From Octopus sinensis (taxonomy: Eukaryota): a stretch of DNA of 64,000 nucleotides. Shown here one piece after another: positions 1-64,000 of this stretch. The stretch lies in contig NC_043008.1 of the NCBI RefSeq assembly GCF_006345805.1, positions 23,622,001 to 23,686,000 on the forward strand, given 5' to 3'. The position numbers and the translations under genes were made by a program. Each line of letters begins with the position of its first letter. Position 1 is the stretch's first letter. Under the pieces are notes generated by a model. The model was not told the DNA's origin. It worked only from the letters and a program-made list of their open reading frames with translations, and did not search any database.

Positions 1-240
1 TATTGAGTCGCAATTCCAAAAGGGAGCACATTTAAACAGAAATATTACCACTGCAATCCAGACAAGGTCAGCAACAAAGTTACCAATAAATAAAGGACTG
101 ACTGACATCAGCGAAATGATTGATAAAACTCACAAAACTAACAGAACAACTCCAAGTTGCTGTGACTCCACAGTAGGGGCCATAACAGCAACAAAGACAT
201 CATCAACAACAAAGACATCATCAACAACAAAAACAAATAA

Positions 241-442
241 TAATAATCCTTTCTTCTCTAGGTACAAGGTCTGACATTTATTGCGAGGAGGCTAGTCTTT
301 TACATCGACCTCAGTGCTCAACTGGTACTTATTTTATCGACCTCTAAAGAATAAAAGATAAGATCGACAATAAACATAAAGTCGGACGATATGCTGCTAA
401 GTATTTTGTCTGTTGTAATAACTATTCTGTCAGCTTTCCCCC
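241..442 (-). mobile_element. tRNA-derived SINE, family B (degenerate)
   Basis: Shares ttacatcgacc-cagtg...actggtactt-attttatcgacc with the copies at 34657-34880 and 54457-55240. A tRNA-like head (reverse of ctattctgtcagctttcccc) lies at the right end. Confidence 0.7.
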
Positions 443-469
443 TTAATAAAAACAACAACGAGCACCTTG

Positions 470-1290
470 AATTTACTACAAGAACAGAAATGTTGCAGGA
501 AGAAGGATAGAGGAACGCATGGTCTCTAGACAAAGCAGTTCTAAATGCAGTAAAAACAATCGCATGGATAGATTATAAGAAAGTTTATGACCTGTTCCCA
601 CACTCATGGATAAGTGATTGTTAGAGTATATTCGGTATAGTAAATGATATAAGAGAATTAATTAGTTTTAGTATGAAGAAATGGAAAGTAGATCTCTACT
701 CAGGTGACACGGTCTTAGGGAAAGTTGATATCAAGGGAGGAATTTTCCAAGGGGAAGCGTTATCCCCTTTAATATTTGTCTTATGTTTGGTTACCCTCAG
801 TTTAGTATTAAGGAAGGCAAACGCAGGGTATCAGTTCAGAAATAGTAATGGAAAAATTAACAATTTGCTCTACATGGGTGATATGAAGCTTTTTAATAAG
901 AATGAAAAAGAGAAAGATTCCTTAATATAGGCCATAAGACTCTTCGGCAAAGATATAGGCATGAAATTTGGCATAGATAAGTGTACAATATTAGTCATGA
1001 GAAGCAGATAGATAGTCAACAGTGAAAGCATCCAGTTATCAGATGGCTAGATATTAAAATCATTGAAAGGAGGGGAAAGTTATAAATATCTAGGAGTATT
1101 AGAATCCGACAGAGTACTAACTATAGAAATAAGAACGAAAATTGAGGAGTACATCAGAAGGGTGAGGAAGCTTATGAGATCAATGATAAATGGTCCCAAT
1201 TTAGTGATGGTTGTAAATACTTGGGCACTCTTAGATATTTAGCAACTTTTATAGATTGGACAAAAACTGAATTAGCAAATATAGACAAAA
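470..1290 (+). mobile_element. R4/Dong-like (REL-type) non-LTR retrotransposon, RT fragment
   Basis: Translates to AWIDYKKVYDLFPHSW, GIFQGEALSPLIFVLC, NNLLYMGDMKLF, FG..KC and YKYLGV motifs, with stops and frameshifts. Confidence 0.85.
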
Positions 1291-1294
1291 TCTA

Positions 1295-1333
1295 GGCGCA
1301 GGAATGGCAGTGTGGTAAGAAGCTTGCTTTCCA
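1295..1333 (+). mobile_element. SINE family A, 5' head fragment
   Basis: ggcgcaggaatggcagtgtggtaagaagcttgctttcc matches the heads of the full copies at 51875-52227 and 61922-62450. Confidence 0.65.
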
Positions 1334-1519
1334 CTGCGAATATCAGTGTTTTTCGTAGCGCTGAAAGAAGTGTAAAGCTGGCGAAATATCGATTGAAAAA
1401 GAAGCTCAACTGTAAGGTAAGGATTTTGTTTTTGGGTCCAGTGGGGGTTTGATGTAATTATTTTTGTACAACCAAGAAATCCTTACTGGATTCTAGACTC
1501 TGTTCTGCCTGCAGATGGG

Positions 1520-2800
1520 CAAAATTTGTTCACTTTAAGTGAGTAGTTTTTCTCACTTAATTGTGAGAATTGTTGTCTTGGAGGCGTATCTCGCCTCCAA
1601 AAATAGTTGAACTTCTTCACCAATTTTTTGTGAAATTTGTGGAAGCAATTTGTTCACTTTAAGTGAATAGTTTTTCTCAATTAATTGCGAGAATTGTTGT
1701 TGTAGAGGCGTATCTCGCCTCCAAAAATTGTTGAACTTCACCAATTTTTGTAGAAGCTATGTTCCAGTTGCTGTGTTCCGGTTTCGAGTTGGAGGCCTGG
1801 ATTACCTAGTGGGCGGAAGATTTGTGCTTCCTATGTTTTTTGAACTGTTGAACTGTTGAACTGTTTTCTTTCCTTCTATCTTTTTGGGGGATTTTCTTTT
1901 TTTTCTTGAACTATTTTCTTTTTTTCCTTCCTTTTTGTTGTGACTTTCTTTTTTGGATTGAATACACTATCCGCCGGGATCTGGGTGGTAGCGGAGCCAA
2001 GCTCCTCAATGTAAAAATTTTGCCTGCGGCTGATTGGTTGGGGTCAAAAGCGGTTTTGACCCTGTGGACCCAATCAGCCAAGAATCTGGTATTTCCGTAT
2101 TTTTTTTTAAATGGCCGATTCTAGGTACCCGATGATTCTTGAGGGTGCCCCCAAGCTGTCATCGGTGCCTGGAACCTGACCATATGAAGAAAAACTGTCC
2201 CCAGGAACAAAGTAAGGTCCTGGAACAGTTGGTTGAGGCCTCTGTAGAAGAGGGAACGAAGGGGGCCGAGGAGGTGGAGGACTCCTCGAAGCAGGGCCGC
2301 AAGAGGAAGAAGGTGAGCAACAATGAGTGCTCACCGAAGGATCCTAGGGATGAGGGAGGGGAGGCAAATCTCGCGGTCACGGAGAAGATGCACCCTCCCT
2401 CCGTTTAGAAGAAAAAACGGAAGAGGAAAAGAAACGGGACGTTGCCGGCAGTCGGTGACATAGTACCGGAATTCCCAGAACCTCATCAGTGGGCGTTGTT
2501 CCTCCGACGAGGGAAGACCCATCGTCGGTGGGAATTGTGCCGCCAATGGTAGAAATGACTACCTCGTCCCCGGAGGAAAACGATTTATTGGCCTTCTACA
2601 GAGGCAGAGAGGTGAAGACGGTGTTGGAAAATCACTATAAGGGAGTAACTTTAACCCAAATGGCCTCCGCAGATAGCCGTGGAGGTCATAACGTTGCCCG
2701 TGTTGCGTGGGCCGGGGGGGGGGGGGCTCAGTGAGGATAAGAGGTTGAAAAGCCTCAGTGTTATGAATTGATGAGGGGTTTGAAACCTTACTCTGTTTAA
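1520..2800 (+). mobile_element. L1/Tx1-like LINE 5' region and ORF1 remnant
   Basis: Gag-type knuckle CHRCLEPDHMKKNC (CX2CX4HX4C) at about 2155-2200, followed by a K/E-rich low-complexity tail typical of LINE ORF1. Confidence 0.7.
1523..1757 (+). repeat. Tandem duplication (units 1523-1646 and 1647-1757)
   Basis: Both units begin aatttgttcactttaagtga and contain gaggcgtatctcgcctcc. Confidence 0.9.
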
Positions 2801-3032
2801 GAAAGTAAGAGGCGCGATGCCTCATTTTTGTATCAATGAACATTATGAACAGTGTAAGAGGTATGTTGCCTCATGCATAATATATAAGAGAATAAAGTTT
2901 TCGAGAGACAAACGACCGGTGGGCGTTGCTCGTTTCTGCCATTAATCATCATTTTCACCTTTCATCTCATATAACCTTATGCTCGCAGCTTCCATTATTT
3001 AGTAAGTCCTTTATGACCAATTTAATGAAATA

Positions 3033-3159
3033 AAGAAGCTTGTTTTCCAGCCACATGGTTCCGGGTTCAGTTCCACTGCGCGGCACCTTGGGCAAGTGTC
3101 TTCTGGTATAGCCTCGGGCCAACCAAATTTTTGTGAGCGGATTTGGTAGACGCAAACTG
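3033..3159 (+). mobile_element. SINE family A, 5' half
   Basis: ccacatggttccgggttcagttccactgcgcggcaccttgggcaagtgtcttct...ggatttggtagacg; B-box-like ggttcag. Confidence 0.85.
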
Positions 3160-3910
3160 GTTCCCAGACCGGGCGTTGTATTCTTGAGCAAAGAACTTCA
3201 TCTCACCTTGCTCTGCGATCATTTCGTCATCTGATTTTTGGAATCCATTGCACCTGTACAAGTAATGTCGATTTGATGGCGAGAATGAGCTTATGTCTAT
3301 ACAAACATTTGATCACTATAAACAAATCAGCTGTGTGGTTGTTCGGTAAGAAATTATCGAACCCTCATACGTCGTCTAACGACTGAGAGTCCATCATATA
3401 TATGTATATATATATATATATAATTATAACAATAATAATTATATATAATAATTATATATATATATATAATTATAACGAGGCTTTACGCATCACAATGCAC
3501 TGCAAGAAATAGACGCTAAAGCCCCTATTATCACCTTAAAATCTCCGAGAATAACACACTATTTTGTAGGCGTGCAAAAGAAAGAGAATAAATCAACAAG
3601 GTTCGGTTAACTGCGTACAAGATCGTGTTTCAAGCTTAAAGTAAAAAGAGTAGGTAAAATAGTGGCGAGGCGTAAATAAATTTTAATGTCATGATTAGCG
3701 AAAGCGAAACATATTAGATATATTAGAAATAATATTAAAAGTATGTAAAGTGTGTGCATTTTCCTTCTTTAATTTCTTATATATATTACAACTCAAGTGA
3801 GGCTAATCGAAATTCCTCCCTTTCTGTTACTATATATATACATATATATATGTGTGTGTTTGTGAGTGTGTGTGTGTGTATGTATGTATATGTATGTATA
3901 TGTATGTATT

Positions 3911-4063
3911 TGTGTGTCTGTGTTTGCCCCGCCCACCATCGTTTGACAACCGATGTTAGTGCTTACATCCCCGTTACTTAGCGGTTCGACAAAAGAGACC
4001 GATAGAATAAGTACTACGCTTAGAAAGAATAAGTCCTGTGGTCGATTTTTGTTCGACTAAAGG
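3911..4063 (+). mobile_element. SINE family A, 3' half
   Basis: tgtgtctgtgtttgcccc...ttagcggttcgacaaaagagaccgatagaataagtact matches the other copies. Confidence 0.85.
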
Positions 4064-4069
4064 GAAAAA

Positions 4070-4900
4070 TCATTTGATGTTGTCGATTGACCCGTCAACG
4101 CCCGCTTAACTCATTCGCTAATCCTATGTAAGCTTGGCCAACCGGGAATGACACGTTCAGATCCCGTAGCGGGCTCCCTGCTTACAAAGTCTATTGGAGT
4201 TGACCGTGCAGATCAAAAGTTGCGATCGGAGTAGCCGACGATTTTAAAAAGTAGACAGCTTCTATCAACTACTACGATTATATTCCTGCCAAAGAATATT
4301 CTATCTGGATACCACTTAGATGATCCGATGCGGTTCGTTCATGACACTGGCACATTTGAGAAATCCAGTCGATACCTATCAGACAGTTGGAAACTGTTTG
4401 AGCAGGTCTGCAAGGCTTTTACATCCGCCTCTTCGGACAGGTAGCCCCACACAATTCAAATGTGCATCCAAGATGACGTTCCAGTCTCTCAGCACTAAAA
4501 GTCAGACGTCTAAAGTAATCTGACTGTATTGCCCGTCAGAGCGGCCACCAGTTTGAAGGCACACGTCGCCACTGATTACAGCGAGAACTAACGACTTACC
4601 TTCTGGGTTCCTTATCTTCTGATCTAGACGTCTCCGTCACAGCTCCACTGTTCCATCCCCACCATTCCCGATTGACAAGTAAATCTTGTATCCACTGGAA
4701 GTGGGCATAAAAGCTCGTCGGTCGGAGAGTTTGGCTTCACTGATAATGTTAGTGAACTGAGATCATTGTGTAGATCATTGTTTCCAAGGCGACCCCGGGT
4801 CGCATGCGCTTATACTGCTTTGCTGAGCAAGGCCGGGTTGGTAAAAAAAAAACAAAAACAGGAGAATGAAGAGGCTCACTTCCCCTATTTCTATGGAGTG
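4070..4900 (-). mobile_element. L1/Tx1-like ORF2 AP-endonuclease fragment
   Basis: Minus strand gives PEGKSLVL...RDWNVILDAHLNCVG...QLSDRYRLD...PDRI, the degenerate GDWN and YLDRI motifs of APE. Confidence 0.7.
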
Positions 4901-5190
4901 ACGGTTATTCCGTTTCTCTGGTTATTTGTGGGTGTTTCCACAAGCATTTCTTTATGAAGTCATTTATTTACAATCCCACGGAATTTTCTCATTTCTTTCG
5001 GACATTTTACTTTCTGTTAGCTGGTTAGCTGTTTGTTGTGTTGCTTTTATAATTTTTACGTAAAAACGGGTATTATGCAGTGTTGCGATATATTCATTTA
5101 GAGTAATGTTTGTATATTTAGCTTTTGTTGCTTGATGTCTATGGGCGTGTAATTAGTGATGCCTTGAGGGTGATATTCATGTTTTTGCAA

Positions 5191-5288
5191 ATTTAAGAGC
5201 GAAAAGAGGCATGCATGGTAAGAAGAACAACAAGAACAACAGTAATGATTTCTTTTATTTGCCTCCAGAGTGAAGGATAAGGGGGACA

Positions 5289-5350
<62 letters not shown>

Positions 5351-5467
5351 TTACGGGCGAAAAGAGGCATGCATGGTAAGAAGAAGAAGAACAGCAACAC
5401 CAACAATAATGATTTCTTTTATTTGCCTCCAGGGTGAAGGATAAGGGGGACAATGCAGAGAGAGACA
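5191..5467 (+). repeat. Tandem duplication ending in (AG)n
   Basis: gcgaaaagaggcatgcatggtaagaag...ggataagggggacaatgcagagag occurs twice; the first copy has a long (AG)n, the second a short one. Confidence 0.9.
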
Positions 5468-5639
5468 TAAACTGTAGAGCTCATATATAATGAATTGATA
5501 AAGAAAAAACAAGTGTATGCGGCTTACAATCAAACAAACAATGGAAGTAGGCATAGTATACTACAGTAAAAGGAAAGGAGAAAATAGGATGATAGTGGTG
5601 TTATCGGGAGGACAACCAGAGATAATCGAGGAACCCTAC

Positions 5640-7255
5640 AGCCCAAGATCTACCTGAACAGCGAGGACAAGTGCACTCTCGCATCTTCTTTTCTCCGACT
5701 CATAGATCTACACTTAGACCGTTACCATCCACTCTTGAAATGTTCTCAACTGTCACACACCTTTCAATAAATTCATTTGAGGACAACATTCCCTTCAACC
5801 ATCATTTTGAAAAAGTCAGTGAGGGCTCTAACAAAGAGGAATGTCTCTATCATCATTCCTCTTAACCACGTTCACCAAACAACCTCTTTCGACACAGCCA
5901 TCAGGCAAAAAAGAAAACTGCCTTTCCTACCCAATTAAAGATGGGCGACGGGGCAATCACTGAGGATTCGGCCGACTGACGGATCCGTCCCATACGCGAC
6001 AGCAGCTGTTCGGCGTAAGTCCGCAAGACAGCAATATCAGGACACTGAATGAGTGTGTGCAGAACGGTTTCGTCGCTCAGCGTGCACATCCAATAAGTTC
6101 CGTCTGACAGCGTATCCGCACCGGTAGATTGTATCTCGAACACACGTTTATTGTATAGAAATCATCACAAGTGGTGCAGCCTGAGCGTATGTCTGCGCAT
6201 CAGAAGCCAAAGCATGCTTAAGCTGCAACACAGAGGGAGGTAGCAGCAGAGTAACTTTTGATCATTAGAAAGTGTCACTGCCACAAGAAAATACATTAGA
6301 GGCGCTCCAGCTTGATCACCCTGACAAGGTGCGACTGTCAGGAAATAAATGAATACGGAGGCGAGGTAGGCATTCATCACCTCTGTCCGACTTTTCAAAG
6401 ACAGCTTCCTCTTTGCCAATTTCTAGGTAAGATTGGCCACCCTATTCGTCACCTCGCCCTAGTTCTTATCCATTCGGAGGTCGGGACCGAACCAGACACC
6501 GAACAGTTTATCTGGTCCATCAGTTCAGTATCCAAGACGCCTCTCCAAGTGCCCAGCCTCAAGCCTTAGTGTAGATTTTGACTCCTGCAACCGACTCATA
6601 TTATTTTAAAGGTTGCCAATCGTCTCCACTTCGAAGGCGCCCGACACCATGACGGTGAGGTCATCTGCGTACGGTGATACTGCCATGCCGTGTCCTGGTT
6701 TGAAAGGAAAACTCTTCAATTGTTGTAAGGGCCAGCGCCTACAAAAGAGGTAACAGCAAGCAGTCTTGTCGGACCGAGCATGCTATGCGAAATAGTTTCG
6801 ATAGTTGACCGTTTACGTTGACCACTGAGCAGGTGCCGTTGTGCATTGAAGTGATTCAGCCTCTGCGAAAAGGTCAGAAACAGGCCGCTTTTAATGTGGC
6901 TACTAAGTAGCGTTGGATGACCCTATCAAATGCTTCAAGCTGACCCAAAATGATAACGGCCCACCAAAGCCAACTTTAGTCCCAGTTATCTGTATGATGT
7001 ATCACATAAGGTGGAGGTTGTCGTGGATAGACTTGCTGGGGCTTATGCAAGATTGCGCTTCTCCGACTAGATAACCGACAAGGCCAAACCTTTTCGCTAA
7101 TACTTTAGCCAAAATCTTAAACTCTGTGTTTAGAAGAATTATGGGCTGAAAATTCCCCAATACGTTCCCTTTGTCAGCGTCCTTACCCAGCAGCTTTACC
7201 ACACACCGACTAACGACAATAGGAATTGTCTCGTTGTGCTGCCAGTTACGGTAGA
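5640..7255 (-). mobile_element. L1/Tx1-like ORF2 RT and C-terminal fragment
   Basis: NFQPIILLNTEFKILAKVLAKRF...SIHDNLHLM; KLSLKSRTEVMNAYLAS; DETVLHTLIQCP (CCHC remnant). Confidence 0.85.
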
Positions 7256-7450
7256 TGATGCAAACAATAACTATTTTTATACAACTTGAGGAATTCTAAT
7301 GCTAAATTAATATAAACGTTTCAAATTTACCGGCAAAATTAGTTTTAGACCGTATCATTATAATATTATTTAAAGCTTAAGATTGTAGCAAAAATGAGCC
7401 ACAAGAACGAAATACATATTAGTACTTTGTGCCGTTGCCTTTATTCTTAA

Positions 7451-9026
7451 CTAGCATTATGACCCGTCGTTGCCGGGTCATAGTGCTCGTGCATGTATAT
7501 ATGTGTGTATATATATGTGTACATATTACATGTACATCTATATATATATATGCATCTACATATAAAATACAAAATACAAAGTTATAACAAGTGATAACAA
7601 TACTCAAAATATATAACAGACTGGAATTGTAGGCCCGTCTCTTGCAATTTCGATCAATTGTATCTTGTCCTCCCTCTTGTATAGAAGTGTGGCTACAATC
7701 CAGCCTACCTCTACTTCTGGGGGGACATTTTAAATTTTTATCCGGGACATCCTACGTCCCAGATATAAAGGTAAAAATAAAATATTTCCACTTTGCAAGG
7801 TTCGAGTAGAGTACTCCCTTGCACGCTCCGTTGACTCGAACCTTGCTTCTATTGTGGCGAATTTACCGCCTCTGGTTAGATATCTTTCATAGTCGCACCA
7901 AGACACTTTACGATGGTGCTTTCTTCCAGGTGTTCAAATAATTTTTTTCTCTACATTGTATACTTTATAGACAATAGTCTTTTCTTTAATTTAATTTTTT
8001 TATTTCGTTTGGTGGTGTGATCCCAGATTCTTTGTCGGTGATCAATCCGAAATAGGTTTGTATTTCTTCCATTTTAATTTTAATGAGTTCGCGCCCGCCG
8101 ACGGCTGCAGCGAAATTCATTTTTGGACTTTCTTCTATCGAAGGCATTCTAACAAAAATGCTTCCGTGTAAACGGTGAAAATATTGTCTATTCAATTTTT
8201 AAACAATACCCAAAGCTCCTTCTCCCAAAGGGGTGGGTGGGGGTTTACAGTTTACAATTATTTAACAAATGCAACACAACAATCTTTCCCTTACGAGGAA
8301 CCAACAAACGTGATAACAATAGTTAAACAGTAACAATAATAACAATAAACCTTACGGTGAATCAAAAAGCAGTACGCAGTTGAAGCTATAGTCCTTTATG
8401 TATTAGAAATAAACCAACAGCAGTACTCAGTAGAAGCGGCTGTTCGAGAAAACAGACATTACATACAGCCAAACTTCATATAGATACTTAACGCTAGCTA
8501 ATTAGCAGATAATCTAATGTGAAAGCCGTGGTAAACGATATGTCCATAGCTCCATCTGGACTATTCCATTTCTGCACGCTAATTTTATTTTTAATTTATT
8601 CCCATTCATGTGAAACCACTTATTCAAGTTCAAGTCATTGATGCAATTTTATACCAATTGCTATTTTTACTTTTGTTATGTTACGATTATATTATACTGT
8701 AGTTTGATTTTAATTATTACTTACTACATATAATTCAATTGTTATTATCTCTAATTTTTATTGTTAAAGTGAAAGCATCTGACATAAAATAGAGAAATGT
8801 TTTTGTTTCACTTTTAACACGTAATACTGAAATAGTGGAGAAGATATGATATTGCTATGGGCTCGCCCTAGGCAAGAAGTTGAACATTTTTTGCCTATGA
8901 AACTACATGGACCCTAAGTAAGGCATATGTAAAATTTGAATGAAATTGGTTGTGTAGTTCTCAAGTTTTAGGGAAACACACAGACAGACAGACAGACACA
9001 CATTCTCAGTTATATATATATATAGA
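7451..9026 (-). mobile_element. Non-autonomous Helitron (1576 bp)
   Basis: On the minus strand it begins TC at 9026 and ends CTAG at 7451. It has a subterminal 9-bp hairpin (7458-7482), an A|T insertion site with no TSD, and a (TCTG)n tract near the 5' end. Confidence 0.9.
7625..8340 (-). mobile_element. L1/Tx1-like 5' region and ORF1 N-terminal fragment inside the Helitron
   Basis: ARFESTERAREYSTRTLQSGNIFILPLYLGRRMSRIK..VPPEVEVGWIVATLL aligns with ORF 11688-11960 (MRFKTEKKARFHSATTFRNKGHFLIPSYRSQRLAKGRVINWTPEISISWLLAAIL). Confidence 0.7.
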
Positions 9027-10399
9027 TAACGGCTGAACAACACCTCGGCATTGAATTCGCGAAGTGATTACAAAATTCTATGGAAATGTTTTGCCATATT
9101 TCATTAATATAATCGAATAATTGTTTCAGATTAGATGGTTTTTTAGCATTAACTTTTTTAGAAACATAATTCCACAAGTTCTCGATCGGATTCAGGTCCG
9201 GGCTCTGAGAAGACCATTCGATTACGTTAATATTATGGTGATCAAAAAATTCCATAACCTTTTTGGCTTTGTGCACAGGACTATTGTCCTGGTGATAAAT
9301 AGCTCCCCGGAGGCATTTGGTGAATCAAATATGGCACAACATTATCCTTTAGTAGATTCATATACCCTACACTATATAGCTTTCCATCAGCTTTAACTAG
9401 AGGGCCAACACCAAAGCTAATAAATGCCGCCCACACCCTCACACTCCATCCCCGCTTGCGCCGTCTTTTTCACGCATTTCGGATAGAATTCCTCGGTTGG
9501 GCGACGTCTGACGTATGTTTTACCATATGATCCAAATATACAGAAGCGTGACTCGGTCACTCCAATGGACCCTGCACCAATCTTCGGCAGTCCATTGAGC
9601 ATGGCTTTTTGCAAAATTAAGGCGTTTGAGTCGATTTCTTTCGGATATCATTGGCTTTTTCCTAGCGATTCGTCCAAGTAGTCCAAATTCTCTCAAACGG
9701 TTGCGAACGGTTTGTGGTGTAAAAATAACACCATTCTCGTTGGACAATTGTTTAGAAATGTCAACGGCTGTCAGCATTCGGTTGCCTTCCGAAGGTCGCT
9801 GAATTCAACGGTCCAACTGCGCCGTCGTTTTTCTTGGGGCGCCAGTTCTTTGCCGATCTTTATATTGACCAGTCTCCGAGTATAACTTCCATGCTTGCAC
9901 GCAAGCCGTTTTACTGCACTTTAATTGCTTGCTGATATTCGAAAAGGAGACTTTTGCTGGTGGAGTAATACGATTTTTTTGCTCTCATGACTGGACTGAA
10001 GCTACGTTGTTTTCCCATTATTAATCAATTGTATAACGTTAAATTATAACACTATATAGTGCAGTTAGGTTAGTTGTGTGACCACCCATTTTGGCAAAAA
10101 AATTGCATACATATTACGTGGTCTTAAACTAATTTTGCCGGTATATTTGAAACGTTTATATTAATTTAGCATTATAATTATTCAAGTTGTATAAAAATAG
10201 TTATTGTCTGCATCATTCGAAAAAGAAATAAATTCTGCATAAGGTGTAAAAGATAAAAATAATTTGTATGGTGATAGTAACAAAATATTTTGTAAGAAAT
10301 AGAACTTTTATCATCGATCTTAAATTTATATTCGCCAGTGTATTTTCCTCTCAGATTTATTTCTTTCTATTACTAGCTCTTTGCTAAACGCTATCGATT

Positions 10400-12150
10400 C
10401 TACTATAATCGGTCTTTTTGGGATGATCCACCAGTGGTTGGCACATAAGGAAAATCCACTCGATACTTGTCAGCTGGAAGTTCCTGGGGAGGTTTTTCGA
10501 GGTTTTTGAGGCCTGAAGAAATCTGGACTTCCGGCTCTTATCGGAGCATGAACTACCCCCAGTCCAAAGTCACCATCTTTGTTGCTATTCATGTCAAGGA
10601 CCAGCACATTACCGTCTAGATCCAAGAAGATTGCACGTACTTTGAGATCTAAGAATTTTCAGAATAGTACTTCTACAATGTTGCCCGCTTCGGACAAACA
10701 AAATGAGAATATCTCGTAGTCTTTGTAAACGGTTGTTAGAAGCACGGTTCCTGGACATTCTTATCTCATTAATTGAGGTCACATATAAACAAGGCGATCC
10801 GAGATTGTTGAATAAGAGATCTTGCTTCCAAGATGACCCAAATCCACGTACATTTCCACTCTAAACATAGTCATGCTCGCGGGAGAAAGGAAATAGAGGT
10901 CGCCCTCGTCGAAAAACCTGCCCAGGAACTTCCAGCTGACAGGTACCGAGAACCTGGGTATTCTGGACCTGTCTACTAGCGAAAGTTTTCTAGGAGGTCC
11001 TTTTGTCTATTGTTTTCTTAAAAATTGCAACACTAGCCGGGAATTTGTTTCCGAATTGCTTTATAAACGTCTGATAATGTTTTTATCAAATTCCTTTCCC
11101 TCTGTTTCAATTCTGTTTTTATTCCGATATAAGTTCACTGTTGCTTTTGTTCACAACAGTGAAGTTAATGGATGAATTTTGCGTACAGTTTGATATATTT
11201 TGTTTTTCTTGCAATTTCATTATCGGTTGTTTCTGTATTTCTGTGTTTTCTTGTTGTTGATGTTGTAGTGGTTGTGAATTTGGTTGAAATTGTGGCTCTT
11301 GTGTTTGCTTTTCCTGGTGTTCTCAGAGTGGGGCTATGTACCTCCCTCCTCTCTCTCATTCCCTCTTTTGTACCGTTAATCAATGTTTCGGCCTGCTCTT
11401 CTTTCTCCATGTCATTACTGATGTTGTTGGTTTGGTGCGATGAGCGTTCAAGAGAAGCTTGATTTTCTATGGGCGCCGGGTGTAAACATCTTCGTTATCT
11501 TGGTTTGGGTGTAGGTGTTGGAGATCTAAGCTCTTCTACTTGATTTTGTTTGTAGTATTGATAGCAGGGTGGCTTGTCTACTTTGAGGGCAGAGAGCTTT
11601 TAAGTGTGTCACAGATTCATATATGTAACATGCGGGCTTTCTACCTTCCTCTATCCATGTAGGAGGCCTATCAAGTCAGGTATATCGTTAATATTTATTT
11701 CGCTGGTTTCTATTGTTAGTTCTATATCTATACCCGACCGGTTTTGTTGTTACTTTATTTACTTCTAGGATAGTGACTTGTTCCTCTATACCCGCCAAGA
11801 TGGCTGCCAAGAGCCAGCTGATGGATATTTCTGGCGTCCAGTTTATCACCCTGCCTTTTGCAAGGCGTTGGCTGCGATAACTGGGAATTAAGAAGTGTCC
11901 TTTATTCCTAAATGTCGTCGCAGAATGAAATCTAGCTTTTTTTTCAGTTTTAAATCGCACTTCATCATATGAGTCCGTAATATCCGGACTCTCAGATCTT
12001 GTGCTTGTACTCTCTTTAATCTAGGACTCGGTATTACTTTCCATCCGGCATGTGCTTGCTCCTGTGCAGAGGTATATGAATGCATAATGAATTTTTAATA
12101 TAGCTTTACTTAAGGCTAGCAGATTTTTATGTACTTCTAAGCCACGTTAA
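10400..12150 (-). mobile_element. L1/Tx1-like ORF1 and rearranged start of ORF2 endonuclease
   Basis: Degenerate ORF1 knuckle CYIYESVTHLKALCP at about 11590-11635. APE-like VLDMNSNKDGDFGLGVVHAPIRAGSPDFF at about 10515-10605. Confidence 0.7.
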
Positions 12151-14639
12151 ATGGAATTGTTAAACTCTTAGTTGAAAGCCAACAACAATGATTCAGTTGT
12201 CAACAGCGATAAGTCTTGAAAGAAAAAGCACAAATTGGATTATGATAATGACAATTTCTGGTAATGAGCTATCGACCATTAAAAATGTTTGTCAACGGCA
12301 AATAGTTAATTACAATAACCTTCAATGTGACCAAGACAGAATAACACAACGAAATATTTTTACATTATACAAATTAGCAGTATTTTAAATATGTTAAGAG
12401 AGAGTCAAAAATGTGTATTTTCAGGTCATGTTATAAAATAGACTTCTACAAAAGGCATTGCATCTCTCTCTATATACATATATGACCGTGAACGTATATG
12501 TAATCAACCCAATAGCAGTTATTTGTTATAAGAACTGAGACCACTTGAGTACATTAGTATGAAGCTATACACGATATTACATAGAAGTTAAACACTTAGT
12601 CTAGTAGTTAATAATTCATCGAAACATTATTCATAGGAAAAATAAGTTAGAATAAGTACAAACTAATTTTTCATAAGAATACATTAAAATTATTGCCCAT
12701 TAAAATTACCATTGCATACAAATGCAAGAACTATTTCAAATCTAATTAGAAAAACTTATGCAGAAAGAAAATGACATTTGATCAATGACTATTTTAGGAG
12801 TTTGGGCTCGTGAGAGAGATAACTCTGGTCAGGAATAAGTTGTTAAATTGTTATTGGTCTTATTGTTCTTGTTCTCATGTGACCAAACTTAACCCTGATT
12901 CTTCAATCTGTGATCAAAAGTACTTAGCAACAGTTTCTTTCTTAGCTATCACATATTTCTCAGAAAATTAGATCTTTATATTCACTTGTGTCAGAATTAT
13001 TTCTAATTAATGAACCAGTTCCTAATTCGTTCGATGTGCCGTCATTTACACAGTCATCATTTCTGACTTTCGACCAGTATGTTACCAAAAGTTTCTATAA
13101 ATGATTAGCTGATTGAATAACTTATCAATGGGTATACATACGCTATCAATAACTACGAGTGACTTCTACAAATGCTGACCATCTTTTTATGAGTGAAACA
13201 ATTTAATTCGAATGGCTGCCATACACCTTTCAAACATTGATGTAACTACAGCTATCATTGAAATTTTCTAAATAATTAGATAAATATGCAATTTGTTCTT
13301 TTATATAATTTAGATAATTTTACTCTTATTTTAATCAATTCAACTTTTATATTTCAAGATGTAAATTTAGTACAGAAAACATTTGCTGGTTGAGAGAGCC
13401 GTAGTAACAAGAGATGAACTTAAATGAATTGGTATGCCAGGTTTAAAGTTTGAAATACGAGAAATTTGTTTCTGATATCAAGTTGAGAGCACCTTTCAGA
13501 GACGGATAAAATGTGTGGTTTGCATTTTAGTAGGTAATAGCTGCTGATGTTCGTATTACGTTTGTGCTCAGATTTAGCTATGTTAAATGATAAATAATTC
13601 AGACAGTCATTAACAGAAAGTTTTGGTTACTCATTGGTATAAAGTCGTTGAGTGGTCATTACTGTAAAACAGAATGCAGTTGGGAGGAAAGGTGAATGGC
13701 AATCAATTGAATTACGAATCGGATCATTAATTGAAAATAATTCCATGGTAGAAATAGTTTCATTAATAATTCGGTGGTATAATGTTTGGTAGAAAATTGC
13801 TGTGCTGATTGTTATCGCCAGTAGAAAATAGTAGAAAATAACGTACAGATATTAGTAGATTGGTGTTTGAATATTTTTATAAGAAGCTTCCCGGTGTTTA
13901 TTTCTAAGAAGAATGCCTGTTGAATAATCAATATCTATGCACGGTTACGTTGTGCATAAAAATCTTAAGCTATCTATGAAAAGATTTTATTCTGCAAATA
14001 TTTTGAAGTAAGAAGAATATTCTTTGCATTTCAATATTAATACGACAGGCAAATGATAGATCACGCTTTCACAGTTAATACGTCTTCAAGCAATATTAAC
14101 GTACAAGATAGTGTTGCTGTGATAAATAGATTCGCAAGTAATATTGGTATCGGGTTCACGTATTATTTTCAGATATATTTCAACATTGAAGTAGGTACAA
14201 TGGTCAGTAAATGAGTGATTGATAAACTCTTTGAAAGAATGCACAAACTGAAAAAAAAAAAAAATTGATTAATGCCATTAGATATCGTCTGAGCGATATT
14301 TACGTTGTCTTGTTGTTCCGGTAGTAAAAGAAAGGTACATCACTAAAATATTGCTGGCAGCCATCTTCAAAGGATAATATCTGAAATAAACTGACTGAAA
14401 AACATGAATGCTATAAAATAATACTTCTGCGTTTGAGTGAAAATGAAAACAACAATTTCAACCGTTCGGTGACAATAAACCAAAGTGGGTATGCTATGAA
14501 GATAAGGTCCTTTAAAAATGATACTGAAAATGCTTAGACAAACAGAAATAGTGCATACATATATTCGTTTATATCTCATATTCTGCATGGATGATGCAAA
14601 CGCATACAAGCACACCGAAACTAACACACACACGCACAT

Positions 14640-14655
14640 ATGTATGTGTATACAT

Positions 14656-14707
<52 letters not shown>

Positions 14708-14716
14708 ATATATATA

Positions 14717-14802
<86 letters not shown>

Positions 14803-14825
14803 TATTATATATATATATATATGTA
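14640..14825. repeat. (TA)n microsatellite
   Basis: Direct inspection. Confidence 0.95.
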
Positions 14826-14852
14826 TAAGGGTGGAAAGGAACACACGAGTTG

Positions 14853-16878
14853 ATATATATGAAAAAACAAGTCAAAAATAGAAAATGCTAAGATGATTTT
14901 TTAGTGAATCCTTCAGTACCGGTTTCGGTCATTTTGAGACCTTTTCAACTGTAACGATTAAATAATTAAATTTAGAAAAATTTAGAAAAATTAGAAGAAA
15001 GGTTTTTTTAAAGGAATACTTCCATAGTAGTGTTCAGATATAGGTGGCATTCTGCCTTTCTCTGACTCCCTTGTTTGCACTTGTGTATTCGAGGTCGTTG
15101 TGAGTTCTTGAGGGGGTGGGAGTGGGAAAATCTGGGCTGGTCAGTGGCGACCGGCAGTCGCTGCGTAGGCGTTATACTTAAAGACATTAGTGACAAGGTT
15201 GAGGGGTAGAAGGTGGAGAAGTAGAAGAAGAAGAAGATGACGGTGCCGATGATGATGACGATGAAGAAGAAGAAGAGAAGGAGAAGATGACGATGATTGA
15301 TGCTGGTGATGACGATGACGACGATGATGATGATAATGATGATGAGAGAGAAGAAGAGGAAGAAGAAGAAGAAAACAACAGAGAGGGAGAATATGAATGG
15401 GTGAAGATTATAGCTGTGATGGGACGATTAGTAATGGATTCTATGGAATGTAATATTTGTGTGTGTATATATATTTCTTTTATTCTTAAGTTGAGGTATA
15501 TAATTGTTTGTCGTACACCCGTTAAGAAGTGGCTGTGTATTTTATAATAAAGAGATTTTCTTTACTTATTCGTTGTCTCGAGGTTGTATCGTCCCTAAAT
15601 TGGTAGAGGGGGAAAATTCTGAAGTTTGGTGTTTTTTTGTTGGCGCAAGTATCTATGTGTTGGCTAAAAGCTATTTTTCTGTTTTGGGGAATTTTTATCT
15701 GGGATCGTGCAGGGCCTTCGTTTACGCAAACCATTTTTTGTTTGGCCTATGTACTGCTCTTGACACCCGGAGCAGGTTAGTGAGTATATTAGGTTCTCCG
15801 AAGCACATGTGAAGTTGCTTTTCACTGTTAAACCGTTGTCCCTGTTTGAAGGAGAACTCAGAACCCTCGATTAGATAGTCGCATATCCCGCAATTGGGTC
15901 TTCCACATTTTTTTACTGTCGGCTTCTGTGTTGAAGAGTGAATCGGGCTTGTGTTAGGAGACTTTTCATGGATCTAGGCTGTCTTTTGCTTTTTATGATC
16001 GTGTGTGTTTGGAGGATTGTGTTCATTCTGTGGTCTTTTTTTAGGAGGGGTATGTTGTGGAGGATGGTGCCGAAGGCTTCGTTATTGAGAGGGTTGTATG
16101 TGGAGATGTATGGTAAGGCTTTTGGTTGTAGGTTTTTCTGTGATTTGGATGTCTCAGTTCCTTGATGTTAAGTTGAAGGGCACGTTGAATGCACTTGTCA
16201 ATAAGTGAAGGTGGATAGTTTCTGGTGTAAGGGTATCTTTTAGTTCTTGTAGTCGTGTGTGTCTCTGGTGTTTGCGTTAGAGACTATAGTGCATATCCTT
16301 TTTGCTAGATTGAAGGGGATATTCATCCTGGTGTGTCTGGGGTGGCATGAATTGAATGGAAGATATTGCTTAGAGTCTGTAGGCTTATAGTATATGTCTG
16401 TTTCTAATATTTTAGCTTTCTTAATGAGGATATCGAGGAAGGGAAGTTGTTGCTGGCTATATTCCATCGTGAATTGGATGTTTACGTCCAGCCCGTTTAA
16501 AATTTCCGGAATTCTATGAGTTTTCTATATTTTTATGCCAAAGAATGAAACAGTCATCTAGATATCTCTTCCAGTTGTTTTCTATGAGATGGAGAAAGGG
16601 CTGCATATCTTTCTAGAACCTTACGATACAGACTGATCTCTAGGTATCCTATGACTAGGTTGGCAAAGAGGGGGCCATTCGTGTACCCATCGCAGTCCCC
16701 GATTTTTGTCGGTAGAGTTGTCATTGAAGGCGAAGAAGTTATTTTCCAGGATGAATTAACCCCTTCTATCACGAATTCTTTTTTGATGCGGTGTGGTAGT
16801 TCGTTGGCGTGATTCTCTAGCCAGAACTGGATTGCCTCTAGTCCTAGGTTGTGGGGGATATTGGAGTAGAGGTTGACT
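14853..16878 (-). mobile_element. Penelope-like element, 5'-truncated (RT C-terminal half, GIY-YIG endonuclease, 3' pseudo-LTR)
   Basis: VVNLYSNIPH, TAMGTRMAP.FANL, FTME...LPFLDILI, IYYKPTDSKQYLPFNSCHPRH and LIYSLTCSGCQEQYIGQT (GIY-YIG). Confidence 0.93.
14914..14951 (-). ncRNA. Minimal type I hammerhead ribozyme (C3U/G8A variant), left PLE arm
   Basis: Minus strand reads cag-TTGAAAA-ggtc(tcaaaat)gacc-GAAA-c-cg-GTA-ctg. Confidence 0.7.
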
Positions 16879-17848
16879 ACATGTGCTTCGGAGAACCTAA
16901 TATACTCACTAACCTGCTCCGGGTGTCAAGAGCAGTACATAGGCCAAACAAAAAATGGTTTGCGTAAACGAATGGCCCTGCACAGATCCCAGATAAAAAT
17001 TCCCCAAAACAGAAAAATAGCTTTTAGCCAACACATAGATACTTGCGCCAACAAAAAAACACCAAACTTCAGAATTTTCCCCCTCTACCAATTTAGGGAC
17101 GATACAACCTCGAGACAACGAATAAGTAAAGAAAATCTCTTTATTATAAAATACAGGCCACTTCTTAACGGGTGTACGACAAACAATTAATATACCTCAA
17201 CTTAAGAATAAAAGAAATATATATACACACACAAATATTACATTCCATAGAATCCATTACTAATCGTCCCATCACAGCTATATCTTCACCCATTCATATT
17301 CTCCCTTCTCTGTTTGTTTTCTTTCTTCTTCTTCCTCTTCTTCTTCTTCATCATCATCATTATCATCATCATCGTCGTCATCGTCATCACCAGCATCATC
17401 ATCGTCATCTTCTCCTTCTCCTTCTTCTTCTTCATCGTCATCATCATCGGCACCGTCATCTTCTTCTTCTTCTTCTACTTCTCCACCTTCTACCCCTCAA
17501 CCTTGTCACTAATGTCTTTATGTATAACGCCTACGCAGCGACTGCCGGTCGCCACTGACCAGCCCAGATTTTCCCACTCCCACCCCCTCAAGAACTCACA
17601 ACGACCTCGAATACACAAGTGCAAACAAGGGAGTCAGAGAAAGGCAGAATGCCACCTATATCTGAACACTACTATGGAAGTATTCCTTTAAAAAAACCTT
17701 TCTTCTAATTTTTCTAAATTTTTCTAAATTTAATTATTTAATCGTTACAGTTGAAAAGGTCTCAAAATGACCGAAACCGGTACTGAAGGATTCACTAAAA
17801 AATCATCTTAGCATTTTCTATTTTTGACTTGTTTTTTCATATATATAT
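16879..17848 (+). mobile_element. Inverted copy of the PLE 3' segment (GIY-YIG and pseudo-LTR)
   Basis: Near-identical reverse complement of 14853-15810. ORF 16873-17190 encodes the GIY-YIG domain. Confidence 0.93.
17748..17785 (+). ncRNA. Minimal type I hammerhead ribozyme (C3U/G8A variant), right PLE arm
   Basis: Stem I cag/ctg, core TTGAAAA, stem II ggtc/gacc, GAAA, palindromic stem III ACCGGT, cleavage triplet GTA. Confidence 0.7.
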
Positions 17849-17862
17849 ATATATATATATAT

Positions 17863-18075
17863 ATTCCCCTTCCCTCTGCTCCCTCACTCCCTCTCTCCCC
17901 TTCTCTCTCTCCCCCTCTCCCTCTTTCCTCCTTCATCCCCCTCCTCACCTTCCTTCTCCCCCATCGTCTCCTCTTCCCCCTTCTCCTCCCCCTCTTCTTC
18001 CCCTCCCCTTCTCTCCCCCCTCTTCTCCCCTCCCCTTCTCTCCCCCCTCTTCTCCCCTCCCCCTCTTCTCCTCAC
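17863..18075. repeat. Polypyrimidine/polypurine (C/T-rich) low-complexity tract
   Basis: About 210 bp almost entirely C and T, with ttctctcccccctcttctcccctcccc units. Confidence 0.9.
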
Positions 18076-18109
18076 TACACCACATGACTTTACACATCAC
18101 ATCACATAT

Positions 18110-18356
18110 GATGTGCCATACTAATACACACACCAACTAATACATACTAATACGTACTAATACATACTAGTACATACTAATACTTACACCAACCCTATAC
18201 ATACACACGTCCAGACCCCGCATACGCACTTATACTCTCTCACACACACACACACCTATACATACCAATACTATAATACATACTAATACATACTAATACA
18301 TACACCAACCCCATACATACGCACGTCCAGACCAATCTTACGCACTAATACTCTCT

Positions 18357-18391
<35 letters not shown>

Positions 18392-18470
18392 GTATACATA
18401 CTAATACATACACCAACCCTATACATACACACATCCAGACCCCTCCCCCGCACTTTTAGCTGGTCACTCA
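18110..18470. repeat. Degenerate minisatellite
   Basis: tacatactaa units and three copies of acaccaaccc-atacatac-cacgtccagacc. Confidence 0.75.
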
Positions 18471-18499
18471 ACCCTTTTATCAACCCTATTATCTCCCCT

Positions 18500-18760
18500 T
18501 ATTTCGCTCTCGCGTCTCATGTTTGATCTTTGACCTCTGGCCGAAATCAGATCGCCATGTTGATTCGTTAGCTACTGCACGCATTTTTTTTCTCTCCTTC
18601 TTTCTGTGTTTTTCTCTCTCTGTGTATCTTTCTGTTGAAGAGCGTAGGCTCGAAACGTTAAAGACTTGTTTTATTTATATTTCCTGAGCGCCATACTAAT
18701 ACAATTGTTCGTTTGTCTTCCACCTGCCTTCGTCTTTTGTTTATTTTCATAAAGCTTCCC
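18500..18760 (+). mobile_element. PLE-type terminal repeat with hammerhead-like motif at 18627-18664
   Basis: tcttt-CTGTTGA-a-gagc(gtag)gctc-GAAA-c-GTT-aaaga, with a perfect 5-bp stem I. Confidence 0.55.
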
Positions 18761-18969
18761 GTTATATATAATATATATATATAATATATATATGCATATA
18801 TGGGTACAAGACGTCATCAACTGTAAACAACATAAAGTACGAAAACAAGCGAGTTGAATACGCGAATAATGAGAGAAAGAAAAAGATTGAAAGCAGGACA
18901 GGTATCACAAAGAACGACCCCTCATCAGTTGTTGGCTGTCCATCTATTCCTCATTTTGAGCATACATAC

Positions 18970-19027
<58 letters not shown>

Positions 19028-19029
19028 GC

Positions 19030-19030
19030 A

Positions 19031-19127
<97 letters not shown>

Positions 19128-19128
19128 C
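19030..19128. repeat. (TCTA)n microsatellite
   Basis: Direct inspection. Confidence 0.95.
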
Positions 19129-19129
19129 T

Positions 19130-19620
19130 AAGGAAAATAAAACAAGGTAGAAAATGCAAAAGTAATTTTATCATGAAGAAAATTTTAGTACCGGTTTCAG
19201 CCTTTGCGACTTTTTCAAAGCATGAAAAACTATTAAATTGTGGAAAAATTAAATGAAATATTTTTTTAAAAAATATTGCCATAGTTTTCAAATGCAAAGG
19301 ACACTTCTTGCTGTCTGTCCCTCTTTTTTTTTTACTCTTGTGAGGGCTTGGTAGCAGGTAGCAGGTAGTAGCAGTCCTAAAAGAATATTTGATATTTGGT
19401 TTTGATTGTTTAAGCAGCAGTAGTAGCTGAGGAAGGAGGCGGCGAAGAAGAAGGAAAGGAAGGAGGAGAAGAAGAAGAAGAAGAAGAAGAGAAGAAGAAG
19501 AAGAAGAAGAAGAAGAAAAGAAGAAGAAGAAGAAGAAGAAGAGAAGAAGAAGAAGGAGAAGAAGAAGAAGAGACTAGGAATGCATAGTACAGGATGCATA
19601 GTACAGGTGGTTGAGATCTG
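19130..19620 (-). mobile_element. Diverged sister of the PLE 3' terminus at 14853
   Basis: aaaacaag..tagaaaatgc..agtaccggtttc.g...ttttcaa aligns with 14860-15010. It has a similar (GAA)n tract. Confidence 0.65.
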
Positions 19621-19689
19621 TAATGGCAAAATCATTAGCTGAAATTTATCCTTAAGTGCAAGGCGGATTTTACCAATTTCTTGCAGATT

Positions 19690-20520
19690 TTGGTTAGAGT
19701 TGCGAATTTTTGGGAGTGTTACGTTCATTCATACTGATTTCTTTAATTTTAAGCCATTGAGTCACGGTTTGGTTTTTTAGATCATCTAATTCATTTGGGT
19801 GACTTACTGTGTGACTTTCTTCATCTATTTGATTTTCATCTGTGTTGGTGTTTATGGCTGGTTCACTTTGCTTATCAGTTACATTGACTCTTTCTATCAT
19901 TTCTTCATTTTCATCAAATCTGGGTCGGTCTACAATTATTTCCTCTGTAGTATCTTCGTTCCCTTTGTCCCTGATTGTTTTATTTGCTCAATCTCTAATT
20001 CAGTTAGAAATTTCTTTTTCCTAACGTTTCTTCTAACTTTGGCAAATTTGTTACTGTCTATGTCGGATCTTATTTCAAGGAGCTTCTGTCTCCAGTTTAG
20101 GTACGTTTGCTCAGAATTAGATTCATTTGTGGGGAAATACATGGCATGATAGAAGGCCTTAAAACTTCTTTATTATCACCCCTAGACCATTTTTCTTCCT
20201 TTTCTTTTGGTTATTTGATGAGTGTGGATGGCCATCTGTTGGGATATTCCGGTTGTGGTGTACTTCCAGCTCCTGTGTTTCGGGAAAATTTGAATCAGTA
20301 GCAGATTGTTCGTACCGAGTCTTGTTCACCTGGTTGACAGCCGATTCGGTTTGTATTTGCTTTGTTATCACTGAGGAATGAAGAGCTTGGACGTTGACAT
20401 TAGGGGACGAATCTGTATGTTTAGGGTTAACTTTTTGAAACAACTCTGCCTCTGAGTTCTCTGAATGAAAGCACTTCTAGTAACGTAGCTTCTTAAGGCT
20501 AACAGGTCTGTATCCATCCA
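19690..20520 (-). mobile_element. R4/Dong-like LINE N-terminal fragment
   Basis: TYLNWRQK..IRSDIDSNKFAKVRRNVRKKKFLTELEIEQIK resembles the N-terminal domain of R4-clade ORFs. Confidence 0.55.
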
Positions 20521-21039
20521 TATTTTTTGTTCTTGATAGATGTATCTTCGGGCTTAGCTTTATGTGGTGTTTTTAAAGTTATGAATTGCTCACTCTGTCT
20601 TAGTTCGAAAACTAAAATAAAATTGTTTTGTTATCTTTTTCTTGCTTCGTTTGTGACACGTGCTTTCATATACGTGTATGTGTGTTCTGTAAATTTCATG
20701 TAGTTGTGTAAACATTGGATGTATGTGTAGTCCTATGGGTATTAAAATGTATATATAATTGTGTAGACATTCGAGTGTTTGCCTAATTAATCCACTTAAG
20801 TACTTACTGTTTTGTTCCACATATATTTTATGATTTGTAAACACTCCGGTGTTGATTTCGCATGTATCTTTCACAGATGTCTTACTGAGACATGGTGTAT
20901 GGGAGAAACTGTGCTTTGTCTGGCAGTAAAATTTCGTTTTTGCGATTATTTTCGTTAAAAGGCCGCTTGCTTCAAGTCTTCCACAAGTTTCTTTATCCCA
21001 TTCCACCGATGTTATTAGATTAAAATTGTTTTGAATGAT

Positions 21040-23130
21040 TTTTCTTTTTATAACATGTTTTGTTGGAGCTCTTGGCGTCTTGTATGCGTAGCGAGCTTAC
21101 TACCTGCAGCCTACGGTACAATGCTATTCAGTCTTTTGAGCTATGCAATACCTGGTTTTTATGTCCGTGTCAAGGAGGCAAACGTTTTGTAATAGTTCTA
21201 ATGGGTACTCTATTCCAGTTTCCTTTGTATTCCTCTTCTTGCCTTCTGATACAGTTTCCAATGATCCAACAATAATTGGCATTATCTTCACCTTCATTTT
21301 CCATCGCCAGGCTATTTTGTTCTTGACTATTCGTGGGTCAACTATATAGCATATATGGTGGACCTTGCCATCCAGTTGGGTACTGCGCCTTCGTGCAAGC
21401 GCTCATCTAACTATTGTGCTATCTTTTCATGGGAATTTTCGTAACTGCTTTTTTTTATCATTTCTGTAGTTATCTTTATGTCTTCTTGGACTTCTATATT
21501 CCTTAATCTATCTGGGATTTCATGCAGCCACTCTACTTCATCCTTATGCTCTACAGGTTGTTTCCAGATCCCTCTTCAGAGTGCCTTACTTTCCTCTGCA
21601 TCTGGTATCATTGTTACATGTTTTTGCCCATCTAGTTTCTGAAACATTTTCTTCTGATTTGCTTCAAACAATCTGTTTTGCCTGACTTGTTTTTTTCTAT
21701 TGTAATATCTTTCCAGTTTTGATTTGATTGCTACTACTCTTTGTTTCAATTCTTCCAATACCCCATCATAATCTTCATCTCTTATTCTGTATGTTTTTTC
21801 CTGCATTATTCTTATGATTTGGTCCTGCAATTCTCCTTTTCTCAATCTATCAACTTTTAAATGTGTTTTTAACTTTGTTTCTCACAAATTTGTCTACGCC
21901 AATATGGCTCTTTACCTTCTGTTTGTTCTTTTCTTTTGTACCCAACCTTGTCTGTGGCAACCATAGCTGCAGCCCAAATAATCTTGTTAGTTTCTGTTAT
22001 ATTCCTCGTCTGGAACAGCGCAAGAACCGAATCTATATTTTCGGTTTCAACGTTGAGTTTGCGTCGTTCAATTTACCTCATTTGCTGAGAATGAATTTAC
22101 ATTTACACTTTACTCTACTTCTTCACTGCCGCCTTTCATTTTATGTGTCTTGCTGGGCACTTTATCTGTCGGTGAAGTAGTATTTCTATCTTCTATTTTC
22201 ATTTTTATCTCTTCTATTTCTATGTCTGTTAACACACTTTTGCTCTTATTGCTCTTGCCTGGTCGGCTAACCGTTGGTCACTTGTCTCGAAGAGGCTTAT
22301 CTCATTCCATTTTCCTTTCATTCGTTGTTGGAATCCTCTTCTGCTGGGTTCACTGCTGATCCAGCATTCAATTACCGTTCGGTTTGCCTCCTTATCTCAC
22401 TTTCTTCTCTGCCTCTGGCTTTGTTAACATCTCTGGATGACAACAGGGCCTGCACTGCACATCCATAGGGCAAACTTTGGTTTCAGCCACATTAACACCA
22501 TTATTTGATACATTTGTATTAAACATTTTCACTCAAAATTGTGGTGTGTATTTTAGGGTTAGCCACCAGCCGGTATTTTTATCAAGACACTATCTTTAGT
22601 AAGATTGTCAACCAAGACTGCAGAGCTCTTACTACCCATAAGTTGGGTCTGTTCTCTTCGAATTTTTTTCTGTTGGGAACCATGATCCTGATTCTCACTA
22701 GGAGACAGGTGTGCGTCAGTTGGTCCCATTTCTTCATCCAAATAGTGCTCCGGACTTATATTCGCCTTCATCCCAGGCATGGAGCTGTTGGATTGTGACA
22801 GGTTGTCAACACTGTGACTAAGGTTGTCAACACTGTGACTATCTACTCCAGTTTTAAATCAAAGTGAACCATCTAGAAAGACTGTCAACCAAAGCTCACG
22901 CGTTCTGGCTAGGCGTTTTCAGGATGGCCATTGACTCTTCTAAGTTCCTCTGCCCCTTACTGGGTTTTGTTTTTAAACCCGCAGGGTGTTGATAATCCAC
23001 CTTCCTCAACAAGCAAACTTAGCGGAGTTGTTGGTTCAGTCGCCGACGACTCGTTGGTTTCACAACGCCACTTGTTAATCCTTCTGGATAATTACCAATC
23101 TTGGTACTTATTTACTTATTCACTAATATA
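21040..23130 (-). mobile_element. R4/Dong-like LINE, internally deleted (N-terminus and REL C-terminus present, RT absent)
   Basis: DQRLADQARAI, LEELKQRVVAIKSKLERY..RKKQVRQNRLFEANQKKMF, then WKMKVKIMPIIVGSL...PLELLQNVCLL near 21170-21300. Confidence 0.75.
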
Positions 23131-23157
23131 ATTTCACTATTACTAATATAGTCCAGT

Positions 23158-23620
23158 TATTATTATTATTATTATTATTATTGAGTGAGAGAGCAGTGCA
23201 TGCCATCAAAGTGACACTGGGGTAAAATATACGAAGCCCAGTATACCCATCTGTCTGATACGGGTACACCAGGCACATGCATCACAACCATATGTGCGTA
23301 ACATGGTTTTCTCATACCAAGATAAACAGCACATCACCTTGCAGGTGGGGCCCAGTTACAATTTTCTTCTGGTCGAGTAGCTCATCCCGCTCAAAAGGTC
23401 CCTGAATAAGGGTTGTTTAAGGATATTGATCGAAACACCCATGTTTCCAGAGATGAATTATTCAAACCCCAACGAATACCTCTCAACACATGGCTATGAT
23501 GCTCCCCCACTACTTTTACACGTGATCAGAGATGCACATATCGTCAGCCACTAAGGGACATATTCATGTGGATATATTCCTTCTTAGGCAGGACTGGGCA
23601 GCCAAAGACAATATGATTTA
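23158..23620 (-). mobile_element. SINE-like or LINE 3'-end repeat with (TAA)n tail
   Basis: A higher-GC block ending in (TTA)n at 23158-23180. There is only one copy in this window, so the family is not established. Confidence 0.4.
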
Positions 23621-23702
23621 TTGTTTCTTGTCCATCTCCACATATTCTACAGTAACTTTTTTCTTTTCATTATATATTTTTTGGTAATTTCTGGTGAGGA
23701 GG

Positions 23703-23703
23703 C

Positions 23704-23736
<33 letters not shown>

Positions 23737-23916
23737 CCATCATCATCACCATCACCATCACCATCACCACCATCATCATCATCATCATCATCATTATTAT
23801 TATTATTATTATTGTTATCATTATTATTATTATTAATATTATTATTATTATTATTGTTATTATTATTATTATTATTATTATTGTTATTATTATTATTATT
23901 GTTATTGTTATTGTTA

Positions 23917-23957
<41 letters not shown>

Positions 23958-24146
23958 GTTATTATTACTGTTATTGTTATTGTTATTGTTATTGTTTTAT
24001 TATTATTATTGTTATTATTATTATTATTATTATTGTTATTGTTATTGTTATTGTTTTATTATTTATTATAGTTATTATTATTATTATTGTTATTGTTATT
24101 GTTGTTGTTGTTATTGTTGTTGTTATTGTTGTTGTTGTTGTTGTTG

Positions 24147-24193
<47 letters not shown>

Positions 24194-24221
24194 GTTCTTG
24201 TTGTTGTTGTTGCTGTTTTTG

Positions 24222-24264
<43 letters not shown>

Positions 24265-24300
24265 CATCATCGTCATTATTATCATTATTATTATCATTAA
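23703..24300. repeat. Compound trinucleotide microsatellite (TCA/TTA/TTG)n
   Basis: Direct inspection. It explains the poly-I, poly-L, poly-H and poly-N ORFs. Confidence 0.95.
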
Positions 24301-25069
24301 TGTTTATACCAAACACATATAATTCAACTAATAATATTCTTAAGGCCACAATTTACTAACACGCAGCATCTTTCAGAGCTTGTTGCCTATTCAGTTCTTA
24401 ACCAAATTGAAAACAGTTAACATCTTTGAAGAGGACTAGTCCCTAGCTACATTTTGGTATAAAAAATTGAGATTTGATCCAGTAGAAAATATTTTACATG
24501 AAACAACGTTATAGGGGAGTAACGTCACCAATAAAATTTAGATCTAAATGACTTTCGTATTTTAAAAGCAAAATATATTTATCTTAGCTTCAATGATCAA
24601 AGAAAGCATTAAGAATTTCATAGTTTTGTTCCCATGCAACAAAAGTTGTATTGAAAAAGTTGAGGTAAAATATCATGAAGAAATATAAAGCAAAAAATTG
24701 GATTTAAGTATAATTAACTTTATTTTAAAAACAAGTTATATTTTAATTAAGATTAAATGAAGGATCTCAATTCGAGGAATTTCATGCAATGAAGTTTTAA
24801 AAGAAATAAGTTGTGATCGTTTGTCAAATTTAAGGGTGATGATATAGTTCTATACATTTTTATGAATATAATTCGATAAGGAGACTTTTAATATATATCA
24901 CCGACATCGCTGAGGCAAGAAAAAAATTATCAACGACATCGCTAATTGACACATTTGAGACATTATTAATTAGCATAATAGCATAGCCTGAAAAAATGGA
25001 TTACATGGGAAAATGCGATCCAAAGAAATACTATTCTTAAGATTATAAACCTGGAAAATTACAGGACAA

Positions 25070-25797
25070 GCTATTACACTTGGAAAAGTTTAGGACAACT
25101 TATTACATCTGGTAAAGTACAGAACAAGAAAATTTTTACTTAAAATATTACAGTTAAGGATAAATTTTGAAAATTAAAATTTATTTGATTTTAATTTGCA
25201 AAATAACATTATAATTAAAAACGGTACCATCATTTTGTTAAAATATTAGCACACTAGAATACTTAAAAAATGAAGGCCAGAAGCACCAATATAGCTAATG
25301 TTTTATGCGAAGTAGAATAGTATATATGGTAGGCAAATTCATCATGTAAAAAACAGGCATTGGGTCAAGACTAAAAATGTGAAGATTTGGCTATAACTTT
25401 ACTGTGAATTTGTTGTTATAGGTAGATGTTACTGTAATATACAACTAATTTTCGTATTATTCTATTTATTGTACTAACTAATTATGTACAACTATTACTT
25501 TTCATAACTTATTTTCAAATTTCTAATTATTAATTAATAATTAAAAAAATGAATTTTTTCTAGTGTCAAAAACATTTTGAGTTATTTTAAAATTTTTTAA
25601 TAGAAGTAACAAGTAATAACAAATAGAAGTAATAACTTGTAATAAACTTTTTAGTTTTAATTAAAGCTAATATTTTCTAAGTCTAAATATTTTATTTGAA
25701 ATTTAATCTTTAGCTGGAATATTTAAAGTAAAAGATTTCTTGGTCTGTACTTTACCAGATATAATAAGTTGTCCTGAACTTTTCGAAGTTTAATAAC
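25070..25797. mobile_element. MITE/foldback element with about 120-bp imperfect TIRs
   Basis: 25083-25131 is the near-exact reverse complement of 25736-25784, and similarity extends inward to about 25190/25680. The interior is AT-rich and non-coding. Confidence 0.7.
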
Positions 25798-26323
25798 TTT
25801 ATTTCAATTTTTATTACACTCACTATCAAGTTCCAACTTATTTAATATTCTACCATTTCCGGGTATTTCATTATTTTGATTCTGGATATAGTTAATTCTG
25901 TCCTGACACCCAGCTTCAAAATAATGCGTGGTTATTGTGATTTTCATTTTGTGCAAGTACATTCTCATTAGCCGTAATCCCCCAAAAAACAAGTAGATAC
26001 ATCTCCATGATAAAACCCACGATGCTTACATGACGGCTACAACTCCCACTCACATACCTTAAGCATTCATTTGGTTTGTGATACAAGCGGTATAGTTCAG
26101 TACTTAAATCCAGAGTAACATCAAGGAAGTTAACCTTAGCATAATCGTAGCATAATCATATATAAAACCTCGCGGGCATTGTCTGGAGATTGCGATATCG
26201 CATGAAACTAATAGTACCACATAAATATTTTTTGTTTTTATTAAATAATAGTATCTCTCACCAGATGGAGTGCCTTCTTCATTGATCACGGAGCAGTACA
26301 CTATATATGTATTTATATATATG

Positions 26324-26358
<35 letters not shown>

Positions 26359-26479
26359 ATTTATAAATGGAGTTAAACTCACATGTTTTTACTTCCGACG
26401 TATGTTTCGAAGAAAACAATGATAAAGAAGAAATCGAGGACGACCGGGATCGGGGCCAAGCTGCAGTGACTTACTACGG

Positions 26480-28600
26480 TATGTAACGTTACATACCACG
26501 GTACGTAACGGGGCGCCTTTACAGCCAACCTGCTTGGTTTGTCCTGTTGTGTCTAATAGCAGCACAAAACACACAATTTGCCGGCGAATGCCGAACTGAC
26601 GCAGAGGGTATGTGACCAGGGCAGCTGCTAGACGATGCAACAGATACTGTTCTAAATATACCAAAAGAAGGAAGGTAAGGCAAGGCTTAGTCAACATGCT
26701 AGTTAACCCATATCTGGGACCCTAGCAAGTGCTACTACATCGCGTCAGAGTACACCTGGGAATAATAATAGTTAAGAGGTAGTTCCACACTCCTGAAAGT
26801 TTTGGAATTAATGTATCCAGGTCCAACTACCGCATGCATTTTAAAGTCATACTCAGAAAGGCGACTGCTTCGGTGCGATCATCTAATAGCACCTTACTGA
26901 AAAACTGTGATACTGTACATGTTGGCCGAACATTTTAAAGAACTTCTGAATCGGGTCAATCTCACAGACACCACGGCACTTGAAGAGATTCCAGGTCTTC
27001 CTATCCTGACCGAGCTTGACAACGCTCTGACACTTGAGGAGGTTTAACGGGCCATCAGCGGCCTTAAAAATCAAGAAGTTTTCCGGTGAGATCTACAAGT
27101 ATGGTGAGTCTCATCTCACATTCCATATTCACTATTTGTTTCTCCTCAGTTGGCAAAGGACGACTATACCTAACAGGAGGAAAGACTCCAATATTGTCAC
27201 AATCTGAAATTGCAAGGTAGACCTGCAGAGTGTTTGGCAATAACAGGAGACTCTCTCTTCTTGATAACACAGGCAAGAACCCCTCACGTATCACGTAGGC
27301 CTGAATCCCAGTGTGGATTTCGACGAGAAAGAAGCACTTCTGACTTGATAGTTGTGGCTCGTCTTCTTGAAAAGTGTTATAGACAACTGGGAAATATGTA
27401 TATAGGCGTTTGACAGGTTCAACCGTCTTACGTTGTGGCACCTGCTTCAGAAGTTTTTTTGTCCACTAACGTTTCTCTCGATCGTCCAGAAGCTTCATGA
27501 TGGCATGCAAGCGAGGGTTACAATTTTGCTGTCCAGTTGAGGGTGAAGCAAGTGTGCCGCCTTGTTCTTGTACTGTTTAATATTTATCTGGGGGCTGTAA
27601 CTCTTCTTTCCAAGAGACAGTTTAACGAAGAAGACCGCTATGGTACCGCTATGATAGCAGCATCTTTAACATTCACCGCCTGAAAACCACATAAAAAAAA
27701 TCATCTCCATCACGGTATACGAGATTCAGTTTGCTTAAGATTCAACTCCACCATTCTACATCCATCTCTCTGCAACCTGTGACAAATTCAATGAGCACTG
27801 CCTATTCTCGGCTCAATCTTTATGTGAATCATCAAATTCCCCCTCAGCCTAATCTTATTGATGATGTTACCCTATCTGAGGCGGACTCGTTCTTCTATTT
27901 TGGAAGTACGATCTCTAAAAATGGAATCCTTGACGACGAGATACTCCGTCGGATTAAATTGGTCTCTACATCTTTTGGAAGACTCAACGAACAAGTTTTA
28001 CAGGAGAACATTAAAGCAAGTACAAGATCTCTTTCTATCAAGCTGTCTGTGCATCCATCTCTCTGTATAAGTACGTGTACTTGACTCTATCGGCACCAGA
28101 TCAGACAACTGAAAGCGTTCCATATCAAATCGCTCCAAAGAATCCTCAGTTTCACTTGGAAGGACAAGTTAGCTCATACCGAAATCCTGTTGAGGGCTGC
28201 TATTGCAATGAGGTCTGTTTCCTATGCCGTCTTCTCCTCTGCGTTGGCCATGCGATTTGGATGCCAGGTAGCCGGTTCCCAAAGATGGAACTCTTCAGCG
28301 AGATCGATCCTGGAAGTAGGCGTTCAAAACTCATGGACGTTCAAAACTTCGGTTACATGGTTATCTCAAGCAGTATCCATTTTATGCGGTGTCCATTCCG
28401 ATCGGTTGGATCTCCTGGCTGATAATCGGAAAGCATGGAGGTCTATGTGTGACGTTGGATTAGAGCACTTTCAAACCGAACTCAGAAAACTACACGAAAA
28501 GGGAAGACGCTGCAATACCCCCGCGGGTGTCATTCGGGGTTACTTACAGTGCCTTGAGTGTGCTATCTCGTATGTGCCTTGTCAGCTACATCCGCTCATA
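26480..28600 (+). mobile_element. RTE/BovB-like LINE remnant (probable 5' region, RT, C-terminal finger)
   Basis: WAEHFKELLNR, PESQCGFRRERSTSDL, FFYFGSTIS..LDDEILRRI...FGRL, and a C-terminal C2H2 remnant. Confidence 0.85.
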
Positions 28601-28859
28601 TGAGAAAAAATATGCTGCTGGCGGAGGAGGATGAATGTCTTGGATTGACATTCTCATCACCTTTGATGGGCTGTCAGAAGCAAAAGAAAGCAATGTATAC
28701 ACACACACACACACACGCACACACACGTATGTATGTGTATATATATATATATATGTAGTATATATGTATGTGTATACATGTATATATTTACATATATATA
28801 TATACAGGCCTATTACCCATTTTTTTCTTTTTTAGGAGGGGGTAACTACAAGACACACA

Positions 28860-29370
28860 CCAGGCATTCCATTCATTTACCAGCTCAAAGAAGCGTGCCC
28901 CATCTTTGATCGGGTCAAGTAAAGGATGCAGCCCCCAATATCAGCAGCAGGGCCCGACAGCATATGCCAGTTTACCCCCGCCACATCATGCTGGTTCCGT
29001 ACCCATTTGAGTAACATCAAATGCACTCATCACTCTACAAATACTCTCCAAAATATACTATCATTTATAAACTCTCTTGACTCTCTCACCCCAACACTTC
29101 TAGTCACGAAAGCTTTCCTCAATCCATCTATCCGCACAAACCGAGGTCTGCTTCTGGTTATGCTGTCTACCACGTCTGCCTTCATCACCCTCCTTACCAT
29201 CCGTTTCTCATCCATCCTCATCATATGGCCAAACCACCTCAATATCCGTCTATCCATTTTGGTTGTTGGTTTTTCTCTCATTTCTGCTCGCTTTCGCACC
29301 TCCTCATTCCTCATCCTGTCCATCTGTGTCACATCAACCATACCCCTCAAACATCTCATCTCAAACACAC
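28860..29370 (-). mobile_element. RTE-group LINE 3' end
   Basis: FEMRCLRGMVDVTQMDRMRNEEVR...LRWFGHMMRMDEKRMVRRV...RSRPR. Confidence 0.85.
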
Positions 29371-29784
29371 GCGTATGTATATATGTATGCATAAACACAC
29401 ACATACACACACACACATACACACACACGCATGTGTGTATTATGTGTGCGGGTGTCCGCATTTCTTCTTTTCGTAACAATAATATATCATAACTAACCGA
29501 GACAAAATGTCGCACCATCAACTTGAATTATAGTTTCCTTTCACTTTAACTTTTGAGAAAAGGCTTCACGTTAATGAACATAAAATCATGCATGTAGCAA
29601 AATGTATATAATATGAATTGCCAGCCTTTTTATTTTTAAATTTGAGAATTCAATGAGAAAGGAAAATACAAAATGTGACATTGCCTCTTCTGAAAACTCA
29701 AACCATTCTGCAATACCTATTAGCGCACAAATACGCAATTAGGATTATTAAATATATCTATTACTACTAATTATACATACATAC

Positions 29785-29815
<31 letters not shown>

Positions 29816-29817
29816 CA

Positions 29818-29879
<62 letters not shown>

Positions 29880-29954
29880 CATTGTAGCTGCTTTCTCGTA
29901 TACTAGCAAAGCTATTGCTAGAAAAATCTTTGAAATGAGTCACTGATGATGCAA

Positions 29955-30178
29955 TGTGACGCCCTTGTATGACTCTTAAGCCCAGCCAAAGATTTTCACA
30001 CTCTATTGCATAATGCACAGCTGTACTGCTGGCAGAGAGAACAGATGCCACAGTATGAAGTCTTTTGACATGCCTTTTCAATCTTTGAACTGAAGGACAC
30101 ACTTTCCACATGTTGCACATGTTCTGTTGTGAACAATAGCCTGCTTGACTCAAACATTTCCCCCCACAAGTCATACAC
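29955..30178 (-). pseudogene. Three degenerate C2H2 finger-like units, probably an RTE-type LINE tail
   Basis: CMTCGGKCLSQAG; CNM.KVCPSVQRLKRHVKRLH; CE(frameshift)SLAGLKSHTRASH. Confidence 0.45.
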
Positions 30179-30246
30179 ATAAAAAGTAACATACATACAC
30201 GCACACATACATACATACAAACATATATATATATATAATATATATA

Positions 30247-30343
<97 letters not shown>

Positions 30344-30428
30344 TCATACACACACATACATTGTTGAGAAAACGATGTACAACGGTAGATACACAAAAGG
30401 ACTCATAGTGATTACACTGTCATGCGAA

Positions 30429-30800
30429 TCTATAATATAAATCCCGTTCTGTCTGTGTGGGTATAAAAGATTATAATGGCCATATTTTTCAACTGATTTT
30501 CTCCAAACTGGGAATATACATTACTTATGTTCCATGGATGGTTTCAGACTCTTAAGCGTTTTCACATAATGAATATCGGGCCTCCTGGGGGCAGAAAACT
30601 CGTTCCTGGGTTATGTGGAGAAAGGAGGTAACTCTTTGCGAAGTAAATTTTAGAAATTGATTGTCTCCCAGTGCTCATTAAAGAAAATATTGCTTTTATA
30701 TTAGATTCACGTCTTTGAAAGTTTTAAAAATATTAACTTTTCTAGCGTCAGTGACGTCTATATCTTTCTATCCATCTCTCTCTCTATCTCTGTCTCTCTA

Positions 30801-30869
<69 letters not shown>

Positions 30870-30893
30870 CTTTGTATCTCTCTGTCTATATCT

Positions 30894-30980
<87 letters not shown>

Positions 30981-32437
30981 ATTTGTTTAACTAGCTAGCT
31001 TGCTATCCCTCTCTCCATGTCTCTATATCTCACTCACTATTATTTTCACTGTACGTTTTCAATCGTTATTTGCAAACAGCAACAAATTACTTAGAGAAAG
31101 AAGTTCACAATCAGTGATAAAAGTAATTTCATGCATAAGTTACTAACAGAAGTAGTTTATAAATTTCACTTCAATCCGTACACTTCGTTAAATTTGCCTA
31201 CAAATTTCTTATTTACTTTTGCAATGTTTTATGCTGTTTTGTTGTTGACGGAATTACTGATAAAAGTAAGTTCATAATTTACTGACAGAAGTAACTTCAA
31301 ACATTTCACTTAAATCCGTACACTTAGTTAATTTCCCTATAAAATTCTTATTTACTTTTGCAACGGTTTTGTGTTTTTCTGTTGCTAACGGCTTTTTTCT
31401 GGTCCCTTCGATACTGGCTCTTTGGTTCACTGACAAATTTCGCTTCAACCCGTACAATTCTTTATTTTCCGTACAAAATTCTTATTTACTTTCTGCCCGT
31501 CGTATTAAGAAATATAATTTCCGTTACCCAGTTATTTTCATTGTTTACTATCTTCTGCATCCGTGTCTTTCTGTATACGTATATAACAATGCCTAGAACG
31601 AAAGTGTCAAATTTGTATACAATGTCAAGTTCATCCAAAAGAATGTCTCTGTCCAGGGAAAGAGAGACAGCTGCTGAAAGAGAAGCATATCAAGAAACGA
31701 ATAGACTGTGCACTACAAAAGCCAGAGTATCTCAAAGTGATGAACACAGGTATGCATGGCTGACAAGGAATAGGATCTCCACTGCAGAACGAAGAGCAGT
31801 TGCAACAACTCAGAGAAGCAACTTCTATGAAGCAGCTTTCAATTATGATCTAGCAGTTCATTATGAAGATGACACTAGAGTTTCCATTGGTGCAATGACA
31901 ACTGAGTGCATACATTGTAAAGCAAGGAAGTGGCTATGCTGCAGTGGTGGAATCCCCCAACCTCCAGTGTTGAGGAAACTGTTGTCATCAACTGACCAAG
32001 ATTCCAAGCACTTCCAAAACAAAATTAGACAATACGACGCTGCACTACAGATGACATGATTTAGAGCCAAGATTCATGCAAACTTTTCAGATCCAAGGTC
32101 AGATTGATTTATCGTCGGATTGGCTCCCTACTTCCTCTGTCAAATAAAACACCAAAACTAGCCTTTTATTGTTTATAATCTATACCTGTTTTTTTTTTTT
32201 GGTTACGAAATAAGCTACACAAAGCGTGATTTTGAATTATGTGTATTTACTTTGAGTTGAAAACTTTCTTTTCACATTTCACTTAACGTCTATGTTCCAT
32301 ACTGGCATTGTTTGGAGAGTTATTACCGTAGAAAGTTGGTATTTCAGCTACTAGCAGTTGAGACCTGCATAATCTAGACGGCGTTTTAAAATTTCATTAT
32401 TCTCTTTAATCCGAGCAACGCCGGGTATTTCTGCTAG
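30429..32437 (+). mobile_element. Internally deleted Helitron (2009 bp)
   Basis: A|TCTATAATATAAA 5' end, ccgagcaacgccggg hairpin remnant and CTAG|T 3' end, with a RepHel remnant inside. Confidence 0.88.
31589..32059 (+). pseudogene. Helitron Rep/helicase N-terminal fragment
   Basis: AFNYDLAVHY...VSIGAMTTECIHCKARKW.CCSGG..PPVLRKLL...SKHFQNKIRQYDAALQMT matches the Helitron N-terminal Zn/pre-Rep region. Confidence 0.85.
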
Positions 32438-32559
32438 TATATTTATATATTATGGTATATTTCTATTGTTTTGTTTTTCACATTGTATCTTTATCTATTT
32501 ATTTATTTGTACTCGCACATATACATACACATATGTATACTTGAGATTCTTCATAGCAA

Positions 32560-32790
32560 ATACTTTTATTCTTCTACTTATTTTACCGATCAGACGGTAC
32601 CCATGCTGGATCCCAGCCTTTAAGTGTTTATGAATCATTACTTATTTCCAGATCTAGAAATGATTCTTTCAGAAACCTTTTTTCCGAACCGCTAAGTTAC
32701 GGGAATGCTAAGAAAGAAACACTGAGAACAAGCATAAAGATTTACTCACACTCACACACGAACACGTACGCGCGCAGACAGTACTTATGC
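32560..32790 (-). mobile_element. SINE family A, degenerate 3' fragment
   Basis: ttttattcttctactt tail and ccgaaccgctaagttacggg core. Confidence 0.55.
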
Positions 32791-33346
32791 ACTCAGTTTT
32801 TGTGTAGTTTATGTCTACTAAAAGTCTCTCACAACTTATTAGTTGGCTCGGAAGTACAAAGAAAACAGTTGATGTGGCAGAATGGCGGCTTAGGAGACTT
32901 GTTAACTCAGCATTACCTAAGTCTATACTTGTGCTGTTGTTTATCGTTGGTCGAGGAAACCACCAAATGAATGCCATCCACCAATGACATTCATAGCAAA
33001 TACTTTTATTCTTTTACTTATTTTAGCGGTAAAATAAGTAAAAGTACTATTTCTTGTAGATTGATTTTCTACGTTGAGGAATTTATTTTGATTCATTTGC
33101 GTACAGAAGTGTGTTTATATGTGTGTAGTTGTAGGTACGTTATGTATGCATATGGCAAACAGTAGTGATATGAAAATATAATTTGGTAAGTGTTTGGTAA
33201 TTAATGAAACAAATATTTATCTTAAGCAGGAAATAAAAGACCGACAATAGACATAAATTTAGTTCAAAGGTGCAATTTATTATTTTCCAAACTAAAACAA
33301 AACCAGCCGCGAAATGAGAAAGAAAAAACACACACAGACACACACA

Positions 33347-33432
<86 letters not shown>

Positions 33433-33698
33433 TATATATATATATATAACATATTAGTTATTTATACTTGAAAATATTAAATTGTTTAGGAATTTTGGTT
33501 CATTTAAAATATCTGAATACTTTTTTAAAAATTCAATTGATGTTGAACCGCAGATTATCTTTTTTAACATATTGTTCTCACTTTCCGGTACGGAGTAGTA
33601 ACATTTTGCTGTTCTGCTGGTTCTCAGCTTTTTACATTTTTACTGATGCATTTATTTATTTGTTTTGATTTCTCTAAATCCAGTCTCAGAGTCCATTT

Positions 33699-34358
33699 TT
33701 AGTTTTTGGATGGTCTGTAAAGTTTAAAGGGACGTTTCACGTGACTTCCTATTAATCTTGGGAATCCAGGCGACAATCCTTCATTACCAGAAATACGATC
33801 GAAATTTCTTCGAAAGAGTCTGGATCCAGCTCCATCTCCCATTTTATAGAAACGACTATGACTGATAGCATCAAACTGACGCTTACCCATGCTACCAAAA
33901 TTACTATCTGAGATCGAATCAAATTTTCTTTTACCCATTGTGTTGAACATTCCGTCAGATATAGAGTCGAATGGACGTTTACCCATGCCACCAAATGAGC
34001 TGCTTGCAATGGAGTCAAATTTTCTCTTACCCATTGTATTAAATGAACCACCATCAATCGAATCAAAAGGCCTTTTTCCCATTTGGCTAAATGCTCCCCC
34101 AGAAATGGAATCGAATTTTCGTTTTCCTAATTGTGAAAATGAACTCCCCGATATGGAATCAAAAGGTCGTTTCCCCATTGAACGGAAACCTGTTCCATCG
34201 ATTGAATCAAATCCTCGCTTATCCAAAGATGTAGTTTCTATAAGATCTTCTGGATCAAGTCCTGGATATTCAACGGAGTGAAGAATGTATCGTTTCTTGA
34301 GATCTGGGGCACTTTCCTCGTTTTCCACTGGACGAGATTCTCTTTCACTGGAGAGTAA
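33699..34358 (-). CDS. Terminal coding exon of a multi-copy neuropeptide precursor (pedal-peptide/orcokinin-like, FDSI...M-amide)
   Basis: Stop-free for 219 codons. Acceptor ttttcttttgcag| in phase 0 at 34359-34361. Seven 16-aa units KR-[G/P/K]FDSIxxxxFxx[M/L]G, with variation concentrated in non-motif and synonymous positions. Dibasic cleavage sites and Gly amidation signals. An acidic spacer precedes the repeats. AATAAA-like signals lie at 33651-33660. Confidence 0.92.
   Translation of the reverse strand, partial: LLSSERESRPVENEESAPDLKKRYILHSVEYPGLDPEDLIETTSLDKRGFDSIDGTGFRSMGKRPFDSISGSSFSQLGKRKFDSISGGAFSQMGKRPFDSIDGGSFNTMGKRKFDSIASSSFGGMGKRPFDSISDGMFNTMGKRKFDSISDSNFGSMGKRQFDAISHSRFYKMGDGAGSRLFRRNFDRISGNEGLSPGFPRLIGSHVKRPFKLYRPSKN
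33879..34214 (-). repeat. Seven 48-nt coding repeats (neuropeptide copies)
   Basis: 48-nt periodicity matching the peptide units. Confidence 0.9.
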
Positions 34359-34656
34359 CTGCAAAAGAAAATGTGATACATTTGTCACGTAAAATCTGAG
34401 CATATTAATCTGATATAGATTGGAAAGTTATAATCCATTAGTTTCTGTTTTTTATGTCATGCGATTGTTTATTCCCATTTTCCCATTTTTCTATCTACTT
34501 CAAAGAAAACATATTTTCAATGGTCATTTTCTTATTCGAAGACAATTTTACAAGTTTCGAAGTCGTCATTGTGATATTTGATGTTCACACACTTTGCAAT
34601 GGTTTTAGCGATATGAGAGAATAATACATAAAAATCTAGTTACAACCACAACAATG

Positions 34657-34880
34657 ATAATAATAATATTTTTTTACTCTATGCACGAGGCTTCAAATTT
34701 TGTCGGGAGTGGGTTAACCCGATTACATCATCCGCGGTAGTCAACTGGGACTATTTTATCGACCTCGCAAGGATGAAAAGCAAAGTCGGCCACGGCGGCA
34801 TTTGAACTCAGAAGGAAAAGACGAACGAAATACCACTAAGCATTTTGCCCGGCGTTCTAACGATTCTGTCAGCTCTCCAC
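34657..34880 (-). mobile_element. tRNA-derived SINE, family B
   Basis: Contains atttgaactcag (B-box reversed), gcccggcgttctaacgattctgtcagct (A-box reversed), and a (TAA)n tail. Confidence 0.85.
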
Positions 34881-34881
34881 T

Positions 34882-34918
<37 letters not shown>

Positions 34919-34922
34919 CAAC

Positions 34923-35518
34923 AAGATATACAAGAAGGACATGAAGAAGTACTGCTCCATAAAGGATTACGCCTTTGATTTCATGCAGTCACAACTGAAA
35001 TTACCGGAAAGTATAGATGAGACTAATTAACAAAGTAAACACTGAAAAAAAAAGGCCAAGAGCACAAAACTGGCAGCTTTGACCACAAATTGGTATGAAC
35101 AAGAGTCACCACTCTGTCGAAATGTGGCACGAGCACAAACTACAAGGATTAGTGGAGTCGGAGACCTGCAAAATCTTGTGGGATTTCTCAATCAAAAAGG
35201 ACCAGGAGCTTAAAAACAACAAGCGGGACCTAGTGAAGGTGGGCAAAGTGAACGACATGTACTCTATATTTGCTGTTGCAAGACTTTTTAACACACGAAT
35301 AGTCACGAAGGGAGACAAATAAAGCTTCGAATGTTAAAAATGAAGAAAGTAATGATAGTGTCCGTTGTTGTTAGGTCTTTGTGGAGAAATATAAAGTATG
35401 CTTCCTTGGCACGGCCAGAATCGTCTGCCGAGTATTAGATAGTTGAAAAGAACAGATAGCATGGTATCAAACCCGCTACGCATGCAAGACTCTAGAAGTT
35501 CCTACAACATAGAGTTAA
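34923..35518 (+). mobile_element. R4/Dong-like 3' fragment 1
   Basis: KILWDFSIKKDQELKNNKRDLV (REL region), followed by (TAC)n(TAA)n. Confidence 0.65.
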
Positions 35519-35597
<79 letters not shown>

Positions 35598-35620
35598 ATA
35601 ATAATAATAATAATAATAAT

Positions 35621-36553
35621 ATTAAAGTGACTCAGACAGACTCTATATACTAATAAAAAGAGGTGGAAGAGGACTTATTGGATGGGAACATAGCATTAGA
35701 GCAGAAGAAAATAACATAGAATGGTATGAAAAAATGCCACAGAACCGCTGGCCTGTGTAGGATGAAAGATTGCAAAGATAAAGCACTATACAAGAAATTG
35801 GAATCGAATGAAACTGAAAATAGGTAGGTAAAGAAAAGAACGTATGAATAATTTCATAAGGATATTGAATATAAGACAGGCAGAGAAAAAAGATGGCTGT
35901 GGATGACTAAAAGTGATTTAAAACCGGAAACGGAGGCTCTAATCTATGCAAGCACTAAGAACAAACTACATAAAATACAGAGTAGACAACACAGCAGAAA
36001 GTGATAAGTGGAAAATGGTGAAACCGTATGGCATATTACCAGCCAATGTACGCCACCAGCCCAAAAGGAATATAAGAGACGCCATGACAATATAGCAAGG
36101 CTTGGCTCTTGGACACTTTGAAACAAGTATGGACCTGACAGAACAAAAATTTGGTACGGCCACAAACCCGAAGGCATCATCGAAAATCATAATGCAAAGT
36201 TTGTGTGGGATTTTATGAGCCAGTGCGACCATGAAATAGAGAATAGGAAGCCAGAAAGAAAAGTCGAGAGATATGACAGGTTAGCTTGAGAAGTTAAGCA
36301 GTTGTTGTCAATGAAGAAGGTGGTAGTAGTACCAATAATTGTTGGAGCCCTGGGAACTGAGTAAAAATCTTGAGAAGTACATGGAACAAATAGGGGCAGC
36401 AATAAGGGTGGAGCACTTGCAGAAAACTGCACTGCTTGGAACCGCTCGAATACTGCGGAAGGTACTTGAAAAATAAGAGGTGTTACCTTAGTTCACTGGT
36501 AGTAAACAGCTGACACTGTAGTACATCTCCAGCGTTACAAGCTGTGCAAAGGC
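35621..36553 (+). mobile_element. R4/Dong-like 3' fragment 2
   Basis: GGRGL, LKPETEAL, ETVWHITSQC...YKRRHDNIA, LWDF-like, VVVPIIVGALG; (TAA)n tail. Confidence 0.85.
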
Positions 36554-36624
<71 letters not shown>

Positions 36625-36625
<1 letters not shown>

Positions 36626-37875
36626 TGCTGAAACATGTCAGCTTGACAAAAAAATACGAAAACTGTTGGCAATGCATAGAATGCACCACCTTAAGGCAGA
36701 TACAGAACGTCTTTATCTGCCAAGAAAAGAGGGAGGCCGTGGTCTTTTACAACTGGCAATAACAATGAAGATTGCTACAATTGGCCTAGACACCTACCTG
36801 AAAAAGTCTGAGGACTGGATGTTAAAACTTGTCTCAAAACATGAAAACGAGAAAGCATCATACTCAGTAATAAAACAGGCAAAGAAATATCTAAGTGAAT
36901 TCCGAATACAACAAATTTCGGAATTAGAGACAGTCATACAAGAAACAAGCACAGAAAAAGCTAGGCGCATGAAAGCCCATGCCAAAACTGCGGCCTTAGA
37001 TATTCTGAATAATAAATGGCAAGAAACACCTCTCTATGGAAAATACCCAAAGAGAGCGAATAATGCAGATATTGACAAAGCCCTGACCCATCAATGGCTA
37101 ATGGCCTCTGGCCTAAAATCTGAAACAGAAGGGTTTATCATAGCAGCTCAAGATCAATGCCTACCAACAATAAACTACCAGGCCAACATATTAAAGAACG
37201 GCAGTAGCCCAACATGTCGTGTATGTCGACAACAAAATGAAACCATTGATCATGTTGTCTCCAAGTGCAGTCTTCTAGCGCCTACAGAGTACCTCAACAA
37301 GCATGATAGAGCTGCACAATATATTCACTAGGTAATTTGCAAAAACCTGGATTTGCCCCATGAAAAAAACTGGTGGGAACACAATCCACCTCAAGTGCTT
37401 GAAAATGACCACATCTCACTCCTCTGGAACTTCACCATTCAAACTGACAGAAAGATAGATGCAAATAGGCCAGACATCATATTGAAAGACTTCAGACAAA
37501 GAATATGCCTCCTCATTGATATGACTGTCCCAATTGATATAAATGTATCTGTCAAGACCTACCAAAAACTGAGCAAATATAAAGATCTTGAAATAGAAAT
37601 CAGCAAAATGTGGAACCTGAAGACTAAAATAATACCTGTTGTCATAGGTGCCCTGGGAATGATAGCGAAAGGGGCTGATTACTACCTAACTCAGATACCA
37701 GGAAACCCCAAAATGGCAGAAATTCAAAGGATAGTGCTCATGGGAACTGCTCATATCCTACGCAAAATACTCTCTATGTAATCTCAAGTTTTAAAACAAA
37801 CTTCTGTTGTCTCTTGAGGTCTTTGGGTGAGACTTGGAGCCAACTTGTACAAACATAAAGCAAAAGTCAAACATA
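36625..37875 (+). mobile_element. R4/Dong-like 3' fragment 3 (young; one internal stop)
   Basis: RLYLPRKEGGRGL, CRVC..ETIDHVVSKC..HD, LWNF..DRKIDANRPDII, IDMTVP, KYKDL, VIGALG. ORFs 36666-37331 and 37353-37781 are in the same frame. Confidence 0.92.
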
Positions 37876-39642
<1,767 letters not shown>

Positions 39643-39656
39643 GAATAATAATAATA

Positions 39657-39745
<89 letters not shown>

Positions 39746-39761
39746 ATTATTATTATTATTA

Positions 39762-39798
<37 letters not shown>

Positions 39799-39971
39799 TA
39801 TTTATTGTATATATAATATAAGCCATCTCAGATTTCTGAGATGGCTTACATTATAACAGTTTCCTTTCATTGTTCTTGTGGATTCTTAATTCCTGGTTCG
39901 TGATAGTTTCAGATTTGATCTAATCTTCCCGGCAGCTCGGTGTTGCACATGCATGCTGCTTGCTCATTTAT

Positions 39972-41268
<1,297 letters not shown>

Positions 41269-41879
41269 TTGTGAATACGAAAGAAGCATCAAGGCATGTC
41301 AATAACCGTTGTTCTGTCAAAAAGTAAATACTGTGAAAGCGAAACCATAATACAACCAACCAAAGAACGATAGACTAGAACAGGTTGAATTACTTCTTTT
41401 CAAGGCGGCGCTGTCAACGGCCACTGGTAGTAGTAAACATATTTGACCTCAGTTAAACCGAAAGGGTGCGAAGATGTTTTTATCTCTATGGCTGACCTCT
41501 CCATTATCTGCCGAATCAATTTATATGATCTATTCACCAATCTGCTGCCCAATTTGTGGTGGTGAGGGTAATAATGAACAAAATAAAAATAATGATAATA
41601 TACTACAGCTCCTGATACTAACTACTACTAAAACTACAATAATACTACAACTACTACTATTATGATAGCACAGGAATCTGAGGCCCGACTATCACCCTTG
41701 CCACTACCTCCACTCCTGCTACTTTTGCTGTTGCTTCAACCACTGCTACTGCTACACATAAAAGCAATAATACCATTGATATCAGTGATGATAATAATGA
41801 AAATAAACGAGTGGAGTCTCATTACGGGCTAATAATGATACATCTAGTGATCGTGTCACAATAAAAACACTGGTAATTG

Positions 41880-43775
41880 GGCAACCTGATAATCGCTACC
41901 TCATATGAGTGACAATGAAAAAATCAAAATATTGTGAAAAACGCTGGTAATGAAACTGAAACTGAAGCCAATGATGGCTCAGAGATTCTGGCCCGGCTCC
42001 AGTCTGTCGGTATCCAGAAAGGGACCACCACAGACGGCGTAGATGGAGAAAATAATTTAATGCTGTAGTCATGAGCAGGCCGGTAGATGAAAATGGTGCT
42101 CAGATTAGAGGTTACCGACAACGTATGTATGATCATTGGAGTGAAAAGGGATTGTTTCAACTCATGGAACAGAGACTATGCGATCAAGCTTGAGCTTGAT
42201 CACAAATTGTTGGTTCACAGAAGTAGAGCTCGAAGCTATCAAAAGACGGGTCATAGAAAATAGCAGCATAGAAAAGAATGAAAATACAGTTTTTACTAAT
42301 AAGTGTCATCTCATTGCGCAGGAAAGGAGCAGTGGTAGTTTACTTGGTGAAAGCCATATAGATGATCTAAAGGAAGACAAGAAAACTAATAGCGACATTA
42401 TTTGCAAACTTAAAAAGGTTGATCGGTGGAAATTGAAATGTGGGAGTCGATGTCAAGGAAAAGAAACACAATGGGAGTGACAAAAGAAAAGATCCATGGT
42501 GGAAAAGAATAATCCAGGCAGGATTAGACATGCTCTGGAAGGAAATCTCTATGTTTGACCGAAAAGAGAAAGGGGAGCTTGAAAGCGAACAAAAATATAG
42601 GGCGCCGAAAAGGAAGTATAATATTGAAAGAAAGGGCCTGAAAGTTGTAGTGGAGGACTACCTCTAGAATAGGTTATTCAGAATAGACCAGAAAAGATTC
42701 TATAAAAAAATAAATGGAGATTGTACTGACGAAAAGTTGATACCAGATAACATTGAAAGTCAAAGGTTTTGGAGTGAAATCTGGAGCAAAGACAAGGAGC
42801 ACAAGAAGGATGCTGAATGGTTGCAAGAACTGAAGTAAACAGTAGTCTGTCCAAAACAGGCAGAATCAGTCATTTCAGTTAGAGAAGTGAAAGAAATCAG
42901 CCAAAAAATGAGCAACTGGAAGGCCCCGGGACCAGATGGAGTTCAAAGCTACTGGACCAAAAGAGTTGTTGAATGTCATGCACGAATCGCTGCGCATCTC
43001 AACCCCTTGTTAAATGCCGATCAAGTAACACCAGAATGTTTGACATTGGGTAGGACAGTGTTGTTCCTGAAAAACATCGAAAAAGACAATGCGTTAGACA
43101 ATTACAGGCCGATATCCTGTTTGCCACTTATGTGGAAGTTATTGACTGGAATATTCGCAGAGTCAATGTACGAACATCTAGAAAAAATGGAGTCCTGCCA
43201 CATGAGCAGATGGGTTGCAAGCGTAATTGCCAAGGGATCAAGGATCAACTACTGATATATAAAACTGTACTCAGAGACTGCAAGAGGAGGAAAAGTAACT
43301 TAGCCATGTCATAGATCGACTATCGTAAGGCGTACGATATGATCCCACATTCTTGGATTATGGAGTATATGTACCTGTTTGGGATTGCATCAAATGCTGA
43401 GCGATTGCTTGGAAAAAGTACGGCGAATTGGAGGACAGACCTGACAGCATACGGAAGAAGTTTAGGGACAGTAGAAATTAGGAGGGGCATCTTCCAAGGG
43501 AACTACCTGTCACCACTGATCTTTGTACTGTGCTCGATATCACTAACACTAATTCTGAGGAAAGCAAAAGCTGGGTATGTATTCAAACGCCGCCAACAAA
43601 AAGTCTACTTTATGGTAAAGATGATCAGTTCCCTCGTTGATACGGTGTATACCTTCAATGCTGATATCAGAATGGAATTCGGAGTGAGAAAGTGTGGTGT
43701 GTTAGTATTGAAGAGAGACAAAATCAAATGTATGGACGGACTAACGATATAGTCGGGAGTGATTATGAAGCAGAT
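41880..43775 (+). mobile_element. R4/Dong-like LINE, N-terminus to RT fragment
   Basis: [69 protein letters not shown]. Confidence 0.9.
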
Positions 43776-43896
43776 AATCTTTGTTCGAAATGAAAATTTT
43801 GTTTATCTTGAATATCTTTGTAACCTTGAACATTTTTGTTAATCTTGAATATCTTTGTTAACTATGGTCATCTTGTTAACCACGAGAAATATCTTT

Positions 43897-44594
43897 AAAA
43901 ATAGAAATGTTATAATTTCTAAATCTCTCTAAAGGAGAGATACAGCAGCAGTACTGGGTATCAATATTTGTTGCCAAACTAACCCGGCAGTCCAGAGAAA
44001 TAGGACGAATGCTACTGTTGATTAGCTTCGAGATGCGATCGCCTCTAGGTAGCTATATGACGCACGAACGAGTGTCCATAAACCTTCGAACAGGGGAGGT
44101 CATCAACTTCCCTTTGCTGGCTTGGCATCCACAGACCGGTTTCGAGGTAGTTGTCCGGGCTCAATTAGAGGCGATCGCCTCTCGGAGTTAATCAACATCA
44201 GCTTTCTTTGTTTCTCTGGACTGCCACGTTAGTTTGGCAATAAATATTAATACCCAGTACTGCTGCTGTATCTTTCCTTTAGAGAGATTTAGAAATTATA
44301 ACATTTCTATTTTTGAAAATCAGTGAATGTGTTTCACTGAATATATTTAAACAAAACCTTAGAACATAGGTCAACGGTGACCCCTGCTTAACTTCACATT
44401 CATAAGGGGCAAGTGCCCCGAAACCGATCTGTGGCTGCCAATCAAAGACAAGCTGATGACCTCCCCTGTTCGAAGGTTTATGGATGCAGGTTCGTGCATC
44501 ATATAGCTAGCTAACTAGTGGCGATCGCCTCTCGGATCTAATCAGTAGCAGCATTCGTCCTATTTCTCTGGACTGCCACGTTAGTTTGGCAATA
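43897..44594. mobile_element. Short PLE-like repeat in three copies, forming a hairpin (arms 43897-44047/44166-44314) plus a third copy
   Basis: About 150-bp inverted arms. 44395-44594 is the reverse complement of about 43970-44150. A hammerhead-like motif lies at 44395-44433. Confidence 0.6.
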
Positions 44595-47500
44595 TATATT
44601 ATAAATATTTTTGTTATACATCAAATATTTTAATTTTGAGCATTGACCATTTTTGTAGTTGAAACAATTCATGCTTTAAAGAAGGATAATCTTGATGCGT
44701 TTATCAAACTAATTATAATAATGAAAATAATTGTACTTGAAATTTTGACCTACTTTTCATTTCATCGAAAGTCTCAAAATACCAAAATAATGTACTCGAA
44801 TCAAATACATCTGTCAAAATAAGATCTCTCTGTCTGAATATTCAGTTTTGATTTGCTTCAAGTTTGTTGCTATTTAACCCCAATTTATGCATTTTCGGAA
44901 AGTGTTGTGATCATATAATAACATTTTGTTATTTTTATTAACTCTATAAATCTTCTGGGTTTATAAGAAATTATTATTTAAGTATTTGTTTTTAATTATT
45001 TGTTTGATCAACATTTATAGAGCCTAAGGCAGTAACTGTTCTATTTATTGTAAAGTTATTTTATCTATTTTATTTTATATCAAGAACTAAATCTTAAGTG
45101 CTGTAAAATAATTAAAACATCTGTATAGGAAAAAGTATGGACTATTACGGGGTGTGAACATATTGTTTTATAGCCTGGGAATATAATTAAATGCTACCCT
45201 TTTAAGCATAAAAGACTTCTTTTTGAATGTGTGTTAAAACGATAATTTGGAATTAATTACAGTTACTAATTTAAATATTAACATGGATAGAAAATTCATT
45301 TGACTGCTAAGATAAGCTTAAACAATTGGTGACAGATACAACCAAGGCATTTTGCAAGATCTTGAAAGAGGATTGATTTTTAGAGAGATAATTTTTGTAA
45401 AGTAGTTATTTGGAGACGTCTAGATGCAGATAGCGCCAACAATAGAAGACAAATCAGTTGGTGTAAAAGATAGAAAGATCTCATGAAGAGTCAAAGTCTG
45501 CATCAGAATAGAAATGGTAATTGAAACAATTGAATATTACGAGATGTAGCAAAATGTTTCATTAGAGGGAATCGAATATAATGAGAAAAAGTTAGACAGC
45601 TAAAAATTTTCAGTGAACACTTTAAGGATAAAATATTTTAGAATGAAGATTAAACGTTTGATTTTGTGTTTCAGATTAATAAATAAGATAGCTTTCAAAA
45701 CCTCTAACCAAGTACAATCATGAAAAACAAATGATTCTTGTTCGCATATAAAGCTAATATTGACAAGAGACTCATGCTTTTAAAATGTTCTTTAAATTCT
45801 GAAAATTCCCTGTAATCTTCATTAAGCTGTTGGTAAAATGGATCTTTGTCTGTTTCGACGATAGGTATTCCTACTGTTTGATCAGCACACCCGCTTACTC
45901 ACCGAATCAGTGTGCAAGTGGCTTAGTATTCCATGGACGTGTGTAAGTCAAATCTATTTTGAATTACAAAGAGAGTCAATCCAAACTGTTTCCGTAGATT
46001 CCGTCTCTCTGATTTCATTCAAAAGGCTGTATTAGAAGGCACTTCTCCAAAGTGACACTTAATGGGATCACCTCTTGAATCTTTCTATTGTGATGCGAAC
46101 TTCTTAACCAATCCATTCTGCTTAGTAAATGAATAACTATCTCATATCAACATAATATATCAATAAAATAGATAATACATTCAGATTTTGACGGCGGCTT
46201 GGTAAAAATTACTTGGTACTTGCGAAATGAAATGGCTCAAGGCTCAACCAAGAATTGACACTAATATGCATACTCTAATCACCATCAACCAATACCGACC
46301 AAACGCTTTGAAATTCTACGTGTTAAAATATATGAAGTACCCAGTTTAGCACAAACGATCGTTTTTGTTTAGCTCCAAGTCAGCCTTCATCGAATAGACC
46401 TATCACGAAAATCGTTCCTGTTGTAGCCATTAATATTTTCGTATAGCCATGGCTACACTGTCTAAAGTGTCCTTCATTTATAAAAAAAGTAGAATATGAG
46501 TTATGGGAGCGAGATTTTTCTGCTATGTCTACCATATCGCGTGACCGCATAGCGGTTCGTTCGTTAGCACAAATATAAGAAATTGCCATTATTCAGTGCA
46601 TTCCAACTTCTATGATAATTATAAACACTAACTCTATATTTTTTTGGCTGTACTTTACCTACGAGACTATCTTTATCTTTTGAGATGTGGGATACTTTTT
46701 GAGGGAGATTTGGCTGCAATTTCTTTGCACATCCTAGGGTAATATACAACTTTTTATGGCTCGGTCATAATATTTTAATGATTTCAGTTACTCATAATCT
46801 TCAGAATTTATTCTGAATATCAACTAATCGGTAAATATTTCTTCATTTCCTCTTCAAGATTTTTTGATTCACGGTTTTTCGATAATAGAGAGAGACAGAG
46901 AAAAAGAAAAGAAAAGAAAAGACACTAAACCGCAAATGACACTAGAGCACGTATGTATTTCATTTCGTTGATCTGAATACACTCAATGTTTAGATAGGTA
47001 ATTGACTGTTACAGTAGGTTTCAATTTTAGTAAATATTTTTTCAGTTTATTGTCCATTTCTTAAAATTTTTAATTGAATGTAACAAAATAAATCAAAATC
47101 TCTGACACTAGCCTTCTTACTCTACATTCACTGAATCAAGAACTCTGAATAATTGCAGTGTGGTTAGTATTTTTTTCAGCTGACGAAGCATCAAACCGTT
47201 GCATGGCAATAATCGACGACAGAAAAATAAGTTCAGTATGACGAGGTAAGATACATTCCCAACACAAACGAATATAGAGAATTCTGTGTATGTATATTTT
47301 CTGAAGTCACTTATTAAACAACCGAATATAATAGAACGTTAATAGTATTTTATATAATACTTCACGATTCTTAGATTTTCTCATACCTTCAAGCAGATCA
47401 AGTGGTGGGTCAGATATTTAAGTGTGCGTTTTCACATCAAAAAGCTAATGTCCTAAATATAATTGATGTAAAAACATATAAATGAATATTATAAAAACTG

Positions 47501-48599
47501 CAACGTAATATACAAAAATGATCAAAACAAAACGGAAAGTGTAAAGAAGTGATGTCTTTCAGCAATGTCTATAGTGAAGACGACGAAACTTTTCTATTTT
47601 ATCAGCTTTCTAATTGCGATTGGATGTTTTGATTTAGTTTTTCACGTACCGCTTCAACAGAATCTCATTTCACATCTTCAAACCCAATAACATCGATTCG
47701 TACGTAAGTACACACACACAAACACATGTAATACATACGATAAATGGCTTCGGGAGCTATGGGGACTCATAAAGTATGTATTATTTATGGGCTTCTGAAA
47801 TTGCGTATGTATTTGAAACTTTATTGTATTTAGGGGATTTGTAATAAGTTATATGTGTATACACATAAGTGCCTATATGTGTAATTGTGATTATAAGAAA
47901 TATTGGTAGCTCTATCAAATTAAAGTGAAATGCTGTTGTTAGCTGAGCAAATCTTCGAAACGGATTTTATCCACACACTGCTGCTATGATATTAATACTT
48001 TAGTGATTATAATTCAGTATTATCTGCAAATATATCCCTCATCCCATAGAACCGATAAAATAAACTAGAAACCAATACTCATACCCTCCTTTGAATTACT
48101 ATATAACGTCAAAATTTACGTTGATATTACCTCTTATCTTCTTCCAAGATATTTTCCCTTTTGACGTAAGTTCAGAAAGCTTCGTGCCATGAAAGCAATT
48201 ATTATTCAGTAATCTAGAATATAAGGGTTTTTGGTCTACAGTACCCTGTACATTGGTTTTTATTGTCTTGCTGGATTTTCTTTTGCCGGAGTTTATTTTG
48301 TGCCACGGCATAATTAAGCCTCCAGTAATCCTGTTTGGCCCAATAAAAAGAACTACAATTAAAAAGAAATTCTAGCGACAAATAAGGCATATTGATGACG
48401 AGGAGACACAAAAAATTAGTTTTGGGATAACATCAATATTAGTAAAAAAATTATTTTTTACCACTCACATATTGCATAATGGTCTATTTCTATCTGGAAT
48501 TTATTTACATCTTTTCATTAATGTAAACACCTCAAGTAAAATGTAAAGAAGCTGAGACCGAAACACAGTTTAATCTCTGGAGAAACTGGTTTTGTTCAC

Positions 48600-50750
48600 T
48601 CATCTCACAAATGCCTAGCGATAAATTGACAAAATTTCTTTCTTTCCCAGACTTTTACTTTATACGATTATCATTTTCCTTGTCCGATAAGAACACAAAA
48701 GTGCTCGAAATACACCGAGCTAGGCCTGTCAGTCGAAAAGTGAGGTCACAAGTACAGCAAACAATGGTAGCACCTACTAAGACGCAGGAAAATACCAGGC
48801 AGGAAGTATTCTACAGAACTGGAAATTTCTCGGTGATTGTATCAATTCAAGCCCCCAGGAGGGATTTAACTTATACTACCCTCGAGAGCTAAGCCCATGT
48901 AGCAGGAGAACGAATCAAATAGCTCAAGATGGATGACACCATAGAATGGTATCCACCGGACCAAAATCATGACAGGATATACTAAACCACGCTAACAGGA
49001 CATACTGAGCATAAGTGAATGCTTTCACAACTAAATACAAAAACTTTCAAGTGATCGCTTTGATATAGGGAAAGCAACATAGCAGAAAAGAAAGAATTTC
49101 ATCACTTGAGGGAAGAAATTACGATTTTCAACAGATTGTATAAGTGAATTCATATCGAGGAATGGGAAACATCAATAGCATAACGAGATGGGAATGTCTG
49201 TGTAGTCTTGGAAGAACAGGAAGTTCGCGGAAGCGAAAGGGAAGAAAGAGAGAGAAAATGGCTCAGTTTACCAAGAGCAGCTTTACATTCACCAGACCAT
49301 TTCCGAGTGAGGCAAAATTCAGAAGAGTAACTAGCCCAAGAGAAGACATAGAACTATGTTTCGGGGGGTGGGGTCAGAACTGTCCTTCGGTGAAGGTAGT
49401 TAAAGAGGTAGCGAAGGCGACCCGAACAGGATTTTCCCAAGGTCCAAGAAGCATAACATGCAAGGTATATGAAATGTTCGACGTTCTGTCAGATTTTGTG
49501 AACGATGTTCCTGGAAAATGGAAGCGTTCCACTGTGCAAAAAAAGAAGGCCTCTGAGCTGTCAGCCAATTCAAAACTATGTCAGTTTTAAGTGTAGAAGG
49601 TAAAATATTCTTTTCAGTATGGTTAAAGAACTACTTCATACATGGTGGAGAATGGATGCATAAATTCAGGTGACCAGAAAAGTGCGATCCCATTCTTCTC
49701 TGGATATACTGAATACAACAGAGCTCTCGGTAATTTGATCTAGGTGACCAAAAAGAAAAGAAAAAACAAAAACAACGGAATTATATAAACTATAAATTCT
49801 TTATTCTCTAATACACGCAACACTAGAACACACCAGACATCAAGGAAATGGCAACCAGCTACATCTGAGCTATCTATTTGTGTTTCAAAACTGTTCAGTT
49901 TACAACTTCCCTGAAAGACCTGGAATAAGGTGTCATAACTGGCTGCATACACAATTCCCAGGAAACAAGTTGAAGTAGATCAGTCAGTAAGTGATTATCT
50001 TACTGTGACAACCACAACTCAAGTGGAGGCAAGATAGTTGTTAACATTAGTTGAACACGCGGCAAGTGGGAACGAATGAAGTTTAACCTAGTGAAGTTTA
50101 AATTTAGAAATATGGTGATCGGAAAATGTCAAAGGATCAAGCTGCAACTGAACAGAGAAATCCCATTAAATACCCGAGAAAGTGTTTCGAGGATTCATTG
50201 CAGAAGGAACAACATCACCATTACTGAAAAGCAAACAAAGGAATGGCTAAGATGTGTGTGTATGTGTGTGTAAGATCAAGCTTTCCAAGGAATTTCAAAT
50301 CGCAGCTTTACCAACTCAGACTGCTCACAAGACTTCTGTAACAGTTGACAGTTAATGAAGTTTGTATGACAAGGGTGGAAATGTAGAAAAGATCCGTAAG
50401 TACCTCTAAAAACGGTTGGCCATCGATTCAGGCGTAACTTCAGTAGGTATGTACATAAGATATGAACATATCCAAGTTCCCCAGCTAGCCACGGTCGGAG
50501 AATTCAAGGTAGTAAAGTGTAGAGTTGTAGATGTACTGGGATTCTTAGGATGAACATTTCAGATATGTTGGGCAGCCGACATCTCAGTAAGACAAACTAT
50601 ACTACTTCGTTAGAATGACGTGCCCAATACGGCATGGTATCAGTTCTTCCAGCAATGAAGGGATGCAGATAACAAGAAAAGAAGAGGCATGGTCCAGATG
50701 CAGCTCCAGGAGAAAGAAGGAAGAACATCGAGAAATTTGAAACTAGTATT
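48600..50750 (+). mobile_element. HERO-like (R2-group, REL) non-LTR retrotransposon, highly decayed
   Basis: QFKTMSVLSVEGKIFFS, DQKSAIPFFSGY.E, GVITGC, DYLTVTT..EAR, RMKF, GEFKVVKCRV. Confidence 0.65.
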
Positions 50751-51252
50751 CTAAGGAACTTGGGCCAAACGCAACCTTTGCGAGAAGTTGAGCATATAGG
50801 CAGATTTTGTGGACATCAGAAGATATCTACATCTCATCCCTACTGCATATAGTGGATGATACACTCCAAAAGCCAACAAATCTGCACTGATGTGTAATGT
50901 AAATTGATATGCATGTTTGCATGCGTACGTTGCGTAATTATGTGTGTATATTTCTTCAGGCAGCGACTTGATAGCATCGTTAGAGCTCCTACACATTTGC
51001 TTTACTGTATTTGTTCAGATTTGTTATGCTTTGAGTAACCTTTGCATGTCATCTCTCCAAGGTCGATGAAATAATGTACCCGTTAAATACTAGATCGAAA
51101 GAATCTGTTAATCCCCTTCCTTTTAAAGTGCTGGCCCAATCAGAATCCAACATGTTTATACTACATAAAGTACATATACGAACTAGAAAGTCAAATTCCC
51201 GTTAATTTTATTAGCGATCAAATACAAAAATACAATTACCACTATTACCGTA

Positions 51253-51794
51253 GGTATCCGGATAACTGCCCGAATGACATGAGCCCGATGGACAAGTGCC
51301 CGATGGACAAGTGCCCGACAGACAATTGCAAATTTTTTTAGTTAAATCTTGATATTTTTTTGGAGGCGTGGTAAAGTCTGATATCCTGCCAGCATTTGGT
51401 CGATGATCGTGTCTTTAAGTGCTTGTTACATCTTTAATAACTGATGAAAACGCCAGATATATGGATGACTTGACGTTATATTCGCCTGTAAATTGTTATG
51501 CCACACTTCCAATTGCTCAAATGATGTTACAACGTTGCTAGCACAAAAGCTAACGTCTTTTGACACCTGGTGGTTCTTTACTTCAGCAAACTGAGGAAAA
51601 ATACGATTTTTGTGTACAGGAAGATTCGCCCAAATGACAGATAAAGTGAAATGAATGACAGATAAAGATAAAGTGAATGTGTCTGTTGGGCAGTTATCTA
51701 TCGCGCAGTTGTCCCTATCAGGAAAATGTCCGTCGGGAAGTTGTCCGTTGGAGAGTTGTCCATCGGGTAATTGTCGGGCAGTTGAACAGGAACC
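51253..51794 (-). mobile_element. Mutator-like (MULE) non-autonomous element, 542 bp
   Basis: Perfect 9-bp TSD attaccgta at 51244-51252 and 51795-51803. GG...CC ends with 15-bp subterminal repeats. Remnant EVWHNNLQANITSSHPYIWRFHQLLK resembles a MULE transposase C-terminus. Confidence 0.85.
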
Positions 51795-51874
51795 ATTACC
51801 GTAAAATCTCTGAAAATACAAGGCGAAATAAAGACTCTAAAGGAGCACCCGGCATATAAGAAATAGCGGCCAAA

Positions 51875-52227
51875 TTCTTTGTAAGCCTAGTACTTATTCT
51901 ATCGGTCTCGTTTACCAGACTGCTAAGTTACGGGGACGTAAACACACCAGCATCGGTTGTCAAGCGTTGTTGGGGCGGGGGACAAACACAGACACACAAA
52001 CACAGACACACACACACACATACACACACACACATATATATATATAAATATATACACATATATACGACGGGCTTTTTTCAGTTTCCGTCTACCAAATCCA
52101 CTCACAAGGCTTTGGTCGGCCCGAGGCTATAGTAGAAGACACTTGCCCAAGGTGCTATGCAGTGGGACTGAACCCGAAACCATGTGGTTGGTAAGCAAGC
52201 TACTTACCACACAGTCACTCCTGCGCT
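51875..52227 (-). mobile_element. SINE family A, near full length
   Basis: Head, core, internal (CA/TA)n and 3' domain are all present. Confidence 0.92.
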
Positions 52228-52967
52228 TATATGTACAAAAAATAAAAGAAAAAAGAAATGAAACGGTTTTGATTGAACGTCTTCTCAATCATGGTGAACC
52301 TGAGGCTAAGCAACAACTATACGCTTATACTTAAATGGTCTGAAAATCAATTTTTATTCCATATAGTATCATATCATCATCAGATGTCTGTATTTGATTC
52401 TACCTTTTGATACTGTTACTTGGTGCCTGAAATTCGATCGTCAAATGTGTTTCATTTTATTTTGAACGTAGCAACGTTCACTAATTAACTATTTCTTAGG
52501 ATATATATTCTCAAAAACAACATACATATATGCAATTGTCCACTCAACAGATGATGGAGTTACTGAATTCGATCAAAAACTATGATACGCTTCCATGCAA
52601 AAACATAGTTAGTATAGCATTCGAGATAAAAGAAAATATTTATGACGAATAACTGCAAAATATGCAGATACTACATCAAAACTATAAACTTAGATTTATG
52701 CCTTTGATTATTGGAACAGTAACAACTATGTGGAGGTGGGTTTCACGACTAATTCAAAAAAGACAAAGTCTTGGATGGAACTGTGTAAATATGTAAAACA
52801 CTCAGAAATTTAGCTGGTAGCATGCATGGATATACATACATATGTATATGAGTGTGTGTGAGTACGTGTGTACAAACGTACTTGTGTGTTGAGCAAGCTT
52901 CTAAAAGTATACAGATTTACAAATTCACTGACACACATATATATAAAACATACATACATATACGCGC

Positions 52968-53211
52968 AATCACCGTGGGAGCAGGGACAGCCGAGGTGGG
53001 ACGGATTCGGTCAGCAGAGCAGAAACGTCAGATGCGTAAAACCAGAGCCGCCTGCACCAGTAGCACGGCCCCTACCTACTTCTGCCCCACCTGTGGGAGG
53101 GGCTTCCTTGCCCGGATTGGCCTCACCAGCCACCTCCGGTCTCATGGCGCCAGTTCCATCAGATGATGTCAGTTGGTCATCTTCGAACCGAAGGACGAAC
53201 ATTATTATTAC
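52968..53211 (+). mobile_element. RTE/BovB-like 3' end
   Basis: CPTCGRGFLARIGLTSHLRSH finger, followed by tail ggtcatcttcgaaccgaaggacgaac. GC-rich and little decayed. Confidence 0.85.
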
Positions 53212-53255
53212 ATATACGGGCACCAACGCATACATGAATATAGCGACCATACATA

Positions 53256-53603
53256 ATGATTAGAGATTGAGAAAAGAAATCGTCAGTGACAGAAGAATTC
53301 GGTTGTCCAGTTGTAAATAATGTGAATAATGTAAAAGATAAATGAGATAACAGTAAATTTTTTTTTTACTAAATTAACGAGAAACCTGCAGAGGTTACAC
53401 TAGGCTTACAGTTTCAGATCTATAGCCTGTCACTTTTGGGACACGTGATGTAATTATGTCACTACACTGGTTGGTGAGTGTCAACCGCAAGTTTCTTAGG
53501 CAAGCAATTGCAAAAATGCATAGATACGCCTTCATGCTTACATACATTCAAACACATTAATAGCTGTATATGCAGGAATGTGCATCCACGTACACCACAC
53601 ACA

Positions 53604-53641
<38 letters not shown>

Positions 53642-53670
53642 GTGCATATATACATTACACACACATACAT

Positions 53671-53714
<44 letters not shown>

Positions 53715-54163
53715 CATCTTAGGGAATACCAAACATCGTATGATCAACACATGATCAACACCCCTAGGCGTTAAATACTCGTAGGGATAGTTTTCTCTGT
53801 AAGCACAACCTGAATATTTTACTGGATATACTCCAGTACCCAGTATATCTATTCGACTAACCTGGTGCATATCATTTAAGTACCCGATTCTCTCCAGAAT
53901 ACTTAATATTACACACACACATACACACACACACACAGAGAGTATTATTCGGTTGAGATATAATAGAATAAACTTATTTTCATGATGTAATTCAGAGTGT
54001 AAGTCAGCATTTCACCAAACCTTTCTACCATTTCTGCTAGTACACAGCCTAATAATAATTTCCAAAATAGTCGCATTTTGAAAGAGGATTCAATAATAAT
54101 AATAATAATGATAATAATAATAATAGTAAACATAATAATAATAATAATAATAATGATAATAAC

Positions 54164-54243
<80 letters not shown>

Positions 54244-54390
54244 TGATGATGATGATGATTAGTGATTGAGAAAAGAAATCGTGAGTGGCAGTAGAATCCG
54301 GTTGTCCAGTTGAAAATAATGTGAATAATGTAAAAGATAAAAGAGATAACAGTAACAATTTTCTATTGAATTAAAGAGAAACTTGCAGAG

Positions 54391-54393
<3 letters not shown>
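53256..54393 (+). repeat. About 140-bp direct repeat pair (53256-53396 and 54254-54393)
   Basis: gattgagaaaagaaatcgt...ggttgtccagttg...gcagaggtt occurs twice. Confidence 0.85.
54090..54260. repeat. (TAA/TGA)n microsatellite
   Basis: Direct inspection. Confidence 0.95.
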
Positions 54394-54456
<63 letters not shown>

Positions 54457-54457
<1 letters not shown>

Positions 54458-55240
54458 TTTCAAATTTTGGCACAAGTCCAGCAACTTCGGGGGATGCGTA
54501 AGTCAATTACATCGACTCCAGTGTTTTAATGACCCAGAAAAGATGAAAGGTAAAGTCGACCTCATTGGAATTTGAACTCAGAACGTGAAGAACGACGAAC
54601 TGCTGCTAAGCATTATAACCGATGTGCTAACGATTTTATCTGTTCACTGCTTTTCAATAATAATAATAATCCTTTCTACTAAAGGCACACAGCCCGAACT
54701 TTGGTGTGTGGGTGGTGGGATAGTCGTTGACATTGACCCCAGTGTTTCAGTGGTACTTAACTTATCGACCCTGAAAGGATGAAAGGCAAAATCAACCTCG
54801 GCGGAATTTGAACTCACAACGTCAAGGTGACCGAAATACTTATTTCTTTATTACCCACAAGGAGCTAAACATAGAGGGGACAAACAAGGACAGACATAGG
54901 TATTAAGTCGATTACATCGACCCCGGTGTGTAACTGGTACTTAATTTATCGACCCCGAAAGGATGAAGGGCAAAGTCGACCTCGGCGGAATTTGAACTCA
55001 CAACGTAAAGGCAGACGAAATACTGCTATGCATTTCGCCCGGCGTGCTACCGTTTCTGCCAGCTCGCATTTTACTCGGAGCGGTAACGATTCTGTCAGCT
55101 CACCAATGATAGTAATTCTTTATAATTTTAGTAAAAAAGCCAGAAATTTTGAAGGAGGGAGCACGTCGACATCATAGGCCCCAGTAGTCGACTCTGAAAA
55201 AGCGAAAGGCAAAGCTGGTCTTGGCTGGATTTGAATTCAT
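54457..55240 (-). mobile_element. Cluster of four to five same-orientation SINE family B copies
   Basis: aaggatgaaaggcaaagtcgacctcggcggaatttgaactca recurs at about 54545, 54775, 54960 and 55200, with different degrees of decay. Confidence 0.88.
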
Positions 55241-57447
55241 GACCGAAACAAAGAGCACAAACCACTTCTCCGATACTCATACGAATCAACCTGATAATAA
55301 TGATACCTTTGTTAGATAGAAAACAAACAGCATAAAAATGACAGATATAAACATTGTGAGGGTTTACATAATATGTTTTCTAATATGTGAGGGAAGGAAA
55401 TTTTCGACAGGCCTGGTCGACCGAGGTGCAACGTAGTAACATCTTTTGATGGTGTGGAATGTGCCGCGTACTACTCGATTCTAAGCGGTGGATTATTCGA
55501 AAAATCCACTCAATAGAGCCAGTCACATGTAAAAGTTTGAGCAGTTTTGCGAAGCTTTTACACCCGCTTCTCTTATAGTCTAGTCCGTCATATTCTCATT
55601 GTATGTGTAAGATACTCTTTCAGTCACTCACTCGTACTAGAGAGCGGGACATTTCCAAGATCGTTTTCAGATGCCTGAAACTTACACTCCGAGTCTAGTA
55701 AGAGCGCTCGTACCTCGAGATCCTGACTTTTCTAGAACAAGCCACTCCTCTCGATCCAAGTCAGTTTTGGGATTCAGATATCTCATAACTGTCATGGAAG
55801 GGAGTCAGTATGTGCGTGTCGGAAATCCTGGTCTCCGTGATACAGCGAGATCTAATGATATGAGGGACATGATTTAGTCTCTGCCAATTCTGTTTGTGAG
55901 TGGATTGAGCTTTTGAGTGGTTAGATTTCCTTATCGCTCTCTGGATATCTGATTGGATTTTATCTGTTCACTACCTTTCAATAATTATAATAATCCTTTC
56001 TACTAAAAGTATTGAAATAGCTGTCTAGTTAGGGGGTGCGTATTTTTCGTTTTGCATTCGTTTCTTTGTATTTGGGGATTCATTTTCGTGAAATAGCTAA
56101 TATTTGCATTTTCTTGTTGTAGTACGGGTCTGTTACTTAAATTCTTACGATCATATGGATGATGTGATCGTTATTAGTGTTGTTCTTAATGTTATTAATG
56201 ACTCTTTTTACTGCTTGATTATTTTTTTGTGGCTTATGTTGCATACAAATGTTTTCATAGTACTGAGTTTTATTTTCAGTTGTGTGTGGTGTTGGTATAT
56301 AGTGTGACTGATTGTCTCTGATTTTATGAGGTTAGTTATTTTTGGTAAATAATTTGATTTGTAATTTTTAAAATTGTCCCGCGGGATATGCACTTTGTTT
56401 GTGCCTATAATTATTTCGTTGGATCTACGTGGATAATTGTAGTTTATTTGAATTGTAAAAAAAAACCCACTAATTTTATTTCTCTTATTATTGCTATTGC
56501 TATTAGTGATCATAATTGTCTATTATTAATGCCACATTCTTAGAATATTTCTTCAAATCGCCGTTTTCTCCCAAGGTGCCAAAGATGACGTCACAAGAAT
56601 TCTTTCCACGTGAAAAATGTCAGTGTTATTAGATTAACTTTATTAAATGATATTTATTAAAAGTTTAATATAATTCTATTATTTGAAGATTAGCGAATAT
56701 ACATGTGTGCATATATATTCGGAAATGTCTATTGTGTGAATGTATGTGTGTTTGAGTGTGTGTATTTGTTTCGTTATTGGAATGCATGTATGTATTGCTT
56801 TAATTTTGAAAGAGGCCATATATATAATATTCTCTATGTATATGTGTGTATACGTATGCTCATACACAGAAGCACACACATACATGTATAAGTATGTATA
56901 TGTATATCTATACATATATATACTTACAGATATATGCATCTATATTTGAATTTGTACATGTATGTATATATGTATGTATATGTACCTCTTTTTCTCCACA
57001 CACTCACTGACGCACGTACCCACGCGCGCACACAAATGTGCGCATGCACGCACACATGCATACACACACATACGCACACACACACACACATACATATAAA
57101 CTTTCGTTGTAATGATAAATATTGATATGTATTTTTATATGGGGTTGTGTACGGTTAGATATGTGTGCTTACAAAACTTATGAAATGCTTGTAGGAATAT
57201 TTGGGCTTATAAGAATTTCATTTCTTTACAGTGTGATTTCGAGTTTGGTCCCACTGCGTGGATATTAACCAGTCGTCTAAATTTTTGAGTCTGATACTCT
57301 AGAAAAGCTTCAGGTGTACATACCAAGCAAATGCACTTATCAGTGTAAGCGTATATAACTTATCAGTGTAAGAATATATGCCACATGCTTCTGATATGTG
57401 GACTAACGAAATCACGTGTTTAAACGCTTCTAATTGAAAAAACACCA

Positions 57448-57529
<82 letters not shown>

Positions 57530-58542
57530 TCCTTTATCTTTTACCTGTTTCAGAGCTACCTTACCGGTTTCAATTAATAAACATGAACTGCATCCATACA
57601 CACTTACATGCAAAAATACATATATACATTATATATATGTATACAAATATACAAGCATATATATATATATATATATATATATACAAGAAAGAGAAAATTC
57701 CTTCAATGAAGTGAAATACATTCAATTCAATGGTACATCAGTTGAATACCACGGAAATAGAGGTATGAATACAAAAATACAAGCAATAAATTAATTCGAC
57801 AATCTAACAATTTATTTGCAATATAATATAATATTTATATATTATATATTATAATGTAATATAAAATAACACAATATAAACAATTATTAAAAAGCCAAAA
57901 TATCCAACAATTTCGTTCGACTTATATACATTATTTGATTTATATACAATTCATATCCATGTATACAAGTCTCTTCAAGGTTTTGGTCCAAAAGACAGAC
58001 GATATTCCATGTAAAACGACTGCCAGATTGCAAAATACTGATTCAAAATGCTTATGTTTAAGAGCGTGAGCGTTAACTATTCAAATACATAACAAGTACC
58101 ACTAAAGAATAAAAATAATGGATAATATAATTAGGTAAAGAAAATCCATAACTTTCAAAACGTTTCTTTATATCTCCAATCGCTAGCTATTTTGATAATA
58201 TATGATAATAACAAAATATAAATCAATGAAGTATCAGAGTCCTATTTAGTTTAAGAGACAGTAATAAACAAAATTGTCACAAACTATTGCTCAGTTTCAT
58301 GTGAGTATGTATGCTCCTGATGTGAGTATGTGTAAATATCTCATTTATTTCCCTAAGTATGCTTTGCTGATGAGGAAAAGTTATTGGGCTAATTCAGAAA
58401 TTGATCAATTCAAGGTTAAATATTTTATGAATTTCTTTGAGCCTGCTCCTTCGATTTCAACACGTTGTATACAAGTGATAATTTTTTTTAATGGTTTGAT
58501 GATTTAACGTCCGCTTTCAGCATATGCATGGTCTTTTCTATG

Positions 58543-58648
<106 letters not shown>

Positions 58649-58785
58649 CTAGTTTCGCACGCATATACATACGCATATTCCCACACGCTCACAAATACGG
58701 ATATGCATACTGTATACTGTACTCTACTACTTTCTTAACAGAAACTATATATATATATATATATATATAAATGTGTGTATATATA

Positions 58786-59199
58786 CGTGCTGGCGTGGCA
58801 ATGTCGTAAGACATTTGCTTCCCAACCACATAATTTTGGGTTCAGTCCCACTGCATGGCATCTTGGGTAAGTGTCTTCTACTATAGCCTCGTGCTGACCA
58901 AAGCCTTGTGAGTAGATCTGGTAGACGGAAACTGAAGGAAACCATATATATATATATGTATGTGTGTGTGTATATATATGTATATTTTTGTGTGTCTGTG
59001 TTTATTCCCCCACCACCATCGTTTGGCAACTGATGGTGGTGTGATTACGTCCCCGTAATCTAGTGTTTCGGTAAAAGAAACCGATGGAATAAGCACTAGG
59101 CTTACAAAGAATGAGTCCTGGGGTCGATTTGTTCGACTAAAGCTGTGCTCCAGCAGGACCGTAGTCAAATGACTGAAACAAGTGTAAGAATAAAAGAAT
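58786..59199 (+). mobile_element. SINE family A, full length
   Basis: All segments are present, including the aagaataaaagaat tail. Confidence 0.9.
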
Positions 59200-59225
59200 G
59201 TATAAAATTAATATAAAGAGCAGTT

Positions 59226-59702
59226 TGCAATGATTCACCAAAAAGGAGATTCATAATTGTCACTAAATGTGACTAGTGTGTTAGAAACGCCTACATTGCT
59301 AGAAATGAGAGCCAAAATGCTCTAGTGCTGTAGTCAACGTACATAAATGTAAAGATATGTTCTAGCAGAGACCTTAATCGGCCAAAATATACCGATTGAG
59401 AATTCCTTATACTGACGTCAGTTTCAGCAGTTTCCGTTGCCTCATCAGTTGGGACTGGCTCGAACTTTGGTTCTTGTCAGACTCGCTTCCCTATTAGTAT
59501 ATATATTTTTGTCATGTAAACCAATGGATTATCTAGCGATTCGTTTATATGTACACATAAAATTAATATAAACAGCATTATGCAATGTTTCACTCAAATC
59601 AAAAATTATGATTGTCACTAAATGTGACTGGGGTGTTTGAAGCACATATATTGCCAGAAATAAGAGCTAAAATGCTCTAATGTGTCAACACACAAATGTA
59701 AA
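59226..59702. repeat. Direct repeat with 355-bp period (59226-59353 and 59581-59702)
   Basis: tgcaatg-ttcac...attgtcactaaatgtgact...gagc-aaaatgctcta-tg...gtcaac...aaatgtaaa occurs twice. Confidence 0.85.
59404..59453 (-). ncRNA. Candidate type I hammerhead ribozyme
   Basis: CTGATGA-ggca(acggaaac)tgct-GAAA-ctgacgtca-GTA. The core is canonical and stem III is palindromic, but stem I is weak. Confidence 0.45.
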
Positions 59703-60104
59703 TACACACACACACACACACACACACATTTATACATGCATACATGTATGCATATATGTATTCATATGTATTTGCGTATATATATATATCTAATGTATAG
59801 AGTGTTTGAAGTGGTGTACAGATATTGTATGTTGAGAAAAAGGAGGCAGTCAGAATTGTGGATAATTCTTTATTAGCGCTTTCGTTTATCGAACTTGTCA
59901 AGACAAAATCAAGGTGATAAAAACAGAACGTTTCGTTGTTCATTTATATGAATCGGATGTCTTCTTGGTTTGAGGAAAATCTCTTTGTTTGTGTAAAATG
60001 GGGGAAAGAGAGAAATGAAAGCAAAGAGAGAGGTTCCAGGATAATCAAGAAACAGGAAATAAGTAAAGGATGGTGAAAGCATAGATAGATAGATAGATAG
60101 TTAA

Positions 60105-60146
<42 letters not shown>

Positions 60147-61806
60147 AAGCGGTTTCTTTTCAATTTGATGTGGTTAACCCATTGAAATTGCCTTATAAAG
60201 CATTTTCTTTTCTCTTTTACGCTTCCTCCTCTTTCCCTTCTCATTGTATACCTATCAACATATTTGTAAATAGATACATTTTCTCACAAGAGCTAGGTAA
60301 CCTTTCTAAGATATCAATTTTAGGAAGTAGGATTGGAAAGATAAGGAAAGAGGGGAAAGTGCGGTCATCACTGAAAGATAAAAAATAATTCAAAGTTCAA
60401 TGAAAATATATATTCCTTTACACTTGTATAGTCTAACTCCATATTCTGTGTTATTCCTGCACGAACGAACAATAAAATATTCATAAATTAGGTAAATAAA
60501 GTCAGAATATAAAAATTGATTTGAGTTAGGTACTGTTTATAATTCAATCTATTCTCTATGTACATTTAATCAAACATCATAAATGAGTTTTGAAATAACA
60601 TGTGTATTGTATATTTAGCTGGAAGCTACTCTGTAGGATATAAATTATATAACAAAGAAGGGCTTGCTTAAATATATTTTTGAGTATCTTTCCTCGTTTT
60701 ACAGGGTTTATTTATCTTTTTCTTGTTTGCTTGGATAAGATAATTCAAAAGAGATCTTTTTCACGAATTACTTTGTTATGTATCTACACTAATCAGTGGT
60801 AATATGGTTCTAGTATTCTTTCTATAGAACAACAGTTGTCAAAGTCCCAATGTTATATATATATATATATATACAACCGTTTATAGAGATATGTATCACG
60901 TTATTAACACTGGAGCCACATTCAGAAATAACAGTAACAGTGTAATATAAATGTTTTCTCTTCATCCATCATCATTACTATAAAAAATAGAATAAAGTAG
61001 TAAAATGACCAAAAGCACAAAAATATTTTTCTCCTCTTCTAAACAAAGAAAAAAAAACATCCGATTCATATAAATGAACAACGAAACGTTGTTTTCATCA
61101 TTTAGATTTTGTCTTGACGAGTTCGATAAACAAACAAAATCGGAATTCCATTTCAGACAAGGATAAATATACAAAATCAAATCTAACTTCATTTGCGCCT
61201 CCCAAAACCTCATTTACGTAATTAGATGCTGGAGCTACCATCGAAACTATATTGGCTCAAAAAGAAATTCGACCTGACAGTCCGCAGACAACAAATTTTC
61301 TCCTCACAATATCGCCAAATATATCTCAGTCAATACATTAACAAATGTGCATAACGATTACAACCACAATTCGTAATTTTCCCATTTTGTCAACTTGCCT
61401 TCTGGACCTCAACACAAGTAACACTGAATGAAGGAGCTTCATTTATCAAAAAATATAAATCAGAATTAAATATGAATCCATATTAAAAATAAGACTTACT
61501 CCACATGGAAGATATAAGCCAGAATAAAGTAGAGAACACAAAAAAATAGGCAAAAAATGAAAATTACAGATTTAGCTCTCCTTTACTGCAAACTAAAAGA
61601 GTGAACAATTATCTCTCCTAGCAATATCCCCCACGACTATCAATTTATCTATTTCAACTCTCAGTTTGATGAGCAATGCGAAATCGGTCCTTACTTCAAT
61701 TATGATGAAAGGACAAAACATTATTTTGTACAAGATTGTATATATTTATTGTCATGGCTCGAATGTACTCTTAAATTCTGTGAAACTAATTTTCTATGTT
61801 TTTTCT

Positions 61807-61889
<83 letters not shown>

Positions 61890-61921
61890 CACATACACAC
61901 TCACACACATATACCTATATA

Positions 61922-62141
61922 GACGCAGGCGTGACTCTTTAGTAAGAAGCTTGTTTCCCAACCACATGGTTTCAGGTTCGGTTCACTGCATGGGCAAGTG
62001 TCTTCTAGTATAGTTTTGGCCCGACTAAAGCCTTGTGAGTGGATTTGGTTGACGGAAACTGAAAGAAGCCGTCGTAAATATATATAAGATAAACTTACTT
62101 GGAAATGGATGTGTGGCGTCCAATCAAATAATAATTATATA

Positions 62142-62210
<69 letters not shown>

Positions 62211-62450
62211 TGTATGTATGTATGTATGTATGTATTCATATATATGAATATATTCATGTGAGTGTGTTTTTGTGTCTGTGTTTGTCCCCACCATCGCTTG
62301 AGAACCGCAAAAGAGATTGTTAGAATAAGTACTAGGCTTACAAAGAATAAGTCCTAGGGTCTAATTGTTTGACTAAAAAACCCTTCAAGGCGGTGCTCCA
62401 GTTTAGCCGCAGTCAAATGACTGAAAGAAGCAAAAGAATAAAAGAAGAAT
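61922..62450 (+). mobile_element. SINE family A, full length with expanded internal microsatellite
   Basis: Head, core and tail match the other copies. Confidence 0.9.
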
Positions 62451-62459
62451 ATCTATCTA

Positions 62460-63340
62460 TCTAAGTCGTCCCTCAGGATGCTATAAGACGTTTTCATACG
62501 TTTTCCCCCATTCATCTCGATCTTCCATAATGGTCTTCAACTCCTGTACCCCTTCCATACCAGTATCCTCCGGCAAGTTCTCGATATAGGTCATTTTCTC
62601 CTTCCTCTCCTGGTTCTACCTTCCGCTTGTCTGAGCACTAACTTGTTAGCAATTTCATCGGTATGTCTGATGCAGTGTCCAGCTAGCCTCATCCTTCTAT
62701 GTTGTATCTTCAATGTTACTATTGGTAGTTCCTGGTATAAGTCAGTGTGTGTTGTATGACTCTTGCAGAAGACATTGAGTGCCATATAACAATCACCCAA
62801 CTGCTTCTTCAATGCTTTAGCCCCGTATAGAAGAACATGTTTCAACCCCGTATAGAAGAGCAGACTCCACTGTTGCCAGAAACAACCTTAGTTACAATTT
62901 CCGTGCTAACTTTGAACTCCATACCTTTATCAATTTATGGCATGCGCTCCAGGCATGAGTTTTCCTTACTACGATGTCTATTTCAGTACTTTGTGTCCAC
63001 ACACCAAGGTATTTGAAATTTTCAACTATCTTGAGCGACTTACCGTCTCCCACTTTCACTGACACAAGCATTTCGTGGTTGAATACTTGCAGCTCTGTTT
63101 TCTTTGCGTTACTGTACAATCCTACCTTCCCCAATTCCTGCTCTAATCTGATCAGCACCTCCTGTGACTGATCTGTCCTCTCAGTTAGTAATACCAGGTC
63201 ATCAGCATAGCCTAGGTCAGTTACTGTTACTGCTTGATGCCGTCTAGTTCTTTGGCTATGCAGTTTGAATGCCAGTTCTTCTTCCTTGTCCTCGTACGTT
63301 CTATGCATTACGTAGTCCATAACTGGAGACCTAAGAAAAC
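62460..63340 (-). mobile_element. RTE-group LINE RT 3' portion
   Basis: DLGYADDLVLL, NAKKTE, FKYLG, AWSACHKL.KVW, VES.LLYG, RRMRLAGHCIRH, GRTRRGR. Confidence 0.88.
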
Positions 63341-63770
63341 TAAATTCGAAGAAAATGGAAATTATAGATAAGCAAGAACAATATTCTTTCAAAATGGCCT
63401 GAAGTTTATCGAGAATTACAATCGTGATAATAATAATTTCCTTTATTAGAGGTAATAATAATATAATACATAATGAGTGTTCATGATTAAAAAATACCGG
63501 TTTGTTAATATTGCGTCACAGTCTCTCATTATTTTTTCTGTGATTTATGCAACTAAAACACCCTGTTTCTTAATGCTTGTGCTATTATAAAGAAAGGTAA
63601 AGAAATCCACAGAACAAATATCCCAACAGTTAATATACGATATTGGTACATGTTATCATTAGTAACATTTCAAAACATCTTCCAGTACAGCATGAAGCTG
63701 TTTGCCATTTCTCTACACTACATGTTACTGCACAGCCCTGCATCACATTACAATATATGTTGTGTATACC

Positions 63771-64000
63771 CTTTACTCTTTTACTCTTTTACTTGTTTCA
63801 ATCATTTGATTGCGGCCATACTGGAACACCGCCTTTAGTCGATCAAATCAACCCCAGGACTTATTCTTTGTAAGCCTAGTACTTATTCTATCGGTCTTTT
63901 GCCGAACCGCTAAGTTACGGTGACGCAAACACACCACCATCGGTTGTCAAGCGATGTTGGGGGGACAAACACAGACACACAAACATATACACACATATAC
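63771..64000 (-). mobile_element. SINE family A, 3' half (runs off the window)
   Basis: Reverse of the tail and 3' domain. Confidence 0.9.

What the first reader, a model, noticed from the sequence alone, without database searches (positions are those of the whole stretch)
33699..34358. Multi-copy FDSI...M-amide neuropeptide precursor in a sea of transposons
Seen: an intact exon encoding GFDSIDGTGFRSM, PFDSISGSSFSQL, KFDSISGGAFSQM, PFDSIDGGSFNTM, KFDSIASSSFGGM, PFDSISDGMFNTM and KFDSISDSNFGSM, each followed by G-KR. Established: KR is a prohormone convertase site and a C-terminal Gly is the amidation donor. An FD-S/E-I/L...F pattern characterises the pedal-peptide/orcokinin superfamily (molluscan pedal peptides, arthropod orcokinins, nematode NLP-14/15), most members of which are not amidated. 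Inference: this is an amidated cephalopod branch of that family, with alternating P-/K-initial copies suggesting duplication of a two-peptide unit. It may match an already catalogued cephalopod precursor; I cannot check that.
Basis: partly seen in the sequence, partly recalled or inferred. Interest (0 to 1): 0.85.

Follow-up and report, generated by a model that had tools for sequence, protein, structure and literature searches.

The report
Octopus pedal-peptide-3 neuropeptide precursor exon
This is the real, intact last coding exon of an octopus neuropeptide gene of the pedal-peptide/orcokinin family, but the same precursor is already in a published Octopus vulgaris transcript catalogue, so it is not a discovery.

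Summary
On the minus strand, 34358..33702 plus the stop at 33701..33699 is an open 219-codon exon behind a canonical splice acceptor. It holds seven 16-codon units of the form x-FDSI-xxxx-F-xx-(M/L)-G-K-R.

The units are saturated at synonymous sites (pS 0.85) but keep 8 of 16 residues invariant. That indicates old copies held by selection.

The exon matches residues 28-246 of the published transcript 'octopusVulgaris.15171' at 218 of 219 residues (De Oliveira et al. 2019, PMC6425005, Dataset S2). That transcript also supplies the signal-peptide exon, which is not in the window, so the first intron exceeds 29.6 kb.

Orthologues exist in Argonauta hians (NCBI name 'orcokinin peptides type B-like', same intron position) and in an Idiosepius EST flagged as thirteen 13-residue amidated peptides, twelve ending GGM-amide.

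The family assignment to pedal peptide/orcokinin holds. The amidated branch is not cephalopod-specific. [quoted passage not shown]

The proposed duplication of a two-peptide unit has no DNA support. Verdict: real, well read and already catalogued. No function or peptide detection in a cephalopod was found in the papers searched here.

The parts
33702..34358 (-). Coding part of the last exon (219 codons) of the pedal-peptide-3/orcokinin-like preprohormone. It corresponds to residues 28-246 of the Octopus vulgaris transcript.
   Evidence: ORF and translation. 218/219 identity to octopusVulgaris.15171 from PMC6425005 Dataset S2. Orthologous to exon 2 of Argonauta hians P0002.
34359..34374 (-). 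3' splice site: polypyrimidine tract plus CAG acceptor (TTTTCTTTTGCAG), phase 0.
   Evidence: Read directly. The Argonauta acceptor TTTTCTTTTTCAG sits at the homologous codon. The transcript switches from exon 1 (…EEPTRM) to LLSSERES exactly here.
34215..34358 (-). N-terminal spacer region: LLSSERESRPVENEESAPDL-KKR and YILHSVEYPGLDPEDLIETTSLD-KR. These are acidic linker peptides.
   Evidence: Translation split at basic pairs.
34167..34214 (-). Unit 1: GFDSIDGTGFRSM-G-KR
34119..34166 (-). Unit 2: PFDSISGSSFSQL-G-KR
34071..34118 (-). Unit 3: KFDSISGGAFSQM-G-KR
34023..34070 (-). Unit 4: PFDSIDGGSFNTM-G-KR
33975..34022 (-). Unit 5: KFDSIASSSFGGM-G-KR
33927..33974 (-). Unit 6: PFDSISDGMFNTM-G-KR
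33879..33926 (-). Unit 7: KFDSISDSNFGSM-G-KR. The published transcript reads …NFASM, the only difference between transcript and window.
33807..33878 (-). Degenerate eighth copy QFDAISHSRFYKMGDGAGSRLF-RR. The Gly-Lys-Arg has been lost (M-G-D-G), so the peptide is predicted to be longer and not amidated.
   Evidence: The tail …SRLF(K/R)R is conserved in Argonauta.
33732..33806 (-). Conserved C-terminal peptide NFDRISGNEGLSPGFPRLIGSHV-KR
   Evidence: Argonauta has NFDRISGSEGLAPGFPRTLRSH. The Idiosepius EST ends …RRGFDRIDS.
33699..33731 (-). C-terminal tail PFKLYRPSKN plus the TAA stop (33701..33699)
33655..33660 (-). Candidate polyadenylation signal AATAAA, starting 41 nt downstream of the first base of the stop codon. 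Its use is not verified.
   Evidence: pattern only

Best explanation
The region is the second and last coding exon of the octopus pedal-peptide-3-type preprohormone gene. This is the amidated subtype of the pedal peptide/orcokinin family. The window comes from Octopus vulgaris or a very close relative.

Shown here:
- The exon is intact and correctly spliced in a published transcript.
- It is orthologous to an annotated Argonauta gene with the same phase-0 intron.
- Its peptide units are under purifying selection.

Inferred from established prohormone biochemistry:
- A signal peptide directs the protein into the secretory pathway. It is encoded by exon 1 (MQSMFRIGFMVLLNLFILTRA…), which lies more than 29.6 kb upstream and outside the window.
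- Prohormone convertases cut after each Lys-Arg, and a carboxypeptidase E-type enzyme trims the basic residues.
- Peptidylglycine alpha-amidating monooxygenase converts the exposed Gly into a C-terminal amide.
- The products would be seven 13-residue peptides ending in Met-amide (one in Leu-amide), plus a longer non-amidated QFDAIS… peptide, a conserved NFDRISGNEGLSPGFPRLIGSHV peptide and acidic spacers.
- By analogy with pedal peptides, orcokinins and Sepia orcokinin-B-like peptides, they are released from neurons. They would act as modulators of muscle, ciliary or visceral activity through a receptor that is not yet known.
For: - Exon anatomy and units.
- Transcript: octopusVulgaris.15171 is 246 aa, and its residues 28-246 match the exon at 218/219.
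- Orthologue: Argonauta hians P0002 ('orcokinin peptides type B-like') has two coding exons and a 5.3-kb phase-0 intron at the same codon. It is 53% identical over the C-terminal half, including NFDRISGxEGLxPGFPR.
- Selection: 8 of 16 unit positions (F2, D3, S4, I5, F10, G14, K15, R16) are invariant, and M13 is kept in 6 of 7 units. These residues are written with 2-4 different codons each. Pooled pS is 0.85 against pN 0.28.
- Family: the exhaustive phmmer search gave 136 hits at E<=1e-3. The best is the Biomphalaria glabrata PP3 precursor at 1e-93. Arthropod orcokinins and nematode NLP-14/15-type precursors follow.
- Subtype: a copy-number-independent unit comparison ranks Idiosepius EST (59.4) > Argonauta (53.9) > gastropod PP3-type (46-52) >> PP1-type (29-38).
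- Amidation precedent: PFDRIGTSSFTSF-amide and related peptides were detected by MS in Biomphalaria CNS, including forms with an N-terminal basic residue (PMC5455113). The Idiosepius EST is annotated with thirteen 13-residue amidated peptides, 12 GGM_amide and 1 GEM_amide.
- Physiology precedent in a cephalopod: Sepia orcokinin-B-like peptides are CNS-expressed, detected by MS and myoactive on the oviduct (PMC9410093).
Against: - No mass-spectrometric detection, in situ localisation or bioassay of these particular peptides in any cephalopod was found in the searchable literature.
- Exon 1 and the promoter are not in the window, so expression from this exact locus rests on the near-identical transcript.
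- The one-residue difference (G versus A in unit 7) leaves open a sister species or an allele.
- Cleavage at G-KR-K could give Lys-extended or des-Lys forms.
- Pfam has no model for the family, so there is no curated domain hit.
- Part of the unit-level similarity to PP3 comes from the shared G-K-R itself.
Confidence: 0.93

Rival explanations
1. The exon is a non-expressed relic or a recently dead duplicate (pseudogene) of the functional precursor gene, stranded among transposons. The published transcript would then come from another locus.
For: Exon 1 is absent from the 29.6 kb upstream. The flanks are full of retroelement fragments and microsatellites. There is one amino-acid difference from the transcript.
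Against: The 219-codon frame is fully open. The acceptor is canonical and homologous to the Argonauta one. 218/219 identity to the transcript fits an allele or sister-species difference. No second copy is present in the window. Long introns packed with repeats are plausible for an octopus genome (own knowledge, not tested here).
Confidence: 0.04
2. The gene is a genuine secreted multi-copy peptide precursor, but its products act outside the nervous system, for example as salivary, venom, skin or antimicrobial peptides, rather than as neuropeptides.
For: No tissue-expression data for this transcript were retrieved. Neuropeptide families are sometimes recruited into secretions, a general statement made in PMC10570428 (abstract listed).
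Against: Every characterised relative is neuronal. Aplysia, Haliotis and Biomphalaria pedal peptides were detected in ganglia. Sepia orcokinin-B-like transcripts are expressed mainly in the CNS, with lower levels in egg-capsule glands. An 'orcokinin' gene marks a neuron cluster in the O. bimaculoides optic lobe (PMC9815951), although it is not shown to be this paralogue.
Confidence: 0.03

Closest known systems
Octopus vulgaris transcript 'octopusVulgaris.15171' (De Oliveira et al. 2019, Sci Rep, PMC6425005, Supplementary Datasets S2/S3)
   Same: Residues 28-246 are identical to the window exon at 218 of 219 positions. The exon boundary falls exactly at the predicted acceptor.
   Different: One residue differs (transcript KFDSISDSNFASM, window …NFGSM). 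The transcript adds the 27-residue exon-1 signal region, which the window lacks. The paper lists the sequence in a dataset but does not discuss it individually.
Idiosepius paradoxus EST DB918490 and the Idiosepius notoides fragment (same datasets)
   Same: Tandem 16-residue units SFDSI(D/A)xxxFGGM-G-K(K/R). They are annotated there as 13-residue amidated peptides ending GGM-amide, and they are the best unit-level match to the window. The trailing xFDRI(D/S) peptide is also shared.
   Different: This is a decapodiform (pygmy squid), not an octopod. It has at least 13 near-uniform copies starting mostly with Ser, instead of seven diverse copies starting with P, K or G.
Argonauta hians 'orcokinin peptides type B-like' (P0002; NCBI assembly GCA_054771915.1)
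   Same: Orthologue. It has the same two-coding-exon structure and phase-0 intron position, a conserved …SRLF(K/R)R-NFDRISGxEGLxPGFPR tail, and peptides ending in Met-amide.
   Different: Only two Met-Gly-Lys-Arg copies against seven. Its intron is 5.3 kb against more than 29.6 kb. Identity is 53% over about half the length.
Gastropod pedal peptide 3 (Aplysia californica NP_001191625; Biomphalaria glabrata LOC106074337 = P0004; also Bradybaena and Pomacea homologues)
   Same: Same 16-residue unit in a gap-free register: x-F-D-x-I-x4-F-x2-aromatic/hydrophobic-G-K-R. There are both Pro-initial and basic-initial peptides, and amidation is confirmed by MS in Biomphalaria.
   Different: Gastropod peptides end in Phe-amide and often have Arg at position 4 (FDRI). 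The precursors are much longer, with 12-29 copies.
Sepia officinalis So-orcokinin A and So-orcokinin B (FLGamide) (Endress et al. 2022, PMC9410093; Zatylny-Gaudin et al. 2016, not held)
   Same: Cephalopod members of the same superfamily. So-orcokinin A is described as having a 'DSI motif' with a variable C-terminal part and may be the cuttlefish counterpart. So-orcokinin B peptides are partly amidated, detected by MS and myoactive.
   Different: So-orcokinin B has a DS(L/I)GGG core and FLG-amide or PYY ends, so it is a different paralogue. The So-orcokinin A sequence could not be read here, so its orthology is untested.
Arthropod orcokinins (NFDEIDRSGFGFN type) and nematode NLP-14/NLP-15
   Same: The F2-D3-x-I/L5 … F10 spacing in a 13-14-residue peptide, and the multi-copy precursor. 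Spider (Trichonephila) and Limulus precursors even end in G-K-R, e.g. NFDEIDRAGFRTM-G-KR.
   Different: Most are not amidated. They have an acidic FDEID core. They lie in different phyla, and similarity is confined to the peptide units.

Membership tests
Pedal peptide / orcokinin (PP/OK) neuropeptide precursor superfamily | Precursor with multiple tandem peptide copies, each bounded by dibasic cleavage sites | tested here: met
   Seven regular copies and two degenerate copies lie between KR/RR/KKR sites.
Pedal peptide / orcokinin (PP/OK) neuropeptide precursor superfamily | Peptide core x-[FL]-D-x-[ILV] near the N-terminus and a conserved aromatic residue about five positions later | tested here: met
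   F2, D3, S4, I5 and F10 are invariant in all seven units. The spacing is the same as in orcokinin and PP3 units.
Pedal peptide / orcokinin (PP/OK) neuropeptide precursor superfamily | Significant sequence similarity to recognised members | tested here: met
   phmmer against 1.84 billion representatives gave 136 hits at E<=1e-3. Named hits include 'orcokinin peptides type A/B' (Trichonephila, Limulus, Dreissena, Argonauta) and the Biomphalaria PP3 precursor at 1e-93. The sequence is listed beside Aplysia PP1 and PP3 in the PMC6425005 datasets.
Pedal peptide / orcokinin (PP/OK) neuropeptide precursor superfamily | N-terminal signal peptide (secreted preprohormone) | tested here: inconclusive
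   It is not encoded in the window. The matching transcript begins MQSMFRIGFMVLLNLFILTRA-EE, which by inspection has a basic n-region, a 12-residue hydrophobic core and small residues at -3 and -1. No signal-peptide predictor was run.
Pedal peptide / orcokinin (PP/OK) neuropeptide precursor superfamily | Mature peptides present in nervous tissue | not testable with these tools
   This needs LC-MS/MS or immunostaining. Predicted masses are given.
Pedal peptide 3 subtype (amidated PP) | C-terminal Gly directly before the dibasic site in the repeated units (amidation signal) | tested here: met
   7 of 7 regular units end in G-K-R. Biomphalaria has 21/21 or 22/23 depending on how units are extracted, and Aplysia PP3 has 12/12. 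PP1-type precursors have 0.
Pedal peptide 3 subtype (amidated PP) | Unit of about 16 residues giving 13-14-residue peptides, closer to PP3 than to PP1/PP2 units | tested here: met
   Mean best unit score is 46-52 against gastropod PP3-type and 29-38 against PP1-type. The BLASTP alignment to Biomphalaria PP3 is gap-free across units. Caveat: the shared GKR contributes to the score.
Pedal peptide 3 subtype (amidated PP) | Orthology shown by phylogeny or synteny with gastropod PP3 genes | not tested
   Short repetitive units give little phylogenetic signal, and no cephalopod or gastropod genome collection was available for a synteny comparison.
Sepia So-orcokinin B / FLGamide | DS(L/I)GGG hexapeptide core with FLG-amide or PYY C-termini | tested here: not met
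   No GGG core and no FLG or PYY end occurs in any unit (compared with the description). It is therefore a different paralogue.

The most novel reading that the evidence does not exclude
Coleoid cephalopods may have turned the amidated PP3-type gene into a lineage-specific Met-amide peptide family. Copy number varies widely: 2 in Argonauta, 7 diverse copies in Octopus and at least 13 near-uniform copies in Idiosepius. A separately conserved NFDRISGxEGLxPGFPR peptide is also present. The products may act through a still unknown receptor distinct from that of the non-amidated orcokinin-A/B-type peptides. In the literature searched here, none of these peptides has been detected or assayed in a cephalopod. 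Reviews from 2017-2018 state that no PP/OK receptor was then known in any phylum.
Probability: 0.3. Interest if true: 0.4.

Novelty: already known. Interest (0 to 1): 0.15.

Why it matters
The finding matters little as a discovery. The precursor sequence is already in a published molluscan neuropeptide dataset. An orthologue is named in NCBI's Argonauta annotation, and the amidated pedal-peptide-3 type is established in gastropods.

It has modest practical value:
- It anchors the O. vulgaris transcript to its genomic exon and defines the intron position.
- It shows that the first intron is more than 29.6 kb and repeat-filled, against 5.3 kb in Argonauta.
- It gives exact predicted peptides and masses for peptidomics.

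Apart from Argonauta, no cephalopod protein model of this gene turned up in a 5.8-billion-protein collection. Genome annotations may therefore be missing this two-exon gene with its huge intron. The family still lacked an identified receptor as of the 2017-2018 papers read here, so well-defined cephalopod ligands remain useful for receptor deorphanisation.

Tried and rejected
1. Search for exon 1 inside the window.
- tblastn and blastn with the Argonauta exon 1 and its flank found only microsatellites and SINEs.
- Two ab initio scans looked for ATG…hydrophobic core…phase-0 GT donor and gave only weak candidates: 41776-41723, 49349-49293, 53535-53410 and 55354-55307.
- All candidates were rejected once the true O. 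vulgaris exon-1 peptide was known and gave no hit in the window. Candidate 49349 also lies antisense to a 148-aa plus-strand ORF.

2. Pfam scan of the exon. No family was found, only a meaningless EAD6 hit at E=0.22.

3. Protein-database searches for closer cephalopod orthologues, using the window exon and Argonauta P0002. They found nothing beyond Argonauta itself.

4. Species identification through a transposon ORF. The best relatives are only about 54% identical and mostly unnamed, so this was uninformative.

5. Test of the 'two-peptide unit' duplication. The lag-2 excess in DNA identity disappears when codon 1 is excluded. TRF sees only a 48-nt period. Peptide-level echoes (FNTM in units 4 and 6, FG[GS]M in units 5 and 7) remain suggestive only.

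6. The Sepia 2016 neuropeptidome paper could not be read because it is not held. The supplement of the O. bimaculoides optic-lobe paper is also not held, so which 'orcokinin' paralogue marks the optic-lobe neuron cluster is unknown.

7. Rfam and tRNA scans of the window found nothing.

8. Structure prediction was not attempted. The precursor is a disordered polyprotein and a fold would say nothing.

Full report
**1. The observation**

On the minus strand an ORF runs from 34403 to the stop at 33701..33699. Its first 15 codons are intron. A polypyrimidine tract and a CAG (TTTTCTTTTGCAG) end at 34359, and the exon starts at 34358 with LLSSERES.

Splitting the 219-residue translation at basic pairs gives the following pieces:
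- two acidic spacers;
- seven back-to-back 16-residue units at 34214..33879: GFDSIDGTGFRSM, PFDSISGSSFSQL, KFDSISGGAFSQM, PFDSIDGGSFNTM, KFDSIASSSFGGM, PFDSISDGMFNTM and KFDSISDSNFGSM, each followed by G-K-R;
- a degenerate copy that has lost its G-KR, QFDAISHSRFYKMGDGAGSRLF-RR;
- a distinct peptide, NFDRISGNEGLSPGFPRLIGSHV-KR;
- a short tail, PFKLYRPSKN.

The arrangement is far beyond chance. Nine FD[SAR]I motifs lie in one frame at 48-nt spacing. The whole window has 12 in six frames, against a mean of 3.8 in shuffles. Two of the other three, the AFDSIP and AFDAIP matches, are reverse-transcriptase motifs.

**2. Evidence that it is a working exon**

Among the seven units, DNA identity is only 52-73%. 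Eight of 16 amino-acid positions (F2, D3, S4, I5, F10, G14, K15, R16) are invariant, and M13 is kept in 6 of 7 units. These residues are encoded by two to four different codons each. Pooled synonymous difference is 0.85, which is saturated, against a non-synonymous difference of 0.28. The copies are old and their peptide motif has been held by selection.

An orthologue exists in Argonauta hians (P0002, NCBI name 'orcokinin peptides type B-like'). At its locus (L001) the gene has two coding exons:
- residues 1-29 form a signal-peptide exon;
- a 5.3-kb phase-0 intron follows;
- the second exon starts with LLSREQ behind TTTTCTTTTTCAG, the same place and almost the same acceptor as in the window.

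The C-terminal halves align at 53% identity, including …SRLF(K/R)R-NFDRISGxEGLxPGFPR.

**3. The decisive match**

A text search of supplementary files found '>octopusVulgaris.15171 MolluscaCephalopoda' in Supplementary Dataset S2 of De Oliveira et al. 2019 (PMC6425005). This is a 246-residue transcript translation:
- Residues 28-246 equal the window exon at 218 of 219 positions. The single difference is A for G in unit 7.
- Residues 1-27 (MQSMFRIGFMVLLNLFILTRAEEPTRM) look like a signal peptide plus a few residues, and they end exactly where the window's acceptor lies.

This gives transcript evidence, confirms the splice site and identifies the source as Octopus vulgaris or a very close relative.

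It also explains why my searches for exon 1 in the window failed. The real exon-1 peptide has no match anywhere in the window. The first intron is therefore longer than 29.6 kb, against 5.3 kb in Argonauta.

In the same dataset the sequence sits beside the Idiosepius paradoxus EST DB918490. That EST is annotated 'length_of_amidated_peptide_13' with twelve GGM_amide entries and one GEM_amide entry. The sequence also sits beside Aplysia NP_001191625, which another paper identifies as pedal peptide 3 (PMC5814872).

**4. Family**

Pfam has no model for this family. An exhaustive phmmer search of 1.84 billion representatives gave 136 hits at E<=1e-3. Nearly all of those I inspected are multi-copy precursors with x-[FL]-D-x-[IL]…F units. 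Named examples are:
- Biomphalaria glabrata LOC106074337, the best hit at 1e-93;
- Trichonephila 'orcokinin peptides type B';
- Limulus 'orcokinin peptides type A-like';
- Dreissena 'orcokinin peptides type B-like';
- homologues from the gastropods Bradybaena and Pomacea;
- nematode NLP-14/15-like proteins.

The pedal peptide/orcokinin assignment therefore stands.

**5. Subtype**

The Biomphalaria hit carries PFDRIGTSSFTSF-GKR, RFDSISDSSAFNRF-GKR and similar units. These are the 'Pep 3' peptides detected in amidated form by mass spectrometry in snail CNS, including forms that keep an N-terminal basic residue (PMC5455113). That is a direct precedent for the window's K-initial peptides after G-KR-K.

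The window and Biomphalaria units align without gaps in a 16-residue register. I also ran a comparison that ignores copy number, taking the best global score of each window unit against each precursor's units. It ranks Idiosepius 59.4, Argonauta 53.9, Bradybaena 52.1, the amidated spider orcokinin 48.6, Biomphalaria PP3 47.7 and Aplysia PP3 46.4, against 29-38 for PP1-type and other non-amidated precursors. The shared G-K-R accounts for part of this gap.

Thiel et al. 2021 also recognise a third pedal-peptide group in molluscs and nemerteans (PMC8557429). So the amidated branch is not a cephalopod invention. What looks coleoid-specific is the Met-amide ending, seen in Octopus, Argonauta and Idiosepius, where gastropods have Phe-amide.

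**6. The two-peptide-unit idea**

Units 2-7 do alternate P/K. But with the first codon excluded, DNA identity at lag 2 (0.656) is no higher than at lag 3 (0.659) and barely above lag 1 (0.631). Same-class minus cross-class identity is -0.016, and 14 of 20 possible partitions do at least as well. TRF reports only the 48-nt period.

Synonymous saturation has erased the duplication history. The shared endings FNTM (units 4 and 6) and FG[GS]M (units 5 and 7) are hints, not evidence.

**7. Mechanism**

Shown: the exon structure, the transcript, orthology, selection, and the processing motifs.

Inferred from standard prohormone biochemistry:
- signal-peptide cleavage;
- convertase cleavage after KR, RR or KKR;
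- carboxypeptidase trimming;
- amidation of the exposed Gly.

The products would be seven 13-residue amides (masses), two longer non-amidated peptides and spacers.

Function is inferred only by analogy:
- Pedal peptides are present in gastropod ganglia.
- PP/OK-type peptides act on muscle in echinoderms.
- Sepia orcokinin-B-like peptides are expressed mainly in the CNS, are found in haemolymph and change oviduct tone (PMC9410093).
- An 'orcokinin' gene marks a sparse neuron class in the O. bimaculoides optic lobe (PMC9815951). I could not determine which paralogue that is.

Receptors for the family were unknown in any phylum according to papers from 2017 and 2018. I did not find later deorphanisation in the library.

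**8. Context**

- a LINE-type ORF tail at 36666-37331 and an RVT_1 fragment at 62892-63392;
- a SINE-like element of about 100 nt shared with the Argonauta locus at 80-90% identity;
- about 40 microsatellite or tandem arrays.

No other PP-like exon, Rfam family or tRNA gene is present in the window.

**9. Verdict**

Two refinements do not hold: the 'amidated cephalopod branch' and the 'duplication of a two-peptide unit'.

The precursor is in a published O. vulgaris catalogue. Relatives are catalogued for Idiosepius and annotated for Argonauta, and the amidated subtype is established in gastropods.

What remains open is biochemical and functional confirmation in cephalopods, and the receptor.

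Noticed in passing
window 34359-64000 (minus-strand upstream of the exon): The signal-peptide exon of the matching O. vulgaris transcript is absent from the window. The first intron therefore exceeds 29.6 kb, against 5.3 kb in the Argonauta orthologue. The intervening DNA holds retroelement fragments and many microsatellites.
   Followed up: partly
window 52065-52177, 58852-58943, 61989-62074, 3061-3159; L001 408-504, 3178-3292, 6371-6467, 13303-13397, 17429-17541: A SINE-like element of about 100 nt (…GGGTTCAGTCCCACTGC…CCGACCAAAGCCTTGTGAGTGGATTTGGTAGACGGAAACTGA…) is shared between the window and the Argonauta hians locus at 80-90% identity. This fits an octopod origin of the window.
   Followed up: partly
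window 36666-37331 (+) and 62892-63392 (-): Retroelement remnants. The first is a 221-aa ORF with a zf-RVT-like tail, whose best database relatives are only about 54% identical. The second is a 166-aa ORF with an RVT_1 hit. 'AFDSIP' and 'AFDAIP' at 38193 (+) and 43394 (-) are reverse-transcriptase motifs, not neuropeptide copies.
   Followed up: partly
window 33350-33448, 23793-24299, 14662-14827 and about 40 other sites: Microsatellite density is very high: (AT)49 about 250 nt 3' of the stop codon, (ATT)169 at 23.8-24.3 kb and (AT)85 at 14.7 kb. Several 'ORFs' over 100 aa in the window are only translations of such repeats.
   Followed up: no
window 31358-32059 (+): A 233-aa ORF without a Pfam hit contains a Cys/His-rich stretch (…ECIHCKARKWLCCSGG…). 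It may be a fragment of a DNA transposon or Helitron-type protein. It remains unassigned.
   Followed up: no
protein-database searches, not a window coordinate: Apart from Argonauta hians, no cephalopod protein model of this gene was found among 5.8 billion clustered proteins, although a transcript has been public since 2019. Automated annotations of octopus genomes may be missing this two-exon gene with a very long intron.
   Followed up: partly
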